In this document: positions 1 through 62,133 of the stretch, piece after piece
How the letters are laid out: each line of letters starts with the position of its first letter
Position numbering within the stretch: position 1 is the first letter of the stretch
Virus record (IMG/VR): IMGVR_UViG_3300046747_000361
Source: a virus
Length of the DNA stretch: 62,133 bases
Direction: 5' to 3' (one strand)
The notes under the pieces: model-generated
Database searches by the model: none
What the model saw: only the letters and a program-made list of their open reading frames with translations
Told to the model about the DNA's origin: nothing
Position numbers and translations under genes: made by a program

Positions 1-1544
1 TGCCGGATCGAACCAAGCGCCCATCGATTGTTGTCGGGAAAAAATCGAGCAACCGCACTGAAGTACTCCTCTGGATCCCAGCGTGTTTCCCATGCACGCA
101 TGATTTCTGCTGCGCGCCAGTCATCGACGAGGGGATCACCGTCTTGTCGTTTCCTGTTCATCGAGGCGCGCAGTCGTTTGACCGACATAACGCCCCAGCC
201 GCCAAAGTTGACTTCTTTTGATTGGTCTCGGTGCAGCGAGTACGGCTTCTTCTTCTTGTTTGCGAGCATCTCTTCGTAAGAGACACCCATCAAGCCGCAG
301 CCGACGTCGCAGTGCACATCGCGATTGTCGTTGAGCGCATCGGCCAGCTTGCGACTGGCACCCAACCATATCTGCGCCTGCGCAACCGTGACGAGCTCGT
401 GCATCGCGTAGTCGATGTCGACCAGTGCGTAGCCAGGGCGCGCAATAAAGCAGTTGCGCATCCGCCCGACCTTCGGGAGGTTTTGCATCTGCACGCCGAC
501 CCACAACTTTGGGATGCGTGTACTGCACCGACCGTTCTCGAGCAGGTTGACGAACTCGGTCTGGAGCGGAAGGCCCTTGCTGCCTTCCTTGAGCATCTCG
601 ACCTTGCTGATCGTCGTGGCTGCGCTCGTGTAGAGCGAGTACGCCTTGAGTACCGGATCGCCGCTGTCACGAGTCGCTTCTGCGTTGAGACAGACGCCTT
701 CCTTCGGCGTGCGCTTGACCTCGATGCCAGCCTCTGCGCAGACACGCTCCATGCGCTCGCGCGCACGCTTCATGTCTTTCGTGCCGACCTTGCTGGGCGG
801 GACACGCTTGCCGTCGAGGTCGACAGAGCCGCGGATCAGACCATGCGCGAGCAGCGTCTGCCGGGCCTTCTCGATCTCGGCGTGAACTTCGGAGAGGTAC
901 AGGTCACAAGTCGCGCCGTCCGTGATGATGCCTCGGTGCACCATCTTGCGTCGGGCAAACGCGAACAAGGTTTGACGGGGGTCGTCGTCGAGGAGATCGC
1001 GCCAGTGATCCTGAGCGGCGTGCACTTGGCGCGTGCCCTTCGCGTCCTTACGCGCGTACTGCTCTGCTTCGATCGGCCAGTCTTTGAGTGGCACGTCGAT
1101 CAGTTCGCCGTACCTGAGCCGCCACGTGTCCGCGCCCTTGTCCATGGTGCCGAACCCGTGGCGCTCGTAAAGCGCAGCGAGCGAGTATGAGAACTTGACC
1201 TTCTCATCTTCCGCCGCGCGAAAGCCTTCCAACTGACCAGTACCAAGGTCAATCAGTCGCTGTCTGAGCTGTACGTCATGCACGCGTCCTTGTTCGTGTG
1301 CGCGCCATATCTTGCGCTTTAGCTGGGGATACGCACGCAATATGACCCATTGGTCGAAGGTCCCGTTTGCCCACGTGGACTCGCACTCGTCGTAGACATA
1401 GACGAGGAAGTCGAGAGCCTCAGACCAGTGCAGAATCTGAGGCTCATAACTATCGTCGCAGTACGTGACACAAGCGAGGCGGGGGGCGATGTCCTCGCCC
1501 CGACCAATCAGAGCGGTTTCAGTATCGACTGCGTATAGCTTCAC
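1..1544 (-). CDS. Family A DNA polymerase with 3'-5' exonuclease domain, 5' part of the gene (wraps across the window ends, continues at 62006..61631)
   Basis: Absent from the ORF track because its stop lies off this end. My translation of the minus frame from GTG 1544 gives VKLYAVDTETALIG (ExoI DxE), LVDIDYAMHELV (motif A) and RDQSKEVNFGGWGVMS (motif B). GTG overlaps the upstream stop (GTGA). Total 1920 nt, in frame with 61631..62006. Confidence 0.9.
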   Translation of the reverse strand, partial: MKLYAVDTETALIGRGEDIAPRLACVTYCDDSYEPQILHWSEALDFLVYVYDECESTWANGTFDQWVILRAYPQLKRKIWRAHEQGRVHDVQLRQRLIDLGTGQLEGFRAAEDEKVKFSYSLAALYERHGFGTMDKGADTWRLRYGELIDVPLKDWPIEAEQYARKDAKGTRQVHAAQDHWRDLLDDDPRQTLFAFARRKMVHRGIITDGATCDLYLSEVHAEIEKARQTLLAHGLIRGSVDLDGKRVPPSKVGTKDMKRARERMERVCAEAGIEVKRTPKEGVCLNAEATRDSGDPVLKAYSLYTSAATTISKVEMLKEGSKGLPLQTEFVNLLENGRCSTRIPKLWVGVQMQNLPKVGRMRNCFIARPGYALVDIDYAMHELVTVAQAQIWLGASRKLADALNDNRDVHCDVGCGLMGVSYEEMLANKKKKPYSLHRDQSKEVNFGGWGVMSVKRLRASMNRKRQDGDPLVDDWRAAEIMRAWETRWDPEEYFSAVARFFPDNNRWALGSIR

Positions 1545-1774
1545 AATTCGTCTGGATACGGCATCGTCACGACGGGCCTGAGCAACGTCTTGAGAATGCC
1601 GTTCTCTGCCTTGAGGCGCTCGTTCTCGACGAGCAGTTGATTGTAAGAGAGCGCAGCGGCGGCAAGCTCGGACTCATACTGTTCTTCGAGCTCGGCCGCT
1701 TCATGGATACGGGCGAGTAATGCGTCAGCGTAGAGTGTTGCTTCTTGGTTGAGACGCTCGAGAGTTAGCATCAT
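1541..1774 (-). CDS. hypothetical coiled-coil protein
   Basis: ORF track. Heptad-like E/L/A-rich sequence. Stop overlaps the polymerase start. Confidence 0.6.
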   Translation of the reverse strand: MMLTLERLNQEATLYADALLARIHEAAELEEQYESELAAAALSYNQLLVENERLKAENGILKTLLRPVVTMPYPDEL

Positions 1775-1784
1775 GACTCAATCC

Positions 1785-2189
1785 TTACGGTAGAGAGGGC
1801 ACGCGCGGGAACCACCAATAGCCCCGCCACTCAGAGACGAGTCCAACACGCGGCAACGGCTCTCCGCGCGTCACATCTTTTAATCGGCCATCAACACGTT
1901 TCAGCTCACGTACTGCTTGCTTGCGACCGTCAAGCGCCTTGACGAAGTACTGACCTGGCTCTTGCGGTACGTCTAAGTCCCAACGACCGCGGGCGAACTC
2001 CGCCCACGCGTTGATGTGATCACGGGCTTCACATCTCGCTTTGGATTCGAAGAGGGAGAAGCGACCTAGCGGGGCTTCAAGTACCGCTAGGCCGTTCTCG
2101 AGATGATGCACACAACAGGTGCCGTACGTGGACGAGTCGAACGAGTGGGTGGAGAGCGCGATGTCGGACGCGTCGCCGACCTCGTCCAC
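1785..2189 (-). CDS. hypothetical protein
   Basis: ORF track. The frame stays open upstream to 2288 without a canonical start, so the start is uncertain. Confidence 0.55.
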   Translation of the reverse strand: MDEVGDASDIALSTHSFDSSTYGTCCVHHLENGLAVLEAPLGRFSLFESKARCEARDHINAWAEFARGRWDLDVPQEPGQYFVKALDGRKQAVRELKRVDGRLKDVTRGEPLPRVGLVSEWRGYWWFPRVPSLP

Positions 2190-2288
2190 GTACAGCCGAG
2201 AGAAATCGTCTAGTCGTAGCTTGCGCCAGCGGTGTTCGCTGACACATCGGTAGAGCAGTCGATGCTCTAGTTCGTCAACTGGTGACAG

Positions 2289-2837
2289 TTACTTCTTGGC
2301 CTTCTGCGCCAGTGCAAGTGCGTTCGCGCGCGTCTCGTCGTGAGCGAAGAACTCCTTCTTCAGGAACTGGTACTCCTTCACGAAGTCAGGGTCGCTCTCG
2401 AGGCTGGGGTTCTTCTTGAGCTTCTTCTTGCCCTCAGCTTTGAAGTCGTAGTTCGCAGCCAGCTTGATCTTGCGGTTCAAGAACGCGCTTGGAGGCTTAA
2501 TGGAGCCCTCTAGCACTTGGTACCAGTCCTCAGCTTCGATCTTCTCCGCGTCGATGCCGTCGTTCAGACCGACCGCTGCGACGAGAAGGTTCTTGATCTT
2601 GCCGTCAAACATCACATCGTCTTCCCCGATGTAGTGGTTGCGGATGCTGCCGACCGGGTAAGCGTTGGTGTCTACACTCAGGATCTTGAGGTCGACTACC
2701 AGGGCTTGCGTGCGTGCCTTGGTGTTGATGGATTTCCATCCAACAATCAGGCACTCATAGTTACCGGGGAGATTAATGTAATTGCCGCCAGAGCTGGCGT
2801 TGACTTTATTCAGGTCTCGTTGCGCGAAAACGCCCAT
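2289..2837 (-). CDS. putative ssDNA-binding protein (DUF669 / gp2.5-like pattern)
   Basis: NLPGNYECLIVGWKSINTKARTQALVVDLKIL resembles the N-terminal OB-like signature of DUF669 phage proteins. Acidic/basic C-terminal tail. Sits in the replication operon. Confidence 0.4.
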   Translation of the reverse strand: MGVFAQRDLNKVNASSGGNYINLPGNYECLIVGWKSINTKARTQALVVDLKILSVDTNAYPVGSIRNHYIGEDDVMFDGKIKNLLVAAVGLNDGIDAEKIEAEDWYQVLEGSIKPPSAFLNRKIKLAANYDFKAEGKKKLKKNPSLESDPDFVKEYQFLKKEFFAHDETRANALALAQKAKK

Positions 2838-2874
2838 GCCAGTTTATGACATGAATGTTCCAGGCTTTCCAGGT

Positions 2875-3003
2875 TCAAGGTCGGGTCCCATTACGATTTT
2901 TTGATATCAGCCAAGTAGCACAGGTGAATAGTTGAGTAGCTAGCCACGGGTACTGAGCACGATGAGCCCATACGCCGAGCATGAGAAGGATCCTAACGAA
3001 CAT
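2875..3003 (-). CDS. possible small hydrophobic peptide (42 aa)
   Basis: Internal ATG of track ORF 2875..3072 (MFVRILLMLGVWA...). Fills an otherwise empty gap. Confidence 0.2.
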   Translation of the reverse strand: MFVRILLMLGVWAHRAQYPWLATQLFTCATWLISKNRNGTRP

Positions 3004-3298
3004 GGGGCGTGGCCCTTCGCTTGTGGTCTTTGTACTGGACGGTGAGCGTGCGCATGAGCACGCCGATCGCAATGCGGATGAACTGGATCTCGATGTCTAC
3101 TGTCAGTGCCGAGACAGTGCCCATCAAGCGTTTGGCGATGAACGTGAGATCGTCCACGCGCTCTGACACGATGAGCCAATAGCCGTCGTGGTTGACCGCG
3201 TGTCGGATGTCGACGCGAACGTCTCGGCTACGCGTGAACGGGTACTTCACCTTGAAGAAATGAGTGAGATCTAGCGCTTCCATCGCGCGCCCTTCCAT
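2993..3298 (-). CDS. hypothetical protein
   Basis: ORF track; operon packing. Confidence 0.5.
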   Translation of the reverse strand: MEGRAMEALDLTHFFKVKYPFTRSRDVRVDIRHAVNHDGYWLIVSERVDDLTFIAKRLMGTVSALTVDIEIQFIRIAIGVLMRTLTVQYKDHKRRATPHVR

Positions 3299-5079
3299 GA
3301 GTTGACAGTTGATAGATCACTCACGCACCAGTCACAGAGCAGCAGACGTGAGCTTGCGTTGCGCCCGAGTGCGCGCTCTGCGATCGCACCGGTTCTCGCC
3401 GCCGTCACGGCCTCCCAGTTCTCGCGCACAGTGAGAACGAAGGTCACTTCGACTGTTGGATCTTTCTGGCCCCTACGGGCGGTCCGGCCTATTGACTGGT
3501 CGAGCTCGGTGGACGAAGGTGGGGGTGTGATGTATAGGTTCTTCGACCACCTGTTTTGCAGGTTGCGACCCAGCATATTTGGTCGAACGGCGAGGACTGC
3601 ACCGGTGCGACCACTGAAGGCTTCGATTGAGCCGTGGTTAGCATCACATCCATTCGCGTGAAAGAACGGCATGTCGGCGAGCTGTGCCAGCTTGCGCCCG
3701 ACGGTTGGTTGCGTGACCCACACAAGGCCACGCTCACTGGCGAGCCATTCTGCCGCAAACTGCAAAACAGACAAGTCAAACCATTCCGTTTTTGTCGTGG
3801 GCTTGAAAGTTGGCTCGATCAACGTCCACGCATCGAGCAGGCCACCGTCGTCGATCTCACCGCGCCTAACAGCAGCCTTTACTTGGGCGGGTGTATCCAG
3901 GCCATACGTCTGCTCGTTGCCTACAATCGACCTGACGAAAGCGGACCACAATGCTCGCGTCTCGCGCCACTCGAGCGGCGGGATCGGGTCGAGCACCTTC
4001 GCGTATCCCGCGCCCAACTGCTTCAGGATCAGCGGCTTCGAATACAGCTCCTCGAAGCACCTCCCGTCGGGGAGAATTAGATCGTGCCAAGCCGAGTCGA
4101 CGAGGTCGTCCATCGCGGGGGTCATGTCAACTCGACAGTCAGCGATGTAAATCGAACAATCGATCGACTCGGCGCTACGGCTGTAGATATTGCCGCGCGT
4201 CTCTTCTACTCTCCGACCCACGCCCTCTCGGCACGCGGTCAGGTCTACCCCCCCTGAGCTGAATCGCGTCAGTGCCCCGAGAGGGCGTCTTTGTCCGCGC
4301 ACGCGAACGTTGAGCGCCTCGCACCACTCGCGAAGCACATCCGGCTCGCGTGGCAATGGAGAGTTTTCACCGAGCAGTAAATCCTGGACGTGGGCGTACT
4401 GGTCGAGGTCCACGCCAGGCGTGGCTGTGAGCACAACGACCGCGACTTCGGGGTGCGCCTCCTTATAGCGACGCAGGCGGCGGAAACGAGCACCCGATGG
4501 GCTTGCGAGGCTGTGCCCCTCGTCCACCACGATCAGGTCAGGCCGTAGCCTGTCCAGGTAGTCAGCGTGAGAAGCGAGTGACAGCTTTTCGACAGATAGA
4601 AACTTATAGCTGTGGCATATTTCCCAGTCCGTAGCCAACGCACGGAACTCTCTGACTGTCTTGTCTATGAGTCTGGCGTAGTTCAGAAATAGCGGAGTTT
4701 TTGCCTCGAGCAGAACTGGCGCCAGGGCCGTCACGAGTGTCTTGCCGCCGCCGAGACTGGCGATGACGTTGCAGGTACGAAGCTCCTCGATCTCGGCGAG
4801 AGCGGCGGCTTGCATCTCGAGCAGCCGGACACCTGGGTTCTTGGCAAACCGCGCCGTGAGCCGGTCGACGTGGTTCTGTGCGTCCTGCCAGCGCCGCCGT
4901 GGTAGCGCTTCGATGCGCTCGAACTCGAACGACTCGCGGACTGGTTCGGACAAAAAAATACGGCCAAGCGTACTATGCTTGGCCGTGGTGTTAGGATCGT
5001 GCCCCGCTTGCTCTAGCAGGGCGGCGAAGATAGACATGTGAGAGTGTGTACTAGACTTGGGACAACGCGTGTTGATCAA
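3271..5079 (-). CDS. SF2 DEAD/DEAH-box helicase
   Basis: SLGGGKTLV (Walker A), VVDEGHS (motif II), VLTATPG (motif III), IGRTARRGQ (motif VI). Alternative start ATG 5037. Confidence 0.85.
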   Translation of the reverse strand: MINTRCPKSSTHSHMSIFAALLEQAGHDPNTTAKHSTLGRIFLSEPVRESFEFERIEALPRRRWQDAQNHVDRLTARFAKNPGVRLLEMQAAALAEIEELRTCNVIASLGGGKTLVTALAPVLLEAKTPLFLNYARLIDKTVREFRALATDWEICHSYKFLSVEKLSLASHADYLDRLRPDLIVVDEGHSLASPSGARFRRLRRYKEAHPEVAVVVLTATPGVDLDQYAHVQDLLLGENSPLPREPDVLREWCEALNVRVRGQRRPLGALTRFSSGGVDLTACREGVGRRVEETRGNIYSRSAESIDCSIYIADCRVDMTPAMDDLVDSAWHDLILPDGRCFEELYSKPLILKQLGAGYAKVLDPIPPLEWRETRALWSAFVRSIVGNEQTYGLDTPAQVKAAVRRGEIDDGGLLDAWTLIEPTFKPTTKTEWFDLSVLQFAAEWLASERGLVWVTQPTVGRKLAQLADMPFFHANGCDANHGSIEAFSGRTGAVLAVRPNMLGRNLQNRWSKNLYITPPPSSTELDQSIGRTARRGQKDPTVEVTFVLTVRENWEAVTAARTGAIAERALGRNASSRLLLCDWCVSDLSTVNSWKGARWKR

Positions 5080-5428
5080 TCTGCTTACGCTTGTCGTACA
5101 TGACAGATGCGTATAGCTCAGTCTCGAGTGTTAGAAGCCAGACGTCAGCTCGCACTCGGGCTGGTACTTGTGCTTGGACTGGTTCGGGGACCGGTACTTG
5201 TACTGGTGCTGGTGCTGTGAATGCGACGGCAAGCGCCGGCTCTGCTTGTGGTGCTTCTTGGACTTGCCAGAAGAACTGATCCTCGCTCACTGGCGTGAAG
5301 AAGAGGCTCCCGAGCTCCAGAGACATCGGGAACGCGTACTCGTGCTCAGGTATTCGAACCGGCGCTGGCTCCTCCGTGATCGAGGCCAGCCACGACTTAT
5401 TGAAAAACGTAGATGCGTCTAGACACAT
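5051..5428 (-). CDS. hypothetical protein
   Basis: ORF track. Confidence 0.5.
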   Translation of the reverse strand: MCLDASTFFNKSWLASITEEPAPVRIPEHEYAFPMSLELGSLFFTPVSEDQFFWQVQEAPQAEPALAVAFTAPAPVQVPVPEPVQAQVPARVRADVWLLTLETELYASVMYDKRKQIDQHALSQV

Positions 5429-5432
5429 GTGA

Positions 5433-5654
5433 CTATTCCTTCCTCTCGCACGCGATGGCGGCGTTCGCTGTGAACACAGCCTCGCGAACCTTGCGGATTG
5501 CTGCTGTCTGATCGGCGCTTGGTGGTGTCAGTTGCACGATCACTTCGGCAAACACCTTCGCGGCGTCTCGGATCTCGCGATAGTAATCGGCCTGTCCGAC
5601 CATGGGTGGGTGATAGGTGAACCAGTTGTCGAGGTCAGATTGGGTGATAGTCAT
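5433..5654 (-). CDS. small alpha-helical phage protein (W-F-x-Y-H-P-P ... ANAAIA signature); possible cyclic-nucleotide sponge family member
   Basis: Start reassigned to ATG 5654 (ATGA overlap with the upstream stop). Signature DNWFTYHPP..YYREIRDAAKVFAEVI..TPPSADQTAAIRKVREAVFTANAAIA. Confidence 0.6.
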   Translation of the reverse strand: MTITQSDLDNWFTYHPPMVGQADYYREIRDAAKVFAEVIVQLTPPSADQTAAIRKVREAVFTANAAIACERKE

Positions 5655-5905
5655 GGCGTCTCTATAACCCAGCACCAGCGCCCGTCCATACGCTTTTCGA
5701 CGCCGACCGTTCGGTGCTTGTGCCAGTACGGAGAGACCGGCCCGACTGCGAGGTACACGCCACTGGACGTGTGGAAAACCGCGGCGGTCTTGTGATTGCT
5801 TGTGCTGTCCACCGGCTGATCGTAGAAGTCAGCGATCGTGCCCATGCGTGAGATCGCCTCGAGCGCAGCGGGGTTCATACGGATGCACCTAAGCTTTTGT
5901 GACAT
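5651..5905 (-). CDS. hypothetical protein
   Basis: ORF track; alternative start 5878. Confidence 0.5.
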   Translation of the reverse strand: MSQKLRCIRMNPAALEAISRMGTIADFYDQPVDSTSNHKTAAVFHTSSGVYLAVGPVSPYWHKHRTVGVEKRMDGRWCWVIETP

Positions 5906-6308
5906 ACCAGTCCCTTAGCGCTTGCGCGTCGCTCAGCGCGTTGTGCGGGTTCTTGGGATTGAGTGCCGGCGTGTTGATAAGGCGCATCGTGAGCAGGAGC
6001 GGCACACACCGGTCCTGCCAATAGAGCTGCGTGCAGAGGTGCTCAAAGTCGGCGGGCCAGTCCGCGATCACCTCGAGCTCGTAGAACTTGCGCAGATACT
6101 GCAACAGCGACTCCTGGAATATGGCGGGACCCATCGCGTCGCGTTCGAGCACGGGAATCACGTGCTCTGCGACCCACGGATGGGTCTTCTCCGGGATCGT
6201 GCGCACCCCGTACCAGCTCGGTAGCTTGTCGTCTTCGGGCACCAGGGCGAGACTGATCAGCTCGCCACCGAAGCTGTTGAACTCGGTATCAAGGAATAGC
6301 TTTTTCAT
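5889..6308 (-). CDS. DEDDh 3'-5' exonuclease (DnaQ/RNase T-like)
   Basis: Start reassigned to ATG 6308 (MKKLFLDTEF = ExoI). HNALSDAQAL = ExoIII H-x4-D. Confidence 0.7.
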   Translation of the reverse strand: MKKLFLDTEFNSFGGELISLALVPEDDKLPSWYGVRTIPEKTHPWVAEHVIPVLERDAMGPAIFQESLLQYLRKFYELEVIADWPADFEHLCTQLYWQDRCVPLLLTMRLINTPALNPKNPHNALSDAQALRDWYVTKA

Positions 6309-6519
6309 ACTTGCGCTGGAACACGCTATCTTTGCAGGGGTAGAACTCGCCTTCGGTACCTTCGATGAGCCAGTCGCCCTTGCGGATTCGTAAGGGTCCC
6401 TCGAGCGTCTGCACGTAATACTCGTTCTCGAGATCGTCGTACTCGATCGCAGGATGTTCGAAGGCATCGAGGAACTGTGCAGCTCGGATCTTCACCGGCT
6501 TGCTTTGATAAGTGTCCAT
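6289..6519 (-). CDS. hypothetical protein
   Basis: ORF track. The start codon abuts the tRNA 3' end. Confidence 0.55.
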   Translation of the reverse strand: MDTYQSKPVKIRAAQFLDAFEHPAIEYDDLENEYYVQTLEGPLRIRKGDWLIEGTEGEFYPCKDSVFQRKYEKAIP

Positions 6520-6594
6520 GGCACAGCAGGCAGGACTCGAACCTGCAACCTTCCGATTTGGAATCGGGCGCTCTACCAGTTGAGCTACTGCTAT
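6519..6594 (-). tRNA. tRNA-Trp (anticodon CCA), CCA end encoded
   Basis: Hand fold of the minus strand: acceptor AUAGCAG/CUGCUGU, D arm GCUC-AACUGGUA-GAGC, anticodon loop UUCCAAA, T arm GCAGG-UUCGAGU-CCUGC, discriminator G, CCA. Confidence 0.85.
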
Positions 6595-6600
6595 AGAGAG

Positions 6601-6816
6601 TTACTGGCCAGCCACTGAGTAGTGTGAGCTGGTGCCTGGCTCGGCTCGCACTTCTTCAACGCACTTGATGCCCATGCCCTGGATTGCAGCGTTTGCCTCA
6701 CACTGGTCGAAGGGCATGTGCTCGAGACAGCGCGTCATGAAGACGTCGTGCTCGGGCGGGTAGTAACAACGGTAGTGAGTACAGCCGGCTAGTAGTGCGA
6801 GGACTAGAGCTTTCAT
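6601..6816 (-). CDS. small lipoprotein (lipobox LLAGC), Cys-rich
   Basis: MKALVLALLAGC signal/lipobox. ATGA-type overlap with the upstream gene. Confidence 0.6.
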   Translation of the reverse strand: MKALVLALLAGCTHYRCYYPPEHDVFMTRCLEHMPFDQCEANAAIQGMGIKCVEEVRAEPGTSSHYSVAGQ

Positions 6817-6995
6817 TTGCAGGTCTTCAGGATCTCAAACATTGAGTAGATCGCCCATGCGTCGAAAGCAGCCATGAACAGGTGGCCGAAGAACTTGCCG
6901 CCGTTCTCTTCCTTCGCTGCGTATCCGGCCCCCAGCAAACAGCCCACGACGCCGAGTGAGAAATAGATGATGAACGAGATTGGTGAGAGCGTCAT
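6813..6995 (-). CDS. small two-TM membrane protein
   Basis: Two hydrophobic segments in the ORF-track protein. Confidence 0.55.
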   Translation of the reverse strand: MTLSPISFIIYFSLGVVGCLLGAGYAAKEENGGKFFGHLFMAAFDAWAIYSMFEILKTCK

Positions 6996-7321
6996 GGTCT
7001 CGGCTTGGGTGCGACTGCGAGCTTGTTGCGGAGGTGGCGCTTCTCTTCTTCACTGATCGAGATGATGTCAGTCATCGAGTTGATGAAGCTGGCCAGCAGG
7101 GAGCGCGTGAAGTCCTGCGAGTCCTCGAGCTTGCGCTCGTACCATTCACTGCGCCCTGCAACCACCTCGGCTATCGCCTTGAGCTCGGCGGCTTGGGCGA
7201 TGAGCTTGTCCCCGCGTGCGTTGTGAGAGTCGAGGCGGCGACGGCCATAGTCCCAGAGCGCGGCGACAGGGAGGATCAGCACAACGGCTGTGATGAGGGA
7301 ATCAAGCATCAGCGTCTTCAT
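6992..7321 (-). CDS. N-terminally anchored coiled-coil membrane protein (Rz/i-spanin-like architecture)
   Basis: TM helix ITAVVLILPVAALW followed by a charged helical region and a Pro-rich C-terminus. Confidence 0.45.
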   Translation of the reverse strand: MKTLMLDSLITAVVLILPVAALWDYGRRRLDSHNARGDKLIAQAAELKAIAEVVAGRSEWYERKLEDSQDFTRSLLASFINSMTDIISISEEEKRHLRNKLAVAPKPRP

Positions 7322-7562
7322 CTCCCACGAACTCGATGTTGTGCTTGTCGATGTCCTGACTGATCGAGACCAGGTCGAGCATCATCACGTCCATCGCCTT
7401 GCGCCGGGACCGCCCCGTCCCATTGGTAATATTCGCCAAGGTGAGGGCGCCGTCCACGATGGATACGCGGTAGCAGTCGTACTGCTTGTCGTTGATTTGG
7501 TTCTTACCGAACACGACGCCAACAAGGTCGACGCACTCGGGTTCTTCGTCCGCTGGGGTCAT
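7302..7562 (-). CDS. hypothetical protein
   Basis: Start reassigned to ATG 7562 (MTPADEEPE...). The longer track ORF runs into the upstream gene. Confidence 0.5.
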   Translation of the reverse strand: MTPADEEPECVDLVGVVFGKNQINDKQYDCYRVSIVDGALTLANITNGTGRSRRKAMDVMMLDLVSISQDIDKHNIEFVGDEDADA

Positions 7563-7563
7563 T

Positions 7564-7872
7564 CTACCTGCTAGTATAAACGACCCTTGCGCCTCGCGCC
7601 TCACATTGTTTTTGAAACTTGCGCGGTTCTGACAGTTGGTCGACTGCATGCACAAGTACGTAATCGATCTCATCGATCTCACGTAGCAGTGCACGAAGTT
7701 TCGGCCGACCTGGTTTCGTGTCTTCGAACCACTCGATCAGCCGCGTTTTCGAGATAGCCGCCCATCTTTCGATGGAGGTGCGCTGCGTCTCGTATACGAG
7801 GGCTGGGTCGGTGGGGATGTGAAACGTGTACGCAAGGGCGCTTGTTCTCAGTACCCGACGCTCTGTGACCAT
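7564..7872 (-). CDS. stand-alone resolvase-N-terminal-domain-like protein lacking catalytic Ser/Arg
   Basis: Aligns by eye to the serine-recombinase catalytic domain: AYTFHIPTD in place of Y-x-R-x-S, DYVLVHAVDQLSE in place of D-x-LVV-x-x-DRLGR, GARVVY. Start ATG 7872 or GTG 7878. Confidence 0.4.
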   Translation of the reverse strand: MVTERRVLRTSALAYTFHIPTDPALVYETQRTSIERWAAISKTRLIEWFEDTKPGRPKLRALLREIDEIDYVLVHAVDQLSEPRKFQKQCEARGARVVYTSR

Positions 7873-10230
7873 ATGCACGTTACTGTAAGCCTGTTTGAAA
7901 ATGTCAAGTCAACCCGCGCAGCACGCGAAACGATCGACTTCGGTTCGTTCCTTGCTGACTTCCGTGAGCCACCGACGAGCGAACTCGAGCCGACGCCCGA
8001 GAACGCTCGTGTGCTCAAACTAAGCGCGCCTGCTTTCGCGCCCGCTCTGTTCCGAGAGGACAGACGCAAAAAAAGCAACATTGAACTTGCACAAGTACTG
8101 GCATACGACATTGACGAGCAGATTGACCCGGCGCAACTGAGTGCACGACTGCAGAGACGAGGCATCTCGTACTGCGTGCACAGCACCACGAGCGGGAAAG
8201 GGGTGCACGTCTTGATACCGCTGGCCCGGCCTGTCGATGGCGAGACGTACTTGCGCTATTGGGACGAAGCGAAGGGGCTGTTTTACGGGATTGCCGTCGA
8301 CATGTCGAAGCGTGGGCCTGAGTCACTGTTCTTCGCGCCACGCATCTTCGAAGCTCGACGTGATTCGTATTACTTCGATTGTGTCACTGACGCGCCGTTC
8401 TTGGGATCGTCGGGCTTCAGGCCGTTTAAGCCTGAGCTCACGGGCGTGGACCGTTACGTGGAAGAAGTACGGGTGTGTTCTGATAAGCACACAACCGTAA
8501 ACAGGATCGGGTTTGTGCTTGGACTGCTCGGTCTCGAGCTCGAGGACGTGAAGACGCGATTGCTGGGAGCGTTGCGCGAGAATACGACGAGTACGCCGGT
8601 AATCGATTGGGTTAGTGCTGAGAACACAATCGTAAAAGCTTGGGGTGATGGAGCGGCGCAGAAGGAGGCGGACGACGCACGGCCCAAGTTCATCCCGGAC
8701 GCAGCAAAAAGCACTGGAAAACGCGTGCTAAAAGAGGCTGTGACTGGGATTGGGAAGGGAGAGGTACTTGGGCCGTGGGCGTATCGCGTGGGGCAATTCG
8801 TGCCGCACGTGCTCGAGTACGAGTTGGTTTTGGATGAACTTCGGGGAGCTTGGGAGCGCGCGAAGAACCACGATACTCGGTCGCTTGACGATGCTGTTAG
8901 GGAGATTGTGTCAGGTCTCGACGGGGGAAGACACAACCCGGTCGGAGTGCATGAGGAGTGGCAGAAGGACCTGAAGCTGACACCCGATGGCTTGGGATTT
9001 CATGCAGGCGAAAACAACGTGCACATAGTTTTGGAGAAGCATCCCGACCTTCTCAACCTGGCAGCGTTCGATGTGCGAGACGGGGCACCAGTCTATCTGA
9101 CTGCGCCTCCCTGGCATGCCGGTCAAAAGCTTGCGTATCCGAGGCGGTTGGAAGACTCGGACCGGCAGCGATTGGCACGATGGGTACGCGATCAGCTGGG
9201 CGTGGTGAACGTCAAGCCTGCGACTGCGCTCGAGGCGCTCATCGACCTGGCGAACGAGAACAAGCGCGACGCATTGCTTGATTACTTCAAGTCGGTGCCG
9301 ACTGCGGAAGGGGTCGACACGATCGAGAGTGTGCTCATTCGGACGATGGGAGCGGAGGACTCGGCTTATGTGAGAGCGGTAAGCAAAAAGTGGCTGATTG
9401 GGCTTGTGGCCCGACAGTTCGATCCTGGTTGCAAAATGGACACTGTTCTAATCCTGGTGGGCGATCAGGGGATGGCTAAGTCGTGGTTTTTTAAGGAGAT
9501 TTTTCCCGTCGAGCTGCAAAACCAGGCTTACTGTGACAGTGTAAATTTACTGCGACTTGACAAAGACCAGGTCACAAAACTGAACCGCTACGCCTGCGTT
9601 GAGCTTCCCGAGCTGGCGGGCATGTCCAAGGCCGATGTCGAGACAATCAAGATGAACGTGACCCAACAGCGCGCAGATGAGCGGCTTGCCTACGCGAGAC
9701 TTCATGCGCAGTTTCCGCGCAGAAGCGTGTTCGGCGGGACCACGAATCGGGATGATTTCTTGCGCGACCCTACAGGGGGGCGCCGGTTCTGGCCAATCAC
9801 CGTGACACGGGCGCTGGACAGGGAGGCGCTACGAGCTCTTAGGGGGCGTTTGTGGAGCGAGGCGGTAGGTGCATACCTCCGAGGCGAGGAGTGGCATCTG
9901 GGAGGCGAAGAGGAGGCACTGGCGAGGGAAATCAGGGAGGGCTTCGAAGAGGAGGACGTACTCACGGAGAAAGTTCGGGATGTCCTGGCTTGCTGGCCTG
10001 GCGATTCGAAGTTTGATGACGCGTCGTACGCGATGAAATCCTGGCAGCTCGAAGGTTCGCGCGTAGTTCGTGCACGTCTTGGGCAGTTGCTGCTCAAGCT
10101 TGGGTACGACTTGGCGGATAAACCGCGAGAGCGGAGGCTTGCTGACTGTCTGCGCAGACTCAAGTGGAACTGTCGGATTGAGCAACACGACGGTATTCGG
10201 TATCGGGTTTGGTACGAAAAGGGGAAGTAA
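7873..10230 (+). CDS. AEP primase-polymerase fused to VirE/D5-type P-loop helicase
   Basis: AYDIDEQID and GVHVLIPL (prim-pol motifs). LILVGDQGMAKSWFF (Walker A). C-terminal VirE-like region. Start taken as ATG 7873. Confidence 0.75.
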   Translation: MHVTVSLFENVKSTRAARETIDFGSFLADFREPPTSELEPTPENARVLKLSAPAFAPALFREDRRKKSNIELAQVLAYDIDEQIDPAQLSARLQRRGISYCVHSTTSGKGVHVLIPLARPVDGETYLRYWDEAKGLFYGIAVDMSKRGPESLFFAPRIFEARRDSYYFDCVTDAPFLGSSGFRPFKPELTGVDRYVEEVRVCSDKHTTVNRIGFVLGLLGLELEDVKTRLLGALRENTTSTPVIDWVSAENTIVKAWGDGAAQKEADDARPKFIPDAAKSTGKRVLKEAVTGIGKGEVLGPWAYRVGQFVPHVLEYELVLDELRGAWERAKNHDTRSLDDAVREIVSGLDGGRHNPVGVHEEWQKDLKLTPDGLGFHAGENNVHIVLEKHPDLLNLAAFDVRDGAPVYLTAPPWHAGQKLAYPRRLEDSDRQRLARWVRDQLGVVNVKPATALEALIDLANENKRDALLDYFKSVPTAEGVDTIESVLIRTMGAEDSAYVRAVSKKWLIGLVARQFDPGCKMDTVLILVGDQGMAKSWFFKEIFPVELQNQAYCDSVNLLRLDKDQVTKLNRYACVELPELAGMSKADVETIKMNVTQQRADERLAYARLHAQFPRRSVFGGTTNRDDFLRDPTGGRRFWPITVTRALDREALRALRGRLWSEAVGAYLRGEEWHLGGEEEALAREIREGFEEEDVLTEKVRDVLACWPGDSKFDDASYAMKSWQLEGSRVVRARLGQLLLKLGYDLADKPRERRLADCLRRLKWNCRIEQHDGIRYRVWYEKGK

Positions 10231-10245
10231 CCCGTCCCACGGCGG

Positions 10246-10277
10246 CCCTCGTACTGAACGGTCTATCAGTACGAGGG
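10246..10277 (+). terminator. stem-loop after the primase gene
   Basis: 11-bp stem CCCTCGTACTG/CAGTACGAGGG. The T-run (10291-10296) is 13 nt away, so it is not a textbook terminator. Confidence 0.35.
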
Positions 10278-10494
10278 AGCTTGCCGCTCGTTTTTTACGG
10301 CCTTCTCATCTCTTAAACACACAGTCACACATACTTATTAAGAAATAAGAAGATCTATAGAAGGGGGAATAAAGAGAAGGGGAGAGTAGGCAAATAGGGA
10401 CCCCCACTTTTTTCCGTGTGAGACGGGTGTCTGTGTGTCTGACCTAGCTAGTATTGGCTATTTTGTGTGACAAATCGGTGGCAAGGTAACAAAA

Positions 10495-10541
10495 GCGCAA
10501 AACCCGTACATAGCTAGTTCAGCCATGTACGGGTTTTGCGC
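10495..10541. terminator. 17-bp perfect hairpin between convergent genes (bidirectional terminator candidate)
   Basis: GCGCAAAACCCGTACAT / ATGTACGGGTTTTGCGC flanked by an A-run and T-rich arms. Confidence 0.6.
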
Positions 10542-10552
10542 TGTGTACTGAG

Positions 10553-10978
10553 TCAGTCGTTGCTGAGCTTGATCTCAAGTAGTTCGTTTGGGTTGACGTT
10601 GAGCTTGAGGCAAATTGCCACGAAGTTAGACAGACTGACGTCCCGTCGCCCCGTCTCGATATCACCCAAGTGTGAACGTGAGATGCCTAAGTAGGGGGCG
10701 AACTTGTGCTGAGACATGCCCTTGGCAGTCCGAATACGCACCAAGTTTCGCGCGAAAGTCTCCAGGGTTGCTGTGAGCAAAACTGCATCCTCCTCGGTGC
10801 GCTCTGGCACAAGCGCCTCTTGAATGACCTCGAGCGTCGGCTCGGTGTTCCAGGAGATCTGACCGTCGTGCCAGCGCACACAGATTTGTAGGGGGTCGTC
10901 GGGAAGGTCGCGATGCACGCCAAGCACGATTCCTGTCGTGCCGTCGCGCGTCGATTTCACAATCGTTCCGTTACGCAT
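10553..10978 (-). CDS. XRE (Cro/CI-type) HTH transcriptional regulator with N-terminal small beta domain
   Basis: LVRIRTAKGMSQHKFAPYLGISRSHLGDIETGRRDVSLSNFVAICLKL. Confidence 0.8.
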   Translation of the reverse strand: MRNGTIVKSTRDGTTGIVLGVHRDLPDDPLQICVRWHDGQISWNTEPTLEVIQEALVPERTEEDAVLLTATLETFARNLVRIRTAKGMSQHKFAPYLGISRSHLGDIETGRRDVSLSNFVAICLKLNVNPNELLEIKLSND

Positions 10979-11355
10979 TACTGGCCCGCGATGCGCACTA
11001 CGCGTACTTGACCGCCGTTGCGCTCGATGTCAGCGGCCATTTCCACGGCTTCTTCGTAGGCGATGTTTATGCCGTCCGACACGAAGCACCATTCGTTTTG
11101 CCACATTGTTTGCACACCGTAACAGTTCATTGCTTTTTCCATTTCGGCCAGAGATTCGTCGTCTAGTATTTTTGTTACCGCCGCAACAAGGTTCGCTTGG
11201 CGCACTTCGCCCCACAGTTTTTGTTGGCGAGCGCTAAACTCTTCGTAAGTGATCTTGCTCGTTAGCAGGTCATCGGCGGTTGCTTTGATGAGGCAAACGA
11301 GACGGTCGATTGTCACTGGCCGCTGTGCATGAGCAGGGAACCGAGAGCCATGCAA
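10978..11355 (-). CDS. hypothetical protein
   Basis: ORF track; start uncertain. Confidence 0.5.
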   Translation of the reverse strand: MHGSRFPAHAQRPVTIDRLVCLIKATADDLLTSKITYEEFSARQQKLWGEVRQANLVAAVTKILDDESLAEMEKAMNCYGVQTMWQNEWCFVSDGINIAYEEAVEMAADIERNGGQVRVVRIAGQ

Positions 11356-11414
11356 AGCAAGCCAGCGAAAACTACGCCGGGAACGCCGCCGTTGAGAATG
11401 AGAGCTTCGATCAT
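11313..11414 (-). CDS. 33-aa hydrophobic peptide
   Basis: GGAGGT 9 nt upstream of ATG 11414. MIEALILNGGVPGVVFAGLLCMALGSLLMHSGQ. ATGA overlap with the upstream ORF. Confidence 0.45.
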   Translation of the reverse strand: MIEALILNGGVPGVVFAGLLCMALGSLLMHSGQ

Positions 11415-11563
11415 GATTGTTGTGACCTCCAGTGAATGATAGTGCGTGGATAGATGCAGGTGCGTGGGCAAATGTATTGCGTTGCGAGATAGAGATCGGT
11501 GCGTCTGACTATCAGAAATGTACAGGCATGGGGGCAGCCTGTCATGTCCGGGTCGCGCATCAT
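11411..11563 (-). CDS. 50-aa Cys-motif protein, paralogous to the C-terminus of 11778..12134
   Basis: My translation: MMRDPDMTGCPHACTFLIVRRTDLYLATQYICPRTCIYPRTIIHWRSQQS. Compare ...TGCPHACDYLIVRTTSHYDATQLVCPRNCVYPKTDIHWRAS. Below the track size cut-off. Confidence 0.6.
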   Translation of the reverse strand: MMRDPDMTGCPHACTFLIVRRTDLYLATQYICPRTCIYPRTIIHWRSQQS

Positions 11564-11580
11564 GTAGGGCATTGCATAGG

Positions 11581-11781
11581 TCATGTGTACTTGTCCGCGC
11601 GTACAACGCCCGACGGCAATACAAGCCAGCCAGTCACGTTGCCGGTGCTGTCGATTGTGTTGTCAAGTACGCCCGCGTAAGTGCCATCGGACAGCTCGCG
11701 CACGCGTGGCTGTGTGGCGGCCTTACGGGATGCCTTGAGTGCGCTTGCTTGTTTCTTCCAACCAATTGTTGACGTGATCAT
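11581..11781 (-). CDS. hypothetical protein
   Basis: ORF track; ATGA-type packing. Confidence 0.5.
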   Translation of the reverse strand: MITSTIGWKKQASALKASRKAATQPRVRELSDGTYAGVLDNTIDSTGNVTGWLVLPSGVVRADKYT

Positions 11782-12134
11782 GATGCCCGCCAGTGAATGT
11801 CGGTTTTGGGGTAGACACAGTTGCGTGGACAGACGAGTTGTGTTGCGTCGTAATGCGACGTGGTTCTGACAATCAGATAGTCACATGCATGTGGGCAACC
11901 AGTGGAAGTGTCGATAAGCATGAAGGGCATTGCATAGCGCGCTTCCTGTGCCTCGAACGCGGTCACCTCCCACGTACCAGCCTCAATCGCGGCACGTTGA
12001 TTGTCATCGGCACATTGCGCGAGTAACTCAACACGACAAGCCTCGATGGCGACGTGTGCAAGCTCGGACGAATCGTAGTCGCCCATGGGAATGCTTGACT
12101 GTTTGTCGAGTGAAACCCAGTAGAGTCGAGTCAC
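11778..12134 (-). CDS. hypothetical protein with C-terminal CPHAC...CPRNC motif
   Basis: ORF track; paralogy with 11411..11563. Confidence 0.6.
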   Translation of the reverse strand: MTRLYWVSLDKQSSIPMGDYDSSELAHVAIEACRVELLAQCADDNQRAAIEAGTWEVTAFEAQEARYAMPFMLIDTSTGCPHACDYLIVRTTSHYDATQLVCPRNCVYPKTDIHWRAS

Positions 12135-12337
12135 AATTGTCCCCCGATGTAAGCACAGTTGTCAGCTATTGCACGCACTTGCGCAGCATCTACCTCTGGC
12201 TCACTTACGCAAGCCTGACAGCCACGACACGCCCAAGTACCACTGCGTAGCTTGATGAGACCTCGATTCCCTTCGTGATCGTGGCCGCAACGCACATACA
12301 GCGCGTACCCGGCCGTTGATGTTAGAACCGCAGTCAT
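12131..12337 (-). CDS. hypothetical Cys/His-rich protein
   Basis: ORF track; CGHDH...CRGCQAC. Confidence 0.5.
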   Translation of the reverse strand: MTAVLTSTAGYALYVRCGHDHEGNRGLIKLRSGTWACRGCQACVSEPEVDAAQVRAIADNCAYIGGQL

Positions 12338-12519
12338 GGAAACCTCACATTCACGTGCCAGTGCTTACCGTTGTGCTCGCCCCAAAACTGCCATTGTCTA
12401 GCCCCTTTCACGTAATCACGAGTCAGGCTCAATAGCGTGTCGAGGTCACACTCATTGAACTCGAGTGTGATTGTGTTGTCTGTTTCGATGCTGCGTGTAA
12501 TCGCGTCGTGTGCGGTCAT
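12334..12519 (-). CDS. hypothetical protein
   Basis: ORF track. Confidence 0.5.
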   Translation of the reverse strand: MTAHDAITRSIETDNTITLEFNECDLDTLLSLTRDYVKGARQWQFWGEHNGKHWHVNVRFP

Positions 12520-12638
12520 CAGTATGCGCTCCTTCCTGGCTCGTAACAGACCTCGATCATGAGGCCCATGTCAAAACCGCAAGCGTGAAAGACGAGTTGC
12601 CCGAGATAGTTGATTGCAAATGGGTGAGCGTAATTCAT
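12519..12638 (-). CDS. 39-aa hypothetical protein
   Basis: AAGGAG upstream of ATG 12638. Stop overlaps the next start (ATGA). Below the track cut-off. Confidence 0.4.
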   Translation of the reverse strand: MNYAHPFAINYLGQLVFHACGFDMGLMIEVCYEPGRSAY

Positions 12639-12706
12639 GTAACTCCTTGGTCTGACACAGCCACACAGACGTTCGAGCGTCCTACTCGAGCGCTAGTGCA
12701 GGTGAG

Positions 12707-13030
12707 TCAGAAACTCGCGTCTCGATATTTACGACGTGCGCCGATCCGATAGTGTACGGAGTTGTGTGAATCAGCGCTGCCTGCTTCGTGCCAGCGCCCG
12801 CTTTTACGCAGGGTTACCTCCACCACATGCCCTTTTGGATCTGGCTTGTAGGTGTACTCAAGGGTCGTACCCATGGGCACAGGCCCACTGCCGACACGGA
12901 TCGCTTCATCTGCCTGCAACCAGAGCGTCTTACCGTTCTCACTCACCTTGATTACCGTGTACGGATTCGTGTCCGTAAACAGAACCTGCGTCGCGCCCAC
13001 GCCTACTTCGATGTGTTGTTTGTCAGTCAT
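12707..13030 (-). CDS. hypothetical protein
   Basis: ORF track. Confidence 0.55.
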   Translation of the reverse strand: MTDKQHIEVGVGATQVLFTDTNPYTVIKVSENGKTLWLQADEAIRVGSGPVPMGTTLEYTYKPDPKGHVVEVTLRKSGRWHEAGSADSHNSVHYRIGARRKYRDASF

Positions 13031-13115
13031 ATTCTGTCCTTTAAACTATCGTGCCACACATGAACCCGGTCTAGGACTCATTGGCTAAGATCGGGTTACA
13101 GTGTCGGATGACGGT

Positions 13116-13490
13116 TCACTTGCTCACGCGATACTCGGTCGGATCCTCACCTGCACGCCAAGCGGCGCGAAGGTCGTAAGGTGACGCAGTGTCGTTGCGC
13201 CCCGTTGCAGCAAACCATTCTTGAAATGTCAGACCTTCCGCATTGGTCCGTGAATTCGCGCGTGGGAAGTTGAACACGAACACGGCATCGCCATTCGGCA
13301 AGACCCCCTCAACCAGTCCCGCGCCCGACCATTCGTGCTTGGCGCAGAATGCTTGCGCCGCTTCAAGCTTGGGATCGTGTGCGCCGTGATCGTAACTGAC
13401 AGTCATACTCGGCACACCTTCCGCACTCACGCGCAGACGTGAACCCTTAGTCTCACTCGGTCCGAAATACTTGACTACAATCGCCTTCAT
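13116..13490 (-). CDS. hypothetical protein (first gene downstream of hammerhead A)
   Basis: ORF track; GGAGTGAGGA Shine-Dalgarno upstream. Confidence 0.6.
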   Translation of the reverse strand: MKAIVVKYFGPSETKGSRLRVSAEGVPSMTVSYDHGAHDPKLEAAQAFCAKHEWSGAGLVEGVLPNGDAVFVFNFPRANSRTNAEGLTFQEWFAATGRNDTASPYDLRAAWRAGEDPTEYRVSK

Positions 13491-13509
13491 TGTGTCCTCA
13501 CTCCAGTTA

Positions 13510-13558
13510 GAACCATTGCCGTCCTAGCATTCGGCCTGCGTGGCCTCATCAGTGGCTC
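13510..13558 (-). ncRNA. hammerhead ribozyme, type I topology, variant copy A (U15.1-A16.1)
   Basis: Minus-strand RNA GAGCCA|CUGAUGA|GGCC-ACGCA-GGCC|GAA|U-GC(U)-AGGAC-(G)GC-A|A|UGGUUC. Confidence 0.6.
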
Positions 13559-14054
13559 ACAGTGACAGTTTCGACATAACATCCATGTCAGTCTGAAACG
13601 CGGCAAGCAGACGCGGCAGTCGTGCCTCTAGCCATGCCTTCAAGTCTTCACGCGACATGCTCCACAGCATCTCGATCGGGAAGTCATCCTCAAGCGCGCC
13701 AAGCACAATGGTGCTGGCCAGTGCGCTAGGTGCGAGTGCTCGATCTTCGGGCCTGCCATATTTTGCACGCCCATGGTACGAGTCGTGCCAGAAAAGCCCG
13801 TTAGCGACGTAGTGCATCGGTCCTTCAGTCGAGGTGAGATGCCAGCGCACGAACGGTGCTAGCTCTGGGAAATAGCGCGCGACCTGCTCATGTTGACAGC
13901 CTCCTGACAACCAGCCGCGCTCACTTACGCCCGGATGTTTGTACTCGTCCAAAGTCACCGAAAAGTGTGGGGCTTGGTCACCGATCTTGTGCAGTCCATA
14001 CGTCGCGTGTACATAGGTACCGTCAGTGGTTCTACGAAACTTGGTTGTTTTCAT
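13557..14054 (-). CDS. hypothetical protein
   Basis: ORF track. Its UGA stop lies inside hammerhead helix I. Confidence 0.6.
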   Translation of the reverse strand: MKTTKFRRTTDGTYVHATYGLHKIGDQAPHFSVTLDEYKHPGVSERGWLSGGCQHEQVARYFPELAPFVRWHLTSTEGPMHYVANGLFWHDSYHGRAKYGRPEDRALAPSALASTIVLGALEDDFPIEMLWSMSREDLKAWLEARLPRLLAAFQTDMDVMSKLSL

Positions 14055-14132
14055 GACTCTTACTCCTATATCTGTGAGACCTAATCGTCTCGCCTAGGCT
14101 CTCGAACTATCCCGAGAGCCATGGCGAACCGA

Positions 14133-14441
14133 CTAGACCGCTTTAGCTGGCCGCATTTTTACGTAGACACCCGGACCGTGAAACCGCCCAAAGTACATGC
14201 GACCGTCGATGCCCTTGGCGCGGAATGGGGTCAGCGTCGACGACAGCCAGCCGCCTGTCTTGAATGGCGTGCCTGTGCTGGTGATGGTTGCGAGCGTTTC
14301 CCCCATCCAAGTTGTGATGCGCTTGCCGTCCGAGCTCACGTATGCCGTGTACGGACCGGCCTCACGCGTGAGGAAATTGGCAACTTCCTGCTTGCTCGTT
14401 TCCTGATTCTTTGCGTCGATTTGTGCTTGAATTTCTGACAT
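14133..14441 (-). CDS. hypothetical protein
   Basis: ORF track. Confidence 0.55.
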   Translation of the reverse strand: MSEIQAQIDAKNQETSKQEVANFLTREAGPYTAYVSSDGKRITTWMGETLATITSTGTPFKTGGWLSSTLTPFRAKGIDGRMYFGRFHGPGVYVKMRPAKAV

Positions 14442-14452
14442 GGCTCAACCCT

Positions 14453-14644
14453 CTAGAACTGGTGTGCGAATGCTTCGTCCCAAGTCTTGTAAGCTGGCGA
14501 GACTTCGAGCCGCGTCATTTTCCGAAACTCGGACTTCGGAAACAGTCGCGACAGTTTCGTGATGGGTTGTTTGGCCTGTGCCTCAGTGACAACCAAGCCG
14601 GCAGTGTACTGATTGTCACCAATAAATCGGATCTTGTGGTACAT
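14453..14644 (-). CDS. hypothetical protein (63 aa, downstream of hammerhead B)
   Basis: Start reassigned to ATG 14644 (GGAGTGAGC ATG). The longer track ORF would read through the ribozyme. Confidence 0.55.
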   Translation of the reverse strand: MYHKIRFIGDNQYTAGLVVTEAQAKQPITKLSRLFPKSEFRKMTRLEVSPAYKTWDEAFAHQF

Positions 14645-14660
14645 GCTCACTCCGTTGTTA

Positions 14661-14711
14661 GAACCGTATGCCAATCCTGGCATTTCGCTGTTCCCAGCTC
14701 ATCAGCGGTTC
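14661..14711 (-). ncRNA. hammerhead ribozyme, type I topology, copy B
   Basis: GAACCG|CUGAUGA|GCUG-GGAA-CAGC|GAA|A-UGCC-AGGAUU-GGCA-U|A|CGGUUC; the full conserved core is present. Confidence 0.85.
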
Positions 14712-15090
14712 AGTAATCGCCCGTCATGTAGTTCGCAGTGCTCTCACGCTGTGCCTTAGGCAATCGCCGCTCCCAACGTTCGTACCAATCGCCCCACGTG
14801 GTGAAGTGAAACTGTGCGCCGCAATGGTCATAGAGCAGAGTCAAGCCATACGTGTCACCTGTGTTCACGTATGACGCGTGTAGTCGGTGACTGCCGGCGC
14901 CACGATCCTCTGCAAGCCGCTCGATTCCGTGCCCGTGTAGGATCTCATCGGCAATCGCCAGCTTGACGCTGATTTTGGACGCGCCGATGAGTATGGCGTG
15001 CAGATCTTCGAAATCGCGCTCTGGATGCTCGGACAAGTGGTCAATAATGTGTCCAACTTCCCGGCGCAGTCGTGCCTTACTGATCTTCAT
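14710..15090 (-). CDS. hypothetical protein
   Basis: ORF track. Confidence 0.6.
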   Translation of the reverse strand: MKISKARLRREVGHIIDHLSEHPERDFEDLHAILIGASKISVKLAIADEILHGHGIERLAEDRGAGSHRLHASYVNTGDTYGLTLLYDHCGAQFHFTTWGDWYERWERRLPKAQRESTANYMTGDY

Positions 15091-15145
15091 ATTCCTACCC
15101 TTTCACGCCCCTAAGCCCGTTCCAACTCTTGAGTAAGAGCTAGAT
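15091..15145 (-). repeat. structured leader element, family P copy 1
   Basis: Minus strand: nested hairpin followed by GGGCUUAGGGGCGUGAAAGGGUAGGAAU-AUG. Homologous to 16918..16970. Confidence 0.5.
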
Positions 15146-15160
15146 ACGGGCGATTAGGTG

Positions 15161-15430
15161 TTAGGCGATGCGTCCGACGTGGTTTGCTGTGATGGTGATA
15201 CGGTCGAACACGGATGCCTCGGGATCCTCGTTGTATTGCTCGACACCGTCGTCACCCGCTAGCCACTTCGCACCCGCGCGCGACCAGACGCAAGTGTCCA
15301 CGTTGACTGGCTTGCCTTGCATCGCAAGTAGCGTTGCGTGTGTCACCGCTGCGTCGAAGTGCTTGAAAACTTTGGCGCCATTGTTCGTGTCGACGTGAAA
15401 CTCAACATCCTTATGCGATTTGCGCGACAT
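15161..15430 (-). CDS. hypothetical protein (89 aa, downstream of hammerhead C)
   Basis: Start reassigned to ATG 15430 (GGAGUGUGAAU AUG). Confidence 0.55.
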   Translation of the reverse strand: MSRKSHKDVEFHVDTNNGAKVFKHFDAAVTHATLLAMQGKPVNVDTCVWSRAGAKWLAGDDGVEQYNEDPEASVFDRITITANHVGRIA

Positions 15431-15446
15431 ATTCACACTCCAGTTA

Positions 15447-15499
15447 GAACCATATGCGCGCTCCTGCGCATTTCGACCTTCCGGTCTCATCAGTGGTTC
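15447..15499 (-). ncRNA. hammerhead ribozyme, type I topology, copy C
   Basis: GAACCA|CUGAUGA|GACC-GGAA-GGUC|GAA|A-UGCGC-AGGAGC-GCGCA-U|A|UGGUUC; the full conserved core is present. Confidence 0.85.
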
Positions 15500-15758
15500 A
15501 GCGCGGTCCGTGGCCTGGCTTGCACTTGCTCATGTCCGAGCAAGACACGACTTCGCAGCGCAACTCATGTCCACACCGATTCTCACGGTTAGGCAACATG
15601 CGCACCGAAAACGACTTGAATAGCTCGTTATACTCGAGACCGAAGTCGTAGCCCGTCGCATCGGCTTTCTGTTGCGCCTCTGCTTTTGCGGCTGGATAGC
15701 GCTCTTGAAAGGCGGCGGTTTCGTAGGCTGGAACTGTTTTTTTTACTTTGCGTGCCAT
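15498..15758 (-). CDS. hypothetical protein
   Basis: ORF track. UGA stop inside hammerhead helix I. Confidence 0.6.
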   Translation of the reverse strand: MARKVKKTVPAYETAAFQERYPAAKAEAQQKADATGYDFGLEYNELFKSFSVRMLPNRENRCGHELRCEVVSCSDMSKCKPGHGPR

Positions 15759-15835
15759 ACTTCTCTCTCGTTTTCCCTGTTAGTGTCACCCTAGCGCCTA
15801 GAGCTCTCCCTATGCGCTAGCGTCAGACTACAGAG
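15759..15835 (-). repeat. intergenic long-hairpin element, family S copy 1
   Basis: About 77-nt unit repeated three times. Imperfect hairpin of roughly 27 bp (15777..15833) plus conserved leader ...ACAGGGAAAACGAGAGAGAAGU-AUG. Confidence 0.7.
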
Positions 15836-15998
15836 CTTGATTTGCGATAATGTATCGAATTTCAACAGGCTTCAGTTTGCGGCATCGTTTCCACGCGCTG
15901 CGTTGTTTGGCGTGCTTGGCACAGTAGACAAACGAGCCATCCGTGTGCGTCGCCGATTCACAGCAATCGCAAGTGAATTCGCATTTTATGTTGTTCAT
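15828..15998 (-). CDS. 56-aa Cys-rich hypothetical protein
   Basis: My translation MNNIKCEFTCDCCESATHTDGSFVYCAKHAKQRSAWKRCRKLKPVEIRYIIANQAL. Flanked by family S elements. Confidence 0.5.
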   Translation of the reverse strand: MNNIKCEFTCDCCESATHTDGSFVYCAKHAKQRSAWKRCRKLKPVEIRYIIANQAL

Positions 15999-16070
15999 GT
16001 TTCTCACTTCCCTGTCAGTGCCACCCTAGCGCTTAGAGCTGTCCCTATGCGCTAGCGTCAGACTACAGAG
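15999..16070 (-). repeat. family S copy 2
   Basis: Hairpin 16012..16068. Substitutions relative to copy 1 are pairing-compatible (A-U to G.U). Confidence 0.7.
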
Positions 16071-16233
16071 TATCCCGTGGCTCGTATCCGCGGACTGGTG
16101 TGTGTACGCCGCACTTCTCTAGTTCGGCACGCGTGCCAACAAACCAGCCAGGCGAAAACACACTCCAGCCGTAGAACAACTCTTTATGCGCAGCGATTGC
16201 GCGTGCCTCTTCGACAGTCTTGGTTTTAAACAT
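16063..16233 (-). CDS. 56-aa hypothetical protein
   Basis: Start reassigned to ATG 16233 (MFKTKTVEEARAIAAHKEL...). Confidence 0.5.
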   Translation of the reverse strand: MFKTKTVEEARAIAAHKELFYGWSVFSPGWFVGTRAELEKCGVHTPVRGYEPRDTL

Positions 16234-16309
16234 ACTTGTCTCTCGTTTCCCTGTCAGTGTCACTCTAGCGCCTAGAGCTGTCTCTAGTCGCTAGCGTCAG
16301 ACTACAGAG
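16234..16309 (-). repeat. family S copy 3
   Basis: Hairpin 16251..16307; a G.U pair in copy 1 becomes A-U here. Confidence 0.7.
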
Positions 16310-16489
16310 TCACTCACCACTTGGTAGCTTGTCGAGCCATGCTGAGTACCGCGACCACAGTCCGGGGCGTTTCGCGATTAGTGCGCGTAGTTCTTTTGCA
16401 GTCAGTCCAGTTTCAACCAAGTGCAAGAATGTCTCGTTACACTCTGCGGACTGGCGAAATGCTTTCTCGTAATACCAGCGTTGCGTCAT
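16310..16489 (-). CDS. 59-aa hypothetical protein
   Basis: My translation MTQRWYYEKAFRQSAECNETFLHLVETGLTAKELRALIAKRPGLWSRYSAWLDKLPSGE. Below the track cut-off. Confidence 0.5.
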   Translation of the reverse strand: MTQRWYYEKAFRQSAECNETFLHLVETGLTAKELRALIAKRPGLWSRYSAWLDKLPSGE

Positions 16490-16528
16490 GTTCTCTCTAT
16501 TCTGTTCAGAACTCGCGCAGCGACCGGA

Positions 16529-16744
16529 CTAGATTTGCCCGCCATTGCCGCCACGATTATACGTGTGCTCAACACTGTTAGAATGCGTTGTTTCGACCAC
16601 GCGCCGACCATGACTACCTCCACACGCATTGAACGCCAGAATCAAACAACCGATGATTATTATCGGTATCAGCAGATACAGAAACAGACACACAGCGAGT
16701 ATCGCGAGCGCTGCAAAAAACAGAAACCAAAACGCGGTCATCAT
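16529..16744 (-). CDS. 71-aa membrane protein
   Basis: Start reassigned to ATG 16744 (MMTAFWFLFFAALAILAVCLFLYLLIPIIIIGCLILAF...). Confidence 0.55.
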   Translation of the reverse strand: MMTAFWFLFFAALAILAVCLFLYLLIPIIIIGCLILAFNACGGSHGRRVVETTHSNSVEHTYNRGGNGGQI

Positions 16745-16917
16745 TGAGCGCGCTCCAGTCTCGACTCCAGGTAACTGATTGCAGCCGTGAGGCGTGTGCA
16801 GCGCCAATGCCAAAGATCCGCGCCCGATAGGTCGTCTTGTGCGAGTTTCGAGTCTCGCACTTGTGCGTGCCATTCATGGCGGCGTGTCAACACTTCGAGC
16901 CATTCAGCTGTGCGCAT
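16741..16917 (-). CDS. 58-aa hypothetical protein, first gene of the leftward early operon
   Basis: My translation MRTAEWLEVLTRRHEWHAQVRDSKLAQDDL... ATGA overlap with the next gene; family P leader upstream. Confidence 0.5.
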   Translation of the reverse strand: MRTAEWLEVLTRRHEWHAQVRDSKLAQDDLSGADLWHWRCTRLTAAISYLESRLERAQ

Positions 16918-16970
16918 TTATACTACCCTCTCAACGCCCTAAGCCCACCCCGACTCTCACAGTGTGAGAT
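16918..16970 (-). repeat. structured leader element, family P copy 2
   Basis: Contains the 7-bp-arm inverted repeat TCTCACA-G-TGTGAGA (16955..16969) nested in a longer stem, then GGGCUUAGGGCGUUGAGAGGGUAGUAUAA-AUG. Confidence 0.5.
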
Positions 16971-17874
16971 AGTCAGGTGTGGGCGTGGGGTTGTGTCCTC
17001 TTTCTAGGGAATGCGCACTGTCACTGCGCACTCAACCTAGCCTTCGTGTCTACCCCAGCACCGTCGTAGCGGTTTCGCCGAGGCTATTCAGTTTTCACAG
17101 AGCAGCGGCCACTAGGCCCGAGACATCCATGTCTCGCGTCGCTTTCCTGCGTACTCGGCTGCGTTTCCGCTTCGCCGCTGCGCGTCTTGCGCATGAGTAG
17201 ACTCTAGCGCGATTGACGCTCAGCGCCACAATTGAGATCTCTTTTTATCCACAAATACGGTAAGATTACACGCACAACGTATTTTGTGGAAATACTGGAA
17301 TTGGACCTCCTTATAGCGCTCGCCGCGCTCGCCTCGACTGCGCACGAGCGCCGCCGCTGAGGCGCCTCGGCCGAGGCCGCCGCCCCCCTGACCAGGCCTG
17401 ACCTCATGCTTGGCGAGCATGCGTCGCCCGCCGCGTCCGTAGTGGTCTCGCGTGCTTGGCGCCTCGGAGCTCGGCGAGACCGCGGTCTCTTCCACAAACC
17501 GAGCGCGAACGCGTGTGAGAGCGCAGCGCCTCTCCTCTGTGCGCAGCGCATGCGTGCAGTGCAGTGGTGTGCGCAGCGCAACCTACACGCGCAGTGCGCT
17601 AGTGTGCGCAGCGCCACCTACACGGCCACCCGCACGCGCGGCGGGCACGGGGGGTGGGGGTACACTTGGGCGCCCCCTGGCTCTAGCGCGCGCCTACGCG
17701 CCATTTCGCGCGTACAAGTCCCAGCCCCAGATCTCGCCCGAGTGCCCAGCCCCAGATCTCACGCCCGTCTTGGTCGGCGTGCACAAGCCCCCCGGCCAAG
17801 TCAGTGAGCACGAACTATGTGCGCGCAATCACACCCTTGTTTGGCTCACGTAAGCTCGGTTACAGTCTCCCGCC
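16971..17874. promoter_or_regulatory. gene-free divergent control region (candidate origin / operators / early promoters)
   Basis: No credible ORF; all track ORFs here are Arg/Ala-rich GC-frame artefacts. Contains direct repeats, 14-bp palindromes and an AT-rich island with an inverted repeat. Confidence 0.6.
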
Positions 17875-18087
17875 ATGAAAGTCAGTGTCACCTTTCACGA
17901 AGAAGGCACACCGATCGCGACTGTGACGTTTCGCAGGTCGGCAAGGTGGTTGCGCCGAGACCGCGTTCAATACAACGCGTGGAGGCGCCAGGTACGCGAG
18001 CGCAAGCACCACGACCCCGACCTGTGGATTCGCGAGAGTCACGCGCGCTGGCGCGAGCATTACAATGGGGGGCGTACACTTGCTTGA
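17875..18087 (+). CDS. small basic hypothetical protein
   Basis: ORF track. First rightward ORF after the control region; overlaps the helicase start. Confidence 0.4.
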   Translation: MKVSVTFHEEGTPIATVTFRRSARWLRRDRVQYNAWRRQVRERKHHDPDLWIRESHARWREHYNGGRTLA

Positions 18088-19849
18088 CACCCCTATCAAA
18101 CTACGGGCCTATGAGGTGGATTGGTTAGCTCGCATTGGCCAATCGACCGCGAATCGTGTGCTGATAGTCGGCCCGACTGGCTCAGGTAAGACGATCATTG
18201 CAGCGCAAGCCATCCGCGCCGCTGTTGCCCTCAATCAGCGCGTGCTGTTCATCGCCCACCGACTCGAGCTCGTGGAGCAAGCGACGAACAAGCTCAAAGA
18301 CGTCGGCGTCGAGGTCGGGCCACGCGTGACAGTCACGACGATTCAGTCGCTCTACAATGAAAGCCCACCCGCGGATCTGATCGTCGTTGACGAAGCCCAC
18401 CACGCGCCAGCTGAGAGCTATAAGGAACTGCTCAAAAAGTACCCGAAAGCCATCATCTACGGCCTGACAGCCACGCCCTTTCGCTGCGATGGTCTGCCTC
18501 TCGACGATCTCTTCGAAGAAATCGTGCCGTCTGCGCCGCCGAGTCAGCTCATTCAGGCGGGATGGCTCTCAAACCCCAAGATTTACACGGTCCCGAGAGA
18601 TCAACGACCAAAACTGCTCGGTCTGCGTCGTCGCGATCATGATTTCGACATGGCTAGTCTCGCGAGAGTCACCGATTTGCCCGAATTGGTCGGATCCGTC
18701 GTCGAACACTACCTCAAATACGCTCATAATCTCCCCACCGTGGTCTACGGCGTGAATATCGCGCACTGCGAGCACATGACGACCGCTTTCAGGCACCAGG
18801 GCGTGCGTGCTGCGACCGTTTACGGGAAGATGCCCCTCGAGTCGCGCGTCCAAGCCCTCGAGATGTTCGCGAACCAAGAACTCGACGTGCTCGTGAACTG
18901 TCAGCTGCTCACTGAGGGGTGGGATTGTCCCACGGCCAGAGCTGCGATCGTCGCGCGCCCGACCCTCAGTGCCGGCTTGTGGTTCCAAATCGTCGGCCGA
19001 ATCACGCGACCAGGCCCGATCCAGCCGATTGTGCTCGATCACGCCGGCAACGCGCTCATGCACGGTCTTCCCCTTCAAGACGTCGAATACACGCTCAAGG
19101 GACGACAGATCAACTCGCGTCCTGACAACGGCGAGAAGGCTTGTCCGAAGTGTCACAACTCAGTCCACGTCGCGAACCGTACTTGTTCCTGGTGCGGGTT
19201 CGAGTGGTGGTCGCCAAACGAGCTCCCCGAAGTAGCGGAAGGCAACCTCGTTCTTCTCACCAAGCGACAGCACAAGCGCCGGTGCGCGTGGCCCGACTGT
19301 CCAACGCCAGAGAAGCTCATACATTCCGAGCGTGAAGGCGCGATGCACATCAAGTGCCAGCCGCTAGCCAACGCGCGCAAGTACACGTGCCAGTACGAGC
19401 ACTGTCTTACACCCGGCAAGCCGCTCTCCCAGAACAACCCGTGGAGCCTTCATCTCAACTGTCGAATGCACAAGAACGGCAGGACGAGCAAGCCAGGCGT
19501 GCGGTGTGCCTACGAGAAGTGTCTCACCCCCGATGTCATCATCCACTCGCGCACGCCAGGTGTGATGCATCGCGCATGTGAGCATCTCGTCGTTCAGTCG
19601 CAGCGCATCTGTCAGTACGACCGGTGCCCCGAACGCGACAAGCTGCTCGCACACAAGGCGCCCTTCCAGGGGATCACGATGCACCGAGCCTGCAAGGCTC
19701 GCTTCAACGCGTACAACAAGAACCCCGACAAGCCACGCTGCAAGACATGTGGCCTGGGTCACGACGATAAACTGATTCGGTACCCAGGCAACGTCTACTA
19801 CTGCGACAAATGCGACAAGTTACGCCGCCGCCGTATCCTTCCGGCGTAA
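18065..19849 (+). CDS. SF2 DEAH-box helicase with C-terminal array of Cys/His zinc-ribbon-like repeats
   Basis: VGPTGSGKT, VVDEAHH, LTATPFR, QLLTEGWDCP, VGRITRPG. C-terminal 230 aa carry 5-6 CxxC/C..C..H..C units. Confidence 0.85.
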   Translation: MGGVHLLDTPIKLRAYEVDWLARIGQSTANRVLIVGPTGSGKTIIAAQAIRAAVALNQRVLFIAHRLELVEQATNKLKDVGVEVGPRVTVTTIQSLYNESPPADLIVVDEAHHAPAESYKELLKKYPKAIIYGLTATPFRCDGLPLDDLFEEIVPSAPPSQLIQAGWLSNPKIYTVPRDQRPKLLGLRRRDHDFDMASLARVTDLPELVGSVVEHYLKYAHNLPTVVYGVNIAHCEHMTTAFRHQGVRAATVYGKMPLESRVQALEMFANQELDVLVNCQLLTEGWDCPTARAAIVARPTLSAGLWFQIVGRITRPGPIQPIVLDHAGNALMHGLPLQDVEYTLKGRQINSRPDNGEKACPKCHNSVHVANRTCSWCGFEWWSPNELPEVAEGNLVLLTKRQHKRRCAWPDCPTPEKLIHSEREGAMHIKCQPLANARKYTCQYEHCLTPGKPLSQNNPWSLHLNCRMHKNGRTSKPGVRCAYEKCLTPDVIIHSRTPGVMHRACEHLVVQSQRICQYDRCPERDKLLAHKAPFQGITMHRACKARFNAYNKNPDKPRCKTCGLGHDDKLIRYPGNVYYCDKCDKLRRRRILPA

Positions 19850-20206
19850 TCGATACTGCTTGAGTTTTGAAGCGAGCGAGCGTCGTGAGACGCCCAGCGC
19901 TCGCGCTGCGTAAGTTTGGTTGTTCTCGTTCTCTGCGAGCGCGGCTAGCAAACGGTCGCGCTCGTAGAGTCGATACGCCCTCAAAATCTGCGTGCCGGGT
20001 GGAACGAGCGTTGTGTCTGCCGCCGCCTCCATACAGGCGTCGAGCGTCTTCAAGCCCTGATGCTTCATCCACATCTGAAGGGTCCGCTTGCTCACGCCCA
20101 GTTCGAGTGCCGCTTCCTTCACGATGTGGTTGTGATTGAGCAGTGCGCGCGCGGCGCACGTGCGTTGAATGGCTAGCAGGTCGTCACGAAATATGCGGGG
20201 GTGCAT
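19820..20206 (-). CDS. DNA-binding protein with two Fis-type (HTH_8) motifs
   Basis: LNHNHIVKEAALELGVSKRTLQMWMKHQGL and ENENNQTYAARALGVSRRSLASKLKQYRL. Confidence 0.6.
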   Translation of the reverse strand: MHPRIFRDDLLAIQRTCAARALLNHNHIVKEAALELGVSKRTLQMWMKHQGLKTLDACMEAAADTTLVPPGTQILRAYRLYERDRLLAALAENENNQTYAARALGVSRRSLASKLKQYRLRRKDTAAA

Positions 20207-20232
20207 GTCACCAGATTAAGACGTGTGCGGTC

Positions 20233-20261
20233 TTGACGCAACAACTAACCGTCCGTATACA
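20233..20261 (+). promoter_or_regulatory. sigma70-like promoter candidate
   Basis: TTGACG - 17 nt - TATACA, followed by a 9-bp stem-loop (20286..20314) in the leader. Confidence 0.4.
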
Positions 20262-20333
20262 GGGGTCACCTATCAAGGGTTCTGGCCCACGCCCTGAATG
20301 GTTTGGGGCGTGGGTGAGATCTATCTGACTGTC

Positions 20334-20645
20334 ATGAACCAATACATGATTCGCGAGCTCGAGGACTTTCTTGCCCAGGCCAAGCGGGGCGAGATCACCA
20401 GCGTTGTGATCGCAGCCAGCATGCGCGACGGGCGATCGCTAGCAGCGTGGGAGGTTCACGACCGCGACATCCTTGATTCGCTCGACTTCGTTTGTAAGTG
20501 CGCCGAGGACGGGGTTGATAACTCGCTCGTGCTAGAATCAAACCATGAAGAAAACCATCAAGACCGGGGCCACCAAGCCCAAGTCCAAACCCTCCAAGAA
20601 GATGTCCAACCTGAGCTACGAGAAGCTCGACCCGAAGCTAGCTAA
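20334..20645 (+). CDS. hypothetical protein
   Basis: Start reassigned to ATG 20334. The C-terminal 30 aa look low-complexity and overlap 20545..20682. Confidence 0.45.
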   Translation: MNQYMIRELEDFLAQAKRGEITSVVIAASMRDGRSLAAWEVHDRDILDSLDFVCKCAEDGVDNSLVLESNHEENHQDRGHQAQVQTLQEDVQPELREARPEAS

Positions 20646-20682
20646 GAAGACGGGGCGAACGAAGGCGGACATGGGCTGCTAG
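20545..20682 (+). CDS. 45-aa lysine-rich protein (alternative frame)
   Basis: My translation MKKTIKTGATKPKSKPSKKMSNLSYEKLDPKLAKKTGRTKADMGC. Ends exactly at the tail-fibre stop. Confidence 0.35.
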   Translation: MKKTIKTGATKPKSKPSKKMSNLSYEKLDPKLAKKTGRTKADMGC

Positions 20683-23682
20683 TTACGCGGGGAACCAGTC
20701 GCCGATCGAGTACCAGCGCACGTAGTCGATCTCGGCCCAGGTATACGCGTTGCCTGCAGTTACGAGGCGAACGCCGGCATTCACCGACGACATAGAAGTT
20801 GCAGTGATGCCCGCGTTCCCGTTGTAGGTTATCGTGCCGGGAACGGGCTGGTTTAGTAACCCCGTGAAGTTTTTCGTGGTGTCGTTATAGTTCAACATAA
20901 CGACCATGCTCTGTCCTGTACCACCATAGGCTGTGTTGTTGGGTACGGTGAACACGTTTTGATTGTTGTAGGCGATAACGACGTTCGGGTTTTCGTACCC
21001 ACCATACACACTTCGATTACCTGCAGGGGTACTCGGCGTTGTGTTGTTCGATATGATCGGCTGCAGAATGTTTCCAGTAAACACGTTCGGCTGAAACACA
21101 TGAGCCGTGAGTTGCAAGTTTCCCGTGGTTGATTTGTACATGTATAGGACGGTTGCTGGATTCGTTTGAATGTAGAGTCTAGAGTTTCGGATCGTCGACA
21201 GATAGTTCGTCGCGCCTATACCACTAGGGGCCGTTGCAAAGACCACGTCACCGGAACGAGTCAGAGTCGCACCAGAGGCGGCATTGACCACGGTCCAACC
21301 ACGCGTAGCCAAATCGGCACTACCTGAATCGAATTCATCGTTTCGCGCGTCTGGTGAACTTGGAGGGTCGATGTAAATGTTGTGGTAACGCAGGGGAACA
21401 ACTGCCCCCGACTCGGCGACGCTGGTGAGCGTCGCTCGATAAATCGCGTTGTTCGCGGCGCTGTTTGCGAGGTAAATCTGATCGGCGACGACTGGAACGG
21501 ACTTGGCGGTGTAATCGGTGATGTTCCCATTGACCACGTTCCAGAGCACGGGCCGCGGAGTCTGTGCAATCCAAGTGCTTGATGTCGTCTTACGAATGAA
21601 ATCAATGCTGATGATCTCAGGTACGGTACCCGCCAGACTTGCCGACGACAACGTAATTGCAAACCAAACCAAGGTGGCGCTACTGGGCGCTCCAGTTAGC
21701 CGTGAGCTCAATGTGTCACCGGAAGCTGAATCTGTCAGAAAGCCGTTGTAGTTCGTGCTGCTCTCCCAACGAACGCCGCGGATATCGCCAATCGTTGCAC
21801 CGTAAGGCGATTTAGTGGTACCAGAAAAAGCACCACCTGTTGCCCTAGTAATGTCTATATTCGCGGCACCGCTCGTGGTCGAGTACGTAGACACATAGAC
21901 ACGATTGTTCCCGTCTGTTACTCCACCGCTATTCCCGTAAAGACCCACCTCGTAGAAGTTGGTAGAGCTACCACTGTTATCGAAGCGCTGACCCGTACCA
22001 ATGCGAGCGAAGTACGTGTCACCAGCAGCTAGTGTCACGGCCTTCATAATTTGCAGTGAACTTCCGGGAATGAACTGTACCAGCAGCTGTGAACCTTTTA
22101 ATGTGCTCCAATACGTGCCCGCACTCGGGCCGGTGGGGTCCCACGGCGAGACATCTCCGCCTCGCGTTAGTGTCGTACCAGCAGAGTTCTTGACCGTGTA
22201 CCCGCGAGTCGCAAGGTCCGCGCTTCCGCCCTCGAACTCATCGTCAAAGCTATTCGCAGTAGCAGGAGGGTCAATATACGGGTTGCCGCTAGGCAAGCCC
22301 GCGTACGTGCCCGTGACTGAGACTTTGGGCGTTTGGGCGATCCAAGCCGTCGAGCCGCTCGCGAAGCGGAAGAAATCCACAGCCCAGATTCGGCTCGTCG
22401 TGCTGTTAGGCGTACCCGTACCCGTCGCGATGTCATCGAATGAGAAACCGACAAAGCCGATCGACGTACTGGTCGGCGCATTCTGTGCGTAGCTCGTGGT
22501 CGAGCCCGAAGCCGAATCGGCAGAGAACGCAGACCATGTCGAAGTGCCCGACTGGAGGCGCACCCCCAGAATATCCTGAACTGAGATGTTTTGCGATTTC
22601 GGTGTGTCACTATTGGCGCCGGCAAGCGTGCGTCCGTAGCTCATTGTATGCGTATTCGTAGCGCCCGACGTGTAGCTCTGCGTATAGATGAAGTTAGTGA
22701 GGTCGGGATTGCCAGCACTTGCATAGCTTGCAAACACGCGTGCACTGTACGAAACAGTAGTGTTGACAGCGCCATAGACCGGATTGCCCATGCGTCCCCA
22801 AACGGTCGCGTTGCTACCCGAAGCGAAACCACCACTAACGGCTTTGGTGCAGGACATGTACCCGCCGGGCGAGATCTGAATCATGATCTGTGAGCCAACG
22901 AGCGTGGACAAGTACTGTGTATTGGTCAGACTTGATGCGGACACTGACCACGGCGAGATATCTCCAACACGCGTCATAGTTGCGTTGGCTGAGTTTTTGA
23001 CTGTCCAACCTCTCAGCGCGAGGTCAGGCGAGCCCGAATCAAATTCATCGTCGTAAGCCCCTGGCACGAGCGGCGGATCGATGAACGGGTTACCCGAAGG
23101 CAAGCCTCCCGCGACCCCGACAACTGTGTTGCCAACTCGCTGCAGAACTTGACCCGCCGCAATGGATCCAATCGTCAGCGCAGTTGGCCCCGACGTCTCG
23201 TGAATCGCGTTGACCTGGTTCGAGATGATCGGCCCGTTGACATCCCCGACCAAAGTCGTCGCCGGGTACGCGGTCCCGACGACTGTCGCGCCAACGCGTT
23301 GAAGCAGCTGGAAGTCGTTGATGTTACCGATCGTCAGCGCAGTTGGCCCCGACGTCTCGTGGATCTTGTTGACCTGGTTCGCGTTCGCAGGACCGTTCAC
23401 ATCTCCAGCGAGTGTGACGTTTGCTTCGTTCACCTCAACTGAGACGGTCGGCCCGCCAGGGTTCGTGACTGTGATCGAACCATCAGGCGAGTTGATGGTT
23501 GTGATCGTCCCGCCCCCGCCCCCACCAACGTCTTCCCAGCCAGTGCTTGTTTTTACCCGAACAACTTCTGTATCGTTCGCGTAGGCGAGCCCTCCTTCTG
23601 GTGCGTTGGGGGGCTCGTCGCCTGACGGTCCGACTGGTAACTGTACACGTGTAGAACTAGCTTTGGGGGTGGGATTCGCCAC
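20683..23682 (-). CDS. tail fibre / receptor-binding protein with three tandem ~270-aa repeat modules
   Basis: 999 aa, Gly/Ser/Thr/Asn-rich, poly-G hinge. N-terminal duplicated 50-aa unit. Three modules each start (L)PSGNP-x-IDPP...DDEFD-x-GS-x-DLA-x-RG-x-TV. Confidence 0.7.
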   Translation of the reverse strand: MANPTPKASSTRVQLPVGPSGDEPPNAPEGGLAYANDTEVVRVKTSTGWEDVGGGGGGTITTINSPDGSITVTNPGGPTVSVEVNEANVTLAGDVNGPANANQVNKIHETSGPTALTIGNINDFQLLQRVGATVVGTAYPATTLVGDVNGPIISNQVNAIHETSGPTALTIGSIAAGQVLQRVGNTVVGVAGGLPSGNPFIDPPLVPGAYDDEFDSGSPDLALRGWTVKNSANATMTRVGDISPWSVSASSLTNTQYLSTLVGSQIMIQISPGGYMSCTKAVSGGFASGSNATVWGRMGNPVYGAVNTTVSYSARVFASYASAGNPDLTNFIYTQSYTSGATNTHTMSYGRTLAGANSDTPKSQNISVQDILGVRLQSGTSTWSAFSADSASGSTTSYAQNAPTSTSIGFVGFSFDDIATGTGTPNSTTSRIWAVDFFRFASGSTAWIAQTPKVSVTGTYAGLPSGNPYIDPPATANSFDDEFEGGSADLATRGYTVKNSAGTTLTRGGDVSPWDPTGPSAGTYWSTLKGSQLLVQFIPGSSLQIMKAVTLAAGDTYFARIGTGQRFDNSGSSTNFYEVGLYGNSGGVTDGNNRVYVSTYSTTSGAANIDITRATGGAFSGTTKSPYGATIGDIRGVRWESSTNYNGFLTDSASGDTLSSRLTGAPSSATLVWFAITLSSASLAGTVPEIISIDFIRKTTSSTWIAQTPRPVLWNVVNGNITDYTAKSVPVVADQIYLANSAANNAIYRATLTSVAESGAVVPLRYHNIYIDPPSSPDARNDEFDSGSADLATRGWTVVNAASGATLTRSGDVVFATAPSGIGATNYLSTIRNSRLYIQTNPATVLYMYKSTTGNLQLTAHVFQPNVFTGNILQPIISNNTTPSTPAGNRSVYGGYENPNVVIAYNNQNVFTVPNNTAYGGTGQSMVVMLNYNDTTKNFTGLLNQPVPGTITYNGNAGITATSMSSVNAGVRLVTAGNAYTWAEIDYVRWYSIGDWFPA

Positions 23683-23696
23683 CCTCTAGTTTAGCA

Positions 23697-24098
23697 TTAC
23701 GGCACTATTTCATAACCACGGCCGTTGAAGTATGTCCTAGCGCCGGTTGCCTGTTGATCGAGCGCCCACCCGACCGAACCCTGTGGATGCGAACTCCGGT
23801 ACTCGTAATACTTCTGACGCACGCGATAGACGTAAGGCTCATTCTCAGCTTCAGGCGGATCGTCGTCGAGGCGCTCATCTAGATCCTCCCAGATCCAGTC
23901 CCCCTCCATGCTGATTCGCCACTCAAGGCGCCAGCCCTCGATCTGCCGTTTCCGCGCCCAAGCCCACGTGCCGTAAGTCACGCTCGGCTTCTTCGGCGCC
24001 GGCTGCTCGCGATAGTTTGTGCACGCCTTGTTTGTACAGTCAGCATTAAACAGTCCAATGTACCAGACGCCAGCGCCGCAAAGTAGACAGTTTGGCAT
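23697..24098 (-). CDS. hypothetical protein
   Basis: ORF track. Confidence 0.55.
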   Translation of the reverse strand: MPNCLLCGAGVWYIGLFNADCTNKACTNYREQPAPKKPSVTYGTWAWARKRQIEGWRLEWRISMEGDWIWEDLDERLDDDPPEAENEPYVYRVRQKYYEYRSSHPQGSVGWALDQQATGARTYFNGRGYEIVP

Positions 24099-24114
24099 AT
24101 GCTAACATTAGGAC

Positions 24115-24264
24115 ATGGACGCACAAACGAGCAAGTCCCTTTATCTGCCCGCGCACGTTGCGCTGTGGCTTTTGCTCGAGTCGGGCACGCCCGACGATGA
24201 CCCTGACGTTGAGTACTTGCGCACGCTCGGTGACGAGCTCGTGCTGATCGAAGAACCCGAATGA
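24115..24264 (+). CDS. 49-aa acidic hypothetical protein
   Basis: My translation MDAQTSKSLYLPAHVALWLLLESGTPDDDPDVEYLRTLGDELVLIEEPE. ATGA overlap with the next gene. Confidence 0.4.
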   Translation: MDAQTSKSLYLPAHVALWLLLESGTPDDDPDVEYLRTLGDELVLIEEPE

Positions 24265-24536
24265 ACGAACACGCTGACGCCGCCCTGTTAGTTGCGGCAT
24301 TCTATAAAATCACAGCACAAATAGACGAAGCCGGCATGTCGTTCGTCGAAGCCGCGCCCGAAGACACAGAGCGCCAGTTCCGGCTGCAGAGCAAGCTCAT
24401 GACAGCTGTGATCGCAAACTTCATTCGTACGATGCCCATGATCACAGATGAAGAAGTGCACGCGTGCGTGAATATCGCGATCGTCGTTGCTGCGAGCCGA
24501 GACCCCGACGAGCCAACCCCTACCGACTTGAACTGA
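24261..24536 (+). CDS. hypothetical protein
   Basis: ORF track. Confidence 0.5.
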   Translation: MNEHADAALLVAAFYKITAQIDEAGMSFVEAAPEDTERQFRLQSKLMTAVIANFIRTMPMITDEEVHACVNIAIVVAASRDPDEPTPTDLN

Positions 24537-24645
24537 GGGCCATGCGTCGGTTCGTGCTCTGGCTGTTACGCTTCTTGCGTCGGCGGCAGCGACTGCAAAA
24601 CCAACAGCTCGCAAAGGTGATCCCATTTCGTCGGACGAAGTAACA

Positions 24646-24828
24646 ATGCGCTACAAGCGCGAGAGCAACCTTCTCGCTGTCGGCACTGCCGCCGCGATTG
24701 CGCTCGTGGTCGGGGGCCTGGCCGTCGTCTGGGCACTCATCTACGATATCGTATCCAAGGCGCCCGTAGTTCAGAAGGCTGCCGATCAGTGCGCGACTGT
24801 CTGTTGTGTGCCGGACAAGCTCAAGTAG
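24646..24828 (+). CDS. single-TM membrane protein
   Basis: ORF track; LLAVGTAAAIALVVGGLAVVWALIY. Confidence 0.45.
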   Translation: MRYKRESNLLAVGTAAAIALVVGGLAVVWALIYDIVSKAPVVQKAADQCATVCCVPDKLK

Positions 24829-24848
24829 CGGCTGTGTTATAATATTAC

Positions 24849-25286
24849 ATGGCGTTTCATAAGGCCCCACCTCCGCCCCCGAGCCCCCGGCTCATTGACG
24901 CGTTCCGGAAGGAACTACAGCGGTGCATGGCGCTTGAGACCGCAGCGACCATGTGCAAGGTCCCGCAAAAGACCATGCTCAAGTGGATTGAGCTCGGCCG
25001 TCGAGGCGCGGGCGATTACGTGCCCTTCGTCGAAATGCTCGACGAGGAGCGCGCCAAGCTGGCCGAAGTCACACTCGACTATCTCTATAAGGCTGCCTTC
25101 CTTGAGGGCAACCTGGACGCTGTGAAGTTCATCTACAAGCACCGTATCCAGAAGGACGAGGAACGGTTCGCAGAGCGCATCTACGCGATCGAAGACCGCG
25201 TGCAAGAGGAAGTGCTCAGCGCTGTCGACCAGAACGAAGCAGAGGAAGACCTCGCTGCGGCGGAGGCGCGACTTGGACATCACTAA
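24849..25286 (+). CDS. HTH protein, small-terminase candidate
   Basis: ETAATMCKVPQKTMLKWIELGRRG HTH-like segment plus a helical acidic tail. First gene of the rightward late block. Confidence 0.35.
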   Translation: MAFHKAPPPPPSPRLIDAFRKELQRCMALETAATMCKVPQKTMLKWIELGRRGAGDYVPFVEMLDEERAKLAEVTLDYLYKAAFLEGNLDAVKFIYKHRIQKDEERFAERIYAIEDRVQEEVLSAVDQNEAEEDLAAAEARLGHH

Positions 25287-25626
25287 CTGGGTCCTCCAGC
25301 AGCGCGCGAAGCTGTTCGAAGCTGTCGCGCAAGCCGGCATTGACACTTCAACCGTGGTTGAGAAGGTCAACAAGAAGTTTCCGTACGGCAACTGGAAATA
25401 TCCAGTTGAAGTCTGGCAGAAGCCAATCATCCCTGGCGAGAAGGGTAAACATCTCGCGAATTACTGGCTGTCATATCCGCAAAAAGGAAGCGGTAAGACA
25501 GTCAAGTTCAACCTTTCAACGTTTCATGCAATTTCTTCATGGCTAAATCAGCCGAAGCCACAGTTACAGCCACAACCCCCGAACCCAAGCTCTTTGACCA
25601 CGGCGGACGTTTCGTCACAGTCGTAG
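25273..25626 (+). CDS. hypothetical protein
   Basis: ORF track. Confidence 0.45.
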   Translation: MDITNWVLQQRAKLFEAVAQAGIDTSTVVEKVNKKFPYGNWKYPVEVWQKPIIPGEKGKHLANYWLSYPQKGSGKTVKFNLSTFHAISSWLNQPKPQLQPQPPNPSSLTTADVSSQS

Positions 25627-26030
25627 TCCCCCAAAACTCCAAGCACGAGACTTACGTGCGCCAGATGCTTGAGGAGCGATTCGAGGAGCCGCCGGCGCTC
25701 ACGAACGCGCTCAAGGTCGCGGAGATTTCACAGGACTCGATCATCTACCTCGCGCATCCGATTCGCACGAAGCGCAAGGCAAAAGACCGCTCGGGCCGGG
25801 ACGTGTGGAAGAAGGCCGTTGATCTACACATCAGCCGCCCCATCGACGTTGCGGCAGAATGCACTGACAGCCCTCGTCGGGGTGCGAAGCTGATCGACTT
25901 CAACAAGATCGTGCAAGTCATGATGACCTGCACGAAGAACGACCCAGCGGGCTGGTTCTTCAGTCCGTTTCTGAGCGGCTTTCATAAGGCCGATTTCTCT
26001 GAAGCAACGATTCAACTAGTAAATCGCTAA
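25539..26030 (+). CDS. hypothetical protein
   Basis: ORF track. Confidence 0.5.
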   Translation: MAKSAEATVTATTPEPKLFDHGGRFVTVVVPQNSKHETYVRQMLEERFEEPPALTNALKVAEISQDSIIYLAHPIRTKRKAKDRSGRDVWKKAVDLHISRPIDVAAECTDSPRRGAKLIDFNKIVQVMMTCTKNDPAGWFFSPFLSGFHKADFSEATIQLVNR

Positions 26031-27472
26031 TGCTACTGCGGGACTTACTTAACAGTGCTGGTGCGACTCGCGTTGCGCCTCAGTCTACAAATCCTTCGCT
26101 CGAAACGAAGGATATTAATGCACTGTTAGGTAACAAGCCCGATAATCCGCTCATCATCAAAAAACAAGCGCTGTCCGGTCCGGGTGTGTCGCGCAATCAA
26201 GCGATGCACATGCCCGACGATCAGTATGCGATTGCTCTCGGGCGTGAGCGAACGCGCATCGACAACGAGAAAACTGCCTACGTTGCAAAACAGCAAGCTG
26301 CACGCAAGGCTCTGGCGGATCAGCTCTCGAAACTCGAGCAAGACTATGCAGACGCCCAGGAGTCGGCAAGCCAAGCGGCGATTCTCAACAAAGCATCAAG
26401 CCCACAGTTGCCAGGCGGCAGCGGCGGACTCGAGACCGCTGTACGCAACGCAGGCGTCAGTGGTGGCGCCTTTCGCGTCGAACCGCACGTAGCAGAAGCT
26501 GCCGCAGCCAAAGCGGCAGACCTGGCCGCGCAAGTTAAAGGCATCAACGATCAGTTGCATGATTTTGATACAAACTACCAGGCGGACATGGACAAGTACT
26601 TTTCTCCGATGGAGCAAAACTTTAAAGACGCAACCGCCGCAGCGATCACACTTCGCGATAACACGAAGAAGCAAAGCGAATTTGACGCCGCATACAAGAC
26701 CGCCCGCGCAGCGTATGACAATGCCGTGACACAACACGATAAGGATTACGCCGCGTTCAAGATGTACCAGGCGAAGAAGGGAATCTATGACCAAGATAGT
26801 GCAAATCGTCAGGCGGATATTGATGCAGGTCGTTATGCCGTTAATCCTTACCAATTCATGGCGCAAGGCGCGGGCATCAACGAAATCGACGAACTCCGCA
26901 AACAAGTAAACGCGGGGAATCTGCGCCCCAATATGCGCGTGCCTGATGCAGAGGTCGCACCAACCGAAGTCAAAGACCCAGGCGAGTTCAAGACTGCGGA
27001 ACCCGTGCACGAGCACGTCGAGGCACCGAAGTTCTCAACCGAAGTCAGCGGCATCCTTGGTTACAAGGACCCAACTCCTGCACCTGCTGACGCCCCCGTC
27101 GCGAAGGCGTCGACTGCGCCCATCGACACGAGCTCGGTCAAGTCCGAATACGTGAGCCCGGCTGATAAGAACAAGAAGCCAGAGCCCGAGAAGGACGCGA
27201 ACGGCAATCCTATTGCAGGCGCAGGCACGCTCCAGCAGACGTCGACCACAGCGAACACGTCGACACAGAGCACTCCGCAAACACAAACGGCCGCACAAGC
27301 GGCAACTCCGGCGCCAGCACTCGCACCACAGCCAACTGGCTCGACTGGCGGGCAAACCAACGCGACCGGACAAGACAAAACAGCACCAGTGACCCCGCCA
27401 CCGGCAGAAGAAAAGCCAGCGCCGTTCACTCCCGACGAAAAAACAAAAGAGGAACAAGACAGTGTCTTCTAA
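26030..27472 (+). CDS. hypothetical virion-associated protein (coiled-coil, low-complexity T/Q/P/A C-terminus)
   Basis: ORF track; composition only. Confidence 0.5.
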   Translation: MLLRDLLNSAGATRVAPQSTNPSLETKDINALLGNKPDNPLIIKKQALSGPGVSRNQAMHMPDDQYAIALGRERTRIDNEKTAYVAKQQAARKALADQLSKLEQDYADAQESASQAAILNKASSPQLPGGSGGLETAVRNAGVSGGAFRVEPHVAEAAAAKAADLAAQVKGINDQLHDFDTNYQADMDKYFSPMEQNFKDATAAAITLRDNTKKQSEFDAAYKTARAAYDNAVTQHDKDYAAFKMYQAKKGIYDQDSANRQADIDAGRYAVNPYQFMAQGAGINEIDELRKQVNAGNLRPNMRVPDAEVAPTEVKDPGEFKTAEPVHEHVEAPKFSTEVSGILGYKDPTPAPADAPVAKASTAPIDTSSVKSEYVSPADKNKKPEPEKDANGNPIAGAGTLQQTSTTANTSTQSTPQTQTAAQAATPAPALAPQPTGSTGGQTNATGQDKTAPVTPPPAEEKPAPFTPDEKTKEEQDSVF

Positions 27473-28856
27473 GATTGAAGCGCTCATGCGTGGGCTCGGA
27501 CAGGGCGCTTCGCTCGGTTTGAACGATGAGATCAGCCCGTGGCTCACGCCGACTATCGACGATGGTACGGGCATCCCGCGTGAATATGCCGCTGGTTCTG
27601 CCGACGCAGACATGCGCAATACCGAACGTCGCGAGAACCAGGAATCGCAAGACGCGTATCCGACTACCTACCGCACAGGCCAGATCGCGGGAGGCATCCC
27701 GAGCTCGATCGCGATGAGCGGCATGGGCGCTGGCGCTCCAACTCTCGCTGCACGCATCGCGTCTGGTGGGCTCGCAGCGGGCGCTCGAGGAGGCATCGAG
27801 GGTGCTGGCCTTGCAGAGGACGGTCACAAGCTCGAGGGCGCAGCACGCGCCGCTGGCCCATCTGCCGCACTCGGTATGGCGGGTGCTGCGGCCCCGACAG
27901 CTTTCAAAGCTGTGAAGGATCTGTTCAAGGGTGGACCTCCATCGGGGCCAGTCCCGGCGCTTGCTACGGCTGGTGCACAGCCTTCCGCAAGCGAAGTCGC
28001 TCGAGGCGCTCAGGCTGCTCGTGGGGCTGGTACAGCTGCTGGCCCTACGATCAACCGGGCGCTCGGCGGATCAGCCCCGCCATCGGCCCCACCCAAGCCG
28101 CCGCCCGCTCAAACTGTGCCTCCGCCTCGTCGAGGCGCGAGCGCAGTCGACAAGGAAGCGGCTGGCGGGCGTAACGTCGGCGCAGAGGAACACACAGCTC
28201 ACCGGAACGCGATTCCTCCGCCATCAAGTCAGGAAGCACTCGATGCTTCGATGACTTCTGGCCTTCCGAAGAAGCCTGAGCCAATCGAGTTCATGCGCAA
28301 ATATAAGGTCGATTGGGGACCGAACCACGGTGAGAAGCTTGGCCCTGGCTATGGCGAACCCGGCGAATCCAAAACCACATTCCGGGATCGGATAAGGGAT
28401 CAAGACGATCAAATGTGGGCAGCTCGTGAAAAGCCGCCGCAGGCTCTTACCTGGAGTGATCGCCCACGTGCTCTCACTGAAAACGAGCGCATTGCTACTC
28501 GCGGCCAGTCCATGCACGACGCACTTGCTCAAGAGAATTCACCTGAGCAACTCGCGGGGCTTCCAAAAATGGACAGCGAATACGCGCAAGCTGCGAAGGA
28601 TGCGCCCGCAATACGCTCTATGCAATGGAAACAGATCGAGCGGGAAACAGCGGCAGCTAAACGTAAGGCGGCATTAGAGAAGCTGGCGCAGCAGAATCAG
28701 AACGTGCGGGAACTTGATCTCGATGCGTCCAATAGCAAAAGCCCCACGGGTGAGTTCAAGCTCGACAGCAAGGCTGCGACAAACCTCGATAGTGAGGCCA
28801 AGAAAACAGACGTCAAGAAACTCATGAAGAAGCGACCTGACGACAGTGACGATTGA
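27462..28856 (+). CDS. hypothetical Ala/Gly/Pro-rich protein
   Basis: ORF track; composition only. Confidence 0.5.
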   Translation: MSSKIEALMRGLGQGASLGLNDEISPWLTPTIDDGTGIPREYAAGSADADMRNTERRENQESQDAYPTTYRTGQIAGGIPSSIAMSGMGAGAPTLAARIASGGLAAGARGGIEGAGLAEDGHKLEGAARAAGPSAALGMAGAAAPTAFKAVKDLFKGGPPSGPVPALATAGAQPSASEVARGAQAARGAGTAAGPTINRALGGSAPPSAPPKPPPAQTVPPPRRGASAVDKEAAGGRNVGAEEHTAHRNAIPPPSSQEALDASMTSGLPKKPEPIEFMRKYKVDWGPNHGEKLGPGYGEPGESKTTFRDRIRDQDDQMWAAREKPPQALTWSDRPRALTENERIATRGQSMHDALAQENSPEQLAGLPKMDSEYAQAAKDAPAIRSMQWKQIERETAAAKRKAALEKLAQQNQNVRELDLDASNSKSPTGEFKLDSKAATNLDSEAKKTDVKKLMKKRPDDSDD

Positions 28857-30373
28857 CAGTAACTGCTGACTCTTCGAAGCTTTGGCGCGCAGCTCGACTC
28901 AAGTACAAGTTACACGCTGGCCAGCGTGACATCTACGATCACTACCGCACGTGGGAGAAAGCCTCTCACGAAGCGCGCAAACGTGGCGAAAGTCAGAACG
29001 GTTACTGGCCGCGTGTCTATGCGATAAACTGCGGGCGCCGATTTGGCAAAGACTTCATGTCTCTGCTGATCCGGCTCGAGGACGGGCTACGCAACCCAGG
29101 TTCGACGTACACCTATGCCACGGCATATGCCAAAGACATAGCGTCAATCGTTCTACCACTTTTCGATCAATTAGTAGAAGACTGTCCTGAATCAATCAAG
29201 CCGCTCTACCGGCAGAGCTACCAGGGCACCGAAGCCGGGCTGTTCTTTCCCAACGGAAGCATTATCCGGCTCGTCGGCATCGACACGAACCCGAACGGCC
29301 TCCGCGGTCGTGCGAGTGACGGCTTCACGATCAGTGAGGCCAGCTACTGCGACAAGCTCAAGTACGTCGTCACGTCTGTTGTGATGCCTCAGTTCATGGG
29401 CCACCTGGCCGCGACACTGATGCTCAACTCGACGCCGAGCGACGAGCCCGCGCACCCGTGGAAGGTCGATTTCGTGCCTGACGCGATCGTCCGCGGCGCG
29501 TACCAGCACAAAACGATTTTCGACAACCCGCGCATCAGCAATGCTGAGCGTGACGAGTTCATCGCGACTCTCGGGGGCATTGACTCTGAGCAATGCAAGC
29601 GCGAGCTCTTGTGCATCGACGTGCGCTCTGAGTCGCGGACGGTCATCCCCGAGTTCAACGCAGCCCTTCACATCATGGAATGGGTACCGCCTGAGTACTA
29701 TCTCGGTTACACCGCCATCGACCCCGGCTCGCGAGACCTTTGTGCTGTAGTCTGCGCGTACTACGACTTCAGCGCAGCCAAGCTCATTGTTGCGAGCGAT
29801 TGGGCGAAACGCAACGCAAGCACAGCTGAGATCGCCAAGGCTGTCCGCGACTGTGAAGCACAGGCGTTCGGTGAGAGCTTCTATTGGGACCACGACAGGT
29901 TCAAGCCCAATCCGTTCCTCCGACTGTCAGATACCGAGCCCCGGCTGATCCACGACTTGAACGTGCAGCACAACCTCAAGGTCGGCAGCGCGGACAAGAC
30001 AGACGGCAAGGAAGCCTCGCTCAACAACCTACGCAACGCCTTCCATCAGCACCGAATCGTTGTGCTTCCAACCGCGCAGAACTCGATTTTGCACCTGGAG
30101 GGCGCGATTTGGAACGCACAGCGCACTGACTACGTACGGTCTGAAGTGCTGGGGCACTGCGATATCGTCGACGCGCTCAAGTACATGTGGCGAGGGGTCA
30201 ACCAACAGATGAGCCCGTTCCCACCTTACGGCGTGGTTTTGAATAAGACCGTCCCGATGCATGAGATGCATTCGCTGCCTGAGCACTTCAAAAGTGAACA
30301 CAGTCTAGTCGAGGTCGCGAAGAAGCTGTTCACGAGCCGTATCAAGGTCGGGCGCAGATTCGGGCGCAAATAA
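28853..30373 (+). CDS. terL: terminase large subunit
   Basis: CGRRFGKDF (Walker A-like), FTISEASY (Walker B/catalytic E), C-terminal RNase H-like AIDPGSRDLCAVV. Lies immediately upstream of the portal gene. Confidence 0.85.
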   Translation: MTVTADSSKLWRAARLKYKLHAGQRDIYDHYRTWEKASHEARKRGESQNGYWPRVYAINCGRRFGKDFMSLLIRLEDGLRNPGSTYTYATAYAKDIASIVLPLFDQLVEDCPESIKPLYRQSYQGTEAGLFFPNGSIIRLVGIDTNPNGLRGRASDGFTISEASYCDKLKYVVTSVVMPQFMGHLAATLMLNSTPSDEPAHPWKVDFVPDAIVRGAYQHKTIFDNPRISNAERDEFIATLGGIDSEQCKRELLCIDVRSESRTVIPEFNAALHIMEWVPPEYYLGYTAIDPGSRDLCAVVCAYYDFSAAKLIVASDWAKRNASTAEIAKAVRDCEAQAFGESFYWDHDRFKPNPFLRLSDTEPRLIHDLNVQHNLKVGSADKTDGKEASLNNLRNAFHQHRIVVLPTAQNSILHLEGAIWNAQRTDYVRSEVLGHCDIVDALKYMWRGVNQQMSPFPPYGVVLNKTVPMHEMHSLPEHFKSEHSLVEVAKKLFTSRIKVGRRFGRK

Positions 30374-30398
30374 CGGTCTGCTATACTTGTAAGACTTA

Positions 30399-32600
30399 AT
30401 GGAAGACGAGAAGCTTGTACAAGCGCCCGATAAGTCGGGCGAAAAGTACGCGACTATCCAAGAGGTCCAAGACTATCTAGCGAAGTTTTGGGCCAACGAG
30501 CGCGACCCACTGAAGTTCTGGGGCACGTGCCGCGACAAGGAAGAAGAGTATTTTGACGCATGCGCGCGTCGAGGCCTCTTCAACGTCGCGAGACTCAGCT
30601 TCTCGACCTACTACGGTACGACTAACACCCAAGGGACTTATGGACAGTGGCAAACGCAGTCGGTCTCTTACGGGGGTGACAATCAGGAATTGCTTGAAGT
30701 CACCATCAACGAGTACCGCAGCTTTGTCGACCAGATCACGAACATGGCCTGTAAGAACAGGCCGGCGTTTCAAGCTCAGGTCGTCAACACTGACTATAAG
30801 TCGCTAGCCCAGGTCAACGCGTCTGACAACCTCGTTGCGTACTTTTACGAGGACGCGTACGGCGAGCGCAAAGAGCGCGAAGTCGTCAAGATTGAGGAGC
30901 TCTACGGCAAGGCGTACACGCACGTCGGCTGGGACCCGGACGACGGCGAGGTCATTCAGTACGAAGAGGACGAGTTCGACCCTGCCACCGGCATGAGTCA
31001 CCCCGTCCAGAAGACGGGGCGCGCTGGCAAGCTGACGATCGATCGGATGTATTGGTGGGACGTCGCCTGCGAGCCCTACCGGTCCGAGTTCGACGATCAC
31101 CAATGGCGGCTGCTTATCCTACCCAAGCGGTCGAAGGTCGAGCTGCAAGCCCGCTACCCGCTTTACGCGAAGGAGATCGAGAGCTCGTCGCTCGTGCCGA
31201 ACTTGTACGAGTACTCAGTGCCTGGCTGTGATCCGCTCCAGCAAGAGCCGCTCGACCTCTGCGCCGTTCGTGTCTTCTACTACCGCCGTTCAATGGCGAT
31301 GCCCCTCGGACGCAAAGTCATCTTCGTCAATGACGTGATGGTTGATGACAACCTCGCGCGCAATGAGCCGGTACCCACCGATGAGATCCCACTTATCCCA
31401 TTCATGACGTGCGAACTGCACGGAACGAGCATGGGCATCAGTGAGCTGTGGAATCTTATACCGTTAGATCAGCTACAAAATCAGGTTATGTCAGATGTGG
31501 CCACTAACCTTGAATCTTTCGGGAGACCAAGTCTCGCGTTGGTGGAGGGTTCTGATGTCGACATCGATGCGCTCGCAAACGGCGCGAAGATTGTGTTTGT
31601 ACCCCCAGGGAAGGATGCCCAGCCGCAGCCCATCAAATTCCCTGAAATGCCGCAGCTCAGCCTCAAGGCCATCGAGCTGTTCCGCCAATTCAAGCAAAGC
31701 TTGTCCGGTCTCAACGCCATCGCGCGTGGTGACACAAGCACCAATATTACGTCAGGCGCGCATGCTGCACTTTATAGTCAGATCGCTATCGAAGCTCAGT
31801 CCGAGCGTTCTCTCGCACTTGATTTGCATCGAGAACGTGTTGGCAATCTTATCATTCAGCTTTTGAAGCGATACGCGAAGCATCCACAGCTCGTGGCCGT
31901 CGCTGGTATCGATGAGCGCCCATATATGCAGTACTTCGAACAGAAGGACTGGGAGGGCATTCGGAGAGTCAAGATCAAGACCGCCAACCCCATGATGAAA
32001 ACTCAGGCGGGGCGTATGCAGCTGATCGACATGCTAAAGGATTTTCCGGGACTGCCGTTCAAGGACCCGCAGCAAATCGTCGAGTTCATTACAAGCGGCC
32101 AGTTCAAGCCGATGATTACGACGACGCGCACGAGCGAGTTGCGTATTCGGTTCGAGAACGAGGCGCTTTTTAAAGGCCCACAGGTGCAACAGGGGCAAGA
32201 CCCCATGACGGGCCAACCGACCCAGTCTGTACCCGAAGTGCCGGTGCTCGCGACCGACAACGCAGCAAGTCACATCTTCGGGCACCTTGAAGTGCTCAAC
32301 TCGCCCGCCGCGATGAACGACCCGAAGATTTCGGGCGCAGTTCTCGCGCATATAATGCAACACGTGCAAATCGCGCGTGGGGGTGACCCGTTCCTCGCAC
32401 AGCTGCTCGGGAACCCACCCCCGCAAGGGATGATGCAGCCGCCCGACCAAGCACAGGCCGGCCCCGATAAACCTCAAAGTGACGCTGACCAAAAGCGTCT
32501 CGCACAGAACGCTACGTCGCCCCAGGCAGATACCGAGGACGACAGTACATCCAAATTGCCTAAACCCGCAGAACCACCCCAAGGCGCGGCAATCGCCTGA
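30399..32600 (+). CDS. portal protein
   Basis: 733 aa, positioned between terL and the scaffold gene, acidic/Pro-rich C-terminal tail. Confidence 0.75.
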   Translation: MEDEKLVQAPDKSGEKYATIQEVQDYLAKFWANERDPLKFWGTCRDKEEEYFDACARRGLFNVARLSFSTYYGTTNTQGTYGQWQTQSVSYGGDNQELLEVTINEYRSFVDQITNMACKNRPAFQAQVVNTDYKSLAQVNASDNLVAYFYEDAYGERKEREVVKIEELYGKAYTHVGWDPDDGEVIQYEEDEFDPATGMSHPVQKTGRAGKLTIDRMYWWDVACEPYRSEFDDHQWRLLILPKRSKVELQARYPLYAKEIESSSLVPNLYEYSVPGCDPLQQEPLDLCAVRVFYYRRSMAMPLGRKVIFVNDVMVDDNLARNEPVPTDEIPLIPFMTCELHGTSMGISELWNLIPLDQLQNQVMSDVATNLESFGRPSLALVEGSDVDIDALANGAKIVFVPPGKDAQPQPIKFPEMPQLSLKAIELFRQFKQSLSGLNAIARGDTSTNITSGAHAALYSQIAIEAQSERSLALDLHRERVGNLIIQLLKRYAKHPQLVAVAGIDERPYMQYFEQKDWEGIRRVKIKTANPMMKTQAGRMQLIDMLKDFPGLPFKDPQQIVEFITSGQFKPMITTTRTSELRIRFENEALFKGPQVQQGQDPMTGQPTQSVPEVPVLATDNAASHIFGHLEVLNSPAAMNDPKISGAVLAHIMQHVQIARGGDPFLAQLLGNPPPQGMMQPPDQAQAGPDKPQSDADQKRLAQNATSPQADTEDDSTSKLPKPAEPPQGAAIA

Positions 32601-32615
32601 ACTTAGTTAGTTACG

Positions 32616-33755
32616 ATGCCTGATATCGCCCCGGCGACAAGCGCACCAGCGCCCGCCTCTACTCCCTCTTCAACTCCTTCATCCAGTGCAGGCGCCCAGT
32701 CGTCTGTGCCCACGCCATCGCCGGCTCGCAGTACTACCGCCGAGCTCAGCGACAAGCTTTTTAATAGCGCGCCAAGCGAGTCGAGCAGCGACCCAAGCGC
32801 TACCTCACAGCATCAAGAGTCAGGCGATTATGGCTGGCTCGATAACTACAAGGAGGGCATCCACGGGGTACCCGTGCAAGACCTTCTGCAAGCTATCAGC
32901 GAGGGGAAGCTCCCCGACGCGCTTCACGACAAGCTCATGCTCAACCTGAAAGACGGTGATCATGAGTGGGAGGGCTCGGTCGCGTCCATGCGCAATGGAG
33001 CGATGATGCGTGAGAAGTTCTCACAGCAAATGAACGCGCTCAAGCAGGAGCGTGACGGCTTCTACGGCGAACGCAATCAGTTCGTTGAAGACCTTCGCGG
33101 TATGAAGGAAAGCCCCGAGCAGTTTTTGTACTCGATGCAATCGATGGGCATGCCGGTTTTGGAAGCCGCCAAGATGCTTGCGACGCAATACGCGACCCGC
33201 GACTTCTTGAACAAACAGGCGGGCGTTCAAGACGGCCAGCGTGGCCCTGGTGACGAGTGGCTCGAGGGCAAGCAGGCTCGGATGGAGCTCGACAACCATC
33301 GGCGCCAGCAAGAGCGCCAGAGCCAGCAACAGCGCCAGGTTCAAGAGCAGCGTCAGTTCGAGCAGCGCTCAACAGCTGTGCAGACCGTTGCAATGGAAGC
33401 CTTCAAGGCTGCGAACATCGACCCTGTCAAGCATCCGCAGTACTGGGATCGAGCAGCTCAACACTTGCAGCGCATCTACGACAGCAAGCCCGAGCCTCGC
33501 GATGGCAGTGAGAAGCCCCTGACTCGCCGCGATGTGAACGAAGCCGTTCGTATCGTGAAGGAAGAGATCGACACCTTCTTGCGCGCGCACGGCCAACAGC
33601 CAGCGGCACAACCGGCACGTCCAGGAGCCGCGCCTCTCGATACTCGAGCGGGCAAGCAGGTCTCCGACCGCGCGCCCAAGCAGGCCGGCCCGAAGAAGAC
33701 CACCGATGAGATCATGCGCGAGATGCGCGAGCGTCAGGGAGTGAGAATCAGGTAA
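32616..33755 (+). CDS. scaffolding protein candidate
   Basis: Low-complexity N-terminus, long charged helical Q/E/R-rich region. Positioned between portal and capsid genes. Confidence 0.55.
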   Translation: MPDIAPATSAPAPASTPSSTPSSSAGAQSSVPTPSPARSTTAELSDKLFNSAPSESSSDPSATSQHQESGDYGWLDNYKEGIHGVPVQDLLQAISEGKLPDALHDKLMLNLKDGDHEWEGSVASMRNGAMMREKFSQQMNALKQERDGFYGERNQFVEDLRGMKESPEQFLYSMQSMGMPVLEAAKMLATQYATRDFLNKQAGVQDGQRGPGDEWLEGKQARMELDNHRRQQERQSQQQRQVQEQRQFEQRSTAVQTVAMEAFKAANIDPVKHPQYWDRAAQHLQRIYDSKPEPRDGSEKPLTRRDVNEAVRIVKEEIDTFLRAHGQQPAAQPARPGAAPLDTRAGKQVSDRAPKQAGPKKTTDEIMREMRERQGVRIR

Positions 33756-33940
33756 TTTCCTGACCCTGCTATACTAGTTTTGTAATGGTTCTTCGCGAGT
33801 ACTCGCGAGGCCCTCGTTATGCTCAGTCAGTCTCGGCCCCGCAAGGACAAGCCGGCTAAAGGCGCCTCAGGATAACCTCGGCAGTCTCTAAGAAGACCTT
33901 AGTTTCGTTTCTTATAACACTAAAGGTTCTTAAATAATTT

Positions 33941-35254
33941 ATGGCTGCTGATTCCGCTAATACCGGGGCACTGCTGAAGCAGGTCTATGGCGACCTCGCT
34001 GATCCGCTTGCACCCGAAGACAGTTTTGCCCGCGACGTCAAGTTTATGACGGGCAAGAAAATCGGTCGAGAGTACTACTGGCCTGTGAGGCTTGGTCTCG
34101 AGCTCGGCGTGAGCTTCTCGCTCACCCACAATGCGTACGCCCTCGGCGAAGCCGTGGACGCAATCTACCAGGATGCGACCGTGTCCGGTGCAGAAATGAC
34201 TGTTCGCAGTCAGATTTCTTACGGTCAAATGTCGACCCTGTCCGAGTCCAAGGGTGACAGCGCGAAGGCCTACGACCAGGGCGTTGCGATCAAGATTCTC
34301 GGCATGACCCAGGGTCACGAGCTGTTTCGAGAGATGCAGCTGTGGTGGGGTCCTGGTAGCGCCTCCACACCGACTAGCAATATCGGTGTAGTCTCGATTA
34401 CTGGTGCGCTCAACACGCCCGCAGCTGGTCAGATCTATCTCACGATCACCCGCGCGAGCTTCGTCCCCGGTTTCTGGCAGAATTACCAGAACGGTCTCTT
34501 CGATCTCTACAACGGCGCGACTTTGCGCAACACGAACGCGGCCCTCCAGGTCGTGGGCGTGGACGTGCAGAAGTGCCGACTGACTGTTACGGGCAATCTC
34601 ACTGACGTCACCGCGATCGCATCTGGCGGTGCGGGAGCTGTCGGTAACTCGATTGAGTTCCACGGCGCAGTCGGAAACAGCATGCTCGGGGTCGAGTCGA
34701 TCGCCCTGACAAGCGGTTCGATCTTCGGCATCAGCAACGCGACCTACCCGCAGTGGAAGATGATCAACTTCGCCGTCAATGGCGTGTTGACCTTCGACAA
34801 CGTCACTGGCGCTCTGTCGATTGCGGCTGACAACGGCCTCAAGCGCGGCGGAAAGCTCTATCTCTGTAATCGTACTTGGACTGACCTGTTGAACGACGAG
34901 GTTGCGCTGCGGCGTTACTTCGGCGACGCGATGGGCGGGAAGGCCTCGCCTGGTTTCAAGGAGTTGGAGTTCATCACCGCAAGCGGTGTTGTGACTATCA
35001 AGCCGTACCAGTACATGAAACAGGGCAATGCCGCATTCATCCCGATGGATGTTTGGCATCGAGTTGGGTCGAGCGATATTACCGCGACCTTGCCCGGCAA
35101 CCCTGATGAGTTCTTCTTCTTGCAGCTGCCGTCTAACAACGGCGCGGAACTTCGTACTTACAGCGATCAGGCTCTGATTGCTGACTTCTTCTACACGTCG
35201 ATCTGGTTCACGGGCATCGAGAATACTTTCGATAGTCTGCCTTCGCTTACCTAA
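33941..35254 (+). CDS. major capsid protein
   Basis: 437 aa, 185-nt leader, strong terminator immediately downstream, position after the scaffold gene. Confidence 0.75.
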   Translation: MAADSANTGALLKQVYGDLADPLAPEDSFARDVKFMTGKKIGREYYWPVRLGLELGVSFSLTHNAYALGEAVDAIYQDATVSGAEMTVRSQISYGQMSTLSESKGDSAKAYDQGVAIKILGMTQGHELFREMQLWWGPGSASTPTSNIGVVSITGALNTPAAGQIYLTITRASFVPGFWQNYQNGLFDLYNGATLRNTNAALQVVGVDVQKCRLTVTGNLTDVTAIASGGAGAVGNSIEFHGAVGNSMLGVESIALTSGSIFGISNATYPQWKMINFAVNGVLTFDNVTGALSIAADNGLKRGGKLYLCNRTWTDLLNDEVALRRYFGDAMGGKASPGFKELEFITASGVVTIKPYQYMKQGNAAFIPMDVWHRVGSSDITATLPGNPDEFFFLQLPSNNGAELRTYSDQALIADFFYTSIWFTGIENTFDSLPSLT

Positions 35255-35276
35255 TCGCTAATTGTAGCTTTGCTTA

Positions 35277-35322
35277 CCCCGAGCGTGCGCGTCGATCGTG
35301 CGCGCTCGGGGTTTTGTTTTTT
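35277..35322 (+). terminator. intrinsic terminator after the capsid gene
   Basis: 16-bp GC-rich stem (CCCCGAGCGTGCGCG...CGTGCGCGCTCGGGG) followed by TTTTGTTTTTT. Confidence 0.85.
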
Positions 35323-35338
35323 AGACCGTTAATAGACT

Positions 35339-35677
35339 ATGTTGCAATTACTGCCAATGATCACAGGCCTTCTGCAGAACCAGCAGAAGCAGGCCGAACA
35401 GAAGAAGCAAGACGAGATGGCCGCGTACATGGGCCAAAGCCCGCAGCCACACGGGGAATCTGGAGGTGGGCTTTTGAGTGGACTGGGCGGGATGCTCCAA
35501 GGGCTCGGAGGCGCGCAGAAGCCCCACACGCCAGGTGACGGGGGGCCGAATGCGGACGGTATTGCCGGACCTAACGGCGGCAAGCTCATGAGTGAGAATG
35601 AGGTTTACGGGCCAACGGCCGGGACTGGCTCATACGGCGGGCCTAGCGACAACGACGAAGACGATATTCTCCGATAA
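35339..35677 (+). CDS. Gly-rich small virion protein candidate
   Basis: ORF track. Confidence 0.45.
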   Translation: MLQLLPMITGLLQNQQKQAEQKKQDEMAAYMGQSPQPHGESGGGLLSGLGGMLQGLGGAQKPHTPGDGGPNADGIAGPNGGKLMSENEVYGPTAGTGSYGGPSDNDEDDILR

Positions 35678-35688
35678 GGGGCCAAGCT

Positions 35689-36693
35689 GTGGACACATTC
35701 GATTTCGTAGAACAAGTACGGGACCTCAGTCAGGTTCCCGACAATGACGAGGATATTACTACGCAGTTCATTCTGACTCAGGGTCATCTGGGTTTGATGG
35801 AACGCTTCACTCAGCCCGTCGTTATGCTCCGAAACGGAACGTGGCTCCACAGCACAGACATCACGACGACAGCAGGTGTGAGCCGTTACCGATTGCCGGA
35901 ACGTTCGATCGTGCAAGGGCTCGAGAAGATCGAGTGCTTCGTGAGTAACTCTGGCACGGGCGGAGGCATGTATCTTCTGAACGTGCTCACGAGCATTCAG
36001 GCGACAGACTACGAGGGTCTCAATAACGCTGGTCGACCCGCAGCCTTCACATACCAGGCGGACAACGTTGTCATCTTCCCGACGCCGACTAGTAATTGGA
36101 CGTTGCGCATCTGGTACTATGTGCGCCCGAGCTTTCTTGCGGATTGGAATGATTGGGTCTCTGACATACAGAGTCGCATCATCTCGATCACCTCGCTTGG
36201 TGGCGACTCCTATGATCTCGAACTGGAGGGTGTCAATCAACAGAGCTACACAGACCCGACGCCCTTTGATTTGCAGTGGGGCTCGGGCAATCATGAGCTC
36301 GTAGCTGTTAGTGCCGTCGGAATGGCGACCGGACCAAGCAACCTTACGATTCAACTCACGCTCGACCAAGCGGCAATCATAGAAGCCGCGCCACTTGATG
36401 ACGGCGCCAAGGACATATACGTCACAGCTCCAGATGTGACGGGCTACATTCAGTTGCCCGAGGAGTTGTGTAACGCGCTCGTGTCTTACGTGGGCGCGGT
36501 CGTGCTCGCCGAGAAGGGCGACTCTGAAAAAGCTCAGGTGTTCTCGCAGAAGGCGGAGCTGGCGATCAAGAACATTGTGGACATCGCGATGCCTCGTTCA
36601 AAGGGCCAGCCTCCCGTGTTCAAGACACGGAATACGTACTTGCGCCGTCGCATTGGGCGCTGGGGCTGGGGTGGCGGCTGGGGCAACTTCTAA
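35689..36693 (+). CDS. head-tail adaptor / tail tubular protein A-like candidate
   Basis: Position only; C-terminal WGWGGGWGNF. Confidence 0.4.
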   Translation: MDTFDFVEQVRDLSQVPDNDEDITTQFILTQGHLGLMERFTQPVVMLRNGTWLHSTDITTTAGVSRYRLPERSIVQGLEKIECFVSNSGTGGGMYLLNVLTSIQATDYEGLNNAGRPAAFTYQADNVVIFPTPTSNWTLRIWYYVRPSFLADWNDWVSDIQSRIISITSLGGDSYDLELEGVNQQSYTDPTPFDLQWGSGNHELVAVSAVGMATGPSNLTIQLTLDQAAIIEAAPLDDGAKDIYVTAPDVTGYIQLPEELCNALVSYVGAVVLAEKGDSEKAQVFSQKAELAIKNIVDIAMPRSKGQPPVFKTRNTYLRRRIGRWGWGGGWGNF

Positions 36694-39395
36694 TGCCCAA
36701 GTCCAAGCTGACACAGATCCAGGTGACCGGCCTGGCCACGAACCCGAACCCGAACGGTCTCCCCGCTGGCTCGTGCGCAATCGCTACCAACGTTGTCTCG
36801 AGACGTCCAGGCGTGCTCACGCCCTGTCCGACCTCGACGGCGCTGGCGACTATCGATTCGATCAACTTCACGACAGGCAAGGGCCTCTGGAGCGACGCAG
36901 ACAATGCAGTCGTCGCCGTCCTTCCGCAGAACGTGGACGACAACGCGTGGGTGCCGGGTACTGACGAGACACAGATCGGCGAGCTGGTTTGCTACAGCGT
37001 CAATCAGAACGACGGCGCAACCGCGAAGTGGGAGCTGACGCAGATGCCTGTCGGCTTCAACAGCAGCACGGGCGTCGCGTCCTATCGCGCGACTGGATAC
37101 ATCCCTGGAATCACGCACTCTGCTTATAGCCATTTCCGCACACTCTTCAACGAGAAGTGGTCACAGGTGGTAAGCGATGGTACCGCGACGGGCATCGACC
37201 CGTCAGGATTTCGCTGGGCGGGTTTAATGCCGCCGCAGATGAGCGCGGCCGTCGTTTCGGATTCTGCGGGCTGGCTCATAGATGGTAACAGCGCCCAATA
37301 TCGGGCGCATTACTCGATCGAGTCCACGAACACTGACAAACCGTTCGAGGTGATTGGTCCTGTCAGCACCATTACTCCCGTATACGGGGTTGCGGCGTTA
37401 TCTGTTGTCAACATCGGAATCCTGATCTCAAATGGTGAGCCGCTCGTACTAAACGACGCCGCATATGATGTCTATGTTTCTGTCTATCGTTCGACGCAGG
37501 CTGAGGTGGAGACGCAGCAAGAGCTCCCCCAAGACTTTCGTCTCATCGCTAAGCGTCGTGTTACGATCGCCGAGATTACGTCTCAGACCCTGACACTACA
37601 GGATCGCGCAATCGATGCTGCTCGTGATGCTGGCATTCCGCTCTATACGAACGCGACTGAACAAGGTGAAAACGGTAACAGTTTCGCTCCGCCGACCGCT
37701 CGAGACATTGCTGTGTTTCGCGACACTATGTTCTACGCGAATCGAGCATCCTATCCCGCGCGCGCCATAACGATTCCAGGGGCCTATCTAAGCTACACCG
37801 CGTCCTCCCCGCTGTTCTCGGACGAAGATAAAACCCAGGGCATCGGTCGTCGCGTTGCGGGCACCAACAACACTGTTACTAACGGCTCCGCGGTCGTTGG
37901 AATCACAACGCCGAGTAACATGCTTGGTCTTGCTGTGGGCCAAACCGCGATCGTTACCGTGGGTGGTAACACTCTTACTTCCACGATTCTAACAGTGGGC
38001 GTTTCGTCCATTACGCTGGCCAACGTTTGGGCGTTCGCGAATAGTGCAGCTGCAACGGTTGTCACGCTCGATCAGTACAAAATGAAGATATATTTTGCTG
38101 ACGGGACGACGCAAACGGTCACGGGCGATATCGTTGACCACCCTAACAGTGTGTGGCGTGGATTCCGTATTTTTGGTGCGTGGAATAGCGCGTATCCACT
38201 GCCTGCCTACGGACATACGCTCATATTCGCAAACGTCTATGCAGCTCGGCAACGAGTGCTTTACTTCGAGCTCGCGCTGACGAACGGGCGGAACTACTCG
38301 CCCCAGTACACGGGCGATTACACGACCTTCACAGAGCCCCTTGTCTCGATAGTCGACACACGACCCAATCGTCTATTCTTCTCCAAGACAGGGCAACCCG
38401 AAGAAGTTCCGCTGCTAAACTACATTGACGTTGGTGCCGGTACACTTCTCAAGATGGCACCGACCCAATCCGCATTGTTGTGTTTGGCTACCGATGGACT
38501 CTGGCGCGTGACAGGCGAAGCCGCGCCTTGGCAAGTGAACCAAGTCGATCCCACGGTCACACTGCTTCACCCCGATTGCCTCAACACGCTCAACAATCAG
38601 ATCTATGGCTGGGTTGAGGACGGCTTGAGTCTGATCGGTGAGGACGGCGCGCAGACAATCAGCACTGATGCTGTCGGCCCCGATATTCGCGAGTGGGCAA
38701 CGACCATCAAGAACTGGGGCGCCCCGTATTTCTGGGGACCCAGCATCATGGGCGACCGGTTCTGGAACGAGATTTGGCTCAACATCTACCGTGCTCACTC
38801 GGCCGCTGCTGAATTCACGTCAGTGACGACGCTCGTGTACAACACCGACACGAAGAACTTCACGCGGCTACAGAGACCGTTCTTCTCGAGCCTTCAGTAC
38901 TCCCCTGATGCGAACCGGATGATCTCACAGGTCTTCATCCCCGGTGCGCCCGCGAACCACATTGCATTGACGGTGCAGTCGGACTTCTACGATCCCGCTG
39001 GCGACGGCTGGCTCCCCGTAACCGTCTGGTTCAACGCGCTTCAGACCGATGACAAGGGCAAGCTCAAGCAGTGGATGGACGTCAATTACTTCGTTGCGGA
39101 CGTCGAGACGACTGTCGGCAGCGACACAAGTTATCTGCAAGCACTGTTTGATGCGCGCAATACGTCTACGGACACGTTGCCTTATCCGAACAACACACAG
39201 AGCATGGTCGCGCTGAGTCGTGACGTGCATTTCTGGGTGCCCCGGCGCACAGCCCTGTCGGATCAACAGCAGCTCGGGCTCATGTCGTTCGTCGTGGACG
39301 AGGACAACGAGCCAGACACGACGATCGGCTTCAATTTTCAACTCCAAGGCTTCACGGTTCGTTATCGCGTAGCTAGCGACACACTCAAGCGCTAA
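36693..39395 (+). CDS. large tail (nozzle / tubular protein B-like) protein candidate
   Basis: 900 aa; position downstream of the capsid and adaptor genes. Confidence 0.45.
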   Translation: MPKSKLTQIQVTGLATNPNPNGLPAGSCAIATNVVSRRPGVLTPCPTSTALATIDSINFTTGKGLWSDADNAVVAVLPQNVDDNAWVPGTDETQIGELVCYSVNQNDGATAKWELTQMPVGFNSSTGVASYRATGYIPGITHSAYSHFRTLFNEKWSQVVSDGTATGIDPSGFRWAGLMPPQMSAAVVSDSAGWLIDGNSAQYRAHYSIESTNTDKPFEVIGPVSTITPVYGVAALSVVNIGILISNGEPLVLNDAAYDVYVSVYRSTQAEVETQQELPQDFRLIAKRRVTIAEITSQTLTLQDRAIDAARDAGIPLYTNATEQGENGNSFAPPTARDIAVFRDTMFYANRASYPARAITIPGAYLSYTASSPLFSDEDKTQGIGRRVAGTNNTVTNGSAVVGITTPSNMLGLAVGQTAIVTVGGNTLTSTILTVGVSSITLANVWAFANSAAATVVTLDQYKMKIYFADGTTQTVTGDIVDHPNSVWRGFRIFGAWNSAYPLPAYGHTLIFANVYAARQRVLYFELALTNGRNYSPQYTGDYTTFTEPLVSIVDTRPNRLFFSKTGQPEEVPLLNYIDVGAGTLLKMAPTQSALLCLATDGLWRVTGEAAPWQVNQVDPTVTLLHPDCLNTLNNQIYGWVEDGLSLIGEDGAQTISTDAVGPDIREWATTIKNWGAPYFWGPSIMGDRFWNEIWLNIYRAHSAAAEFTSVTTLVYNTDTKNFTRLQRPFFSSLQYSPDANRMISQVFIPGAPANHIALTVQSDFYDPAGDGWLPVTVWFNALQTDDKGKLKQWMDVNYFVADVETTVGSDTSYLQALFDARNTSTDTLPYPNNTQSMVALSRDVHFWVPRRTALSDQQQLGLMSFVVDEDNEPDTTIGFNFQLQGFTVRYRVASDTLKR

Positions 39396-39754
39396 TGCGG
39401 CTCGCTCCCACAGTTCCCGTGGGCTTGCAAGACAGCAAGCTCATCACCTTGCTCACAGCAATCGTGAAGTGTCTGAAAATCCAGCCAGATCATCAGTGCT
39501 ATACTGTGACTGTAGTCTGGAAGGTGCCATTCGTGTTGCAGATACCCGAGGCGGGCAACACTCAGCCCCGCAATGTGAAGCCCAACATCATCAGGCTCGG
39601 TAATGCAGTGCTCACGAGCGCGCCCGAGACGGTCGTTGAATGGGGCGCAGCCACAAACTGGGTCTGGCAAGGAAATAGCGTCGTGAAGATTCTCAATCAA
39701 GCAGGGCTAGTAGAGGGCGTTAGATATACGCTCACTTTCGAGGTGGTTAGCTAA
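39395..39754 (+). CDS. hypothetical structural protein
   Basis: ORF track; ATGA-type packing. Confidence 0.5.
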   Translation: MRLAPTVPVGLQDSKLITLLTAIVKCLKIQPDHQCYTVTVVWKVPFVLQIPEAGNTQPRNVKPNIIRLGNAVLTSAPETVVEWGAATNWVWQGNSVVKILNQAGLVEGVRYTLTFEVVS

Positions 39755-40884
39755 TGGGTGCTCAAGACGAGTATGCGGATCTGCTCGGGCAACCGCTCCC
39801 CAAGCAGAGTGATTCACTGGAGGGGTCGATCGGCAAGTACGACCTCGGTGGGAATCTGCTGTTTGACTACGGGGGCGGAGCCCTCAACAACGCCATTGAT
39901 CGACGCAACGCGAAGTTGCAGAAGATCAAGAGTCAGATTACTTCTGAGCAGTACAATCGGCTCAAGGCGGCGGTCTCGTCGAACAGTGCCGACTGGGATA
40001 AGCTCACCAAGAGCATTCTCGGCGCAGACGGCGAGAAGCTCAACGATTTCTACCAGGGCGTAGAAGCAAGCGACCAGTCGAACCTCGACGCGTACAAGGG
40101 CGCGATGGGGGACTACAGCAAGGTCGAGGACCTCTTCTCGAACCCGAACTTCTACGGCGATGTTGGCGACGTAAGTAACGCAGCGAAGCCAACAGACGCG
40201 ACTGTCCAAGAACAGCGCGGCATGCTCGCGAAAATGAAGTCGCTCAGTGATCCCACTGAGACGGCCGCCGAACGGTTCCAGCGCTTGATGGCGCAGAAGA
40301 CCGCGGACGCGAACATGAAGGGCGCGCGCGACTCGATCGCTGAGAACCTCAAGGCGCGCGGCGTATACGGCTCGGGCGCTGAGGTCGTGCAGAACATGAT
40401 GAGTCAGGCGGACGAAGCGAATCGTCGTTACATGGCGAACCTCGCAGCGGACGCACAGGCACAACAGCGCGCGACACAGATGCTGGGCATGGGCTCGGAC
40501 CTTGCGACCAAGATGCGTGGAGCTGAGACGCAGGAAGGTGCACTCGCGAACCAAGTCAACATGTTCAATAACCAGGTCAATCAGAACCTGATGAACACGA
40601 AATCTGGCGCTCAGGTAGCGGGGCGACAGTTTGACACAGGTGAACAAGGTCGACGCGCGACGAGCACGTTGCAAGCCGAGACCGGCTTGAACACGAACTT
40701 GCGCGGCGACTTGGGCGCCAAGAACAGCGCAACGATTGGACTGACTCAGGGCGGAATTGCAAATCGCAACGCTGGTACTGGCATGCTCAACGACGCGGAT
40801 AAGGTGTTTACGGATGACATTGACAAAGACATCGCAGGCAACATTGCTCGTAAGAGCACGGGTGGCCTCATTGCGAGCATGTAA
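39754..40884 (+). CDS. internal virion / ejection protein candidate
   Basis: Helical Q/N/A-rich 376 aa; position. Confidence 0.45.
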   Translation: MGAQDEYADLLGQPLPKQSDSLEGSIGKYDLGGNLLFDYGGGALNNAIDRRNAKLQKIKSQITSEQYNRLKAAVSSNSADWDKLTKSILGADGEKLNDFYQGVEASDQSNLDAYKGAMGDYSKVEDLFSNPNFYGDVGDVSNAAKPTDATVQEQRGMLAKMKSLSDPTETAAERFQRLMAQKTADANMKGARDSIAENLKARGVYGSGAEVVQNMMSQADEANRRYMANLAADAQAQQRATQMLGMGSDLATKMRGAETQEGALANQVNMFNNQVNQNLMNTKSGAQVAGRQFDTGEQGRRATSTLQAETGLNTNLRGDLGAKNSATIGLTQGGIANRNAGTGMLNDADKVFTDDIDKDIAGNIARKSTGGLIASM

Positions 40885-42896
40885 TGGCGCGTAACGATAC
40901 ATGGCTCAATCGCACTGCGACCATTGTCGACCCGTATCGACGTGCAGCGGTCCCTGATGACAACTTGCTACATACCGCGGATTTCGAAGGCGTAGACCCA
41001 TTGGGACGCGAGCCAAATCCTAACACGCAGTTGCCCACGGTCGGGCCTGAGCCTGATCTGTCTGCGCTCATTGCAGCCGACGAGAAGTTACCAACCCAAG
41101 CGCCAGCACCAGCTGTCGGACAGGGCACTGGTTCGTACGTCGAGGACGCCGCGAAGCCCGCGACACCCGCAGAGATACAAGAGATGTACGCGACCGGCTA
41201 TCCGATGAAGGACGTGCAGGCGCACATCAAGCGAAGCGGCGAGCTCAGTCAGAAGATCATCGACGACGGCGGGGGTATGACTCCTTCACGTCTCGTCTCT
41301 GCCGCGCCCGATTGGTACAAGCAGGGCAAACCGCCCACGAGTCACGGCGGATGGGCGGACGCAGCAAACATGCTCGGTGGAGTACTCGCGGCTGGCCCGA
41401 ACCAGGCGATGAAGGACCCGTTGCGTCCTATGGACTTGAAGGTACAAGACGCGAAAAAGGCTGCGATGGCTGGAGGCCTTAGCACCTTGTTGTCTAACCT
41501 CTTCACGCATGGCCAGACTGACTACAAGGCGAACCAGGAGGCGGCGCTAAAGGAAGCGCAGATGATGAAGACGCTTCCTGGTGCAAAGACGCGTGCACAG
41601 CTCGAGTACGAAGCAAACAGCAAGTACATCGACCAAGCGCAGCGCGCCAAGATGCAAGACAGCCTTGCTGGGCATCGCAACTTCCAAGAAGGCCAGGTCA
41701 CCGCCGAGCTCGACCCGAACGATCCACAAGCTATTGCTTGGCGAGCGTCGCTTGAAGCGGCGGGCATTCCACACGAAGAGGTCAAGGACCTCGGGCGCAA
41801 AGCACTGCAAGGAACAGCAGCAGCGCATAACATTACGTTGCAAGCGGGTCATACCGCTGGTCAGAAGGCGGCGGACGCTGCCAACACTGAGCGCGACATC
41901 ATCCTCAAAGCTGACACCGAGCGCAATCTGCACCTCGACGACGAACTTCGCAAAGAGCAACAGCGACGCGGCGAAAGCGCTGTGCCTGAAGTTGAGTGGA
42001 ACAATCAGACGCCACCCCCGCCGAAAGCTGTCGAAGAAACGCGCCAGCTCTACAAGGACAAGGCTGGTTTCACCGAGCGTATCGACCGCATGCGGAACAT
42101 CCAAGAGCGACTTGTGCAGGTCGCGCACAAGTACGCAACAGATCATAAACTGCCAGGTGGAGTCGAACAGGCACTAACAATGCTCGGCCCGCTCAATCAG
42201 TGGACCAAGATCATGCCTGAAGCACATGACCTTGTGAACGAAGCGGCTGTGTTGCAGACCTCGATTCAGAACTTCATTCGAAGTGACAGCTATAGCAACC
42301 TCGGTGTGATGCAGAAGTGGGAGGATTTGAAGACAAAGCTCATGATTCCCATGGCTGGTTCGCCCACTGCGTTCCTGCGAGGCGATGCAACTTGGCGCGC
42401 TCTGCGCAATGACGTGGACAAGATGTGGGTTGATGGTGTGCGATCTTATGGCGGCCATCTCGCAGGTCAACAGGACCCGGGAGCGGCACCTGGAGCGGCA
42501 ACGCCCGAACAACGCATGGCAGATCGACCGGCGCGCGCTCTACCTCCTCGAACGCAATACAATCCGCGTACGCGACAAGTTGAACCCGCGCCCGAAGCGC
42601 CGGTCGACCTGGCAGCGGGCGCACCACCCGCACCGATTCCCGGTGCAACGCCCCCCGGACCCGAAGACGCAGCGAAAATTGCAGGCGCGAAGGCACAGGC
42701 CGGTGCACCAGCACCAGCACCAGCACCAGCGACCATGCCCGCTGCTCAAGCTGCACCGCTCAAAGCGGGTCAGAAGATGTACAAGATCACGAAGAATGAC
42801 AAGGACAAGACGGTCGCGCAAAAAGCCATGACTCCCGAACAAGCGGCGATCTTGAAGTCGCATACTGATGTGATCGCAAGCGTCGAGGAGATGTAA
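40884..42896 (+). CDS. internal virion / ejection protein candidate
   Basis: 670 aa; Ala/Pro-rich C-terminal third. Confidence 0.45.
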   Translation: MARNDTWLNRTATIVDPYRRAAVPDDNLLHTADFEGVDPLGREPNPNTQLPTVGPEPDLSALIAADEKLPTQAPAPAVGQGTGSYVEDAAKPATPAEIQEMYATGYPMKDVQAHIKRSGELSQKIIDDGGGMTPSRLVSAAPDWYKQGKPPTSHGGWADAANMLGGVLAAGPNQAMKDPLRPMDLKVQDAKKAAMAGGLSTLLSNLFTHGQTDYKANQEAALKEAQMMKTLPGAKTRAQLEYEANSKYIDQAQRAKMQDSLAGHRNFQEGQVTAELDPNDPQAIAWRASLEAAGIPHEEVKDLGRKALQGTAAAHNITLQAGHTAGQKAADAANTERDIILKADTERNLHLDDELRKEQQRRGESAVPEVEWNNQTPPPPKAVEETRQLYKDKAGFTERIDRMRNIQERLVQVAHKYATDHKLPGGVEQALTMLGPLNQWTKIMPEAHDLVNEAAVLQTSIQNFIRSDSYSNLGVMQKWEDLKTKLMIPMAGSPTAFLRGDATWRALRNDVDKMWVDGVRSYGGHLAGQQDPGAAPGAATPEQRMADRPARALPPRTQYNPRTRQVEPAPEAPVDLAAGAPPAPIPGATPPGPEDAAKIAGAKAQAGAPAPAPAPATMPAAQAAPLKAGQKMYKITKNDKDKTVAQKAMTPEQAAILKSHTDVIASVEEM

Positions 42897-42897
42897 T

Positions 42898-45702
42898 ATG
42901 GATGAGTTCGACGAGCTCATCGCAAAAGGCAGCCAAGCAGCAGGCGATGAGTTCGATGATCTGATCGCTAAGGGCGCGTCGGCTGTGCCCAACGTCCAAG
43001 AACCGTCTTGGTACGAAGCGCTTGCACATCCAATCGACACGATTAAGCACGCGTTCACGCCGCTTAGCGATGAAGAGTGGAAGGCGAAGGTCGAGGCGAC
43101 AAAGCAACCAGGCGCGGATATGCGCGCAGAAGTTGAGCGCATCCAAAGCTCGCCGTGGGAACTCGCAAAGTTTGCTGGCCGCAGTGCACTTGGACTTGGC
43201 GGCCAGTACGCAGCCGGTGCACTCGGATTTTCGCCAGCAGCAGCAACGGCCTCACCGCTCGCGCGCACTGGTATCGGTGCTGCGGCTGGCGGTATTCAGG
43301 GCGGCACAGACGCGCTAGCACACGGAGCTAGCATCCCGGAAGCAGCAGGTGATGCAGTAGGCGGTGCACTCTTTGGCGGCGGACTAGACGCAGCACATGC
43401 TGTTGCTAGTGGCCTCGGCGGTGCCGCAAAAGGCTCAGCCAACCGCAAGCTCGCCGAACGCGCACTGTCCCCCGCCGAGCTTACAGATGTACGCGCCGAA
43501 GGCGGCAGTGCTGGTGTACAGCAAGCCGGGCAAGAGATACGCGACTTGGGTGTGACGAAACCCCGCGGCATTCTCGACTTTTTCCGCGGTAATACTCCCG
43601 AGCGCATGAGCGAAAATTCGCTCGGCATTCTCAACAACGCGCGCACAGAACTCGATCGCTCGACAAAGGCGATCACGGGCGCACCAGCACGTGATGTTGC
43701 TCAGTACACGTCCGAGTACGCGCCTGACGCAGTGACTGTTGGACAAGCACCCGTTGACGTAAGTCCGATCAACGCGAAGCTTCACGGTCAGGCCAACGCG
43801 CTTGAATACGCGAAGAACCTCGACAAAGCGAAAGTTTACAGAGACCTCGCATCAGAGCTGACGACGCCTGCACCAGTACGAGAGCCCGCGCCCATCACGT
43901 CGGAAGTACCGACTGCTAACGAGTCGGGGCGAGCTGAGCCGTTCTCACTCGCGCAAGAGCCACAACAAATCCCACGCGAGCCTGGCTTGCCTGAGACGCC
44001 CGACCCGGCTGTGTTGTCGAGCGAGCCTACCGGTCCGATCGAGCCCAACGCACCACCGATGAGCTCACAGCTTCTCGACGATGGCAATCTACTCGATGTT
44101 CCGCCGCCGACTGGTCCGGGTGAGATCGACACTACCTCACATCTCGCGAAGCCCTACCAAGCAAGCACGCCTGAAGTAAGCAGCCAGCCGATTCTCGATC
44201 TCGAGCCCGGTGGCCGGCTCCGCAATCCAGCGATGGAAGCTGGCGCGGGTGACGCGAACATGTCGCCGAGCCCGTACGAAGATTTGATGTCTGGCATGCC
44301 TGAGCCGCAAATGCGTAGGCCCGAAGCACTGCCTGTGCCCGCGAACGAAGATCTGCTCAACCAGGTTGGCAGTCAGCTTCGCGACGTGCCTGTGACGCCT
44401 GGCGGTGAAACTGTGCCGTTGGGTGGCCATCACCAGCGACGAATGGATCGGCTTCAGTCCGGTGTGCCGGACATGAGCGCCAATGCGCCCGGTGTGTCAA
44501 CCGACTTGAACTTGCTCAGTGGGCTGGGCGAGCAAATGGATATGCTCCCGTCGCAGAAGTGGGGAGCGGGCAAGCCTGTCTCTATCCATGACGCGCCCGA
44601 GACGTTCCCACAGGGGCAAGCACCAGTAGACACAAGCTATTGGCCCGCGCCTTACGAGATGTCGCGCAATGAGCCTGTCTTGCCGCCGCAAGAGCCTGGG
44701 CTGGCACCTGCGAAACAAACCGTGCTGGAGCCTACGCCGCGGTTCAAGGGCGACTCGGCGGCACCTGGACTCGAGCTCGACCAGCCCCGACAGGACCTCG
44801 AGCCTGACAACTTGCTCGCGCCCACTGCGCTGTACCCGGACAACCCGCCCCTCCCGCAAGGTGAGATGGCGCCTCTGGGCATGTCTCGGCGCGCGCCAAT
44901 CGTCGGGCCGATTGTGCACGGCGGAACAGAGAGGGGCTCACGACCGATGAGTAGCAGCCTCGCTCCTGGCGCCGCAGACCCTCTCGACGTCTCAGGCATC
45001 TCGCCCACGAGCGCGCCCATGGATAGCGGGTTCTTCCCGCAGACGCCCCGTCCGATGACCCCCGCTGATCCCAGCACTGGTTTCACGATGGAACAGCTCA
45101 TGGCAATGCGCCGTGAGCTCGGTAATCAGACGCGCAACTTCACTGGGCGCCCACTCAACAAGGTCGAGGGCGACATGAGCGCTGCGACCCGTGACGCCTG
45201 GAAGGGCACTGGTGACGCGCTCACTGGCGCGCTCAATCAACATGTCGAAGCGGGGAACCTCACACCCGATCTCGTCGACGATTACCGCGGCGCGAACAAG
45301 ACATTCAGCACGATCGCAGACGTAAACAAAAATCTCGCTGCTGGTACCAATCGCGACTTCAAGACGCCGAGCTCGATCCAGGGCAATGAATCTCTCATCG
45401 GCGGGGGCATGAAGGCGACGGCAGCTGCCGCACAGAAGATGACGGGGCTCAATGCGCAATATGGAATCGGACAAGGACTTGAAGGCATCGGAACTGCTGC
45501 TAAGGCTGGCAGTGATCTTGCTCGAATGGGCGCTGGATTGGGTTGGAACAAAGGTCGAGAAGAACATCCCGAAATAGCCAAGGCTCAAGCAGAGAATCCC
45601 GGTGCACCCAAAGCTGAGGTCGAGCAGAAGGCAAATGACAGCATGAAAACGACCTTACAGAAGGCATGGTATAATGTGACTAGTTGGATGCACCATGATT
45701 GA
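42898..45702 (+). CDS. large internal virion / ejection protein candidate
   Basis: 934 aa, Gly/Ala N-terminus, long Pro-rich middle region. Confidence 0.45.
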   Translation: MDEFDELIAKGSQAAGDEFDDLIAKGASAVPNVQEPSWYEALAHPIDTIKHAFTPLSDEEWKAKVEATKQPGADMRAEVERIQSSPWELAKFAGRSALGLGGQYAAGALGFSPAAATASPLARTGIGAAAGGIQGGTDALAHGASIPEAAGDAVGGALFGGGLDAAHAVASGLGGAAKGSANRKLAERALSPAELTDVRAEGGSAGVQQAGQEIRDLGVTKPRGILDFFRGNTPERMSENSLGILNNARTELDRSTKAITGAPARDVAQYTSEYAPDAVTVGQAPVDVSPINAKLHGQANALEYAKNLDKAKVYRDLASELTTPAPVREPAPITSEVPTANESGRAEPFSLAQEPQQIPREPGLPETPDPAVLSSEPTGPIEPNAPPMSSQLLDDGNLLDVPPPTGPGEIDTTSHLAKPYQASTPEVSSQPILDLEPGGRLRNPAMEAGAGDANMSPSPYEDLMSGMPEPQMRRPEALPVPANEDLLNQVGSQLRDVPVTPGGETVPLGGHHQRRMDRLQSGVPDMSANAPGVSTDLNLLSGLGEQMDMLPSQKWGAGKPVSIHDAPETFPQGQAPVDTSYWPAPYEMSRNEPVLPPQEPGLAPAKQTVLEPTPRFKGDSAAPGLELDQPRQDLEPDNLLAPTALYPDNPPLPQGEMAPLGMSRRAPIVGPIVHGGTERGSRPMSSSLAPGAADPLDVSGISPTSAPMDSGFFPQTPRPMTPADPSTGFTMEQLMAMRRELGNQTRNFTGRPLNKVEGDMSAATRDAWKGTGDALTGALNQHVEAGNLTPDLVDDYRGANKTFSTIADVNKNLAAGTNRDFKTPSSIQGNESLIGGGMKATAAAAQKMTGLNAQYGIGQGLEGIGTAAKAGSDLARMGAGLGWNKGREEHPEIAKAQAENPGAPKAEVEQKANDSMKTTLQKAWYNVTSWMHHD

Positions 45703-45982
45703 GTTACCCCACGCGCCCACTGACGTGACACGCGAAAGTCTAACGTTCACGAACTCGAGCCCCATCGATGTGTTCGAAAATCGAAGTGGTGTTGCGACCC
45801 TCGTGATCGGTCATCCGACCGGCGCAGCCGTATTTGCGGAATTTAGTGACTCTAGCGACCCCATCGATGCGTCGAATTCAATACCAATCGAGCCTTACAC
45901 CATTTTAGAGATCTCGAAAGCGACGCGGTATATGACACTTTTCGGAAACGGCACAACGACCGTTTGGTGGTATGTGACATGA
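45695..45982 (+). CDS. hypothetical protein, tandem paralogue 1
   Basis: ISKATRYMTLFGNGTTTVWWYV matches ISRATRFISVVALTGTTGTLYYYF in the next gene. Confidence 0.55.
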   Translation: MIELPHAPTDVTRESLTFTNSSPIDVFENRSGVATLVIGHPTGAAVFAEFSDSSDPIDASNSIPIEPYTILEISKATRYMTLFGNGTTTVWWYVT

Positions 45983-46296
45983 GAGATAGACCGCCGCAAG
46001 CACCAGTCATTCCGTACTCGATTGCTTTCACGACAACAGGCTCTGCACCTGTCGCTGTGTTCAATGGCTCGGGGTCGACTACTATCGTGATGGCGACACT
46101 TGGCGCGACTGCAGGAGTGCTTTTTGGCGATTCGTCAAGCATGAGTGTGGCCGCTGCTAACGACGCATTCCCCATCACCACTAACGTATGGGTGCGCGTG
46201 CCGATCAGTCGCGCGACTCGCTTTATCAGCGTTGTTGCACTCACAGGGACGACTGGCACGCTCTATTATTATTTTCCGGGTCAGACAGACGCCTAA
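45979..46296 (+). CDS. hypothetical protein, tandem paralogue 2
   Basis: Start reassigned to ATG 45979 (ATGA overlap). Confidence 0.55.
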   Translation: MRDRPPQAPVIPYSIAFTTTGSAPVAVFNGSGSTTIVMATLGATAGVLFGDSSSMSVAAANDAFPITTNVWVRVPISRATRFISVVALTGTTGTLYYYFPGQTDA

Positions 46297-46360
46297 AAGA
46301 GTTCGAAGCCGAGACCACTAAGGGTACGAAAGCTTCCTTACAGAAGAAGAATAAGTAGAC

Positions 46361-47008
46361 ATGGGAAAATTGAGTTCCCGCGACCGCAAGCTTGCGCACA
46401 TCGCGGGTGAAAACGTAAGTAATATTGAGAACGGCCAGTTCGCTACGTTTGCCGCGTCCGCGTCGCAAACGTTCGTGCAGGGACCGCTCCAGGTCGTGCC
46501 GACGACCGGCTTCCAGACGATCACGCAGACTGTGTACTGGAGCTACATCGGCTATACACAGAAGTCACTCGTAGTCGACTACATCAGGTTTATTCAGACC
46601 GCAGCGGCTGTTGGTACGCAGGCTGCTGAGGTCTATCTCGCCACGACCACGGACGCGCCTGACAACACGGCGAAGACGCTCACCGTCCAGTACGTAAACG
46701 CGACGCTCGACACGCTCGTCACGGGCACGTATACGAACGGGCTTGTGAAGGGCAACGCGACCGCAGCGGCGTTCGGGGTTTCCCCTGCAACGCATCTGTG
46801 GGCCGCTGCACGGTTTGCTTTTACGAGCACCCCGACTCAGCCAGTCATCTTGGGCGTTGGGCTCGACCTGTCCACCGGTAGCATTCTCACGACTGCGTCC
46901 CAGACGACTGCGATGGCCGTGGGCGATACCAAGACGGGCGCACTGCTCACTCAGGGAATCGCGGCGACGGCGATCCATCCGTTCTTCCGTTTGCAGGTCA
47001 AAGCGTAG
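46361..47008 (+). CDS. hypothetical structural protein (Thr/Ala-rich beta-type)
   Basis: ORF track. Confidence 0.5.
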   Translation: MGKLSSRDRKLAHIAGENVSNIENGQFATFAASASQTFVQGPLQVVPTTGFQTITQTVYWSYIGYTQKSLVVDYIRFIQTAAAVGTQAAEVYLATTTDAPDNTAKTLTVQYVNATLDTLVTGTYTNGLVKGNATAAAFGVSPATHLWAAARFAFTSTPTQPVILGVGLDLSTGSILTTASQTTAMAVGDTKTGALLTQGIAATAIHPFFRLQVKA

Positions 47009-47043
47009 TTGTAACGTCCCAGAACCGGGACTATAGTGCTCGC

Positions 47044-47373
47044 GTGAGCACAAAACGTAAGCCTCGCTTTACCATTGCGACGATGCGAGGCGTGGTCGAA
47101 CACTACCGCGCCTATCGCCTCCAGCCTCTAGAGTGCACTGAGTGTCAGTATCTTGCGATCGGTACTGACGAGTGCCCACCGGGCTTCGAAGAGATGCGAG
47201 AGGAGCACATGTTCATCTCGCAGTGTCCCGAACATAACCGACCACTCTACCAGTGGTTGCACAAAGTAGACACAGATAAGGCGGCACGTTGGCTCGTAAA
47301 AAAGGCTAACGCGTCGCCTCATCTTTTGCAGTTCCCTGTGATCGCGGAGGAGATGAGACGTGCGATTACGTGA
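47044..47373 (+). CDS. hypothetical protein
   Basis: ORF track (GTG start). Confidence 0.45.
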   Translation: MSTKRKPRFTIATMRGVVEHYRAYRLQPLECTECQYLAIGTDECPPGFEEMREEHMFISQCPEHNRPLYQWLHKVDTDKAARWLVKKANASPHLLQFPVIAEEMRRAIT

Positions 47374-47578
47374 GCCGTTCGTGCGCAAGCACGTGTGCAT
47401 GTTCAAGGTGAAGCGCATCGACTGGATAACAGGCAACGAGATCGCCGTCGAGCGCGTGTGTGACGGCTGTGAGAAGACACAGAGCGCGTACGTGAACCGA
47501 CAAGACTGGCCCGAACCGCTCTGGGCGCTCGCTGACGTCGAGTGGGTTGATAAGACGCTCTATGACTTTCTCTCCTAA
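47360..47578 (+). CDS. hypothetical protein
   Basis: ORF track. Confidence 0.45.
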   Translation: MRLREPFVRKHVCMFKVKRIDWITGNEIAVERVCDGCEKTQSAYVNRQDWPEPLWALADVEWVDKTLYDFLS

Positions 47579-48095
47579 CTGTTCTGGCATTCTCAAAGAC
47601 CCGAAGTTCATCGTCGTTCACTACACAGCGAGCGGGAACTTCGCGACGACGCGCGACAGGCTACTCAACAAAGAGAGCAAAGTCAGCGCGCACTATCTCA
47701 TCGGGCGGGCTGGTGAGATCGTCCAGCTCGTGCCCCTCAACAAGTGCGCGTGGCACGCGGGCGAGAGCGAGTGGAAGGGCTACAAGGGCCTGAACAAGTA
47801 CAGCATCGGCATCGAGCTCGTATCGTTCGGGCCGCTCGTGCTCAAGGACGGCAAGTTCTACAGCGCGGAGTACGGGACCGAGGTACCAGCCAACGAAGTC
47901 CACGACGGGGCGCCATCGACGAGCACGTACCGGTACTGGCAGACGTTCACGGAACCACAGCTAGCCCAGCTACGCGCTACGATCAGCGAGCTCAAGCGTC
48001 TCTACCCGAGCATCACCGAGGTCATCGGTCACCGTGATTGCGCACCGAAGCGTAAACAAGACCCTTGGCCTCTTGATCTTTCAGCCTTTCAATGA
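47547..48095 (+). CDS. endolysin, N-acetylmuramoyl-L-alanine amidase (Amidase_2/PGRP type)
   Basis: FIVVHYTAS, AHYLIGRAGEIVQLVP, AWHAGES, YSIGIELV, GHRDCAPKRKQDP. Alternative start 47562. Confidence 0.85.
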   Translation: MIRRSMTFSPNCSGILKDPKFIVVHYTASGNFATTRDRLLNKESKVSAHYLIGRAGEIVQLVPLNKCAWHAGESEWKGYKGLNKYSIGIELVSFGPLVLKDGKFYSAEYGTEVPANEVHDGAPSTSTYRYWQTFTEPQLAQLRATISELKRLYPSITEVIGHRDCAPKRKQDPWPLDLSAFQ

Positions 48096-48210
48096 TGTCT
48101 TTGCGTGCCTTACGTCGTCGTAAGCGCCGCGAGACAGCCTTGGCTGCGACTCGCAGACCCCAATAACCGCCGCCATTTTTGGCGCCGTTGTGTTCGGTTT
48201 TAATAGCCAT
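48022..48210 (-). CDS. small basic protein (HNGAKNGGGYWG ... RRLRRRKARK)
   Basis: Track ORF trimmed to ATG 48210. Its 3' end overlaps the endolysin 3' end by 74 nt, which lowers confidence. Confidence 0.3.
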   Translation of the reverse strand: MAIKTEHNGAKNGGGYWGLRVAAKAVSRRLRRRKARKDIIERLKDQEAKGLVYASVRNHGDR

Positions 48211-48448
48211 GGTCAAGATCAATGACGTGATTCAACTCGACCCAGCACAGTCACCGTGGGGGGCGCTTCTGTGCATTGTCAGCGAGGTCAAAGCGTGGGG
48301 CGTGCAGTGTTACGCGCTCGTGCCCAGACAGCGCGACGAGCCACCAGGGTCTATGTACTTGCGGGTTGAAACCGGCAAGTTTCAGGTGATCGGCATGGCT
48401 GAGTGGATCGTAGGGTCTGCAAGTACTGAAGACCCCGAATCTGCTTGA
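48209..48448 (+). CDS. hypothetical protein
   Basis: Start reassigned to ATG 48209. Confidence 0.45.
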   Translation: MVKINDVIQLDPAQSPWGALLCIVSEVKAWGVQCYALVPRQRDEPPGSMYLRVETGKFQVIGMAEWIVGSASTEDPESA

Positions 48449-48728
48449 TGATGTTGCAATTTGCACAGGCAACGTCGAAACGCCCTTGCGGGTATCCCTG
48501 AGCCTTTAGATAGCGGTAGAGCTTCTGGCCAGAGAGTCCGCGGCGCTTGTCGATGTTCCCGTCGTTGTGTCGGTGCTCGAGGTTCAACGCGTCGAGGTCT
48601 TCACAGCCGCAGTAGATGCAGCGTGGTCCGCCGTACGCGTTGAACACGTCTCGCTTGGGGCGCTCACGACACTCGGCACATCTGACTCTATCTTGTCGGT
48701 CGCGTATTCGACCGCACCTGCACTGCAC
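48351..48728 (-). CDS. HNH endonuclease
   Basis: CIYCGCEDLDALNLEHRHNDGN ... CANCNIIK. Confidence 0.75.
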   Translation of the reverse strand: MQCRCGRIRDRQDRVRCAECRERPKRDVFNAYGGPRCIYCGCEDLDALNLEHRHNDGNIDKRRGLSGQKLYRYLKAQGYPQGRFDVACANCNIIKQIRGLQYLQTLRSTQPCRSPETCRFQPAST

Positions 48729-48801
48729 GCACTAGTATAGCAGTTAGTCATAGTCCCAAATATCCCAGCGCTCACACGGACGCTCACGCTTGCTCGCGTC
48801 T

Positions 48802-49152
48802 TCAGGTTTCTTGAGTAGTGCCTGCTTCAACGCCGCTCGTCTCACCCGAGTCAGCACTTTCCGCTCGGTCTTCTTCAGGTACTTGCGTGGACGTCGTCTG
48901 GGCATACAGTGATTCTAGCAGCTGGTTCTCATGCTCTTGAATGGCGAGCTGCGCGAGCAAGCACTTGCGCTCCTGGCGTAGTACATAGGTCTCGTAATCC
49001 GCGCGAGTCTCGGCCGATCGTACTTGCGCTACAAGCTGCTTGTTCATGGCGCGCCCCCAGGCCCCAACGTTATACAGCCAGCGGGCAACTCGATAGTCGA
49101 GGGCATCATCCGCTTGAGTTCTTGCGATTTGTGCGGGTAGAGCGAAGTACAT
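48802..49152 (-). CDS. hypothetical protein
   Basis: ORF track. Confidence 0.5.
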   Translation of the reverse strand: MYFALPAQIARTQADDALDYRVARWLYNVGAWGRAMNKQLVAQVRSAETRADYETYVLRQERKCLLAQLAIQEHENQLLESLYAQTTSTQVPEEDRAESADSGETSGVEAGTTQET

Positions 49153-49155
49153 AAA

Positions 49156-49189
49156 GAAAAAGCCCGCGCAGTTATTAGCTACACGGGCT
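49156..49189 (-). terminator. intrinsic terminator closing the Ro / tRNA-like transcription unit
   Basis: Minus strand AGCCCG-17 nt-CGGGCU followed by UUUUU. Confidence 0.5.
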
Positions 49190-49240
49190 GACGTAACATG
49201 GTCGGCGTCACTGACGAGGAAACTGCAGACACTTGGTTTT

Positions 49241-49284
49241 TACTGTTGGCTAGCCGCTCGCCTACAAGCCGGATTCGAACCGGG
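49241..49284 (-). ncRNA. third, degenerate permuted tRNA-like module
   Basis: T arm CCCGG-UUCGAAU-CCGGC, then UUGUAGG - 11-nt loop - CCAACAG (5 WC + 1 GU) and UA. No convincing D arm. Confidence 0.3.
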
Positions 49285-49337
49285 TACACAGTTTGGATTT
49301 ATGTAGTGCCTAATGCAAAATTCAGTGGTGGTGCCGG

Positions 49338-49409
49338 TAGCGGGTGTTGGATTCGAACCAACGGCCTCTTGGTTATGAGCCAAGCGAGATGCCACTTCTC
49401 CAACCCGCA
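49338..49409 (-). tRNA. tRNA-Met/Ile2-type (anticodon CAT) with U1-U72 mismatch
   Basis: Hand fold: UGCGGGU-UG-GAGA-AGUGGCA-UCUC-G-CUUGG-CUCAUAA-CCAAG-AGGCC-GUUGG-UUCGAAU-CCAAC-ACCCGCU-A. No encoded CCA. Confidence 0.8.
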
Positions 49410-49421
49410 ATAGTGAGAGTG

Positions 49422-49487
49422 TTACCAGCGAGTAGTCGCTCGAGACTTGTTCATGTAAAAAATGTAGTCCCGAACTGGATCTGGTAA
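49422..49487 (-). ncRNA. short stem-enclosed RNA (possible YrlB-like short Y RNA)
   Basis: Helix UUACCAG (49487..49481) / CUGGUAA (49428..49422) resembles the GUUGAC/GUCAAC helix of the two larger modules. It is followed by the same ...CUCUCACU motif. Confidence 0.25.
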
Positions 49488-49489
49488 CC

Positions 49490-49637
49490 GTGAGAGTGAG
49501 CTGTTGACGAGTAATCGCTGATACAACTACGGCGTTCTACCACTGAACTATACCCCAAAACATCGAGGTAGTTGGATTCGAACCAACGACTTCCGGCTCC
49601 AAATGCGATGTAGTACCAACTGAAATTCAACAGCGAA
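49490..49637 (-). ncRNA. Y RNA-like RNA 2 with circularly permuted tRNA-like core (49534..49587)
   Basis: Order: T arm (GUUGG-UUCGAAU-CCAAC), closed acceptor (UACCUCG-AUGUUU-UGGGGUA, 5 WC + 2 GU), U8A9, D arm (GUUC-AGUGGUA-GAAC). Enclosed by the 8-bp helix GCUGUUGA/UCAACAGC. Confidence 0.45.
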
Positions 49638-49644
49638 AAGGGTG

Positions 49645-49851
49645 CCACCGACGAGTGAGCGTTGACAGTATTTTTTGGAGCTCTACCAACTGAGCTACGT
49701 CGCAACTTGCGAAACAACGGCTGGGCTCGAACCAGCGACCGCCCCATTAGCAGTGGATGTAATGCCAACTAGAAATTCGGTAGCGTAAAGACTGTGACTG
49801 ACTGCTATGCCTGACAGAAAACGGGGGTGTTTGTTGTCAACAGCCAGTCAC
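49645..49851 (-). ncRNA. Y RNA-like RNA 1 with circularly permuted tRNA-like core (49680..49736)
   Basis: Order: T arm (GCUGG-UUCGAGC-CCAGC), closed acceptor (CGUUGUU-UCGCAAGU-UGCGACG), U8A9, D arm (GCUC-AGUUGGUA-GAGC). Enclosed by the helix GGCUGUUGACA/UGUCAACGCUC with a C-C mismatch. Confidence 0.45.
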
Positions 49852-49858
49852 CCGATAC

Positions 49859-51556
49859 TTATAGCGCCAGAGCCTCTATCTTTGCAACCCAATTCTTTAC
49901 GTTGCCTGACAAAAACTCCGACACGACTTCGAACACAGAATCACTAAAGCCGCCCACGTTGAGACGGTCAGGTGCACTCGTCGCTTGTGCCGAACTCATC
50001 GCTGCAATGTCGATGCACACGAGCTTGGCGTGTGGCGCGCGCTTCTTGAGCTTGGCCCATTCGGCCATCATCCCCGTCGTGTTGCTGTAGTAGCTGCCGG
50101 CCCACGATTCGTTGTCGCTCACGAAGATCACGACGTCAGGGTTGAGCCCGCGCTTGTTGAGCTCGATGAGGGGCAACTCGCACTGAGTGCCGCCCCCGCC
50201 CAGCTTCGCCAGCTGCTCTGCGAAGTTCATCACCGTCATGTTCTTTTGCGCCTCGGCGATGAAGCAACGGGTGTCGAAGGGCAACACGATCGACTTCTTC
50301 GACCTCTTCATGAACGCAGCTGTGAACAACGCCGCTGCGTCTACATATCGCACCTTCGTCGTTGCGCCCTTGCGAACGCCCGTAATCGGGCTGTTCATCG
50401 ACCCCGACACGTCGAGACAGATCGCGACGTTCGCGTCGAGGAAGGGCACGTTCTCAAGCGCGTGCTCCATCGCGTCATGAAGTGCCTGGACGATGAGCTC
50501 GGGCATCGTCTCCCCCGAGGGCGGCGTGAACTGCCAGGGCTGGGTCTTGGTCTCCTGCACGGCCAAGTAGGCCGACAAGATCTGGTAGGGGAAGGTCTTC
50601 GCCCGCTGTACGAGCTCCTTGTCGCGAAGCCGGTCGGCGATGAGCTCGACCATCGCGGGCTTCTCGAGCACGCCATGACGACGAAACGTGTTCAAATTCT
50701 TGACAGTCATCGTCCAGGACGCGCGAGCCGCGACCTCCGCCCATTCGTCATTCGACAGTCCGAGCGCATCTAGGAGCCTGAAATCAACGTCGGGCACAGC
50801 CCCGGTACGCGTCCGCTTGAACTCTTCGTACTGCTTGATGGTGTCGGGGAGAAGGTCTGCATTGTACCTCGTGACCGTGACAGACTCGCCATCGAGCGTG
50901 TACGGTAGGTCGAACTGCCGCTGACGCGCAATGATGGTGTTGAGGAGGGCCTTGTCTCGGGGCTTGCAGACCCGAACCAGATCGCCCGTGAGGTAGCCAT
51001 AGAGGGCACGACGAGCCGGGTCGTTCGGCTCGGGTCGCAGGCGCCGGATGACATACGCGAGGCTTGGATCTTCGCCGATACTGTCACGCAGGAGGGCCAT
51101 CGGGTGCCTGCGATTGAGCCAATCCTCGCAGAGGCGCCGGGGCTGGCTCCCGAAGTTCTTGCGACCCGTCACGCCAGAGCGGATGATCTGCACGAAGTTT
51201 CGAAGCATCTTGCCGTTGTCGATCACATGAGGGAACGCGCGACCGAACCACTGCGGGGTGTGTCGAGCAGCAAGCACGGCCAGCAGGTACGCCGGCATGT
51301 CCTTGAGCTTGCCCTGTTGCCGCGCATACGCAGCACACTTGGCGAGGAACTCATCGCTGACGCCCTCGGTGAGCTTCTTGACGTCGTCAAGTTGCTCAGT
51401 GGCTGCTGTGTAGTAGGTACTGCCGAAAAACCCAGTGGCTGCATACTGGGCGAGGGCCTCTTTGTTGGAGAGCGCGTAAGCGGCGCCCCCTGCCTTGTTT
51501 TTCACGACCTGTGGCGATAGAAGGGACTTGTCCACGATGCCCCCATCGTGGGACAC
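49859..51556 (-). CDS. rsr: Ro60-related protein (TROVE domain + vWA/MIDAS domain)
   Basis: N-terminal VKNKAGGAAYALSNKEALAQYAATGFFGSTYY (TROVE signature). C-terminal VAICLDVSGSMNSP (MIDAS DxSxS). 565 aa. Confidence 0.85.
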   Translation of the reverse strand: MSHDGGIVDKSLLSPQVVKNKAGGAAYALSNKEALAQYAATGFFGSTYYTAATEQLDDVKKLTEGVSDEFLAKCAAYARQQGKLKDMPAYLLAVLAARHTPQWFGRAFPHVIDNGKMLRNFVQIIRSGVTGRKNFGSQPRRLCEDWLNRRHPMALLRDSIGEDPSLAYVIRRLRPEPNDPARRALYGYLTGDLVRVCKPRDKALLNTIIARQRQFDLPYTLDGESVTVTRYNADLLPDTIKQYEEFKRTRTGAVPDVDFRLLDALGLSNDEWAEVAARASWTMTVKNLNTFRRHGVLEKPAMVELIADRLRDKELVQRAKTFPYQILSAYLAVQETKTQPWQFTPPSGETMPELIVQALHDAMEHALENVPFLDANVAICLDVSGSMNSPITGVRKGATTKVRYVDAAALFTAAFMKRSKKSIVLPFDTRCFIAEAQKNMTVMNFAEQLAKLGGGGTQCELPLIELNKRGLNPDVVIFVSDNESWAGSYYSNTTGMMAEWAKLKKRAPHAKLVCIDIAAMSSAQATSAPDRLNVGGFSDSVFEVVSEFLSGNVKNWVAKIEALAL

Positions 51557-51624
51557 CTACAGAGTGCGCGCAATCTTTTTCGTATGGGTTCCCACAGAAA
51601 AGAAATTCGGTAAAGTCACACCTC

Positions 51625-51984
51625 ATGAAGACGATACAGCTGGAGCTTCAGGTTCACGCGATCGACAGACCGGAAGGAATCTCGGACGACGACTGGGAAT
51701 GGGTTGCGGCACTCAAGACTCTGAAGATAGCTGCGGGTTATATGTATCTCGCTGTGTTTCAGGATAAGGACGACTGGCGAGTCTATGGCTACCTTCATAA
51801 GGGCGGCTTGTCTCCCTATTACGTAACTCGTAGCTCTGAGCGTGAGGCCCGCTCGTTCATCGAGCAGACGTTCCCAGAAGCGACTCACGCTCACAGTCTG
51901 GCGTTCATGGCCGCGCCTAGTTTTCGTGCGCTGTATCGTTGGGGCGAAGGCAAGGTAGACGTGAGGCAGGGGCACGAGTGCTGA
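51625..51984 (+). CDS. hypothetical protein
   Basis: Start reassigned to ATG 51625. Confidence 0.5.
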   Translation: MKTIQLELQVHAIDRPEGISDDDWEWVAALKTLKIAAGYMYLAVFQDKDDWRVYGYLHKGGLSPYYVTRSSEREARSFIEQTFPEATHAHSLAFMAAPSFRALYRWGEGKVDVRQGHEC

Positions 51985-52208
51985 TGTCTAGTCCGTTCAA
52001 ACAAGCACTGATGCGCGCAGGCATGGACGGGCCGGTACAAGTAAGACGTGTCTCACCAGGCGACACGATCATGCTGAGCGTGACTCACCTCAATCAGATG
52101 CAGCACATCGAACTGAGTGAACACAACGCGTCTCGCCTTATATGCGCGCTCGCGTTCATGATCGGACTGCCGATCTCGAACAAGGTACTAAAGGCAGTGA
52201 AGCTGTGA
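51984..52208 (+). CDS. hypothetical protein
   Basis: Start reassigned to ATG 51984 (TGATG overlap). Confidence 0.5.
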   Translation: MSSPFKQALMRAGMDGPVQVRRVSPGDTIMLSVTHLNQMQHIELSEHNASRLICALAFMIGLPISNKVLKAVKL

Positions 52209-52429
52209 CCGAGCTCGACTCCAAGTACGTAGAACTCGCAACACGTAACTCTCAACTCGAGCGTGAGCTACGTATAGCACTGCGAGCTAAAGAGGACTTG
52301 CAGGTAGCGCTGACCATCATCGATATGGCTTACAGTGTGCTCGACGCGAACGGTCCCGACGCGATCGTACGGGCGAAGGGGCTGCTCAGTAGCTACATTG
52401 AGGACCAGATGATCGCGAACGGTTTATGA
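52205..52429 (+). CDS. hypothetical coiled-coil protein
   Basis: GTG 52205 overlapping the upstream stop (GTGA). Confidence 0.45.
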   Translation: MTELDSKYVELATRNSQLERELRIALRAKEDLQVALTIIDMAYSVLDANGPDAIVRAKGLLSSYIEDQMIANGL

Positions 52430-52454
52430 ACGCTAAGGAACAAGGAACATCGTA

Positions 52455-52778
52455 ATGGCACAACAATCAGCAGCTCGTAAACAACAACCACTAGCTATCG
52501 CTAAGGCCCCTGACAACGAGGCACAGAAGCGCTTCAAGACTCAGTTGCTCTCTGAGTACTCACGCGGGCGGAAGAACCGCGCGCTCGAACTCAAGCTCAA
52601 CGACAAGAGCAAAGACGTGATCCATAAGATCATCGACCACTACGGGATGCCTTGGCTCTCAGAACAACTCGAGATGGCACCCCTCACGATCTACCGTGTG
52701 TTGGCTGGGTTCCAAGAGTCGTGCAGGCCGACAACACGTCAGCGGCTCAAAGAGTTCTTGGTCGGTTTCGATGGCTGA
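52455..52778 (+). CDS. hypothetical protein (possible HTH)
   Basis: ORF track. Confidence 0.5.
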   Translation: MAQQSAARKQQPLAIAKAPDNEAQKRFKTQLLSEYSRGRKNRALELKLNDKSKDVIHKIIDHYGMPWLSEQLEMAPLTIYRVLAGFQESCRPTTRQRLKEFLVGFDG

Positions 52779-53160
52779 GTCGGCACCCAAGCTCACGGGG
52801 CGACCGGGCTCTGATTTCATTCGCCAGCTCCCGCCCGATCTCACGATAGATGAAATGCTGACAGCCACGAATGCTGCGGGCTTTCCTCTGTCGAAGGCGC
52901 GCGTCTACCAGATCAGGCATGACGAGAACCTTGGCTTCAAGGCAGCCGTGGGGGGGCCTAAGAAGAAGACGAGGGCGACGAAGAAGAAGCGGAAGTACCC
53001 GAGACGCGTCACTGCACGTGAGGCGATCGCTGCTATCGCGCCGAAAGCGCAACCCCCAAGCGTCGACGCGAAGGAACAACTGCGGCGGATCGCGATGCGC
53101 ATCGGCTTGATCAGGCTCGCCGAGTTGATGCGCGAGATTGAGGCGGAAGTCGGGATGTGA
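52771..53160 (+). CDS. hypothetical basic protein
   Basis: Start reassigned to ATG 52771; KKKTRATKKKRKYPRR stretch. Confidence 0.5.
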   Translation: MAESAPKLTGRPGSDFIRQLPPDLTIDEMLTATNAAGFPLSKARVYQIRHDENLGFKAAVGGPKKKTRATKKKRKYPRRVTAREAIAAIAPKAQPPSVDAKEQLRRIAMRIGLIRLAELMREIEAEVGM

Positions 53161-53233
53161 GGAAAAACACCCGAGTGACGAGTCCCCCCAGCTCGTCACT
53201 CGGGACGGGCGATGCGAGCACGAGGACAAGAAC

Positions 53234-53437
53234 ATGTCAATCGAGATTGCGCTGATCCAGAAGACGAGTGACGGGTTCAAGCTCCTACACGTGGAGTTTT
53301 TCGAGAAGTCGATGACGAACTCACAGCCGACTGTGTTTTTCGCTACGATTGAGGAGGCGCGCGCAGTTCTCCAGGAAATGTTCCCGAACATGCGACGTGT
53401 GCTCGACGCGAGTAAGCACGGGGAGCTGTGGGCGTGA
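53234..53437 (+). CDS. hypothetical protein
   Basis: Start reassigned to ATG 53234. Confidence 0.45.
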   Translation: MSIEIALIQKTSDGFKLLHVEFFEKSMTNSQPTVFFATIEEARAVLQEMFPNMRRVLDASKHGELWA

Positions 53438-53742
53438 CAGAGGTCTCGTATGCCTTCTACTGTGGGGCGATTGTCGCCGTCTCGGTAGTTATGCAGGCGG
53501 CCACGCTCATGTTCGAGGAAGTGCGACGGCTTCCACTTTGGGCTGCCGGTATCTTCTGGGTGACGACTTTCGTGTTTCAGCAGGCGCACGATTACTTGGG
53601 TGTGTCGTGGCGGGGCTTGTATGTGGGCTCGTTCTTCTACTTCGTGCTGACGCTGGCAGTCGGTGAGTACTTCTCACGTCGACGCAAGCGTAGGCACAGG
53701 GCGAAGATGGCTGAGTACGAGCGCAGGTTTGAGCATGAATAA
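53428..53742 (+). CDS. multi-pass membrane protein
   Basis: 3-4 hydrophobic segments. Start GTG 53428 or 53434. Confidence 0.5.
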   Translation: MGVTEVSYAFYCGAIVAVSVVMQAATLMFEEVRRLPLWAAGIFWVTTFVFQQAHDYLGVSWRGLYVGSFFYFVLTLAVGEYFSRRRKRRHRAKMAEYERRFEHE

Positions 53743-54025
53743 GCGTCGAGGGCTCGGTCTTCTCTGCCATCACTGCGGCGAGTCCTTTGCGCCGTCCGAG
53801 TACGGGCACATGAGCTATTGCCTCGAGCCAGGCGGATGGGCTTGCATCGCCCGTCACAGGGAGTGCGATCTGCGTATGGTACTTGGGTCGGTCGGGCATC
53901 TCGAGGGCAAGTGCTCGTGCTACGGGGGCGATCAAGAAGACCCGCCCGAGCTTTCTGTGCGAGATGCAGCACGCGCGGCTGTTGCGATATGGGAGGAGGC
54001 GAGACGTGCTCAAGATCACGATTGA
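53735..54025 (+). CDS. Cys-rich hypothetical protein
   Basis: Start reassigned to ATG 53735; CHHC...C...C...CSC. Confidence 0.45.
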   Translation: MNKRRGLGLLCHHCGESFAPSEYGHMSYCLEPGGWACIARHRECDLRMVLGSVGHLEGKCSCYGGDQEDPPELSVRDAARAAVAIWEEARRAQDHD

Positions 54026-54242
54026 GCTCTGGCCCTTCGGCGACGACACACGCCGAGTCGTCATCGCTGAGGCTGAGATCTGGAACGACGGCAACCATCC
54101 TCATCGCCCTCTCTTCGGTGCGTACAAGGGCGTGTTCCACACGACCGGTGCCAAGACGCTGTACCTTCAGGTCAAGGACCACGAGCGAGTGCTAGGAGCG
54201 TGGTCGCTGCTGGGCAAGTTCCTTTCAAGCCACGTGCCGTAG
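54006..54242 (+). CDS. hypothetical protein
   Basis: GTG 54006; 3' end overlaps the convergent recombinase gene by 18 nt. Confidence 0.4.
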   Translation: MLKITIELWPFGDDTRRVVIAEAEIWNDGNHPHRPLFGAYKGVFHTTGAKTLYLQVKDHERVLGAWSLLGKFLSSHVP

Positions 54243-55907
54243 GGGTACGCGCAGATGCACAACGGGAACGTCCTCTGGGCGGATAACCGACCACAGGTCT
54301 TTCCCGTCTGTGCTCCTCGGCGGGCGGCGAGCGTCACAGTCGGGATCGCCCAAGAGTGCCGCTGGGCTGACTTGAGCTGTCAAGCCCTCACGCGAAAGCT
54401 GCATTTGCCCGACTAGCAGCGTCTGCAGGACTTTCCGCGCCAGTTGCGGTTCCGTTGAAAACGCGTCCACAAGCTGAGTCACTTGGGCCTGTGCTAGCGC
54501 CTCGAGTTCGTCGAGGCTCGACAGGGCAAGTTCCGCAGCAGCAGGGGCCACGGCTAGCTGTTGCTCAACCGCTTTGAGACGCGCGTTACGTTCCGTGATG
54601 GCAGTCACCAGGGCATCGGCGCTGTCAGTCGCCGCGAGAGCTGCAGCGAGGCGGCCTAGCTCTTGCTTGAGCTTCTTCGCCTCGAGCTCGAGGACCGCTC
54701 GTTCATCGGGCGCCTTGTCAATACGTTTCGCGAGAATCTCACGTAGCATGCCAAAACATGAGCTCACCACCGAGGGTGCAAGTGCGTTCTGCACAGCAAG
54801 AGCCAACTGCCCGTCAACCCCCTTCATGTCGACGATCGCATTGTTCGTGCATGCAGCTTTGCCGTGATCCCTATAGCGACCGCAGATGTACGAGAGGTTG
54901 TCGCGCTTGCTGCGATAAATGCGCTTGCTCCCGTAAATGGGGCCGCCACAGGTCGCACACCGAGCGAGCCCGACGAGCAAGTACTTGGGCGCGTGGCCCT
55001 TACGGCTAACCGCATTTCCGTATCGAGGGTTTCGAGCGAGCCGCGCTGCAACCGCGTCCCACAAATCCTGAGAGATGATAGCCGGGATGGGATTGACCAC
55101 GTGCTCAGACGCATCGAGACGTACGCGTACCTTCGTACCTCCCCGGTACATGTCCTGCGTCTTTCCACGAACGAGCCGTCCGATATAACGCTCTCGTGTG
55201 AGCAGTCCACGCACCGTTTGCCTCGACCACAGCGCCGCTGATTGTTCACCGCGACGATTGGGGGGTGCTATGTGCTGTGCGTTGAGCTCGTGCGCGATCT
55301 CCCGCAGACCTGCGCCATTAGCGTAGGACGAGAAGATTCGCCGCACAATCAGCGCTTCATCCTCTCGCACAACAAACTGCTTGTCGATCGTCTGGTACCC
55401 GTACGGAGCACCGCAAGTGGCAAGACCTTGTTTTGCTTTGTCTTGCAGGTGCTCGCGTGTACGGTCGCTTGTCGTCTCCCGTTCGGCTTCGTCCTTGTAT
55501 CCAAGAACGTGGACGATCAACCGATCCTGTGCCGTGGCCAGCTCGACGACTTGCTTTGTGCGATAATAGACGACTTGGCAACCGCACTCGCGCAACTCTT
55601 GGAGAAGCGCTGCGGTTCTGACCATGTCTCCGCCAAGTCGGCTGCTGTCTCGAACAACTAGAACCTTGAACTCGCCCCGTTTGGCGGCGACCACAAGTTT
55701 GTTCAGGCCATGACGCTTGACGAATTCGGCGCGGGAAATGCCGTCGTCTGCGATCTCAAGTACGACCTTGTATTCCTGTTCAGCACAAAAAGCTGTTCCG
55801 CCGTTGTGCTGGACGTCGAGAGAGTCTTCTTGCCCCTCGTCTTTGCTACGTCGCCCGTACAGGCAAGCTAGCGTCCCTGGCGGCGGAAGAAGGTGTGCTG
55901 CTCTCAT
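54225..55907 (-). CDS. large serine recombinase (integrase)
   Basis: LYGRRSKDEGQEDSLDVQ (Y-x-R-x-S), VLVVRDSSRLGGD, recombinase domain, zinc ribbon CATCGG...CGRYRDHGKAAC, C-terminal coiled coil. Confidence 0.85.
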   Translation of the reverse strand: MRAAHLLPPPGTLACLYGRRSKDEGQEDSLDVQHNGGTAFCAEQEYKVVLEIADDGISRAEFVKRHGLNKLVVAAKRGEFKVLVVRDSSRLGGDMVRTAALLQELRECGCQVVYYRTKQVVELATAQDRLIVHVLGYKDEAERETTSDRTREHLQDKAKQGLATCGAPYGYQTIDKQFVVREDEALIVRRIFSSYANGAGLREIAHELNAQHIAPPNRRGEQSAALWSRQTVRGLLTRERYIGRLVRGKTQDMYRGGTKVRVRLDASEHVVNPIPAIISQDLWDAVAARLARNPRYGNAVSRKGHAPKYLLVGLARCATCGGPIYGSKRIYRSKRDNLSYICGRYRDHGKAACTNNAIVDMKGVDGQLALAVQNALAPSVVSSCFGMLREILAKRIDKAPDERAVLELEAKKLKQELGRLAAALAATDSADALVTAITERNARLKAVEQQLAVAPAAAELALSSLDELEALAQAQVTQLVDAFSTEPQLARKVLQTLLVGQMQLSREGLTAQVSPAALLGDPDCDARRPPRSTDGKDLWSVIRPEDVPVVHLRVPLRHVA

Positions 55908-56058
55908 ATTTCTCAGCGTACTTTTTTATGGCGACGGCGCAAAGCAACTCTGCTAGGGCGCGCGCGAAAGCCTCCTGCTGTTCGGGCGTAAGTGTCTCGA
56001 ACGAAAACGCTTGACAACTCATCGCGCCAGCCACCCAGCCACGTCGCTTGCGCGCCAC
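55846..56058 (-). CDS. hypothetical protein
   Basis: ORF track; start uncertain; overlaps the recombinase start. Confidence 0.35.
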   Translation of the reverse strand: MARKRRGWVAGAMSCQAFSFETLTPEQQEAFARALAELLCAVAIKKYAEKYESSTPSSAARDASLPVRAT

Positions 56059-56231
56059 ATCAGTTTCTTGCCCACGCCGATAGGTGCCGGCAACTTCCCA
56101 CGCGAATGCCTGAGCCGAATCGCGGCGGGGCTCGTCTTGAGCAACGCCGCGAGTTCATTGACTGTCAGCAGCTCAGGGAGCCGGGGCTGCGCTTCCAACT
56201 TCGCAAGTCGATCGAGTATTTCCTGGATCAT
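56019..56231 (-). CDS. AlpA/Xis-type (MerR-like) HTH DNA-binding protein, excisionase candidate
   Basis: LLTVNELAALLKTSPAAIRLRHSRGKLPAPIGVGKKLMWRASDVAGWL. Confidence 0.55.
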   Translation of the reverse strand: MIQEILDRLAKLEAQPRLPELLTVNELAALLKTSPAAIRLRHSRGKLPAPIGVGKKLMWRASDVAGWLAR

Positions 56232-57321
56232 AACTCATGCTCGGCATCTTCGCGATCGCAGCCTTGAGGGTCTTGGACGCAGCGCGCCCGTAGACCTGGC
56301 GGACCATCGTGATGTCCTCGTGCCCTAACAAATCGGCACAATCCTCGAAACTCACACCAGCATTACGCATCAGACTACAGAACGTTCGGCGAAGGTCGTT
56401 GAACGTGAGCCTTGCCGGTAACGTCTCGTCGAGGTCGGCGTCAGCTGCTACTAACTTGGCTCTGGCACGCTTCCAAGCAGCGTTGATGTCGCGATTACCG
56501 CTATGCCACTCACTGAAACCGTCCGTGCGTCGCGTCAGTACCGAGACCATCACATCGTTCAGGGGCAAAACACGCTTGGCGCCTGTCGTCTTGAGCGTGA
56601 TCCTGTCGAGCTCGTCGACGTAGAGCTCACGCTTGGTCAGGTTCACACGGCCGCGAGTAATCGTGAGCAGCTCACGGCGACGCAAGCCCGTATTGACGTA
56701 GGCTAGAACGTCGTCGCGGCGGGTCGGGTCGAGCTCGTCAAGCAACGCGAAAATGTGCACGACTTCCTCAAGCCACGAGTCACCAGGCGTATAGAAGTGC
56801 TTACTGTTCACGAACCCAGCAACCTTGTATTTGCTTACGTCGTAGCCGGCGAGGCGTAGAGCTTGCCTGAGCACACGATGTTCCTTCTGGATCGTGTGTC
56901 GGTCTGCGCCCTCGCCGAGACGTGCGATCGTGTAAGCATCAAGATTGATGTCGGCGACGTTACTCGGCAATAACCGTAAGAGATGCGCCGCTCTGTCCGT
57001 GTGGAAGCGCACAGTGTTCGGGCGCGCGTTGCTGAGTACGTCGTGACCGGCGAGCAACGCGAACGCACCAGCAAGGGTGCAGGGGCCTTTTACAGGCTTC
57101 GCAACAGGACCCGCGGCGCGTTCACGTTCGATCGTCTTGGCCGCATTGAGTGCAGCTTCAAAGTCAGTCTGATGTGTGGTCGTCTCGTATCTTACACCCT
57201 GGTAGTCGTAACCCCAGAATGTCCAGACCTTACAACCTTTTCGCTTTCGCAACCGTTTTTTTAAAGGGCTTCTCTTTTCCACGAGGTTGAATCTGAGTGA
57301 TTGTGGAAGCGTCATCAACAT
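56173..57321 (-). CDS. tyrosine recombinase (phage integrase family)
   Basis: TGLRRRELLTI (Arg I), FNDLRRTFCS (H/x-x-x-R), LLGHEDITMVRQVYG (His, catalytic Tyr). Start uncertain (57321/57315 or later). Confidence 0.85.
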   Translation of the reverse strand: MLMTLPQSLRFNLVEKRSPLKKRLRKRKGCKVWTFWGYDYQGVRYETTTHQTDFEAALNAAKTIERERAAGPVAKPVKGPCTLAGAFALLAGHDVLSNARPNTVRFHTDRAAHLLRLLPSNVADINLDAYTIARLGEGADRHTIQKEHRVLRQALRLAGYDVSKYKVAGFVNSKHFYTPGDSWLEEVVHIFALLDELDPTRRDDVLAYVNTGLRRRELLTITRGRVNLTKRELYVDELDRITLKTTGAKRVLPLNDVMVSVLTRRTDGFSEWHSGNRDINAAWKRARAKLVAADADLDETLPARLTFNDLRRTFCSLMRNAGVSFEDCADLLGHEDITMVRQVYGRAASKTLKAAIAKMPSMSYDPGNTRSTCEVGSAAPAP

Positions 57322-57865
57322 GACCGTCCAGGATCGCCAGAACATCCGTGTAATTCTGAGCGACGAACGCGGCGAAGTTTGAGAACTTCGTATTCCACGG
57401 CTGCAGGTAGAGCACGCCGCGTTCGGGCGTCTTCTCCATGTTCTCCCACTTGTCGTCAATCAGCCAATCGCCCGCGATCAAATCCTTGTCGTGCGTGAAC
57501 ACGATTCGATAGTTGCGCCGATTGAGGAAGTGATCGAGCACTCCGTAACGCGCCTCTACCCAGTGATCGAGGCCCCGCCAAGGCGCAGTTGTGAATACGA
57601 CCTTGTTCTCAAACCCCAGATGCTCGACGAACGACTGTGCTTGCGGGTAGAACGGGATGTGGTACCCGATGCGATCCTTACGGACGAGCATCTTGTTGAT
57701 GAACTCCCATTCACTCTTCGTGAGTTCCATCGCATCCTTGAAGTCGTAAGACTTCCACGACTCGGGCGGTGGCACCTTCCGTGCGAGCATGCGCTGCACG
57801 AACTTGTGTAGCGTCGCGGCGAGGTTGAGAACTACGCCGTCGCAATCAAGCAGGATTGTTTTCAT
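57230..57865 (-). CDS. 5'(3')-deoxyribonucleotidase (HAD superfamily, NT5C-like)
   Basis: ILLDCDGVVLN (DxDxV motif I), TTAP, WLIDDK. Confidence 0.65.
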   Translation of the reverse strand: MKTILLDCDGVVLNLAATLHKFVQRMLARKVPPPESWKSYDFKDAMELTKSEWEFINKMLVRKDRIGYHIPFYPQAQSFVEHLGFENKVVFTTAPWRGLDHWVEARYGVLDHFLNRRNYRIVFTHDKDLIAGDWLIDDKWENMEKTPERGVLYLQPWNTKFSNFAAFVAQNYTDVLAILDGHVDDASTITQIQPRGKEKPFKKTVAKAKRL

Positions 57866-58079
57866 AGGCGTGCTCTGTCACTTCGATGTCAGGTTGATCA
57901 TTGCCGAGACGCGCGAACACGTCCGCCGCCTTCTCGAACGCGTCGCCCGCATGGACTACCGCTCGATAGATCGTCAGCGCTTCTTGAAACACCGTCCCTA
58001 CGTTCTCGGCAGCCGTGAGCTTCATGAGCTCCTGCACGCACTCGTCCGCAGCCTTGTCGAGGATAAGTCGGATCATCAT
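57846..58079 (-). CDS. hypothetical protein
   Basis: ORF track. Confidence 0.5.
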   Translation of the reverse strand: MMIRLILDKAADECVQELMKLTAAENVGTVFQEALTIYRAVVHAGDAFEKAADVFARLGNDQPDIEVTEHAYENNPA

Positions 58080-58150
58080 GATTTAAACCACGCAATAGCA
58101 AGAGCCACGATCATTGCACCAGTTGCGACCATGCCAATCATAGTTTCCAT
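58076..58150 (-). CDS. 24-aa hydrophobic peptide
   Basis: METMIGMVATGAMIVALAIAWFKS. ATGA overlaps at both ends. Confidence 0.3.
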   Translation of the reverse strand: METMIGMVATGAMIVALAIAWFKS

Positions 58151-59322
58151 CAGAACATTCCCTTGTAGACCTGGCGCGAACGCCCCATCAGTTGGTTGAG
58201 TACTCCGCGACCTTCGTTCGTTTTCGTCTCGAGGTAGAAGTGCTTGATAGGCGCGATCAGTTCGAGCTGAGCGACAAGTTCCATCGCGATCATTGGCGGT
58301 CCCTTCGCGAAGTCAGCGAGCAGCGCATGGTCGAGCCCCCGGTCGGTCGCTACTTCACGCTCTGCCTTGTGCACGAATGTGTGCCCGAACACGACTGGTT
58401 CGTCGGTTTTGAACAGTGGGAAGCAGTCAATGTAGAGGTTCTCGATGAGATACTCTGGAGATTGTTTTACGTCTACTGGGATGATAGCTAGTTCCACGGG
58501 CTTTACTTTCAACGAGAACTTCGACGTCTTGGCGTGACAGGTTTTGTAGTGTGGGCACCCGTCAGGCGGGAACTTCTTACACGGTGAGTCCCAGAACGCG
58601 AGCGCGTTGTCTGGCAGTGGGAACGACATTGGGTCCGTGCCAGGTGCAACGCTCGCAATCTCTTCGGCGGCCGTGAGCACATGCAGCTTGAACGCTTCCG
58701 TGTCGCGTGCCGGCTCGTTACGCAGCAGTGATGCCCTGACTTCGTAGGGGATAGCATCTGGGTCCTTCTTCGCGCCCTCGCTGTTAGCAAAGGTGCCAGT
58801 GAGCCAGAGCGAGTACTCGGTCTCTGGATACGCCGCCCAGTAGACAAGCCGTTGCACGTCAGTCTTGAGCTTGAACGGAGTCTTCGCGTACTTGAGCAGT
58901 CCGCCCGTTGTCTTGTAGTCTAGAATGTACTTCGCTGATAACCGATCGACTACGCCCTTGAAAGGTATACCGAACAGTTCTTTGACAAAGTCACGTTCGA
59001 ACTCTGGATTGGGGTCGCCTGGGTTCTTACGCCAGAGCGCGTGAGCCATGCGCGTGAGGTCGTAGACAACGATGCGTTCCTCGCCGTCGCTACCGATCTG
59101 TGTCGTGACCCACTGTTCAACTACAGCAGGTTCACCGTCACCAGCTTCCTCGAGTAACGCATGAACACGTTTGCCGGCTTCAGTTGCGAAGCCGCCTGGG
59201 TCTCGGTCATCGGCGAGGTACGCGAACGCCCAGCGGCGCCGGCACATCGTCCATAACTCGATGGAGCTCGCGGAAATAGGTCGCATTGTCTTGTAGTAGC
59301 CACTCGGGAATTCCGGAATCAT
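58150..59322 (-). CDS. PD-(D/E)XK nuclease, Cas4/RecB-like with Cys cluster
   Basis: SASSIELWTMCRRRW, VVDRL...ILDYKTTGG (D...D-x-K), QRLVYWAAY, C-terminal CKKFPPDGCPHYKTC. Confidence 0.75.
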   Translation of the reverse strand: MIPEFPSGYYKTMRPISASSIELWTMCRRRWAFAYLADDRDPGGFATEAGKRVHALLEEAGDGEPAVVEQWVTTQIGSDGEERIVVYDLTRMAHALWRKNPGDPNPEFERDFVKELFGIPFKGVVDRLSAKYILDYKTTGGLLKYAKTPFKLKTDVQRLVYWAAYPETEYSLWLTGTFANSEGAKKDPDAIPYEVRASLLRNEPARDTEAFKLHVLTAAEEIASVAPGTDPMSFPLPDNALAFWDSPCKKFPPDGCPHYKTCHAKTSKFSLKVKPVELAIIPVDVKQSPEYLIENLYIDCFPLFKTDEPVVFGHTFVHKAEREVATDRGLDHALLADFAKGPPMIAMELVAQLELIAPIKHFYLETKTNEGRGVLNQLMGRSRQVYKGMF

Positions 59323-59431
59323 CGCGGTAAGTCACAGGCTCGTCGTCGAAATAGTGCTCTACGGGGTAAACGTGCATCCCGTAGAGATCCTTGAACGCGT
59401 CGCTGAGAGGCATCGTGTCCCAAAACGCCAT
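59207..59431 (-). CDS. hypothetical protein
   Basis: ORF track; overlaps the nuclease 5' end. Confidence 0.4.
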   Translation of the reverse strand: MAFWDTMPLSDAFKDLYGMHVYPVEHYFDDEPVTYRDDSGIPEWLLQDNATYFRELHRVMDDVPAPLGVRVPRR

Positions 59432-59916
59432 TACAGGTATGCTCCTAGTTTTGTATCGACACCGGCACAGTTATAGCCAAGCAGAACCATTGGCACCGGA
59501 AACACTTGTGTGTAGCCCACGAACGTAACTGGATTGAGTTCAAGTACGAAGCCGACTTGCTTGGCCGCGTCTCGAGCCGTCCTCCACCACGTACGGTGGG
59601 AACGTGCCGGTGCGAGGACGATACTGCTGCGATAAAGCGAGGCTTCCATGAGCGCTTTCGCGAGCCACTTCTTGAGGTACTTATAGGGCGGGTTGCAGAA
59701 CGTACCGTTAGGCCATGGGTCGAGCAGCCCGTCCCCATGTGACCAGCCTTGCGGTCGAACGAACCCTGACAGGTCAGATGCAGGGCACGGGTCGAACGTA
59801 ATCTGACCGCCGAACACTTCACGTGCGAAGTCAGCAATCACTTCGGGTGTTAGTATCTCTTGTTGACGGTTCTGCCGCTTACCGGTCGCGAAGCCGTCCA
59901 TCGCGTTCCATGTCAT
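59431..59916 (-). CDS. DNA N6-adenine methyltransferase (phage Dam-like family)
   Basis: FCNPPYKYLKKW (NPPY motif), size about 160 aa. Confidence 0.7.
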   Translation of the reverse strand: MTWNAMDGFATGKRQNRQQEILTPEVIADFAREVFGGQITFDPCPASDLSGFVRPQGWSHGDGLLDPWPNGTFCNPPYKYLKKWLAKALMEASLYRSSIVLAPARSHRTWWRTARDAAKQVGFVLELNPVTFVGYTQVFPVPMVLLGYNCAGVDTKLGAYL

Positions 59917-60134
59917 GTTATTGCGTCAAGCTCGTCCCGCGCGTCCTGCAACTCTTGCTTGAGTTGTTCCACGACTGCGAGTGCCTCATTGAGGTGCACT
60001 TTTATGTCCAGTTCGGCCGCCTTTTCAGCGTCCGATTCAATCCCCGCCTGCGCTGCTGTGATGGTCATTTCGAGGACCACTATTTGCGCCTCGAGTACTG
60101 CGATGCGATCCTTAAACCATTGTGTCGTTGTCAT
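59913..60134 (-). CDS. hypothetical coiled-coil protein
   Basis: ORF track. Confidence 0.5.
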   Translation of the reverse strand: MTTTQWFKDRIAVLEAQIVVLEMTITAAQAGIESDAEKAAELDIKVHLNEALAVVEQLKQELQDARDELDAIT

Positions 60135-60727
60135 TTGCTCTTACTGTCCTCGATCGTGTAATGGCGGGGCTTCACGTCCCCATACAAAGTGAATAGATTC
60201 TTCGCGACATTTTCCGCGTTCGAGAACAGTTCATCAAGCTTGTTCAAGCTGGGCGGGCGGTCATCACGCAGTACTCCCCGAAACTCAGCATCGAGCAGAA
60301 TGCCGAGACACGCGCGCGCCGATGCGAGGTGATGCACTTGTGTCACTGGATCACGTTGCTGGCCGAAGAACCATTTGAACGTGTGCCTTGCAGCAGCAGC
60401 GATGTATACAGACGCACGCACGCCCTCGAGCGTCCAGTTGTTCGAGCCGTACTTGAGCACGCCCTCAAGCATCGCCAGTGCCTCTTCGACGAGTGCTGCG
60501 ACTGGTATTGCGTGAAGGGGCGCGCGCGTTGTGCCCGCGATGTCCTTCGGGTTTGAACTCTTCTTGGCTGTTAGCTCGGGAATTGGCTCACCCTCCGGCA
60601 CCAGCGCCATGATCAGTGAGTTCTTCTTCGGGGCGGGCTGGTTGGTGTGATGGTAGAAGAAGGCTTCGTCGTAGCTATCGACCTCGGTGCCTGAGCAGTC
60701 ACCGCACGCGCAATAGAATTTGGCCAT
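60131..60727 (-). CDS. dATP/dGTP pyrophosphohydrolase-like domain protein (DUF5664-type)
   Basis: PLHAIPVAALVEEALAMLEGVLKYGSNNWTLEG...YIAAAARHTFKWFFG...HHLASARACLGILLD. Confidence 0.5.
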   Translation of the reverse strand: MAKFYCACGDCSGTEVDSYDEAFFYHHTNQPAPKKNSLIMALVPEGEPIPELTAKKSSNPKDIAGTTRAPLHAIPVAALVEEALAMLEGVLKYGSNNWTLEGVRASVYIAAAARHTFKWFFGQQRDPVTQVHHLASARACLGILLDAEFRGVLRDDRPPSLNKLDELFSNAENVAKNLFTLYGDVKPRHYTIEDSKSK

Positions 60728-60877
60728 TTAATAGTTCCATAGTGCAAGGCCCAACCAGCCAGGCCAGAGCCAGGACATGCCGATTGCTTCATACCAAGTC
60801 GCGTCTGTCTCTTCACGGAAGTGAACGAGACAACCAGCGAAGCCACCGAGATAACAAGCGAGCACTGCGAACGTCAT
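60728..60877 (-). CDS. 49-aa membrane protein
   Basis: My translation MTFAVLACYLGGFAGCLVHF...WLWPGWLGLALWNY. ATGA overlap upstream. Confidence 0.4.
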   Translation of the reverse strand: MTFAVLACYLGGFAGCLVHFREETDATWYEAIGMSWLWPGWLGLALWNY

Positions 60878-61029
60878 TCTTCTTCGTCCTCGACAATCGA
60901 CTCGTAACTAATAATCAACTCGTTGATAGCGTCGTCGAGCTTGGTCGGTAACGAACTCTTGATCGCATAGTACTCATCGATCACAAGTCCAACCGCGTCC
61001 AACAGTTCTTCTGCCTGGTCTTCGTTCAT
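60874..61029 (-). CDS. 51-aa acidic hypothetical protein
   Basis: Start reassigned to ATG 61029 (ATGA overlap); alternative 61038. Confidence 0.45.
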   Translation of the reverse strand: MNEDQAEELLDAVGLVIDEYYAIKSSLPTKLDDAINELIISYESIVEDEEE

Positions 61030-61367
61030 ACAAGCCATCCCTCCAGTGTCTGTATTGCGTGCTTCGCCCCGTAACACACAGCACAACGGTGACCCAGCGC
61101 AGTCAACGCCTCGAGCCATGCCGTCTGTTCATCGCTTGTCCGCGACCCCTTCACCCGCTTGAGTTCTATGAACACAAGCCCCGACGACAACACGACGAGT
61201 AAATCCGGGAAGCCCCGGCTCACACCCATGCGCTTGTTCTTCGCGAGGGCTGTGTAACTCGTCGTGTATGTCTCGTTAGGCGAGTGGTGAAACCGGATCC
61301 CACGAACTCGTAACCAACTCGCGACCTCGATGTGTTCTAAGTATTCTGTTTTACTGACTGCCACCAC
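61026..61367 (-). CDS. VRR-NUC domain nuclease
   Basis: EHIEVASWLR...GFPDLLVVLSSGLVFIELKRVKGSRTSDEQTAWLEAL. Confidence 0.7.
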   Translation of the reverse strand: MVAVSKTEYLEHIEVASWLRVRGIRFHHSPNETYTTSYTALAKNKRMGVSRGFPDLLVVLSSGLVFIELKRVKGSRTSDEQTAWLEALTALGHRCAVCYGAKHAIQTLEGWLV

Positions 61368-61427
61368 GTATACAACGCATGTCCCAAAACGGCAACGTTA
61401 AAGCCGACAAACGCGCCCACAATAAAA

Positions 61428-61649
61428 TCACTTGTCACGATCTCGATTCCTGTAAAGCAATGCGACCAGTTGCTCGCGGTCAATGGGCGACTCCTCGAGT
61501 GCTTCGACGATGCCTTCCTCCAGTCGCGATATCTCAGCCATGAGTGTCATAGCTAGACGCTCCGCACTGTTGAGTTTAGTGGGGTCTCTCCAGAAGTACT
61601 GCAGCGCAATTGTTATAGCGTCCTTGGCTGTTAGGCGGCCTTGTCCCAT
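61428..61649 (-). CDS. hypothetical protein
   Basis: ORF track. Confidence 0.5.
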   Translation of the reverse strand: MGQGRLTAKDAITIALQYFWRDPTKLNSAERLAMTLMAEISRLEEGIVEALEESPIDREQLVALLYRNRDRDK

Positions 61650-62133
61650 AGCTGAAGTTCTCCGTTTTTATAAACGGGCTCAGCGTTCTTATCGAGCATC
61701 AGTGAAGCCGCGGGCTCCGCGCGCAACTGCACATCGGGCGTGTAGCTCTGCCCGACCTCGACATAGATACGCGTCGCTTCCGTAGCGCTCGCATGTAGCG
61801 TCGCCAGGGGAACCTCTAGCACAATCGAGTCATGAACTGTTAGTACTGGGTGACAGTCGTAGAGCGCTTCACCTGGCTCTGCCAATTCACATGCCCGGCA
61901 GACAGCAGTGTAAGCCATTCCCGCGGCGTCAGCGGCAAGGCCAGAGAAGATCCCGTTGCACGCATCAGGAAACGCGATGTACGCACGTACTCGGTTCGAG
62001 ACAAACTGCCGGATCGAACCAAGCGCCCATCGATTGTTGTCGGGAAAAAATCGAGCAACCGCACTGAAGTACTCCTCTGGATCCCAGCGTGTTTCCCATG
62101 CACGCATGATTTCTGCTGCGCGCCAGTCATCGA
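61631..62133 (-). CDS. Family A DNA polymerase, 3' part (same gene as 1..1544)
   Basis: LTVHDSIVLEV (motif C). The frame is open to the window end. 62007..62133 duplicates 1..127. Confidence 0.9.
   Translation of the reverse strand, partial: DDWRAAEIMRAWETRWDPEEYFSAVARFFPDNNRWALGSIRQFVSNRVRAYIAFPDACNGIFSGLAADAAGMAYTAVCRACELAEPGEALYDCHPVLTVHDSIVLEVPLATLHASATEATRIYVEVGQSYTPDVQLRAEPAASLMLDKNAEPVYKNGELQLWDKAA
62007..62133. repeat. 127-nt terminal overlap identical to 1..127 (circular-assembly signature)
   Basis: Direct base-by-base comparison of both window ends. Confidence 0.95.

Follow-up and report, generated by a model that had tools for sequence, protein, structure and literature searches.

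The early polycistronic mRNA of phage T7 is processed by RNase III, which cuts intergenic structures to release single-gene mRNAs; the upstream product keeps a hairpin that protects its 3' end. RiboJ, a synthetic insulator composed of a type-III satellite hammerhead and an added hairpin, provides a defined 5'-OH leader independent of upstream context. In translational coupling by RBS unmasking, the upstream stop codon lies within a helix that is opened by the terminating ribosome. Among natural hammerheads, clusters flanking single phage or prophage genes were described in 2011 and proposed to cut long transcripts into mRNAs of single-gene or operon length (PMC3088659). In vitro cleavage was shown for such prophage clusters, one of which is active in E. 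coli as well (PMC3088659). In chrysoviruses and fusariviruses, a type-I hammerhead in the UTR fills a 66-nt intergenic region and its cleavage promotes downstream translation (bioRxiv 10.1101/2024.05.16.594327). A 2019 review urged more work on what the thousands of bacterial and phage hammerheads do (PMC6765202).

The window analysed here is a 62,133-nt stretch of viral DNA (IMG/VR record IMGVR_UViG_3300046747_000361). Its sequence suggests, with a probability that we put at roughly 0.6, a temperate-phage-like genome with a leftward polycistronic operon of small genes that is punctuated by three type-I hammerhead self-cleaving ribozymes.

Results

Three candidate hammerheads in one operon

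Three type-I hammerhead motifs could be read on the minus strand (HH3, 15499-15447; HH2, 14711-14661; HH1, 13558-13510). They lie within 2 kb, inside one run of same-strand genes, and are separated by blocks of two and three small same-strand ORFs. The window has a phage context (portal, helicases, primase, serine integrase). The gaps between genes that hold a hammerhead measure 65-67 nt and are laid out in the order stop codon, ribozyme, UAAC tail, Shine-Dalgarno (SD) sequence and start codon; no terminator-like sites were found in these gaps on the operon strand. The elements are as follows.

15498..15758, minus strand: 86-aa ORF upstream of HH3; its UGA (TGA at 15500-15498) contributes G15499 and A15498, the first two positions of helix I
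15443..15499, minus strand: HH3, type I, including tail (sequence reading, structural descriptor, covariance model, fold)
15431..15452, minus strand: HH3 leader, 22 nt, with helix I 3' strand, UAAC and SD GGAG at 15441-15438 (sequence reading)
15161..15430, minus strand: 89-aa ORF downstream of HH3, AUG at 15430; the same gene stands behind a hammerhead in related contig L068
14710..15090, minus strand: 126-aa ORF upstream of HH2; its UGA (TGA at 14712-14710) overlaps helix I
14657..14711, minus strand: HH2, type I, including tail (sequence reading, descriptor, weak HH9 match, covariance model, fold)
14645..14666, minus strand: HH2 leader, 22 nt, SD GGAG at 14653-14650 (sequence reading)
14453..14644, minus strand: 63-aa ORF downstream of HH2, AUG at 14644; the same gene stands behind another hammerhead version in related contig L077
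13557..14054, minus strand: 165-aa ORF upstream of HH1, phrog_17696; its UGA (TGA at 13559-13557) overlaps helix I
13506..13558, minus strand: HH1, core variant, including tail (sequence reading, descriptor, covariance model)
13491..13515, minus strand: HH1 leader, 25 nt, SD GGAG at 13504-13501 (sequence reading)
13116..13490, minus strand: 124-aa ORF downstream of HH1, phrog_3199, AUG at 13490

An earlier note on this DNA had pointed out that stop codon and ribozyme overlap, and this holds for all three copies: helix I opens with the GA of the UGA that ends the upstream gene. This helix comprises 6 bp (GAACCA/UGGUUC in HH3, GAACCG/CGGUUC in HH2, GAGCCA/UGGUUC in HH1) and is followed by CUGAUGA, a hairpin with a 4-bp helix II, GAA(A), the helix III hairpin, A17 and the 3' strand of helix I. 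Helix I is open and the other two helices are capped, which is the topology of type I. In HH3, 15499-15494 pairs with 15452-15447, the core CUGAUGA spans 15493-15487, helix II is GACC-GGAA-GGUC, the GAAA ends at 15471, helix III is UGCGC-AGGAGC-GCGCA, U16.1 and A17 are at 15454 and 15453, and the UAAC tail occupies 15446-15443. HH2 has its core at 14705-14699, GCUG-GGAA-CAGC as helix II, UGCCA-GGAU-UGGCA as helix III, A17 at 14667 and the UAAC tail at 14660-14657. The HH1 core lies at 13552-13546 and A17 at 13516; here, helix II (GGCC-ACGCA-GGCC) has a 5-nt loop, ACGCA, and helix III is only 3 bp long (UGC-UAGGACG-GCA). HH2 and HH3 carry the canonical A15.1-U16.1 pair, which is replaced by U15.1-A16.1 in HH1 and in five copies from relatives. 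A natural hammerhead with the U15.1-A16.1 variant is reported to cleave, at lower efficiency (PMC3088659), and HH1 is probably a slower cutter. The MFE fold of HH3 is the hammerhead fold; for HH1 in its context, the predicted MFE structure is a different one.

Cuts are predicted between 15453 and 15452 (HH3), 14667 and 14666 (HH2), and 13516 and 13515 (HH1). The resulting leaders would run for 22, 22 and 25 nt to the AUGs at 15430, 14644 and 13490, within the 22-25 nt given in the earlier note, and hold UAAC and GGAG.

These elements are also a trap for gene calling. Gene callers place the downstream start inside the ribozyme, for instance at the AUG within CUGAUGA (15490 in HH3) or at an ATG in helix III in L068, and annotation errors result.

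Conservation of the fold

A structural descriptor applied to the whole window, both strands, returned exactly these three sites; chance expectation is 0.02 motifs per window (mean of 300 dinucleotide-preserving shuffles). The core reads CUGAUGA plus GAA in 3 of 3 window copies and CUGA(U/C/G)GA plus GAA in 15 of 15 copies of the clade described below, all of which have A17 (a non-G, at the H17 position) followed by the helix I 3' strand. When base pairing was scored across 10 distinct copies, 14 of 14 pairs were 100% paired, against 18-38% in slid controls. Two-sided changes occur at six of the 14 pairs, with compensatory change in all three helices. Together, the compensatory changes and the intact catalytic core demonstrate selection on the RNA fold and bear out the identification as hammerhead motifs. 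The covariance model was built from length-consistent copies and the others were realigned to it (MAFFT misaligns unequal helix II loops); it scores HH3 at 79 bits, HH2 at 75.3 bits and HH1 at 48.6 bits.

None of the Rfam hammerhead families (Hammerhead_1, _3, _II, HH9, HH10) matches the window copies at gathering score. The best match, HH2 to HH9, reaches 16.4 bits where the gathering threshold is 52 (E=2.6), and L069, another related contig, matches Hammerhead_3 at 24.9 bits against 48.5. These sub-threshold scores, the core variant of HH1 and an A10.1-C11.1 mismatch in the L077 orthologue of HH1 are what one might expect of inactive or decaying motifs, or of a chance resemblance. Set against the excess of matches over chance, the covariation of the helices and an intergenic placement conserved in six contigs, such an explanation appears most improbable.

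Position of the stop codon in related copies

Relatives were obtained through protein searches and contig look-ups; a metagenome scan yielded only two useful loci. No close relatives were found among INPHARED phages (DNA and protein searches), in IMG/VR (protein) or in GTDB genomes (DNA pattern and primase profile). A family-specific DNA pattern picked out 67 IMG/VR loci, all of which the structural descriptor showed to be chance matches. The covariance model identified 15 full copies in six related contigs, every one on the strand of the small-gene operon.

Numbered relative to helix I, the stop codon starts at -1 in nine copies and at +7 (the core UGA) in three. Three further copies start it at -4, -6 and -39, and these stops lie 1, 3 and 36 nt upstream of the ribozyme. 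In 12 of the 15 copies, then, the stop coincides with the 5' edge of the ribozyme or lies inside it; overlap recurs among relatives, without being fixed. The absence of conservation in homologous phages, which the earlier note had named as grounds for giving up its proposal, is therefore not what we observe. The coupling is less specific than that note supposed: besides the UGA embedded in helix I, relatives terminate at the core UGA (within CUGA) or at stops placed further upstream. The base at -1 is C in four of the six copies whose stop is elsewhere than -1, and thus the U at this position serves the stop, not the ribozyme.

The copies of a genome are paralogues and partly homogenised, with identities of 96-100% in L069 and 98% in L077 although the flanked genes are unrelated; the 15 copies are therefore not 15 independent events. 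Such near-identity around unrelated genes would also result if the cassette, especially GGUUCUAAC, were mainly a homologous recombination site for the shuffling of small genes, with ribozyme activity secondary or additional. The GGUUCUAAC block is invariant in 15 of 15 copies; the L077 primase is 100% identical, yet the set of flanked genes differs; and genes shared between the window and L068 or L077 stand behind different hammerhead versions. Against this, the compensatory helix changes and intact core speak for selection on the RNA fold, and the window's three copies, 68-72% identical to one another, would make a poor recombination substrate. We regard a principal role in recombination as distinctly unlikely.

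Stop codons in unrelated phage hammerheads

An independent sample was assembled from 125 type-I hammerheads at 87 IMG/VR loci; 99 of the hammerheads are preceded by an ORF of 60 codons or more. In these unrelated hammerheads the stop falls inside the ribozyme in 45 of 99 cases, directly abuts it in 13 and is more than 10 nt upstream in 24 (as in one clade copy); between cut and start codon, the leader has a median length of 25 nt. A stricter recount, with the stop capped at +14 from C3, leaves 43 inside. For the core-UGA class, the assignment of stops from ORFs is prone to a known artefact, which amounts to 13.4% at control CTGA sites; enrichment of the core UGA as a stop was accordingly rejected (16% versus 13.4%). 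Without this class, the strict count is 27% inside versus 6.7% at control anchors, and abutting stops amount to 13% versus 0.5%. These figures suggest that the upstream stop overlaps or abuts helix I in about four in ten phage type-I hammerheads, core-UGA class excluded. Stop overlap is common among phage hammerheads and not peculiar to the window genome. If the four-in-ten figure is confirmed with proper gene calls, models of hammerhead function will have to include the ribosome.

By ribosome geometry, a terminating ribosome unwinds helix I. With the UGA in the A site, the known mRNA channel and the ribosomal helicase imply that the 5' strand of helix I is entirely covered, together with part of the core. 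The stop in helix I might therefore let upstream ribosome traffic time ribozyme folding and, hence, downstream stability and translation. This would agree with a stop among the first 10 nt of the ribozyme in 12 of the 15 copies of the clade, ahead of unrelated genes, and with the enrichment of overlapping or abutting stops over control anchors in unrelated phage hammerheads. However, the position of the stop varies (-1, +7, -4, -6, -39), distances above 10 nt occur in both samples, the SD is left unmasked by the end of the upstream ORF, so that no unmasking logic is visible, and the whole operon is tightly packed. Translational gating is thus on balance rather unlikely. Other neighbouring genes of the operon overlap by 4 nt, and since overlap is also common in unrelated hammerheads, compaction is a sufficient explanation: tight packing accounts for the stop overlap equally well as regulation.

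Tail, loops and other intergenic modules

The earlier note had assigned UAAC to the SD leader. Among unrelated phage hammerheads whose helix I has 6 bp, each of the 11 UAA tails is accompanied by a 4-nt loop II, mostly NNAA, and such a tail is absent from all 50 with a five-nt loop. This co-occurrence suggests a contact between loop II and the tail, and the UAAC is most likely part of a tertiary contact of the ribozyme rather than of the leader. A search for a pseudoknot as a stem I/stem II contact found none. The MFE folds of HH2 and HH3 hinted that the end of the upstream ORF might extend helix I and mask the SD; this was rejected, as pairing does not exceed that of random 12-mers (mean energy of the duplex between the leader and the final 12 nt of the preceding ORF, -4.45 kcal/mol; random coding 12-mers, -5.37).

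The loop of helix III contains GGA in 14 of 15 clade copies versus 9 of 125 unrelated phage hammerheads, and UAGGA/AUGGAU loops recur in non-hammerhead modules of the operon. The GGA loops are reminiscent of the CsrA consensus, and could bind a CsrA/Rsm-type or phage RNA-binding protein, in which case the cut would part the binding site from the SD. GGA-rich loops could, however, also come from a shared ancestry of the modules, and no CsrA homologue is encoded in the window; we consider a regulator-binding role very unlikely.

In more distant relatives, other structured hairpin modules fill the same intergenic slots, and these likewise begin at or on the upstream stop. Type B hairpins stand in for hammerheads in relatives. 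In type C modules, the closing helix forms between CUCU(G/A)U, near the stop, and A(C/U)AGGG, which belongs to the SD. Types B, C, D and E were considered as known ribozyme classes and rejected, no Rfam match being obtained even at E up to 5-10.

Discussion

For cleavage, the fate of its products and the effect of translation on cutting, we infer the following course. Each hammerhead would cut after A17, immediately 5' of the helix I 3' strand, a site that type-I topology places some 45 nt beyond the stop codon. The upstream cistron would thus retain its stop and terminate, after the hairpins of helices II and III, in a 2',3'-cyclic phosphate, and the downstream cistron would begin with a 5'-OH, a leader of 22-25 nt and a free SD. 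As a ribosome on the upstream gene must melt helix I, folding and cutting could take place only before the first ribosome or between ribosomes. One may speculate that cleavage is regulated by the terminating ribosome. The stop within helix I would represent the tightest form of a general packing rule, extending to phage type-I hammerheads at large and to the operon's other structured intergenic modules.

The observations could be joined in a wider reading, which we hold to be unlikely. A stop placed in or against helix I would be a general design of phage type-I hammerheads that makes cleavage sense ribosome traffic, and the hammerhead of this clade would be one of several interchangeable GGA-loop modules for operon punctuation, type C coupling termination to SD unmasking. 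Were traffic sensed in this way, folding would occur only in the gaps between terminating ribosomes, and the load of upstream translation would set cistron separation as well as downstream mRNA stability and translation. The locus offers a natural test bed, with three ribozymes in one operon and relatives in which the same genes are preceded by other versions of the hammerhead or by non-ribozyme hairpin modules.

The closest precedents are the clusters of type-I/II hammerheads of Perreault et al. 2011, which share with the window the arrangement of several same-strand hammerheads between small phage genes. The window copies differ in scoring below Rfam thresholds and in carrying a clade-specific AGGA helix III loop, and stop codons do not figure in the text of that paper (PMC3088659). 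The splitting of a polycistronic RNA by hammerheads, as put forward in the earlier note, agrees with the same-strand operon and the short SD leaders, but the idea itself had already been proposed (PMC3088659). Clustered phage hammerheads having been described in 2011, the locus adds no new kind of element. Among Rfam families, the HH9-like type-I hammerheads share the topology, the 6-bp helix I, the 4-bp helix II and a conserved U-A, present in the HH9 consensus, directly after the helix I 3' strand; the sequence of loop II differs (GGAA/UGAA) and the match, at 16.4 bits, stays well below the threshold of 52. The chrysovirus and fusarivirus hammerheads also fill the whole intergenic region and cut shortly before the next start codon. 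They belong to eukaryotic RNA viruses with cap-independent initiation and no SD, and cut 7 nt from the start, versus 22-25 nt in the window.

Processing in T7 relies on a protein enzyme of the host and on hairpins that are long and irregular; the RNA of the window would instead cut itself. Type B hairpins seem closer to T7 RNase III sites than the hammerheads do. RiboJ resembles the window in self-cleaving just upstream of the RBS, and differs in being engineered and in lacking overlap with an upstream ORF. As to RBS unmasking, a stop within the helix to be opened is found in the neighbouring type C modules. The hammerheads depart from this scheme in that their helix I 3' strand is not the SD, which pairs with the end of the upstream ORF no better than expected by chance.

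Three intergenic gaps hold type-I hammerhead motifs

Every gene between 13.1 and 17.6 kb lies on the minus strand, and one complete type-I hammerhead motif lies in each of three intergenic gaps, which are 65-67 nt long.

Hammerhead motifs and the ORFs upstream of them
15499-15447, minus strand: HH3, type-I hammerhead motif
15498..15758, minus strand: ORF upstream of HH3, ends TGA
14711-14661, minus strand: HH2, type-I hammerhead motif
14710..15090, minus strand: ORF upstream of HH2, ends TGA
13558-13510, minus strand: HH1, type-I hammerhead motif
13557..14054, minus strand: ORF upstream of HH1, ends TGA

Each motif starts with an open-ended 6-bp helix I and the core CUGAUGA. Next come helix II (4 bp, with the loop GGAA, or ACGCA in HH1), GAA(A) and helix III, which is also capped; the A at the cleavage position, the 3' strand of helix I (UGGUUC or CGGUUC) and an invariant UAAC complete the motif. 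As the earlier note had claimed, the G and A of the upstream TGA form helix I positions 1 and 2 in all three motifs, and the ORF ends agree. A structural descriptor run on both strands of the 62 kb matched HH1, HH2 and HH3 only, its chance rate being 0.02 per window (300 dinucleotide-preserving shuffles). Type-I hammerheads cut 3' of position 17, leaving a 2',3'-cyclic phosphate and a 5'-OH. The predicted cuts fall between 15453 and 15452 (HH3), 14667 and 14666 (HH2), and 13516 and 13515 (HH1), giving leaders of 22, 22 and 25 nt, respectively, all with GGAG 5-10 nt ahead of the AUG. ORF and gene callers misplace starts within the ribozyme (15490 and 14683 in the window; 1851 in the related contig L068), taking the AUG within CUGAUGA or a helix III ATG, while 15430 and 14644 are the true, SD-preceded starts in the window; hammerheads thus cause start-codon misannotation.

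Relatives and covariation

A Rfam scan of the window motifs returned no hammerhead match at gathering thresholds, the best match being HH2 to HH9 (16.4 bits; gathering 52). The content of the window is phage-like, with portal, helicases, VapE-like primase and serine integrase. It also has two minus-strand tRNA genes, at 6522-6594 (Rfam 64.9 bits) and 49338-49409 (Rfam 62.7 bits); a similar tRNA occurs in the relatives L068 and L072. No close relative was found in INPHARED, IMG/VR or GTDB genomes, and about fifteen related metagenomic contigs were reached through homologues of a 165-aa protein and of the primase. A covariance model trained on ten copies retrieved 15 full hammerheads, every one within an equivalent small-gene operon (three in the window, two in L068, four in L069, three in L077, two in L080 and one in L083); it detected none in relatives whose primase is at most 71% identical. 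In the ten distinct copies compared, none of the 14 modelled pairs is ever broken and six have changed on both sides; shifting the partner by 1-3 columns as a control lowered pairing to 18-38%. The catalytic core is intact in 15/15 copies. On these comparative grounds we conclude that the window motifs are genuine hammerhead motifs whose cleavage is predicted; they are hammerheads of the already known phage kind. HH1 is probably the weakest of the three predicted ribozymes: HH2 and HH3, unlike HH1, have the hammerhead as their predicted minimum-energy fold in context, and in HH1 and its orthologues U15.1-A16.1 replaces A-U. A natural variant of this type cleaves, less well (Perreault et al., PMC3088659).

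Assignment of UAAC to the ribosome-binding leader was not borne out. In the subset of an independent sample having a 6-bp helix I, tails starting with UAA accompany a 4-nt loop II in 11/11 cases, mostly of the NNAA type, which is the combination found in the window copies. Five-nt loops II prefer an AA tail and have UAA in 0/50 cases; the HH9 consensus keeps UA after helix I. Given this co-occurrence, the most plausible reading is that UAAC belongs to the ribozyme, where it would partner loop II.

Position of the upstream stop codon

The upstream ORF end was located for all 15 copies of the window and its relatives, whose upstream genes are mutually unrelated.

Upstream stop at the 15 related hammerheads
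U just 5' of helix I plus first two helix I bases (window layout): 9/15
UGA within the CUGA core, 5' strand of helix I being part of the ORF (gene calls concur): 3/15
UAA ending 1 nt before helix I: 1/15
UGA ending 3 nt before helix I: 1/15
UAG 36 nt upstream: 1/15

Base -1 is C in four of the six copies whose stop is not at -1; thus, the U serves the stop and not the ribozyme. The absence of conservation in homologous phages that would have counted against the earlier note was not observed. What this survey finds conserved, however, is an ORF end at or just inside the ribozyme 5' edge, rather than the specific pairing of UGA with helix I that the earlier note had singled out. The overlap is real and recurrent, yet general and loose in position.

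Sampling IMG/VR by pattern for a common helix II yielded 125 distinct type-I hammerheads at 87 loci, 24 of which hold two to seven copies; the next start lies a median of 25 nt from the cut. Stops were scored for the 99 hammerheads whose upstream ORF has 60 codons or more.

Upstream stop at 99 IMG/VR hammerheads (crude ORF assignment)
Over first helix I bases: 11/99
Within helix I: 9/99
Core UGA: 16/99
Deeper within ribozyme: 9/99
Abutting ribozyme, zero gap: 13/99
1-10 nt upstream: 17/99
More than 10 nt upstream: 24/99

Random CTGA sites served as control anchors. When the stop was capped at +14 from C3, 43 stops lay inside the ribozyme; excluding the core-UGA class, the inside class amounts to 27% versus 6.7% at controls, and abutting stops to 13% versus 0.5%. 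Stop/ribozyme overlap is therefore common among type-I hammerheads of phages, within the limits of a crude ORF assignment. Enrichment of core-UGA stops as such was discarded, being inseparable from a counting artefact (16% versus 13.4% at control CTGA sites). A literature search, incomplete in coverage, found no paper stating stop overlap as a common phage hammerhead property. Dense type-I clusters between small genes were seen on the unrelated IMG/VR contigs L102 (7 copies), L099 (4) and L211 (4), and a clean hammerhead was found by chance at L065 8401-8453.

Other structured modules of the operon

Nearly all other gaps in this operon and those of relatives carry another repeated structured module each.

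Non-hammerhead modules of the window
16310-16263, 16063-16007, 15828-15758, minus strand: type C
13116-13030, with a variant at 12707-12519, minus strand: type B
15161-15090, 14133-14054, about 16960-16880, minus strand: types D and F

Type C, with 15 further copies in L068, L077, L078, L080, L083, L085, L087 and L090, has no Rfam match. The module is closed by a helix, CUCU(G/A)U / A(C/U)AGGG, in which 97% of positions pair; six sequences show a GC-to-AU double change, so that covariation supports the helix. Its 5' strand ends in a U that begins a UAG, the real stop in 7/18 copies, and the 3' strand overlaps part of the downstream SD. Pairing of a stop-proximal strand with the SD is how translational coupling by unmasking is classically arranged, and type C looks like such a coupling or unmasking device. 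At the hammerheads, pairing of the SD to the end of the upstream ORF does not exceed chance, so this logic does not apply to them.

Type B, also present in L068, L069, L072, L074, L075, L083, L085, L087 and L090 and likewise lacking a Rfam match, comprises CGACACUG, a variable hairpin and CGUGUGUGGCAC. It forms a long hairpin with eight covarying pairs, holds neither stop nor SD, and could be an RNase III-type site. The slot 3' of the orthologous 165-aa gene is occupied by a hammerhead in the window, L068 and L077 and by type B in L069, L072, L074 and L075. This swap suggests that the modules have a putative role in common, for instance in processing or stabilising transcripts. Types D and F, in each of which a hairpin precedes a purine-rich RBS region, are conserved in relatives (L068 2150-2223; L080 16314-16244 and 15277-15198).

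Hammerhead cassettes may additionally serve as joints for recombination. Within a single genome, copies share 96-100% identity (L069 1783-1838, 2174-2229 and 2514-2569; L077 10002-9946 and 8879-8823) while flanking unrelated genes, and one downstream gene stands behind differing hammerhead versions across genomes. Moreover, the L077 primase is 100% identical to that of the window, yet the flanked genes differ. These patterns suggest recent duplication, gene conversion or cassette shuffling.

A putative RNA-binding factor could be common to hammerheads and other modules. The helix III loop contains GGA, usually AGGA, in 14/15 related copies (in the window, minus strand, at 15465-15460, 14677-14674 and 13526-13520) versus 9/125 unrelated phage hammerheads, and similar loops, UAGGAUU / AUGGAUG, cap hairpins of other modules. 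The loop of type E, a further module, GCAUGGAUGUAC, resembles the CsrA binding consensus; against such a factor, no CsrA homologue was found in the window.

Probable packing, possible gating and comparison with known systems

With the stop codon in the A site, the ribosome mRNA channel would cover helix I and part of the core, making upstream translation and ribozyme folding mutually exclusive at any instant. That phages exploit this exclusion as regulation is a candidate mechanism that we consider unlikely: the stop position is variable, the whole operon is tightly packed (other gene pairs have 4-nt overlaps), and the overlap is general across phages. For the same reasons, it is more economical to regard the overlap as a by-product of packing that leaves no spare nucleotides, to which we assign a probability of about 0.6. 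The translation coupling proposed in the earlier note stays a testable hypothesis, not a finding.

The hammerhead gaps contain no terminator-like site on the operon strand. Nearby ORFs contain two weak matches of 5-6 bp (16667-16649 and 13294-13282), and the total of 10 matches is no excess over the 7.5 in shuffles. The sole strong site (10541-10495, minus strand), a GC-rich 20-bp stem followed by a T run downstream of the operon, probably marks the operon end.

If cleavage occurs as predicted, the upstream fragment would retain its stop codon plus about 45 nt with two hairpins, so that ribosomes could finish normally; the downstream fragment would start 22-25 nt before the start codon with its SD free. 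Early mRNA of T7 is likewise processed, there by RNase III. Type-I hammerheads also fill intergenic UTRs in fungal RNA viruses (bioRxiv 10.1101/2024.05.16.594327). The prophage hammerhead clusters described in 2011, with cleavage shown for some of them in vitro and in E. coli, were proposed to process transcripts, the same role that we infer for the window (PMC3088659).

Follow-up and report, generated by a model that had tools for sequence, protein, structure and literature searches.

The window analysed here, the full 62,133-nt stretch of IMG/VR record IMGVR_UViG_3300046747_000361, is a phage genome encoding a portal protein, helicases, a primase and a large serine integrase. A descriptor scan found exactly three hammerhead motifs in it, the number given in an earlier note on this DNA, all on the minus strand, all intergenic and all within one run of small genes of unknown function. 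Two of these, copy B (14661-14711; A15.1 at 14683, U16.1 at 14668, A17 at 14667) and copy C (15447-15499; A15.1 at 15471, U16.1 at 15454, A17 at 15453), are canonical type I hammerheads by descriptor scan, fold and covariance model. The third, copy A (13510-13558), fills the gap between a gene for a 165-aa protein (13557-14054, minus strand; phrog_17696), whose UGA stop overlaps helix I of the ribozyme motif, and the Shine-Dalgarno sequence and start codon of a gene for a 124-aa protein (13116-13490, minus strand; phrog_3199), both proteins being of unknown function. After each of the three copies come UAAC, a ribosome binding site of the GGAG type and a start codon. Downstream of copy A, the sequence reads as the Shine-Dalgarno region UGGAGUGAGGA and an AUG at 13490-13488 (together 13488-13505, minus strand). 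Between 10.5 and 18.1 kb, promoter- and terminator-like sites were no more frequent than in shuffled sequences and none occurred at the hammerheads, which is consistent with a putative long polycistronic transcript.

The hammerheads also affect gene calling in this region. Mechanical open reading frames at 15161-15490 and 14453-14683 (minus strand) start at the AUG within the CUGAUGA of copy C and inside helix III of copy B, respectively, and the probable true starts of these downstream genes are the AUGs that follow GGAG sites at 15430 and 14644. The same miscalled start is found in public contigs, where protein P0004 begins within a hammerhead. A fourth GGTTCTAAC and a CTGATGA at 12484-12522 were considered as further hammerheads and rejected; both are within coding sequence and the fold is not formed.

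Read on the minus strand from 13558 to 13510, copy A is 5'-GAGCCA CUGAUGA GGCC ACGCA GGCC GAA UGCU AGGAC GGCA A UGGUUC-3', exactly the RNA that the earlier note had written out. Sequence reading, the descriptor scan, the minimum free energy fold and the family covariance model all describe it as a 49-nt element derived from a type I hammerhead, with U15.1-A16.1 in place of the usual pair. The 5' strand of helix I (GAGCCA, 13553-13558) opens with GA from the UGA that stops the upstream gene (13559-13557) and leads into core positions C3 to A9 (CUGAUGA, 13546-13552). These are followed by helix II (GGCC/GGCC with loop ACGCA, 13533-13545, its G10.1-C11.1 pair intact), core positions G12 A13 A14 (13530-13532), the helix III hairpin UGCU-AGGAC-GGCA (13517-13529), A17 (13516) and the 3' strand of helix I (UGGUUC, 13510-13515), after which comes the UAAC tail (13506-13509). 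Helix I pairs 13558-13553 with 13515-13510, contains one G.U pair and is open, as in a type I hammerhead. Cleavage is predicted 3' of A17, between 13516 and 13515, where the preceding triplet is CAA.

Compared with the hammerhead consensus (Perreault 2011; Rfam clan CL00010), copy A has the three-helix junction, C3 U4 G5 A6 N7 G8 A9, G12 A13 A14, an H rather than a G at position 17 (A at 13516) and the G10.1-C11.1 and U1.1-A2.1 pairs adjoining the core. The one consensus feature that it lacks is the A15.1-U16.1 pair closing helix III, where the U at 13529 pairs with the A at 13517. The earlier description of intact CUGAUGA and GAA cores, intact helices I and II, a G.U pair in helix I, and a U15.1-A16.1 pair with a CAA triplet is borne out on every one of these points. 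Alternative registers were also considered, and none is possible in this sequence that would give a canonical GAAA...UH core. The hammerhead is the predicted minimum free energy structure of copy A (-14.1 kcal/mol), and the centroid fold also has three helices; the stability of this fold is about that of shuffled sequence (z = -0.76, versus -4.2 and -3.3 for the sister copies B and C). For a tertiary contact between helix I and loop II, on which hammerhead activity at cellular Mg2+ depends, neither a pseudoknot nor a bulge partner is evident in copy A.

To place copy A among related elements, we used a covariance model (R1) built from six canonical family sequences, with copy A left out. On the 62-kb window this model scored copies B, C and A at 81.8, 80.5 and 49.4 bits (E about 1e-12 for copy A), with the next best match at 9.3 bits, and it aligned copy A with both 15.1 and 16.1 deleted. 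Among more than 100 unrelated loci, a loose hammerhead descriptor had only 1-2 false positives. Copy A shares with the family its homology to the model, its position between stop codon and Shine-Dalgarno sequence and the invariant UAAC; it departs from the family in having ACGCA instead of an NGAA tetraloop on helix II. By these sequence measures copy A is a true homolog of a compact, 48-53-nt family of phage type I hammerheads.

Rfam at its gathering thresholds reported none of copies A, B and C, and its hammerhead models gave zero matches to copy A even at E <= 10. A relaxed Rfam search gave B and C only 16-19 bits against thresholds of 48-56, and because canonical copies also fall below threshold, the Rfam score is a weak test for this compact family. 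A near-identity search of cultured phages with the copy A region matched nothing, the window having no close relative in that set, and a distant search of cultured phages with the 67-nt hammerhead likewise gave no match. A loose pattern scan of IMG/VR produced more than 118 matches, none folding as a hammerhead; two specific hammerhead patterns had zero matches there, and use of the helicase as an anchor found no IMG/VR relatives. A pattern scan of a genome collection returned chance matches only. More distant homologs of the downstream protein (P0005-P0008) belong to phages that have other intergenic hairpins, without hammerheads.

Searches through the flanking proteins were more productive. 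Exact-protein look-ups recovered the locus, identical to that of the window, in six independent metagenome contigs from several samples, so an assembly error does not account for the unusual core. From homologs of the downstream protein we reached a sister phage (L131-L134 and L139), and the orthologous slot of L131 contains a canonical hammerhead, GAGCCA CUGAUGA GACC GGAA GGUC GAA A UGCC AGGAC GGCA U A UGGUUC UAAC. Window positions 13272-13559 align with L131 9991-10273 at 83% without a break, the alignment taking in the hammerhead and running on into the gene. The two orthologs agree in helix I and in the helix III loop; helix III spans 13 nt in copy A versus 15 nt in L131, and the former 15.2-16.2 U-A pair of copy A now adjoins the core. 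With paralog C as the outgroup, 8 of 8 differences between copy A and the L131 copy are assigned to the lineage of copy A. The 15.1-16.1 pair of copy A had been described in the earlier note as inverted. Because the L131 ortholog is canonical and its helix III is two nucleotides longer around the same loop, the alignment to this ortholog and to the paralogs instead identifies the U-A state of copy A as the product of a paired deletion in which both A15.1 and U16.1 were lost.

Further phages were reached via the 90% cluster members of both flanking proteins, and among them the pair-deleted form, which we call A-type, occurs in three more versions. The version in L173-L178 and L182, taken as reference, reads GAACCA CUGAUGA GGCC GGAA GGCC GAA UGCU AGGAC GGCA A UGGUUC. 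The version in L183 and L184 differs from it in having the helix III loop AGGAU, and that in L179-L181 in a change of G10.1 to A, with an A.C mismatch at 10.1-11.1 in the L179 copy. A second U15.1-A16.1 form is present at 1082-1135 of L173 (GAA U UGCC AGGAU GGCA A A), and since its helix III is full-length, it is by its sequence a true inversion; the same slot in L179 contains a canonical hammerhead. At this locus the upstream 125-aa gene ends within the ribozyme (L173 1082-1095 and L179 1562-1575), its UGA stop being U4-G5-A6 of a CUGACGA core and its last residues being encoded by helix I, so that a terminating ribosome would sit on the catalytic core.

With two canonical members from L151 and one from L152, added by a metagenome pattern scan, the family comprises 13 distinct sequences, 8 with A-U and 5 with U-A at 15.1-16.1. 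Its common form is a compact type I hammerhead, 48-53 nt in length, in which helix I has 6 bp, loop II is NGAA and the tail is UAAC; it follows directly on the stop of a small early gene and leaves ~10 nt to the Shine-Dalgarno sequence of the next. In the alignment of all 13 members 99.4% of cells are paired, compensatory change is seen at 6 pairs and slid controls are at no more than 37%, figures that somewhat favour the structure, since the sequences were aligned by fitting them to the model. Covariation is seen in helices II and III, and helix I and the tail are almost invariant, UAAC being present in 13 of 13 members. The sole core position that varies across the family is N7 (U or C), which is the free position of the hammerhead core, and loop II is NGAA in 12 of the 13, the exception being copy A of the window; the other three A-type versions have GGAA. 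In all five U-A sequences the remaining 11 catalytic-core bases are unchanged, the free N7 excepted. Among these sequences the pair-deleted form has been kept in at least four phage lineages including that of the window, and the A-type sub-lineage retains all other catalytic nucleotides.

Whether the U-A copies are maintained or decaying can be judged from L173, which is A-type, and L131, which is canonical, since on either side their flanks are homologous, with divergence that reaches the very edge of the element. In the adjoining gene, four-fold sites, few in number in these comparisons (35-74), differ by 0.43 between the two phages. Within the hammerhead 6 positions differ, all of them pair-preserving (helix II A-U to G-C, the pair deletion, helix III C-G to U.G, and helix I A-U/G.U), and 0 of 24 unpaired positions differ. 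When 4 substitutions and 2 deletions were placed at random, the hammerhead descriptor survived in 0.1% of 1,000,000 trials. If copy A had been neutral since its split from L131, which the calculation assumes to lie at the midpoint, the probability of its 23 unchanged core and helix I positions would be ~0.002. The exclusively pair-preserving changes and the absence of any unpaired change argue for continued selection on the variant, with the caveat that recombination, for which there is clear evidence at these elements, could inflate the apparent conservation.

The earlier note had left copy A as either a slow or regulated variant or a decaying copy. The comparison, with one pair deletion kept in at least four lineages and a separate true inversion besides the pair-preserving changes, favours a maintained variant for the A-type form; as for the second option, the window copy may be in partial decay. 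It is the most derived copy, since its NGAA loop II is also lost, and its further departures are the ACGCA loop and an additional G.U pair in helix I. Such departures at otherwise invariant positions affect loop II in the window and 10.1 in L179, hence two of the four A-type versions, and would be expected under relaxed constraint; the window copy is the likeliest relic among the A-type elements. In L128 and L160, the orthologous slot is occupied by a non-hammerhead hairpin, so a ribozyme is dispensable there.

Some biochemical precedent exists for a core of this kind. Perreault et al. (2011, PLoS Comput Biol, PMC3088659, Fig. 5 / S6) found that a natural U15.1-A16.1 hammerhead self-cleaves at low but detectable efficiency and attributed this to loss of the contact between A15.1 and G5. 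The same paper cites earlier work in which changes at 15.1 or 16.1 cost at least 10-fold, and it treats absence of A15.1-U16.1 as grounds for rejecting a candidate unless activity is measured (PMC3088659). Effects of more than 100-fold are given for A15.1 mutations as summarised in PMC4075628. A minimal hammerhead cleaving at a UAA site, which has U15.1-A16.1 and A17, proceeds at ~0.006 per min to 14-25% product in 20 mM Mg, and a UAA-site hammerhead with a selected tertiary stabilising motif reaches 0.49-0.65 per min (PMC3923133). As these published U-A hammerheads cleave, a U-A core is slow, not dead, and its context matters.

In our preferred reading, which we consider somewhat better than an even bet, copy A is an attenuated and still functional self-cleaving element, with its cut between 13516 and 13515. 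A single RNA would be transcribed from the early operon (about 17 to 10.5 kb, minus strand), and every hammerhead in it would fold and then cleave 3' of A17. This would give the upstream mRNA a structured 3' end with a 2',3'-cyclic phosphate, and the downstream mRNA would begin 5'-OH-UGGUUCUAAC-SD-AUG, so that cleavage would uncouple the adjacent cistrons. Having lost the contact of A15.1 with G5, copy A would, we infer, cut substantially more slowly than B and C, and perhaps more weakly still on account of its ACGCA loop II.

A wider claim, which we advance only tentatively and would not yet rely on, is that A15.1-U16.1 has been replaced at least once and possibly twice in this family, by paired deletion and by inversion, and that the resulting U-A forms are under purifying selection as a biologically used state of the core. 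If so, the U-A element could be a hammerhead made deliberately slow, a 'timer' for the period over which two early cistrons remain linked, or alternatively the surrounding core context could compensate for the lost A15.1-G5 contact.

That copy A is instead a dead hammerhead seems rather unlikely to us, though it is the main rival. Useful cleavage would have been abolished with A15.1-U16.1, and the element would survive only on account of its youth or of hairpins serving passively as a 3'-end stabiliser or as a spacer before the ribosome binding site, with the window copy decaying further. The pair missing from copy A is the most conserved in the hammerhead, and the losses of activity cited above, both the >100-fold cost of A15.1 mutations (PMC4075628) and the slow, incomplete cleavage of the minimal U15.1-A16.1/A17 construct (PMC3923133), fit a dead element, as do a stability not above that of shuffled sequence, the loss in the window of the NGAA common to the other 12 members, the 10.1-11.1 mismatch in L179 and the hairpins that occupy the slot in L128 and L160. 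Such a loss of function sits poorly, however, with the 11 remaining core bases that are unchanged in all five U-A sequences except at N7, with changes that are all pair-preserving and with retention of the variant in at least four lineages from different samples. A structural role alone would leave the unpaired CUGAUGA, GAA and A17 unconstrained.

The borders of the elements raise another possibility. The window and L173 have sequence in common only from the first base of helix I onward, and the window and L179 only up to the Shine-Dalgarno sequence past the hammerhead, giving breakpoints of homology at hammerhead edges (window 13558 and 13495, L173 2937, L179 3560). The gene pairs on either side of the A-type element also differ, being 165|124 in the window, 127|124-like in L173 and 165|73 in L179 and L183. 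Hammerheads may thus sit at mosaic junctions as recombination linkers, and recombination could have spread or homogenised the element recently, making it younger than its flanks. Taken further, the element would act chiefly at the DNA level, as a cassette-boundary linker for homologous recombination or module shuffling among co-infecting phages, and its conservation, also that of the core, would stem from gene conversion instead of selection on catalysis. Homology that begins and ends exactly at hammerhead edges, a single A-type element between different gene pairs, and the near-invariance of helix I and UAAC in a ribozyme class whose helices can ordinarily covary freely, all accord with this view. 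We nevertheless hold it to be improbable as the main explanation: a DNA linker has no need of three covarying helices, yet helices II and III covary, and it leaves unexplained why N7 is the only variable core base. A linker role is in any case compatible with a ribozyme role, and the two are not mutually exclusive.

The sequence just ahead of the element bears its own marks of exchange. The last 57 nt before the hammerhead are nearly identical in the window, L179 and L183, and the rest of the gene has diverged. Just before copy A, the 3' end of the 165-aa gene contains the hairpin UUUCAGACUGACAUGGAUGUUAUGUCGAAAC (13568-13599, minus strand). Recent recombination may account for the near-identical tract and hairpin, or they may make up an additional RNA element joined to the A-type hammerhead.

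That the motif arose by chance, or through an error of sequencing or assembly, as might be suggested by the lack of a hammerhead at this site in Rfam and by the one base missing from an error-prone A run (GAAA to GAA), can hardly be credited against a family-model E of about 1e-12, the same sequence in six independent contigs from several samples, the same double deletion in three other diverged lineages and a U16.1 that lies outside any homopolymer.

Both clustered phage hammerheads and the U-A core variant are already in the literature, and the elements described here resemble them in part. Like the variant of Perreault et al., the self-cleaving element that we propose for copy A combines U15.1-A16.1 with an otherwise intact core in a mobile-element or phage-type context. 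It differs in that its U-A pair comes from deletion of a whole pair, leaving helix III one pair shorter, and in that the form is a conserved sub-lineage in several phages, where it coexists with an inversion-type U-A copy. The hammerhead of phage PaP3, which we considered as a published U15.1-A16.1 example, was set aside, as it has A15.1 and a different irregularity. The NHH rule of Kore et al. (1998), as cited in PMC3088659 and PMC3923133, is represented by engineered NHH/NAH hammerheads such as HR-F39 (PMC3923133), which like copy A have A16.1 with U15.1 and A17 at the cleavage site. Those are trans-acting laboratory constructs whose high rate needed a selected loop I/loop II tertiary motif; copy A is without the loop II of its family. 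A 2023 pairwise-mutagenesis paper in eLife highlights P1 and P2 alone and does not discuss the 15.1-16.1 pair or helix III.

Prophage hammerhead clusters flank single genes in Clostridium scindens, Azorhizobium caulinodans and Agrobacterium tumefaciens, where processing of long phage transcripts has been proposed, and cutting of polycistronic RNA into gene-length pieces was both proposed and shown in vitro (PMC3088659). As in the window, two or three hammerheads lie within a few kb, on the coding strand and between genes. Unlike those clusters, the family described here is very compact at 48-53 nt, its helix I measures 6 bp, its loop II is NGAA and its UAAC is invariant; it starts at or overlaps the upstream stop codon and scores far below Rfam thresholds.

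In phage T7, the early genes are separated by intergenic RNase III hairpins, at which the polycistronic transcript is processed into stable monocistronic mRNAs. The window operon is similar in having structured elements in the gaps of an early operon, and its other gaps contain hairpins rather than hammerheads. T7 sites depend on a host enzyme; self-cleavage by a hammerhead needs none and produces 5'-OH and 2',3'-cyclic-phosphate ends.

Because A15.1-U16.1 is treated as a hammerhead invariant and used as a filter in genome searches, variants of this kind are discarded, and compact phage hammerheads in general escape Rfam thresholds. Here a U-A core is conserved in several related phages beside canonical copies in the same operon, and the canonical ortholog provides a natural control. 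Together, the canonical, pair-deleted, inverted and loop II-swapped forms make up a ready set for gauging the contribution of this pair to activity in a natural context, and the same set bears on whether the rate of cleavage is adjusted by phages as a means of setting the expression of adjacent early genes.

The hammerheads are one of several kinds of element in the gaps of the early operon. A second intergenic element has the form CUCUGUAG-UCUGACGCUAGCG...hairpin...CGCUAG-RGUGRCACUGACAGGGA and occurs in the window at about 16318-16240, 16070-16000 and 15835-15765 (minus strand), and in relatives at L131 7030-7110, 7460-7535 and 7700-7765, L128 7871-7950 and L152 1470-1531; searched against Rfam, it had no match. 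In its outer helix the upstream stop-codon region (CUCUGU) is paired to the Shine-Dalgarno sequence downstream (ACAGGG), with covariation in L131 (CUCUAU/AUAGGG), and the element could be a translational-coupling device or a processing site. Nearly every 65-90-nt gap in the operon contains some conserved hairpin, for example GACAC...GUGUGRCACGAUAGUU, with instances in the window at 15175-15090, 14145-14055, 13130-13030 and 12720-12640 (minus strand) and in gaps of L128, L131, L135 and L160. Orthologous slots differ across relatives in the type of element present, hammerhead or hairpin, and the two may be interchangeable processing cassettes.

Elsewhere in the window, a 999-aa open reading frame (20683-23682, minus strand) had no match in Pfam or PHROG, and a GC-rich repeat region upstream of the early operon (17083-17640, minus strand) gave only weak matches to sRNA models. 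Further along, on the minus strand between 51556 and 49336, an ortholog of Ro60/Rsr (49859-51556; Pfam TROVE and vWA_Ro60) is followed by two tandem YrlA-like Y RNAs (49642-49783 and 49498-49633; Rfam RF02553 at 30 and 45.8 bits, below the threshold of 69) and then by a tRNA-Met (49336-49409), an arrangement that is, by these annotations, a phage-borne Ro/Y-RNA module.

Follow-up and report, generated by a model that had tools for sequence, protein, structure and literature searches.

Phage T7 carries RNase III processing sites between its early genes, and RiboJ is a ribozyme that serves as a synthetic insulator. Hammerhead ribozymes in prophages often lie close together and flank single genes of varying identity, and it has been proposed that long phage transcripts are cut by them into gene-length mRNAs (Perreault et al. 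2011, PMC3088659). Three tandem prophage arrangements cleaved themselves in vitro and one did so in vivo, and triple arrangements were found in Agrobacterium tumefaciens, Azorhizobium caulinodans and Clostridium scindens (PMC3088659). With cyPhyRNA-seq, other bacterial hammerheads that lie close to phage-like genes have been confirmed to cleave in vivo (PMC8782182), and a review from 2019 regarded the purpose of phage and bacterial hammerheads as undefined (PMC6765202).

The DNA analysed here, referred to as the window, is the 62,133-nucleotide sequence of IMG/VR virus record IMGVR_UViG_3300046747_000361. It is phage or prophage DNA encoding a VapE-like primase, helicases, an SU10-like portal, a serine recombinase, a tyrosine integrase and a Ro60/TROVE protein. 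The window is only remotely related to deposited phages: its portal shares 22% identity with the portal of a Silvanigrella phage, and a blastn search with positions 12500-16500 gave no match to deposited phages. Three hammerheads, designated C, B and A, start at 15499, 14711 and 13558, all on the minus strand and in the gaps of a long array of small minus-strand ORFs without family matches, as in the clusters known from prophages. This arrangement was reported, with experimental tests, by Perreault et al. (2011), and copy B is therefore a new example and not a new kind of ribozyme. What is distinctive of its family is the fusion of stop codon, ribozyme and ribosome binding site (RBS), the open stem I with a conserved tail, the invisibility to Rfam and the mobility between gene contexts.

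Copy B is encoded at 14711..14661 on the minus strand as a 51-base type I hammerhead with 13 of 13 core nucleotides and three helices. The descriptor, the minimum free energy (MFE) fold, the family model and covariation all point to it, and it is almost certainly a genuine hammerhead motif. From the 5' end the RNA reads GAACCG (5' strand of helix I, 14711-14706), CUGAUGA (core positions C3 to A9, 14705-14699), GCUG and CAGC (the 4 bp of helix II, 14698-14695 with 14690-14687) around loop II, GGAA (14694-14691), then GAA (G12 to A14, 14686-14684), AUGCC and GGCAU (the 5 bp of helix III, 14683-14679 with 14672-14668) around loop III, AGGAUU (14678-14673), and finally A17 (14667) and CGGUUC (14666-14661), which closes the 6 bp of helix I. 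Helix I is open and holds both ends of the RNA while helices II and III are closed by loops, which is the type I topology. The core has the class sequence C3 U4 G5 A6 N7 G8 A9 and G12 A13 A14, with A15.1 (A at 14683) paired to U16.1 (U at 14668), an A at H17, where only G is disallowed, and standard pairs next to the core at G10.1-C11.1 and C1.1-G2.1. The scissile bond is predicted to lie between A17 (14667) and C1.1 (14666). The sequence quoted in the initial annotation agrees exactly with the minus strand, and the cleavage site that it placed at 14667/14666 agrees with the coordinates of these two residues.

Copy B had also been described as a canonical, probably functional hammerhead that covaries with copy C (15447..15499, minus strand, found by the descriptor and scoring 70.9 bits with the family model) and is not a plain repeat of it. 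This description holds, since the sequence features of the class are all present and catalysis can be predicted from them. The 13 core nucleotides are the same in both copies, as had been stated, and helix I differs by a single compensated pair, A-U to G-C at 2.1/1.1. To call helix II entirely different is slightly overstated because the G10.1-C11.1 pair is common to B and C; the other three of the four pairs differ and all are compensated. Helix III differs and stays paired as claimed, but the difference is modest: the first four pairs are shared and only the distal end has changed, with C-G in copy B and G-C plus an extra C-G in copy C.

A loose type I descriptor, composed of the core, three perfectly paired helices and an H17 other than G, matches exactly three sites in the 62 kb, namely C, B and A, all on the minus strand and inside 2 kb, against 0.09 matches expected per window in dinucleotide-preserving shuffles. 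When the descriptor is made as strict as copies B and C, two sites are observed against none in 1,003 shuffles. Both the MFE and the centroid structure of the 51-mer are the hammerhead three-way junction (-19 kcal/mol, z = -3.98). The MFE structure is the same as the proposed hammerhead model, none of 200 shuffles is as stable, and the fold is kept in 141 nt of native context.

Rfam gives a different picture. At gathering thresholds it reports two tRNAs only and no hammerhead in the whole window, and no hammerhead appears there at E <= 10. On a 2.2-kb slice the best model for copy B is RF02275 (HH9) with 16.4 bits against a gathering threshold of 52 (E = 1.4), and a part of copy C resembles type III with 18.7 bits against 48.5; copy B stays below the gathering threshold of every model in clan CL00010 (RF00163, RF00008, RF02275, RF02276, RF02277). 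A score below threshold is a property of the seed alignments of the models and not a defining feature of the ribozyme class. Copy B has the class-defining features and Rfam is silent, and it therefore lies outside the sequence space of the curated models. Since a whole hammerhead sub-family is invisible at the curated thresholds, routine phage annotation will miss such elements.

Copy B lies on the sense strand of both flanking genes. The upstream ORF (126 aa, 14710..15090, minus strand) comes from the ORF list and has no Pfam or PHROG match; scans of the eight neighbouring small ORFs with the same two databases assigned no function. Its UGA stop codon (14712-14710) contributes GA as the first two bases of helix I. 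The downstream ORF (63 aa, 14453..14644, minus strand), called as a 63-aa gene in the JGI contigs L022, L023 and L026, has a GGAG Shine-Dalgarno sequence at 14653-14650 and its AUG at 14644-14642. Between helix I and this RBS lies a UAAC tail (14657..14660, minus strand), which directly follows the 6-bp helix and is invariant in all members of the family. All copies in the window start at the GA of the upstream UGA and are followed by UAAC, GGAG and AUG, so that copy C has the same stop-codon overlap and arrangement as copy B. Most relatives likewise start at GA of UGA, and UAAC-N(2-13)-SD-AUG follows. Sequence, fold preference, covariation, the fixed placement from stop codon to ribozyme to RBS and conservation across phages are the directly supported properties of copy B.

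Gene calling is affected by this overlap. An alternative call of 76 aa (14683-14453, minus strand) starts at an AUG within the ribozyme (GAAAUGCC) and lacks a Shine-Dalgarno sequence, and the gene after copy C has a similar long call of 109 aa instead of 89 aa. Start codons are mis-annotated in such calls because the hammerheads go unrecognised. In the related contig L033 (1815-1824) the upstream ORF does not end at a UGA overlapping helix I but at a UGA within the catalytic core (CUGACGA), and the coding sequence therefore runs into the ribozyme core.

The array of small genes is closed by a strong intrinsic terminator with a 20-bp stem and a U-tract (10495..10541, minus strand), and a scan of the array found no internal promoter-like sites above chance. 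This is the appearance that would be expected of a single polycistronic transcript.

Relatives of the ribozyme were reached through the 165-aa ORF that lies upstream of copy A, whose homologues (61-77% identity) led to related phage contigs of about 64 kb with two (L033) and four (L034) hammerhead copies. A scan of JGI metagenome contigs added L042, with a canonical A15.1-U16.1 copy (7813-7862) before a homologue of the gene following copy A, and L052, with a B-type copy (GAGCCG..GCUG GGAA CAGC..AUGCC AGGACU GGCAU A CGGUUC) that shares helix II GCUG/CAGC and C1.1-G2.1 with copy B. Ten distinct family members from five phage lineages (the window, L033, L034, L042/L053 and L052) are available for comparison. 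Exact-protein look-ups rendered L020-L032, which represent the same phage strain in many metagenomes and give no covariation information because their ribozymes are identical.

The covariation proposed for copies B and C persists after the homologous phages have been added. In a hand-curated structural alignment all 16 of 16 helix positions are standard-paired in all ten members and eight of the 16 are changed on both sides (I.1; II.2, II.3, II.4; III.1, III.2, III.3, III.5), in a family that is small and in which some changes are shared by descent. In a second alignment, which was fitted to a covariance model, 97.1% of the cells are paired compared with 19-33% when partners are slid by 1-3 columns; six pairs are doubly changed and the covariation score is reached by none of 500 shuffles. 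The four unpaired cells are a mis-registration of two members with a 5-nt loop. The core of the ten diverged copies retains the catalytic positions, with eleven invariant nucleotides and variation at the free N7 only. The covariance model of the family gives 72.6 bits for copy B, 70.9 for C and 58.9 for A. With filters off it detects no fourth degenerate copy in the window, where the best other score is 14.2 bits, and it found no additional copies in the loci searched.

The ribozyme moves independently of its neighbours. The B-type copy in L052 is flanked by ORFs of 153 and 59 aa, neither of which resembles the neighbours of copy B, and it is therefore the RNA that is conserved and not the adjacent genes. 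No type I hammerhead was found with the relatives of the 126-aa upstream ORF in IMG/VR (L003-L009, 41-49% identity), and the ribozyme is therefore independent of this gene. L033 lacks both copy B and the genes that flank it. In more distant relatives no hammerhead was found by descriptor (L037, L039, L040, L057-L063) or by model search (L037, L039, L040, L057, L058, L060-L062).

Such mobility is also what would be seen if the element were mainly a module boundary at the DNA level, with the GARCCR...YGGTTCTAAC arms and the core acting as homology patches for cassette swapping and the ribozyme being secondary or vestigial. The exchange of flanking genes between the window and L052 and the joint absence in L033 fit this explanation, as does the fact that helix I and the tail are nearly invariant among the copies while helices II and III diverge. 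It also agrees with a solo joint, TGA-CTGC-GGTTCTAAC, at about 12329. Base pairing is, however, unnecessary for a recombination patch, and the substitutions in helices II and III are all compensated, with the core kept, in ten diverged copies, which argues for selection on the RNA. We consider a mainly DNA-level role unlikely, and the roles of DNA patch and ribozyme are not exclusive. The solo joint itself (about 12337-12321, minus strand) directly follows the stop codon of a 61-aa ORF (12334-12519) and consists of the hammerhead 3' arm and UAAC tail without a ribozyme; it may have been left behind by a deletion or mark a past recombination event.

Pattern searches outside the related contigs gave unrelated hits. 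In IMG/VR the pattern CTGATGAG..CGAA..GGTTCTAAC has two matches and neither belongs to the family: L001 is a chance match and L002 contains unrelated hammerheads. The pattern GAACCNCTGATGAG..CGAA..GGTTC has ten matches in 185,579 species-representative genomes, of which none folds as a hammerhead; by our own estimate about 14 would be expected by chance. L002 (IMGVR_UViG_3300029288_003002) is an unrelated contig with a type I hammerhead of its own at 8401-8453 (AACCCU CUGACGA GUCC..) and an apparent type III hammerhead at about 9085-9125, about 650 nt downstream of type I.

Minimal hammerheads are slow at cellular Mg2+, and fast natural hammerheads rely on a contact between stem I and loop II. 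The loop-loop tertiary motif of natural hammerheads combines UNmYN with RNnA, and loop 2 is most often a GNRA (Dufour et al. 2009, PMC2632901). In copy B, loop II GGAA fits RNnA and the UAAC-N that follows stem I fits UNmYN, although loop 1 is not closed. Copy B reads UAAC-A right after helix I, and the sequence beyond UAAC varies among the members. Helix I is in most cases preceded by the stop-codon U, a residue that is unable to extend it. We infer that the UAAC tail supplies the tertiary partner, as the loop 1 strand, for the 3' A of loop II; this candidate contact is hypothetical because the partner is a dangling tail and not a closed loop.

The closest parallel in geometry is the sTRSV(+) type (Dufour et al. 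2009, PMC2632901). Its 6-bp stem I and 4-bp stem II with a 4-nt loop (PMC1636495, Table 1) are those of copy B, and the two have in common a GNRA tetraloop on stem II, a U directly after position 1.6 and an A as the last residue of loop 2, which are the two residues of the reverse-Hoogsteen tertiary pair in natural hammerheads (PMC2632901). They differ in that sTRSV is a type III ribozyme with stem I closed by a 7-nt loop, whereas stem I of copy B is open and the motif can come from its 3' strand (UAAC-N) alone. At the cleavage site sTRSV has the triplet GUC and copy B has AUA; AUA occurs naturally but is kinetically among the slower, suboptimal triplets (PMC1636495).

Three members of the family have U15.1-A16.1 instead of the canonical pair: copy A (13510..13558, minus strand, GAA-U, with a 5-nt loop II), L033 1815-1864 and L033 3257-3305. 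The variant of copy A is conserved in L033, while L042 holds the canonical A15.1-U16.1 in the same gene slot. Compared with L042, copy A and L033 3257-3305 appear to have lost A15.1 and, in compensation, U16.1. In L033 1815-1864, which is orthologous to copy C, the A-U pair has truly been swapped to U-A. A natural U15.1-A16.1 hammerhead is known to self-cleave, less efficiently and weakly, and mutants at 15.1/16.1 lose at least 10-fold activity (PMC3088659). The variants are kept in two phages that share about 77% protein identity, which suggests that low activity is tolerated or tuned and does not reflect decay. As U15.1-A16.1 lowers activity in the cases tested, the fastest possible cleavage may not be what is selected in this family.

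The persistence of these variants might also be taken to mean that cleavage is too slow to matter and that the RNA is structured but non-catalytic in vivo, where it would stabilise a 3' end, cause pausing or attenuation, or bind a factor of the host or the phage (for instance through the AGGA loop III). The suboptimal AUA triplet and the lack of a closed loop 1 are compatible with this, and loops of the AGGA/UAGG type are also present in the non-ribozyme hairpins that occupy the same slots. Against such a role, a structural junction would not need eleven invariant core nucleotides in ten copies, the UAAC tail and GNRA loop fit the fast, tertiary-stabilised format, and comparable prophage clusters cleave efficiently (PMC3088659). 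A purely structural function therefore appears quite improbable, and copy B can with considerable confidence be predicted to cleave in vitro.

The most plausible reading is that copy B is an active type I hammerhead that processes a polycistronic phage transcript from the minus strand, which we regard as probable; the transcript is most likely an early one. Copy B fits exactly between a stop codon and the next RBS, so it most likely cuts a long phage mRNA into single-gene pieces. In this explanation we infer the tertiary contact, an effect on expression and cleavage itself, both in vitro and in vivo. As the RNA polymerase leaves the 126-aa ORF, the local hairpins of helices II and III would form first, and the 6-bp helix I would close once CGGUUC has been synthesised. 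The 3' A of the GGAA loop might then dock on the U of the UAAC tail and bring stems I and II into the parallel geometry that would be needed at cellular Mg2+, whereupon the 2'-OH of A17 would attack the phosphate before C1.1. The upstream mRNA would keep its stop codon and end after a structured trailer of 43 nt, a compact two-hairpin structure with a 2',3'-cyclic phosphate. The downstream mRNA would begin with a 5'-OH and an unstructured leader of 22 nt before the AUG (CGGUUCUAACAACGGAGUGAGC) containing its own Shine-Dalgarno sequence. Neighbouring cistrons would in this way be physically uncoupled, and their stability and translation would be free to differ. Helix I would be melted by a ribosome that terminates at the UGA overlapping it, and cleavage must therefore compete with translation.

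Ro60/Y-RNA-type modules adjoin RtcB in some bacteria, and this phage carries such an RNA-quality-control module, a Ro60/TROVE protein with YrlA-like RNAs. It is conceivable that cleavage is only the first step and that the reverse reaction of the ribozyme or an RtcB-type ligase re-joins the fragments, giving RNAs that are circular or lack a cistron, because the arms of C and A are each fully complementary to the partner strand of the other copy (GAACCA or GAGCCA with UGGUUC) and the ends would be a 2',3'-cyclic phosphate and a 5'-OH. Helix I is nearly identical among the copies, which fits re-joining, but copy B has C1.1-G2.1 and cannot stand in for C or A at this position, and no RtcB was found among the window ORFs scanned. 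Perreault et al. had put forward the same idea, but their search of comparable clusters for products that were spliced or circular was negative (PMC3088659). Re-joining is thus highly improbable, and cleavage that separates the cistrons is the reading kept here.

When compared with the prophage clusters of Perreault et al., the locus is similar in having several hammerheads within about 2 kb that follow the orientation of the genes, flank single small phage genes and include occasional core variants such as U15.1-A16.1. The family differs in its compact type I format of 49-53 nt, in which the 6-bp stem I is open and the UAAC tail single-stranded, in place of a pseudoknot or a closed loop 1. 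It also differs in being joined at fixed spacing to the upstream stop codon and the downstream RBS, in falling below every Rfam hammerhead threshold and in having sister phages that hold covarying hairpins in the same slots. The RNase III sites of T7 and RiboJ are alike in principle, being intercistronic elements that give a hairpin-terminated upstream mRNA and a short, defined downstream leader. The T7 sites require a host nuclease and leave a 3'-OH and a 5'-phosphate, whereas a hammerhead requires none and leaves a 2',3'-cyclic phosphate and a 5'-OH.

The hammerheads are not the only structured RNAs in the array. According to sequences and folds, nearly every 64-85-nt gap between the small genes of the operon holds a structured RNA; the set spans 12639..16309 on the minus strand, and the three hammerheads fill equivalent gaps. 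It includes three copies of a long hairpin, Z (16309-16234, 16062-15999 and 15827-15759), the long intergenic hairpins W (15160-15091) and V (14132-14055), and two hairpins of a type common in relatives, Y (13115-13031 and 12706-12639), all on the minus strand. Motif Z reads UCUGACGCUAGCGC..GCGCUAGRGUGACACUGACAGGGAA. A further motif, X, in the relative L037 (7919-9185) consists of UGCGAGCGUUGAGCGUGAG-loop-CUCGCGCUCAUAGCUGAC.. followed by a second small hairpin. In motif Y the base, (G)ACAC/GUGU(GG), is conserved; the hairpin also has an internal loop, and its inner stem covaries strongly, with compensatory changes in 9 of 9 pairs (10 of 14 overall). Motif Y recurs in L033 (2685-2760, 3713-3798), L034 (3469-3547, 4504-4585, 5620-5687), L037 (9444-11096), L039 (1-1385) and the gaps of L057, L058 and L061. 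Rfam with permissive filters assigned no known ribozyme class in L040 and L038, which carry motifs Y and X. The conserved GTGTGGCAC..TAGTT flank of motif Y was considered as a sigma-54 or an extended -10 promoter, and the sigma-54 reading was rejected because the flank lacks the GG-N10-GC spacing.

Hammerheads and hairpins can precede the same gene. The 124-aa gene after hammerhead A has a homologue in L042 (86% identical) with a canonical hammerhead before it and a homologue in L037 (73% identical) with a Y hairpin before it, and the two are thus positional alternatives. In more distant relatives of about 42 kb every gap contains a Y-like hairpin, and hammerheads are absent. Most simply, hammerheads and hairpins would both be marks of intercistronic processing, where the hairpins are perhaps substrates of a host RNase specific for double strands, as in the early mRNA of T7. 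Motif Y is possibly such a processing site or something newer.

A bolder extension, which we judge doubtful, is that the phages form a group not described before, in which the hammerhead is one of several interchangeable cassettes of stop codon, RNA element and RBS. The ribozyme would in that case replace nuclease-dependent processing sites without relying on the host, at least one of the hairpins (Y, X or Z) might be a new self-cleaving or factor-guided cleavage motif, and U15.1-A16.1 would be a deliberately slowed form giving a rate set gene by gene. The locus is in any case an unusually clean natural experiment, with a ribozyme joined to stop codon and RBS three times in one operon. Between relatives it offers a natural swap series at an identical slot, from canonical hammerhead through the weakened U15.1-A16.1 form to a plain covarying hairpin. 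RNA ends and expression across these swaps would directly test hammerheads as signals for intercistronic processing and insulation.

Apical loops of the AGGA/UAGG type (UAGGAUU, AGGAC, UAGGCU and others) recur in loop III of the hammerheads and in motifs Y and X. Their likeness to a Shine-Dalgarno sequence suggests a shared trans-acting partner, which may be the 30S subunit or a protein.

The phage-borne Ro60/Y-RNA module lies at 49338-51556 (minus strand). It comprises a 565-aa ORF with TROVE and Ro60-vWA domains (49859-51556), tandem YrlA-like RNAs that score below threshold (49783-49642, 30 bits; 49633-49498, 45.8 bits, E = 5e-7) and a tRNA after them (49409-49338), all on the minus strand. 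In two of the relatives a small protein with an Acb2/Tad1-hairpin domain is encoded a few kb from the hammerhead or hairpin operon (L037 17165-17383 and L053 14773-14994).

Follow-up and report, generated by a model that had tools for sequence, protein, structure and literature searches.

A type I hammerhead ribozyme candidate between small genes of an uncultivated phage, and its alternation with hairpin cassettes among related phages

We describe copy C, a type I hammerhead that is complete in 53 nt and lies at positions 15447-15499 on the minus strand in the gap between two small phage genes. The comparison with related copies makes it very probable that copy C is a genuine hammerhead under selection for its core. 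We further consider it likely, judging from the sequence and from analogy with known systems, that copy C is a functional ribozyme and that its constitutive self-cleavage punctuates a polycistronic transcript. Related phages carry hammerheads and covarying hairpins in exchange at the same gene junctions, which argues, at the level of sequence, that both do an equivalent job on the RNA.

The window, that is the whole stretch of 62,133 nucleotides that was analysed (IMG/VR record IMGVR_UViG_3300046747_000361), appears to be the whole contig of an uncultivated phage. We assign it to a phage on the strength of its genes for an SU10-like portal, a VapE primase, two helicases and a large serine recombinase.

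Copy C and the further copies in the window

Read on the minus strand, the sequence of copy C is GAACCA-CUGAUGA-GACC-GGAA-GGUC-GAA-AUGCGC-AGGAGC-GCGCAU-A-UGGUUC, identical to the base to the reading given in an earlier note on this DNA. The elements follow one another in the order helix I 5′ strand, CUGAUGA, hairpin II, GAA, hairpin III, H17 and helix I 3′ strand. Helix I is open and consists of 6 bp between GAACCA (15499-15494) and UGGUUC (15452-15447), with A1.1-U2.1 as one of its pairs. The core heptamer CUGAUGA (C3 U4 G5 A6 U7 G8 A9) occupies 15493-15487 and leads into helix II (15486-15475), in which GACC and GGUC form 4 bp, among them G10.1-C11.1, under a GGAA tetraloop. Then follow the core nucleotides G12 A13 A14 (15474-15472) and the 6 bp of helix III, AUGCGC/GCGCAU with the loop AGGAGC (15471-15454; A15.1 is at 15471 and U16.1 at 15454). 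All core positions are canonical, H17 is an A and no mispair adjoins the core. The description in the earlier note, which comprised the type I topology, helices of 6, 4 and 6 bp, the GGAA loop, the pairs G10.1-C11.1 and A15.1-U16.1, the full core and A at position 17, holds in every point.

In the hammerhead consensus the scissile position follows H17. Applied to the sequence of copy C, the consensus predicts the scissile bond between A17 (15453) and U1.1 (15452) of the minus strand. Immediately 3′ of helix I stands UAAC (15446-15443), followed by the Shine-Dalgarno sequence GGAG (15441-15438) and the AUG (15430-15428) of an 89-aa gene (15161-15430, minus strand), which is called at this AUG in locus L003 as well. 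The leader between the predicted cut and the AUG has 22 nt; we recounted the coordinates, and both the cleavage position and this distance agree with what had been reported before. On the other side, the UGA stop codon (15500-15498) of an upstream 86-aa ORF (15498-15758, minus strand) extends into the 5′ end of helix I by two bases.

When copy C is folded alone, the minimum free energy (MFE) structure and the centroid structure are both the hammerhead fold (-20.6 kcal/mol, z = -3.16), and none of 200 shuffled sequences is equally stable. The fold is kept in a context of 103 nt. A helix I extension or a sequestration of the Shine-Dalgarno sequence was considered as a conserved feature and dropped, as it is found in one 103-nt fold only and is not kept across copies. 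We also noticed a mini-ORF at the cut, with A17-U1.1-G1.2 as AUG and the AGGA of loop III as a possible Shine-Dalgarno sequence. We treat it as incidental because its frame relative to the downstream gene is inconsistent and because B-type copies have no AUG at this place. The AGGA motif of loop III also occurs in the other cassettes.

A type I descriptor (CUGANGA, hairpin II, GAA, hairpin III, an H17 other than G, and helix I) matches the 62-kb window three times, each time on the minus strand and between cistrons. The three copies span less than 2 kb of the coding strand, each in a gap between small ORFs. Copy B (14661-14711, minus strand, cut predicted at 14667/14666) is fully canonical, and its MFE structure is the hammerhead fold (z = -3.81). 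Copy A (13510-13558, minus strand, cut predicted at 13516/13515) is a variant with U15.1-A16.1 and a helix III of 4 bp, and its fold has z = -0.86. With our own covariance model R1, which was built from six copies, copies C, B and A score 81.1, 80.1 and 50.3 bits, respectively. Going by its sequence, copy A is probably weak or decaying, and the same probably applies to its lineage, since a U15.1-A16.1 variant from nature has been reported to retain self-cleavage at reduced efficiency (PMC3088659).

We compared the three matches with 300 dinucleotide shuffles of the window. A strict version of the descriptor with helices of at least 6, 4 and 4 bp, which all three real matches satisfy, gave a mean of 0.003 matches per window, and a loose version with at least 4, 3 and 3 bp a mean of 0.19. 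The other seven CUGAUGA heptamers of the window lie in coding sequence or at start-stop overlaps, with no hammerhead around any of them.

The earlier note had counted on a match to an Rfam hammerhead model above the gathering score and had named the lack of such a match among the results that would speak against the ribozyme. Formally, this is what we found. A scan of the whole window at the gathering score returned two tRNAs only and no hammerhead. In scans of 15350-15600 and 11500-18100 at E ≤ 10, the best score of copy C was 18.7 bits with Hammerhead_3 (RF00008, gathering score 48.5), followed by 16.5 bits with the RAGATH-1 hammerhead (RF03152, gathering score 56.3); copy B reached 16.4 bits with HH9 (RF02275, gathering score 52). 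The related loci L010 and L011 together hold six copies, and none of these reached an Rfam gathering score either. By the operational rule of Rfam, copy C is therefore outside all curated hammerhead families (RF00163 for type I and RF00008 for type III, RF02275 and RF03152, all of clan CL00010, and also RF02276 and RF02277). These families have the core and the three-way junction in common with copy C, at scores of 16-19 against gathering scores of 48-56 bits. The partial alignments with RF00008, RF02275 and RF03152 place CUGAUGAG and CGAAA correctly, and the bits are lost on helices and loops that are specific to those families.

We judge that the scores below gathering reflect a limited sensitivity of the models for a short form of the hammerhead and are not evidence against a ribozyme, because the models are built on particular hammerhead subfamilies and because phage PaP3 yields nothing at the gathering score either in the same kind of scan. 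The intergenic hammerhead of PaP3 is a core variant and experimentally active (PMC3088659). Our model R1, searched against PaP3, does not match this validated hammerhead. It appears that short, minimal-looking hammerheads escape Rfam scans at the gathering score.

Relatives, covariation and conservation of the core

The catalogued phages (INPHARED) contain nothing closer than 22% identity, as judged by megablast with 12500-17500, tblastn with the portal and blastn with the hammerhead. Searches of IMG/VR with a flanking protein, the helicase and two DNA patterns yielded no relative; the two pattern matches were rejected, L001 as a coincidence in coding sequence and L002 as an unrelated type III hammerhead. 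In the GTDB genomes neither the hammerhead pattern nor the portal protein found a match, and a DNA pattern for the subfamily matched neither GTDB genomes nor IMG/VR. The phage of the window is present in the JGI samples 3300046709, 3300046461, 3300046796, 3300046740 and 3300046459. The exact 165-aa protein encoded upstream of copy A is present in several JGI and Logan metagenomes, and homologues of 77, 70, 63 and 61% identity are encoded on contigs of 64, 65, 28 and 6 kb. The search for relatives of this protein gave the loci L010-L018, and the subfamily DNA pattern added five loci from JGI metagenomes (L020-L024). The size of the lineage is about 62-65 kb.

With the descriptor and R1 we found 18 hammerhead copies, which represent 14 distinct sequences, in the window and in L010, L011 and L020-L024; L010, L011 and L024 have two to four copies each. 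The same two tools found no copy in L014-L018. The contigs L012, L013 and L021 end inside hammerheads. We considered these ends as ends of RNA molecules and rejected the idea: the breaks are not at the scissile bond, and we attribute them to assembly breaks at repeats.

In the alignment of the copies, 99.4% of the pair cells are standard pairs. Compensatory double changes are found at six of the 14 modelled pairs, in 17 cells. One of these pairs is in helix I, where 1.1/2.1 covaries from A-U to G-C and where two single changes of the G-U/U-G type occur as well. Three are among the four pairs of helix II, and the remaining two are the inner modelled pairs of helix III. When the register was shifted by 1 to 3 columns in either direction (six controls), pairing fell to 20-37% with 0-1 double changes, and not one of 500 column shuffles reached the observed pairing, double changes or covariation score. 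Because the alignment was made to follow the model, and because descent and duplication connect the copies, these counts are supportive and are not to be read as a formal probability.

The clearest sign comes from the unpaired core. No complete copy departs from CUGA-GA or GAA, and at N7, the only core position for which the hammerhead consensus prescribes no base, we find U, C or G. The pair U15.1-A16.1 occurs in four copies: copy A, the L010 and L024 orthologues of copy A, and the orthologue of copy C in L010 (the latter three at L010:1814, L010:3256 and L024:6731). A10.1 is present in one copy only, L024:6731, which is among those with U15.1-A16.1. All 17 complete copies have YGGUUCUAAC, that is the 3′ strand of helix I and the four bases behind it. 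Helix I has no conserved extension, and inspection of the flanks revealed no complementarity for a pseudoknot; the invariant UAAC and the (G/U)GAA of loop II are possibly partners in a tertiary contact. The comparison thus backs the hammerhead reading of the earlier note, as the helices covary across 14 distinct copies and the core is invariant apart from N7 and a few deviants.

Could copy C be a hammerhead by descent which no longer cleaves? It might then be kept as a stable structure between cistrons, either a pair of hairpins that protects a 3′ end or a recognition site for an endonuclease of the host or the phage, and the hairpins of relatives would have the same purpose. One could argue in this direction from the hairpins that relatives carry at the same junctions, from the erosion of the core in the lineage of copy A (U15.1-A16.1, and A10.1 in L024) and from the tertiary contact, which is not evident. 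However, it would be difficult to see why, in 14 distinct sequences with drifting and covarying helices, 11 unpaired core nucleotides are invariant, and why N7 alone varies freely, as selection for catalysis predicts. We therefore regard a purely structural role as unlikely, and an active hammerhead is our preferred reading.

Gene junctions and the exchange of cassettes

The hammerheads of the window are part of a run of small genes on the minus strand, which extends from about 16.9 kb down to 12.6 kb. The earlier note was right in placing copy C between genes of a same-strand run; its designation of the operon as early derives from the adjoining replication genes and is to be taken as a suggestion. 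Ten flanking small proteins were compared with PHROGs and fall into families of 'unknown function' only. Nearly all intercistronic gaps of the run have a length of 64-85 nt and are strongly structured. Apart from the hammerheads, a second family of cassettes consists of hairpins with the core CGCUAGCG...CGCUAG in three gaps (16234-16309, 15999-16062 and 15759-15827, minus strand), and a third family of hairpins of the type GACACUG...GUGUGUGGCAC in two gaps (13031-13115 and 12639-12706, minus strand). Two further gaps of the run contain other long hairpins. In the third family the lower stem (G)ACACU...GUGUGUGG is invariant, the upper stem varies, and there is a small internal loop; among 14 instances from five phages, compensatory changes affect 10 of the 14 pairs predicted for this family. 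We see no enrichment of sigma-70-like promoters or intrinsic terminators within the run of genes, which is consistent with one long transcript.

All hammerhead copies are in gene orientation, and every copy ends about 20-27 nt ahead of a start codon with a Shine-Dalgarno sequence. Ten of the 14 distinct hammerheads have a UGA stop codon directly at their 5′ start. In L010a and L022/L024 it is the UGA within the CUGA core that closes the upstream ORF, and the hammerhead of L011a/L021 is situated 36 nt past its upstream stop codon. It is a weak point of our preferred reading that a ribosome which terminates on the UGA in helix I would unfold the ribozyme. It is therefore conceivable that the hammerhead is active but gated by translation: terminating ribosomes would keep it unfolded, and the cut would be made only once upstream translation has stopped. 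If this were true, the ribozyme would be a timer of mRNA separation or decay. The UGA which abuts helix I in most distinct copies and the stop codons within the core would fit, and regulated cleavage has been raised by Perreault et al. for slow phage variants (PMC3088659). Yet the hairpin cassettes also start at the stop codon, so that the overlap may reflect nothing but compact cassettes, and the copy of L011a lies 36 nt past its stop codon. We consider gating improbable and hold to constitutive cleavage.

We clustered the flanking proteins into families and then read the gaps between their genes directly. The gap after the gene of the 165-aa protein (family F1) holds a hammerhead in the window, L010 and L024 and a hairpin of the GACAC family in L011, L014 and L016/L017. 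The junctions of family F7 have hammerheads on both sides in L011/L021 and downstream in L023, and hairpins in L014 and L020. Upstream of F6 there is a hammerhead in L011 and a hairpin in the window and in L014; upstream of F13 a hammerhead in L011 and a hairpin in L020. Altogether, the families F1, F3, F6, F7 and F13 adjoin a hammerhead in some phages, and in others a covarying hairpin of 60-90 nt takes its place. It is this use of either cassette at the same gene junctions in different phages which argues, by sequence comparison, for an equivalent RNA-level job of hammerheads and hairpins.

In appearance the hairpin cassettes are plain long hairpins, and sites for an endonuclease of the RNase III type are the more likely reading. 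Rfam scans with the models for twister, pistol, hatchet, HDV and the hairpin ribozyme gave no match among these other cassettes. Twister-sister, pistol and hatchet were discovered as conserved RNAs in the genomic niches of hammerheads. Following the same logic one may ask whether at least one of the hairpin families is an undescribed self-cleaving motif rather than a substrate of an RNase III-type enzyme, because three interchangeable types of cassettes swap at orthologous junctions, in hammerhead niches. We think that the chance of this is quite small.

The cassettes sit at mosaic boundaries, and types of hammerheads are exchanged as well. Before the 'MYHKIRF' gene, the window has a hammerhead of B type and L024 one of C type; the genes that follow the C-type hammerhead are not the same in the window as in L022/L024; L011 contains three copies with identical helices II and III; and the gene order is shuffled among the relatives. 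These observations would suit a cassette which works mainly at the level of DNA, as a recombination site or mosaic boundary by which small genes are shuffled, with the invariant GGUUCUAAC and the Shine-Dalgarno sequence as microhomology. Comparable boundaries, made up of a promoter and a stem-loop, have been proposed for T4-type phages. Such a role leaves the compensatory base changes and the conservation of the strand-specific catalytic core unexplained and, moreover, is compatible with a function of the RNA and not an alternative to it. As the main explanation it is very unlikely in our view. A mere chance resemblance to the hammerhead consensus, in favour of which the missing Rfam match at the gathering score could be quoted, is effectively refuted by three strict matches where 0.003 are expected and by the covariation across the 14 distinct copies.

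Proposed action and comparison with known systems

We suggest that a self-cleaving copy C would act in the following steps. Copy C would be transcribed within a long multi-gene phage message from the minus strand, and the three-helix junction would fold once the 3′ strand of helix I has been made. The 2′-OH of A17 would then attack the adjacent phosphate, and this internal transesterification would cut the RNA between 15453 and 15452. The upstream cistron for the 86-aa protein would now end in a 2′,3′-cyclic phosphate, and helices II and III would form a compact cap at its 3′ end. The downstream cistron for the 89-aa protein would be left with a 5′-OH and a short unstructured leader of 22 nt which includes the Shine-Dalgarno sequence. 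Copies B and A would act likewise at two other junctions. Together, hammerheads and hairpin cassettes would split the transcript into mRNAs of the size of single genes, and the stability and translation of each would be independent of its neighbours.

This role in mRNA processing is proposed by analogy with two systems. The first is phage T7, in which RNase III sites are located in the intercistronic gaps of the early genes and give rise to monocistronic mRNAs with a stable 3′ hairpin. As in T7, successive gaps of our phage are structured; the analogy fits the hairpin cassettes and, with respect to function, also the hammerheads. Unlike RNase III, a hammerhead does not need a host enzyme, and it would produce 5′-OH and 2′,3′-cyclic phosphate ends instead of 5′-phosphate and 3′-OH ends. 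A further likeness is to RiboJ, a synthetic ribozyme insulator that is derived from a type III hammerhead and remains on the downstream RNA. In both cases a hammerhead just upstream of the ribosome-binding site would create a defined 5′ leader, whatever the upstream context. The difference is that the body of the type I hammerhead would remain on the upstream fragment.

The second system comprises the hammerheads of phages and prophages. Intergenic phage hammerheads have been described in PaP3 and Bcep176 (PMC3088659, Perreault et al. 2011, PLoS Comput Biol). According to the same study, clustered hammerheads flank single genes in Clostridium scindens, Azorhizobium caulinodans and at the ardA locus of Agrobacterium tumefaciens, and clustered prophage hammerheads cleave within transcripts of about 2 kb in vitro and in vivo (PMC3088659). 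The authors proposed that prophage hammerheads process polycistronic RNA into gene-length mRNAs (PMC3088659), while a review of 2019 considers the function of genomic bacterial and phage hammerheads as still unresolved (PMC6765202). Like those of Perreault et al. (2011), the hammerheads described here are several in number, follow the gene orientation, are located between small genes and have a canonical core with an occasional U15.1-A16.1. They differ in that a pseudoknot or loop-loop contact is not evident, and in that they alternate and are exchanged with two families of covarying hairpins.

With only 6 bp in helix I and no conserved extension, copy C looks like a minimal hammerhead, a form that would cleave slowly under physiological Mg2+. 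Hammerheads that cleave fast under such conditions depend on a tertiary contact of helix I with helix II, by way of a loop and a bulge or of a pseudoknot, and we could identify none here. Some copies may be inactive, as copy A and several orthologues carry changes which are known to weaken activity.

In summary, hammerheads between phage genes have been known since 2011, and copy C agrees with this class in every criterion of sequence and structure that we examined. By its sequence it belongs to a distinct subfamily, marked by the invariant YGGUUCUAAC arm and a minimal helix I, in an uncatalogued lineage of phages. It is a clean example, backed by covariation, from a lineage without cultured or catalogued relatives. 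Beyond the known cases, it shows hammerheads and covarying hairpin cassettes replacing each other naturally at orthologous junctions. As some phages have a ribozyme and others a hairpin at the same junctions, the hypothesis that these cassettes punctuate the message between cistrons becomes directly testable.

Hairpin families in the intercistronic gaps

Gene gaps in the hammerhead-bearing operon are also occupied by a second family of hairpins, with members on the minus strand of the window at 16234-16309, 15999-16062 and 15759-15827. Further members are present in the related phage contigs L010 (1465-1545) and L014 (7414-7477) and in the metagenome loci L020 (5284-5354, 5526-5585) and L024 (4359-4428). 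The element is about 45 nt long and forms an imperfect hairpin, UAGUCUGACGCUAGCG-(stem-loop)-CGCUAGRGUGRCACUGACAGGGA, whose apical stem displays some covariation. A search against Rfam gave no match for this hairpin, which may be an RNase III-type processing site.

A third family is found in the window at 13031-13115 and 12639-12706 (minus strand) and in the related phages L010 (2685-2760, 3713-3798), L011 (3469-3547, 4504-4585, 5620-5687), L014 (9444-11096), L016 (625-695, 1307-1390) and L017 (902-996). Its lower stem, (G)ACACU paired with GUGUGUGG, is invariant; above it come an internal loop of 3 nt and an upper stem that varies. Compensatory changes occur in 10 of the 14 predicted pairs. 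Related phages carry this hairpin in place of the hammerhead at orthologous gene junctions.

Hammerhead repeats and an AUG at the predicted scissile bond

Within one genome, helices II and III are identical or nearly so among several hammerhead copies (L011:1782-1838, 2173-2229 and 2513-2569; L024:4796-4853 and 5919-5976), whereas the copies in the window differ from each other. This pattern suggests recent duplication of the cassettes or gene conversion among them. The metagenome contigs L012, L013 and L021 end inside hammerhead repeats.

In two of the window copies A17, U1.1 and G1.2 form an AUG right at the predicted scissile bond (15451-15453 and 13514-13516, minus strand), 5-7 nt downstream of the AGGA of loop III, and cleavage would cut this codon in two. 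As its frame relative to the downstream gene varies among copies and B-type copies have no AUG, it is probably incidental.

What appears to be a type III hammerhead was also read at about 9075-9130 of the viral contig L002 (IMGVR_UViG_3300029288_003002), which is unrelated and was found through a loose pattern. Its parts are UGCU-C, GGCAAG-UAUA-GCUUGCC, CUGAUGA, GUCC-GUAGCAA-GGAC and GAA-AGCA.

Other elements in the window and in L014

Upstream of the small-gene run, weak sub-threshold Rfam matches to RsmY (18.7 bits, E = 0.29) and BTH_s19 (18.7 bits, E = 0.18) fall at 17083-17194 and 17521-17637 (minus strand). The surrounding stretch is rich in GC, has repeated hairpins containing GCGC and may be the operon leader or operator region.

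Among the products of the window phage is a Ro60/TROVE protein that carries a vWA domain (49859-51556, minus strand). The 600 nt downstream of this gene (49250-49850, minus strand) contain one tRNA-Met-like gene (49336-49409) together with several separate half modules that resemble parts of a tRNA, some D-arm-like (TAGCTCAGTTGGTAGAGC, TAGTTCAGTGGTAGAAC) and others T-arm-like (GGTTCGAGCC, GGTTCGAATCC). The region looks like a cluster of YrlA-like Y-RNA genes adjacent to Ro60.

In the related phage L014, a small protein (17165-17383) has a precomputed Pfam match to the Acb2/Tad1 hairpin, an anti-CBASS/anti-Thoeris sponge family.

A loop motif common to the cassettes

The motif YUAGGAYU/CAGGA is common to the apical loops of hammerhead helix III (for example window 15460-15465, 14674-14677, 13521-13525) and to the loops of many hairpin cassettes (for example L014:10508-10580 and 9907-10000). 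ANGGA in a hairpin loop resembles a CsrA/Rsm-type binding site or an exposed Shine-Dalgarno-like sequence. The motif could stem from common ancestry of the cassettes or from a shared contact with a protein or the ribosome.
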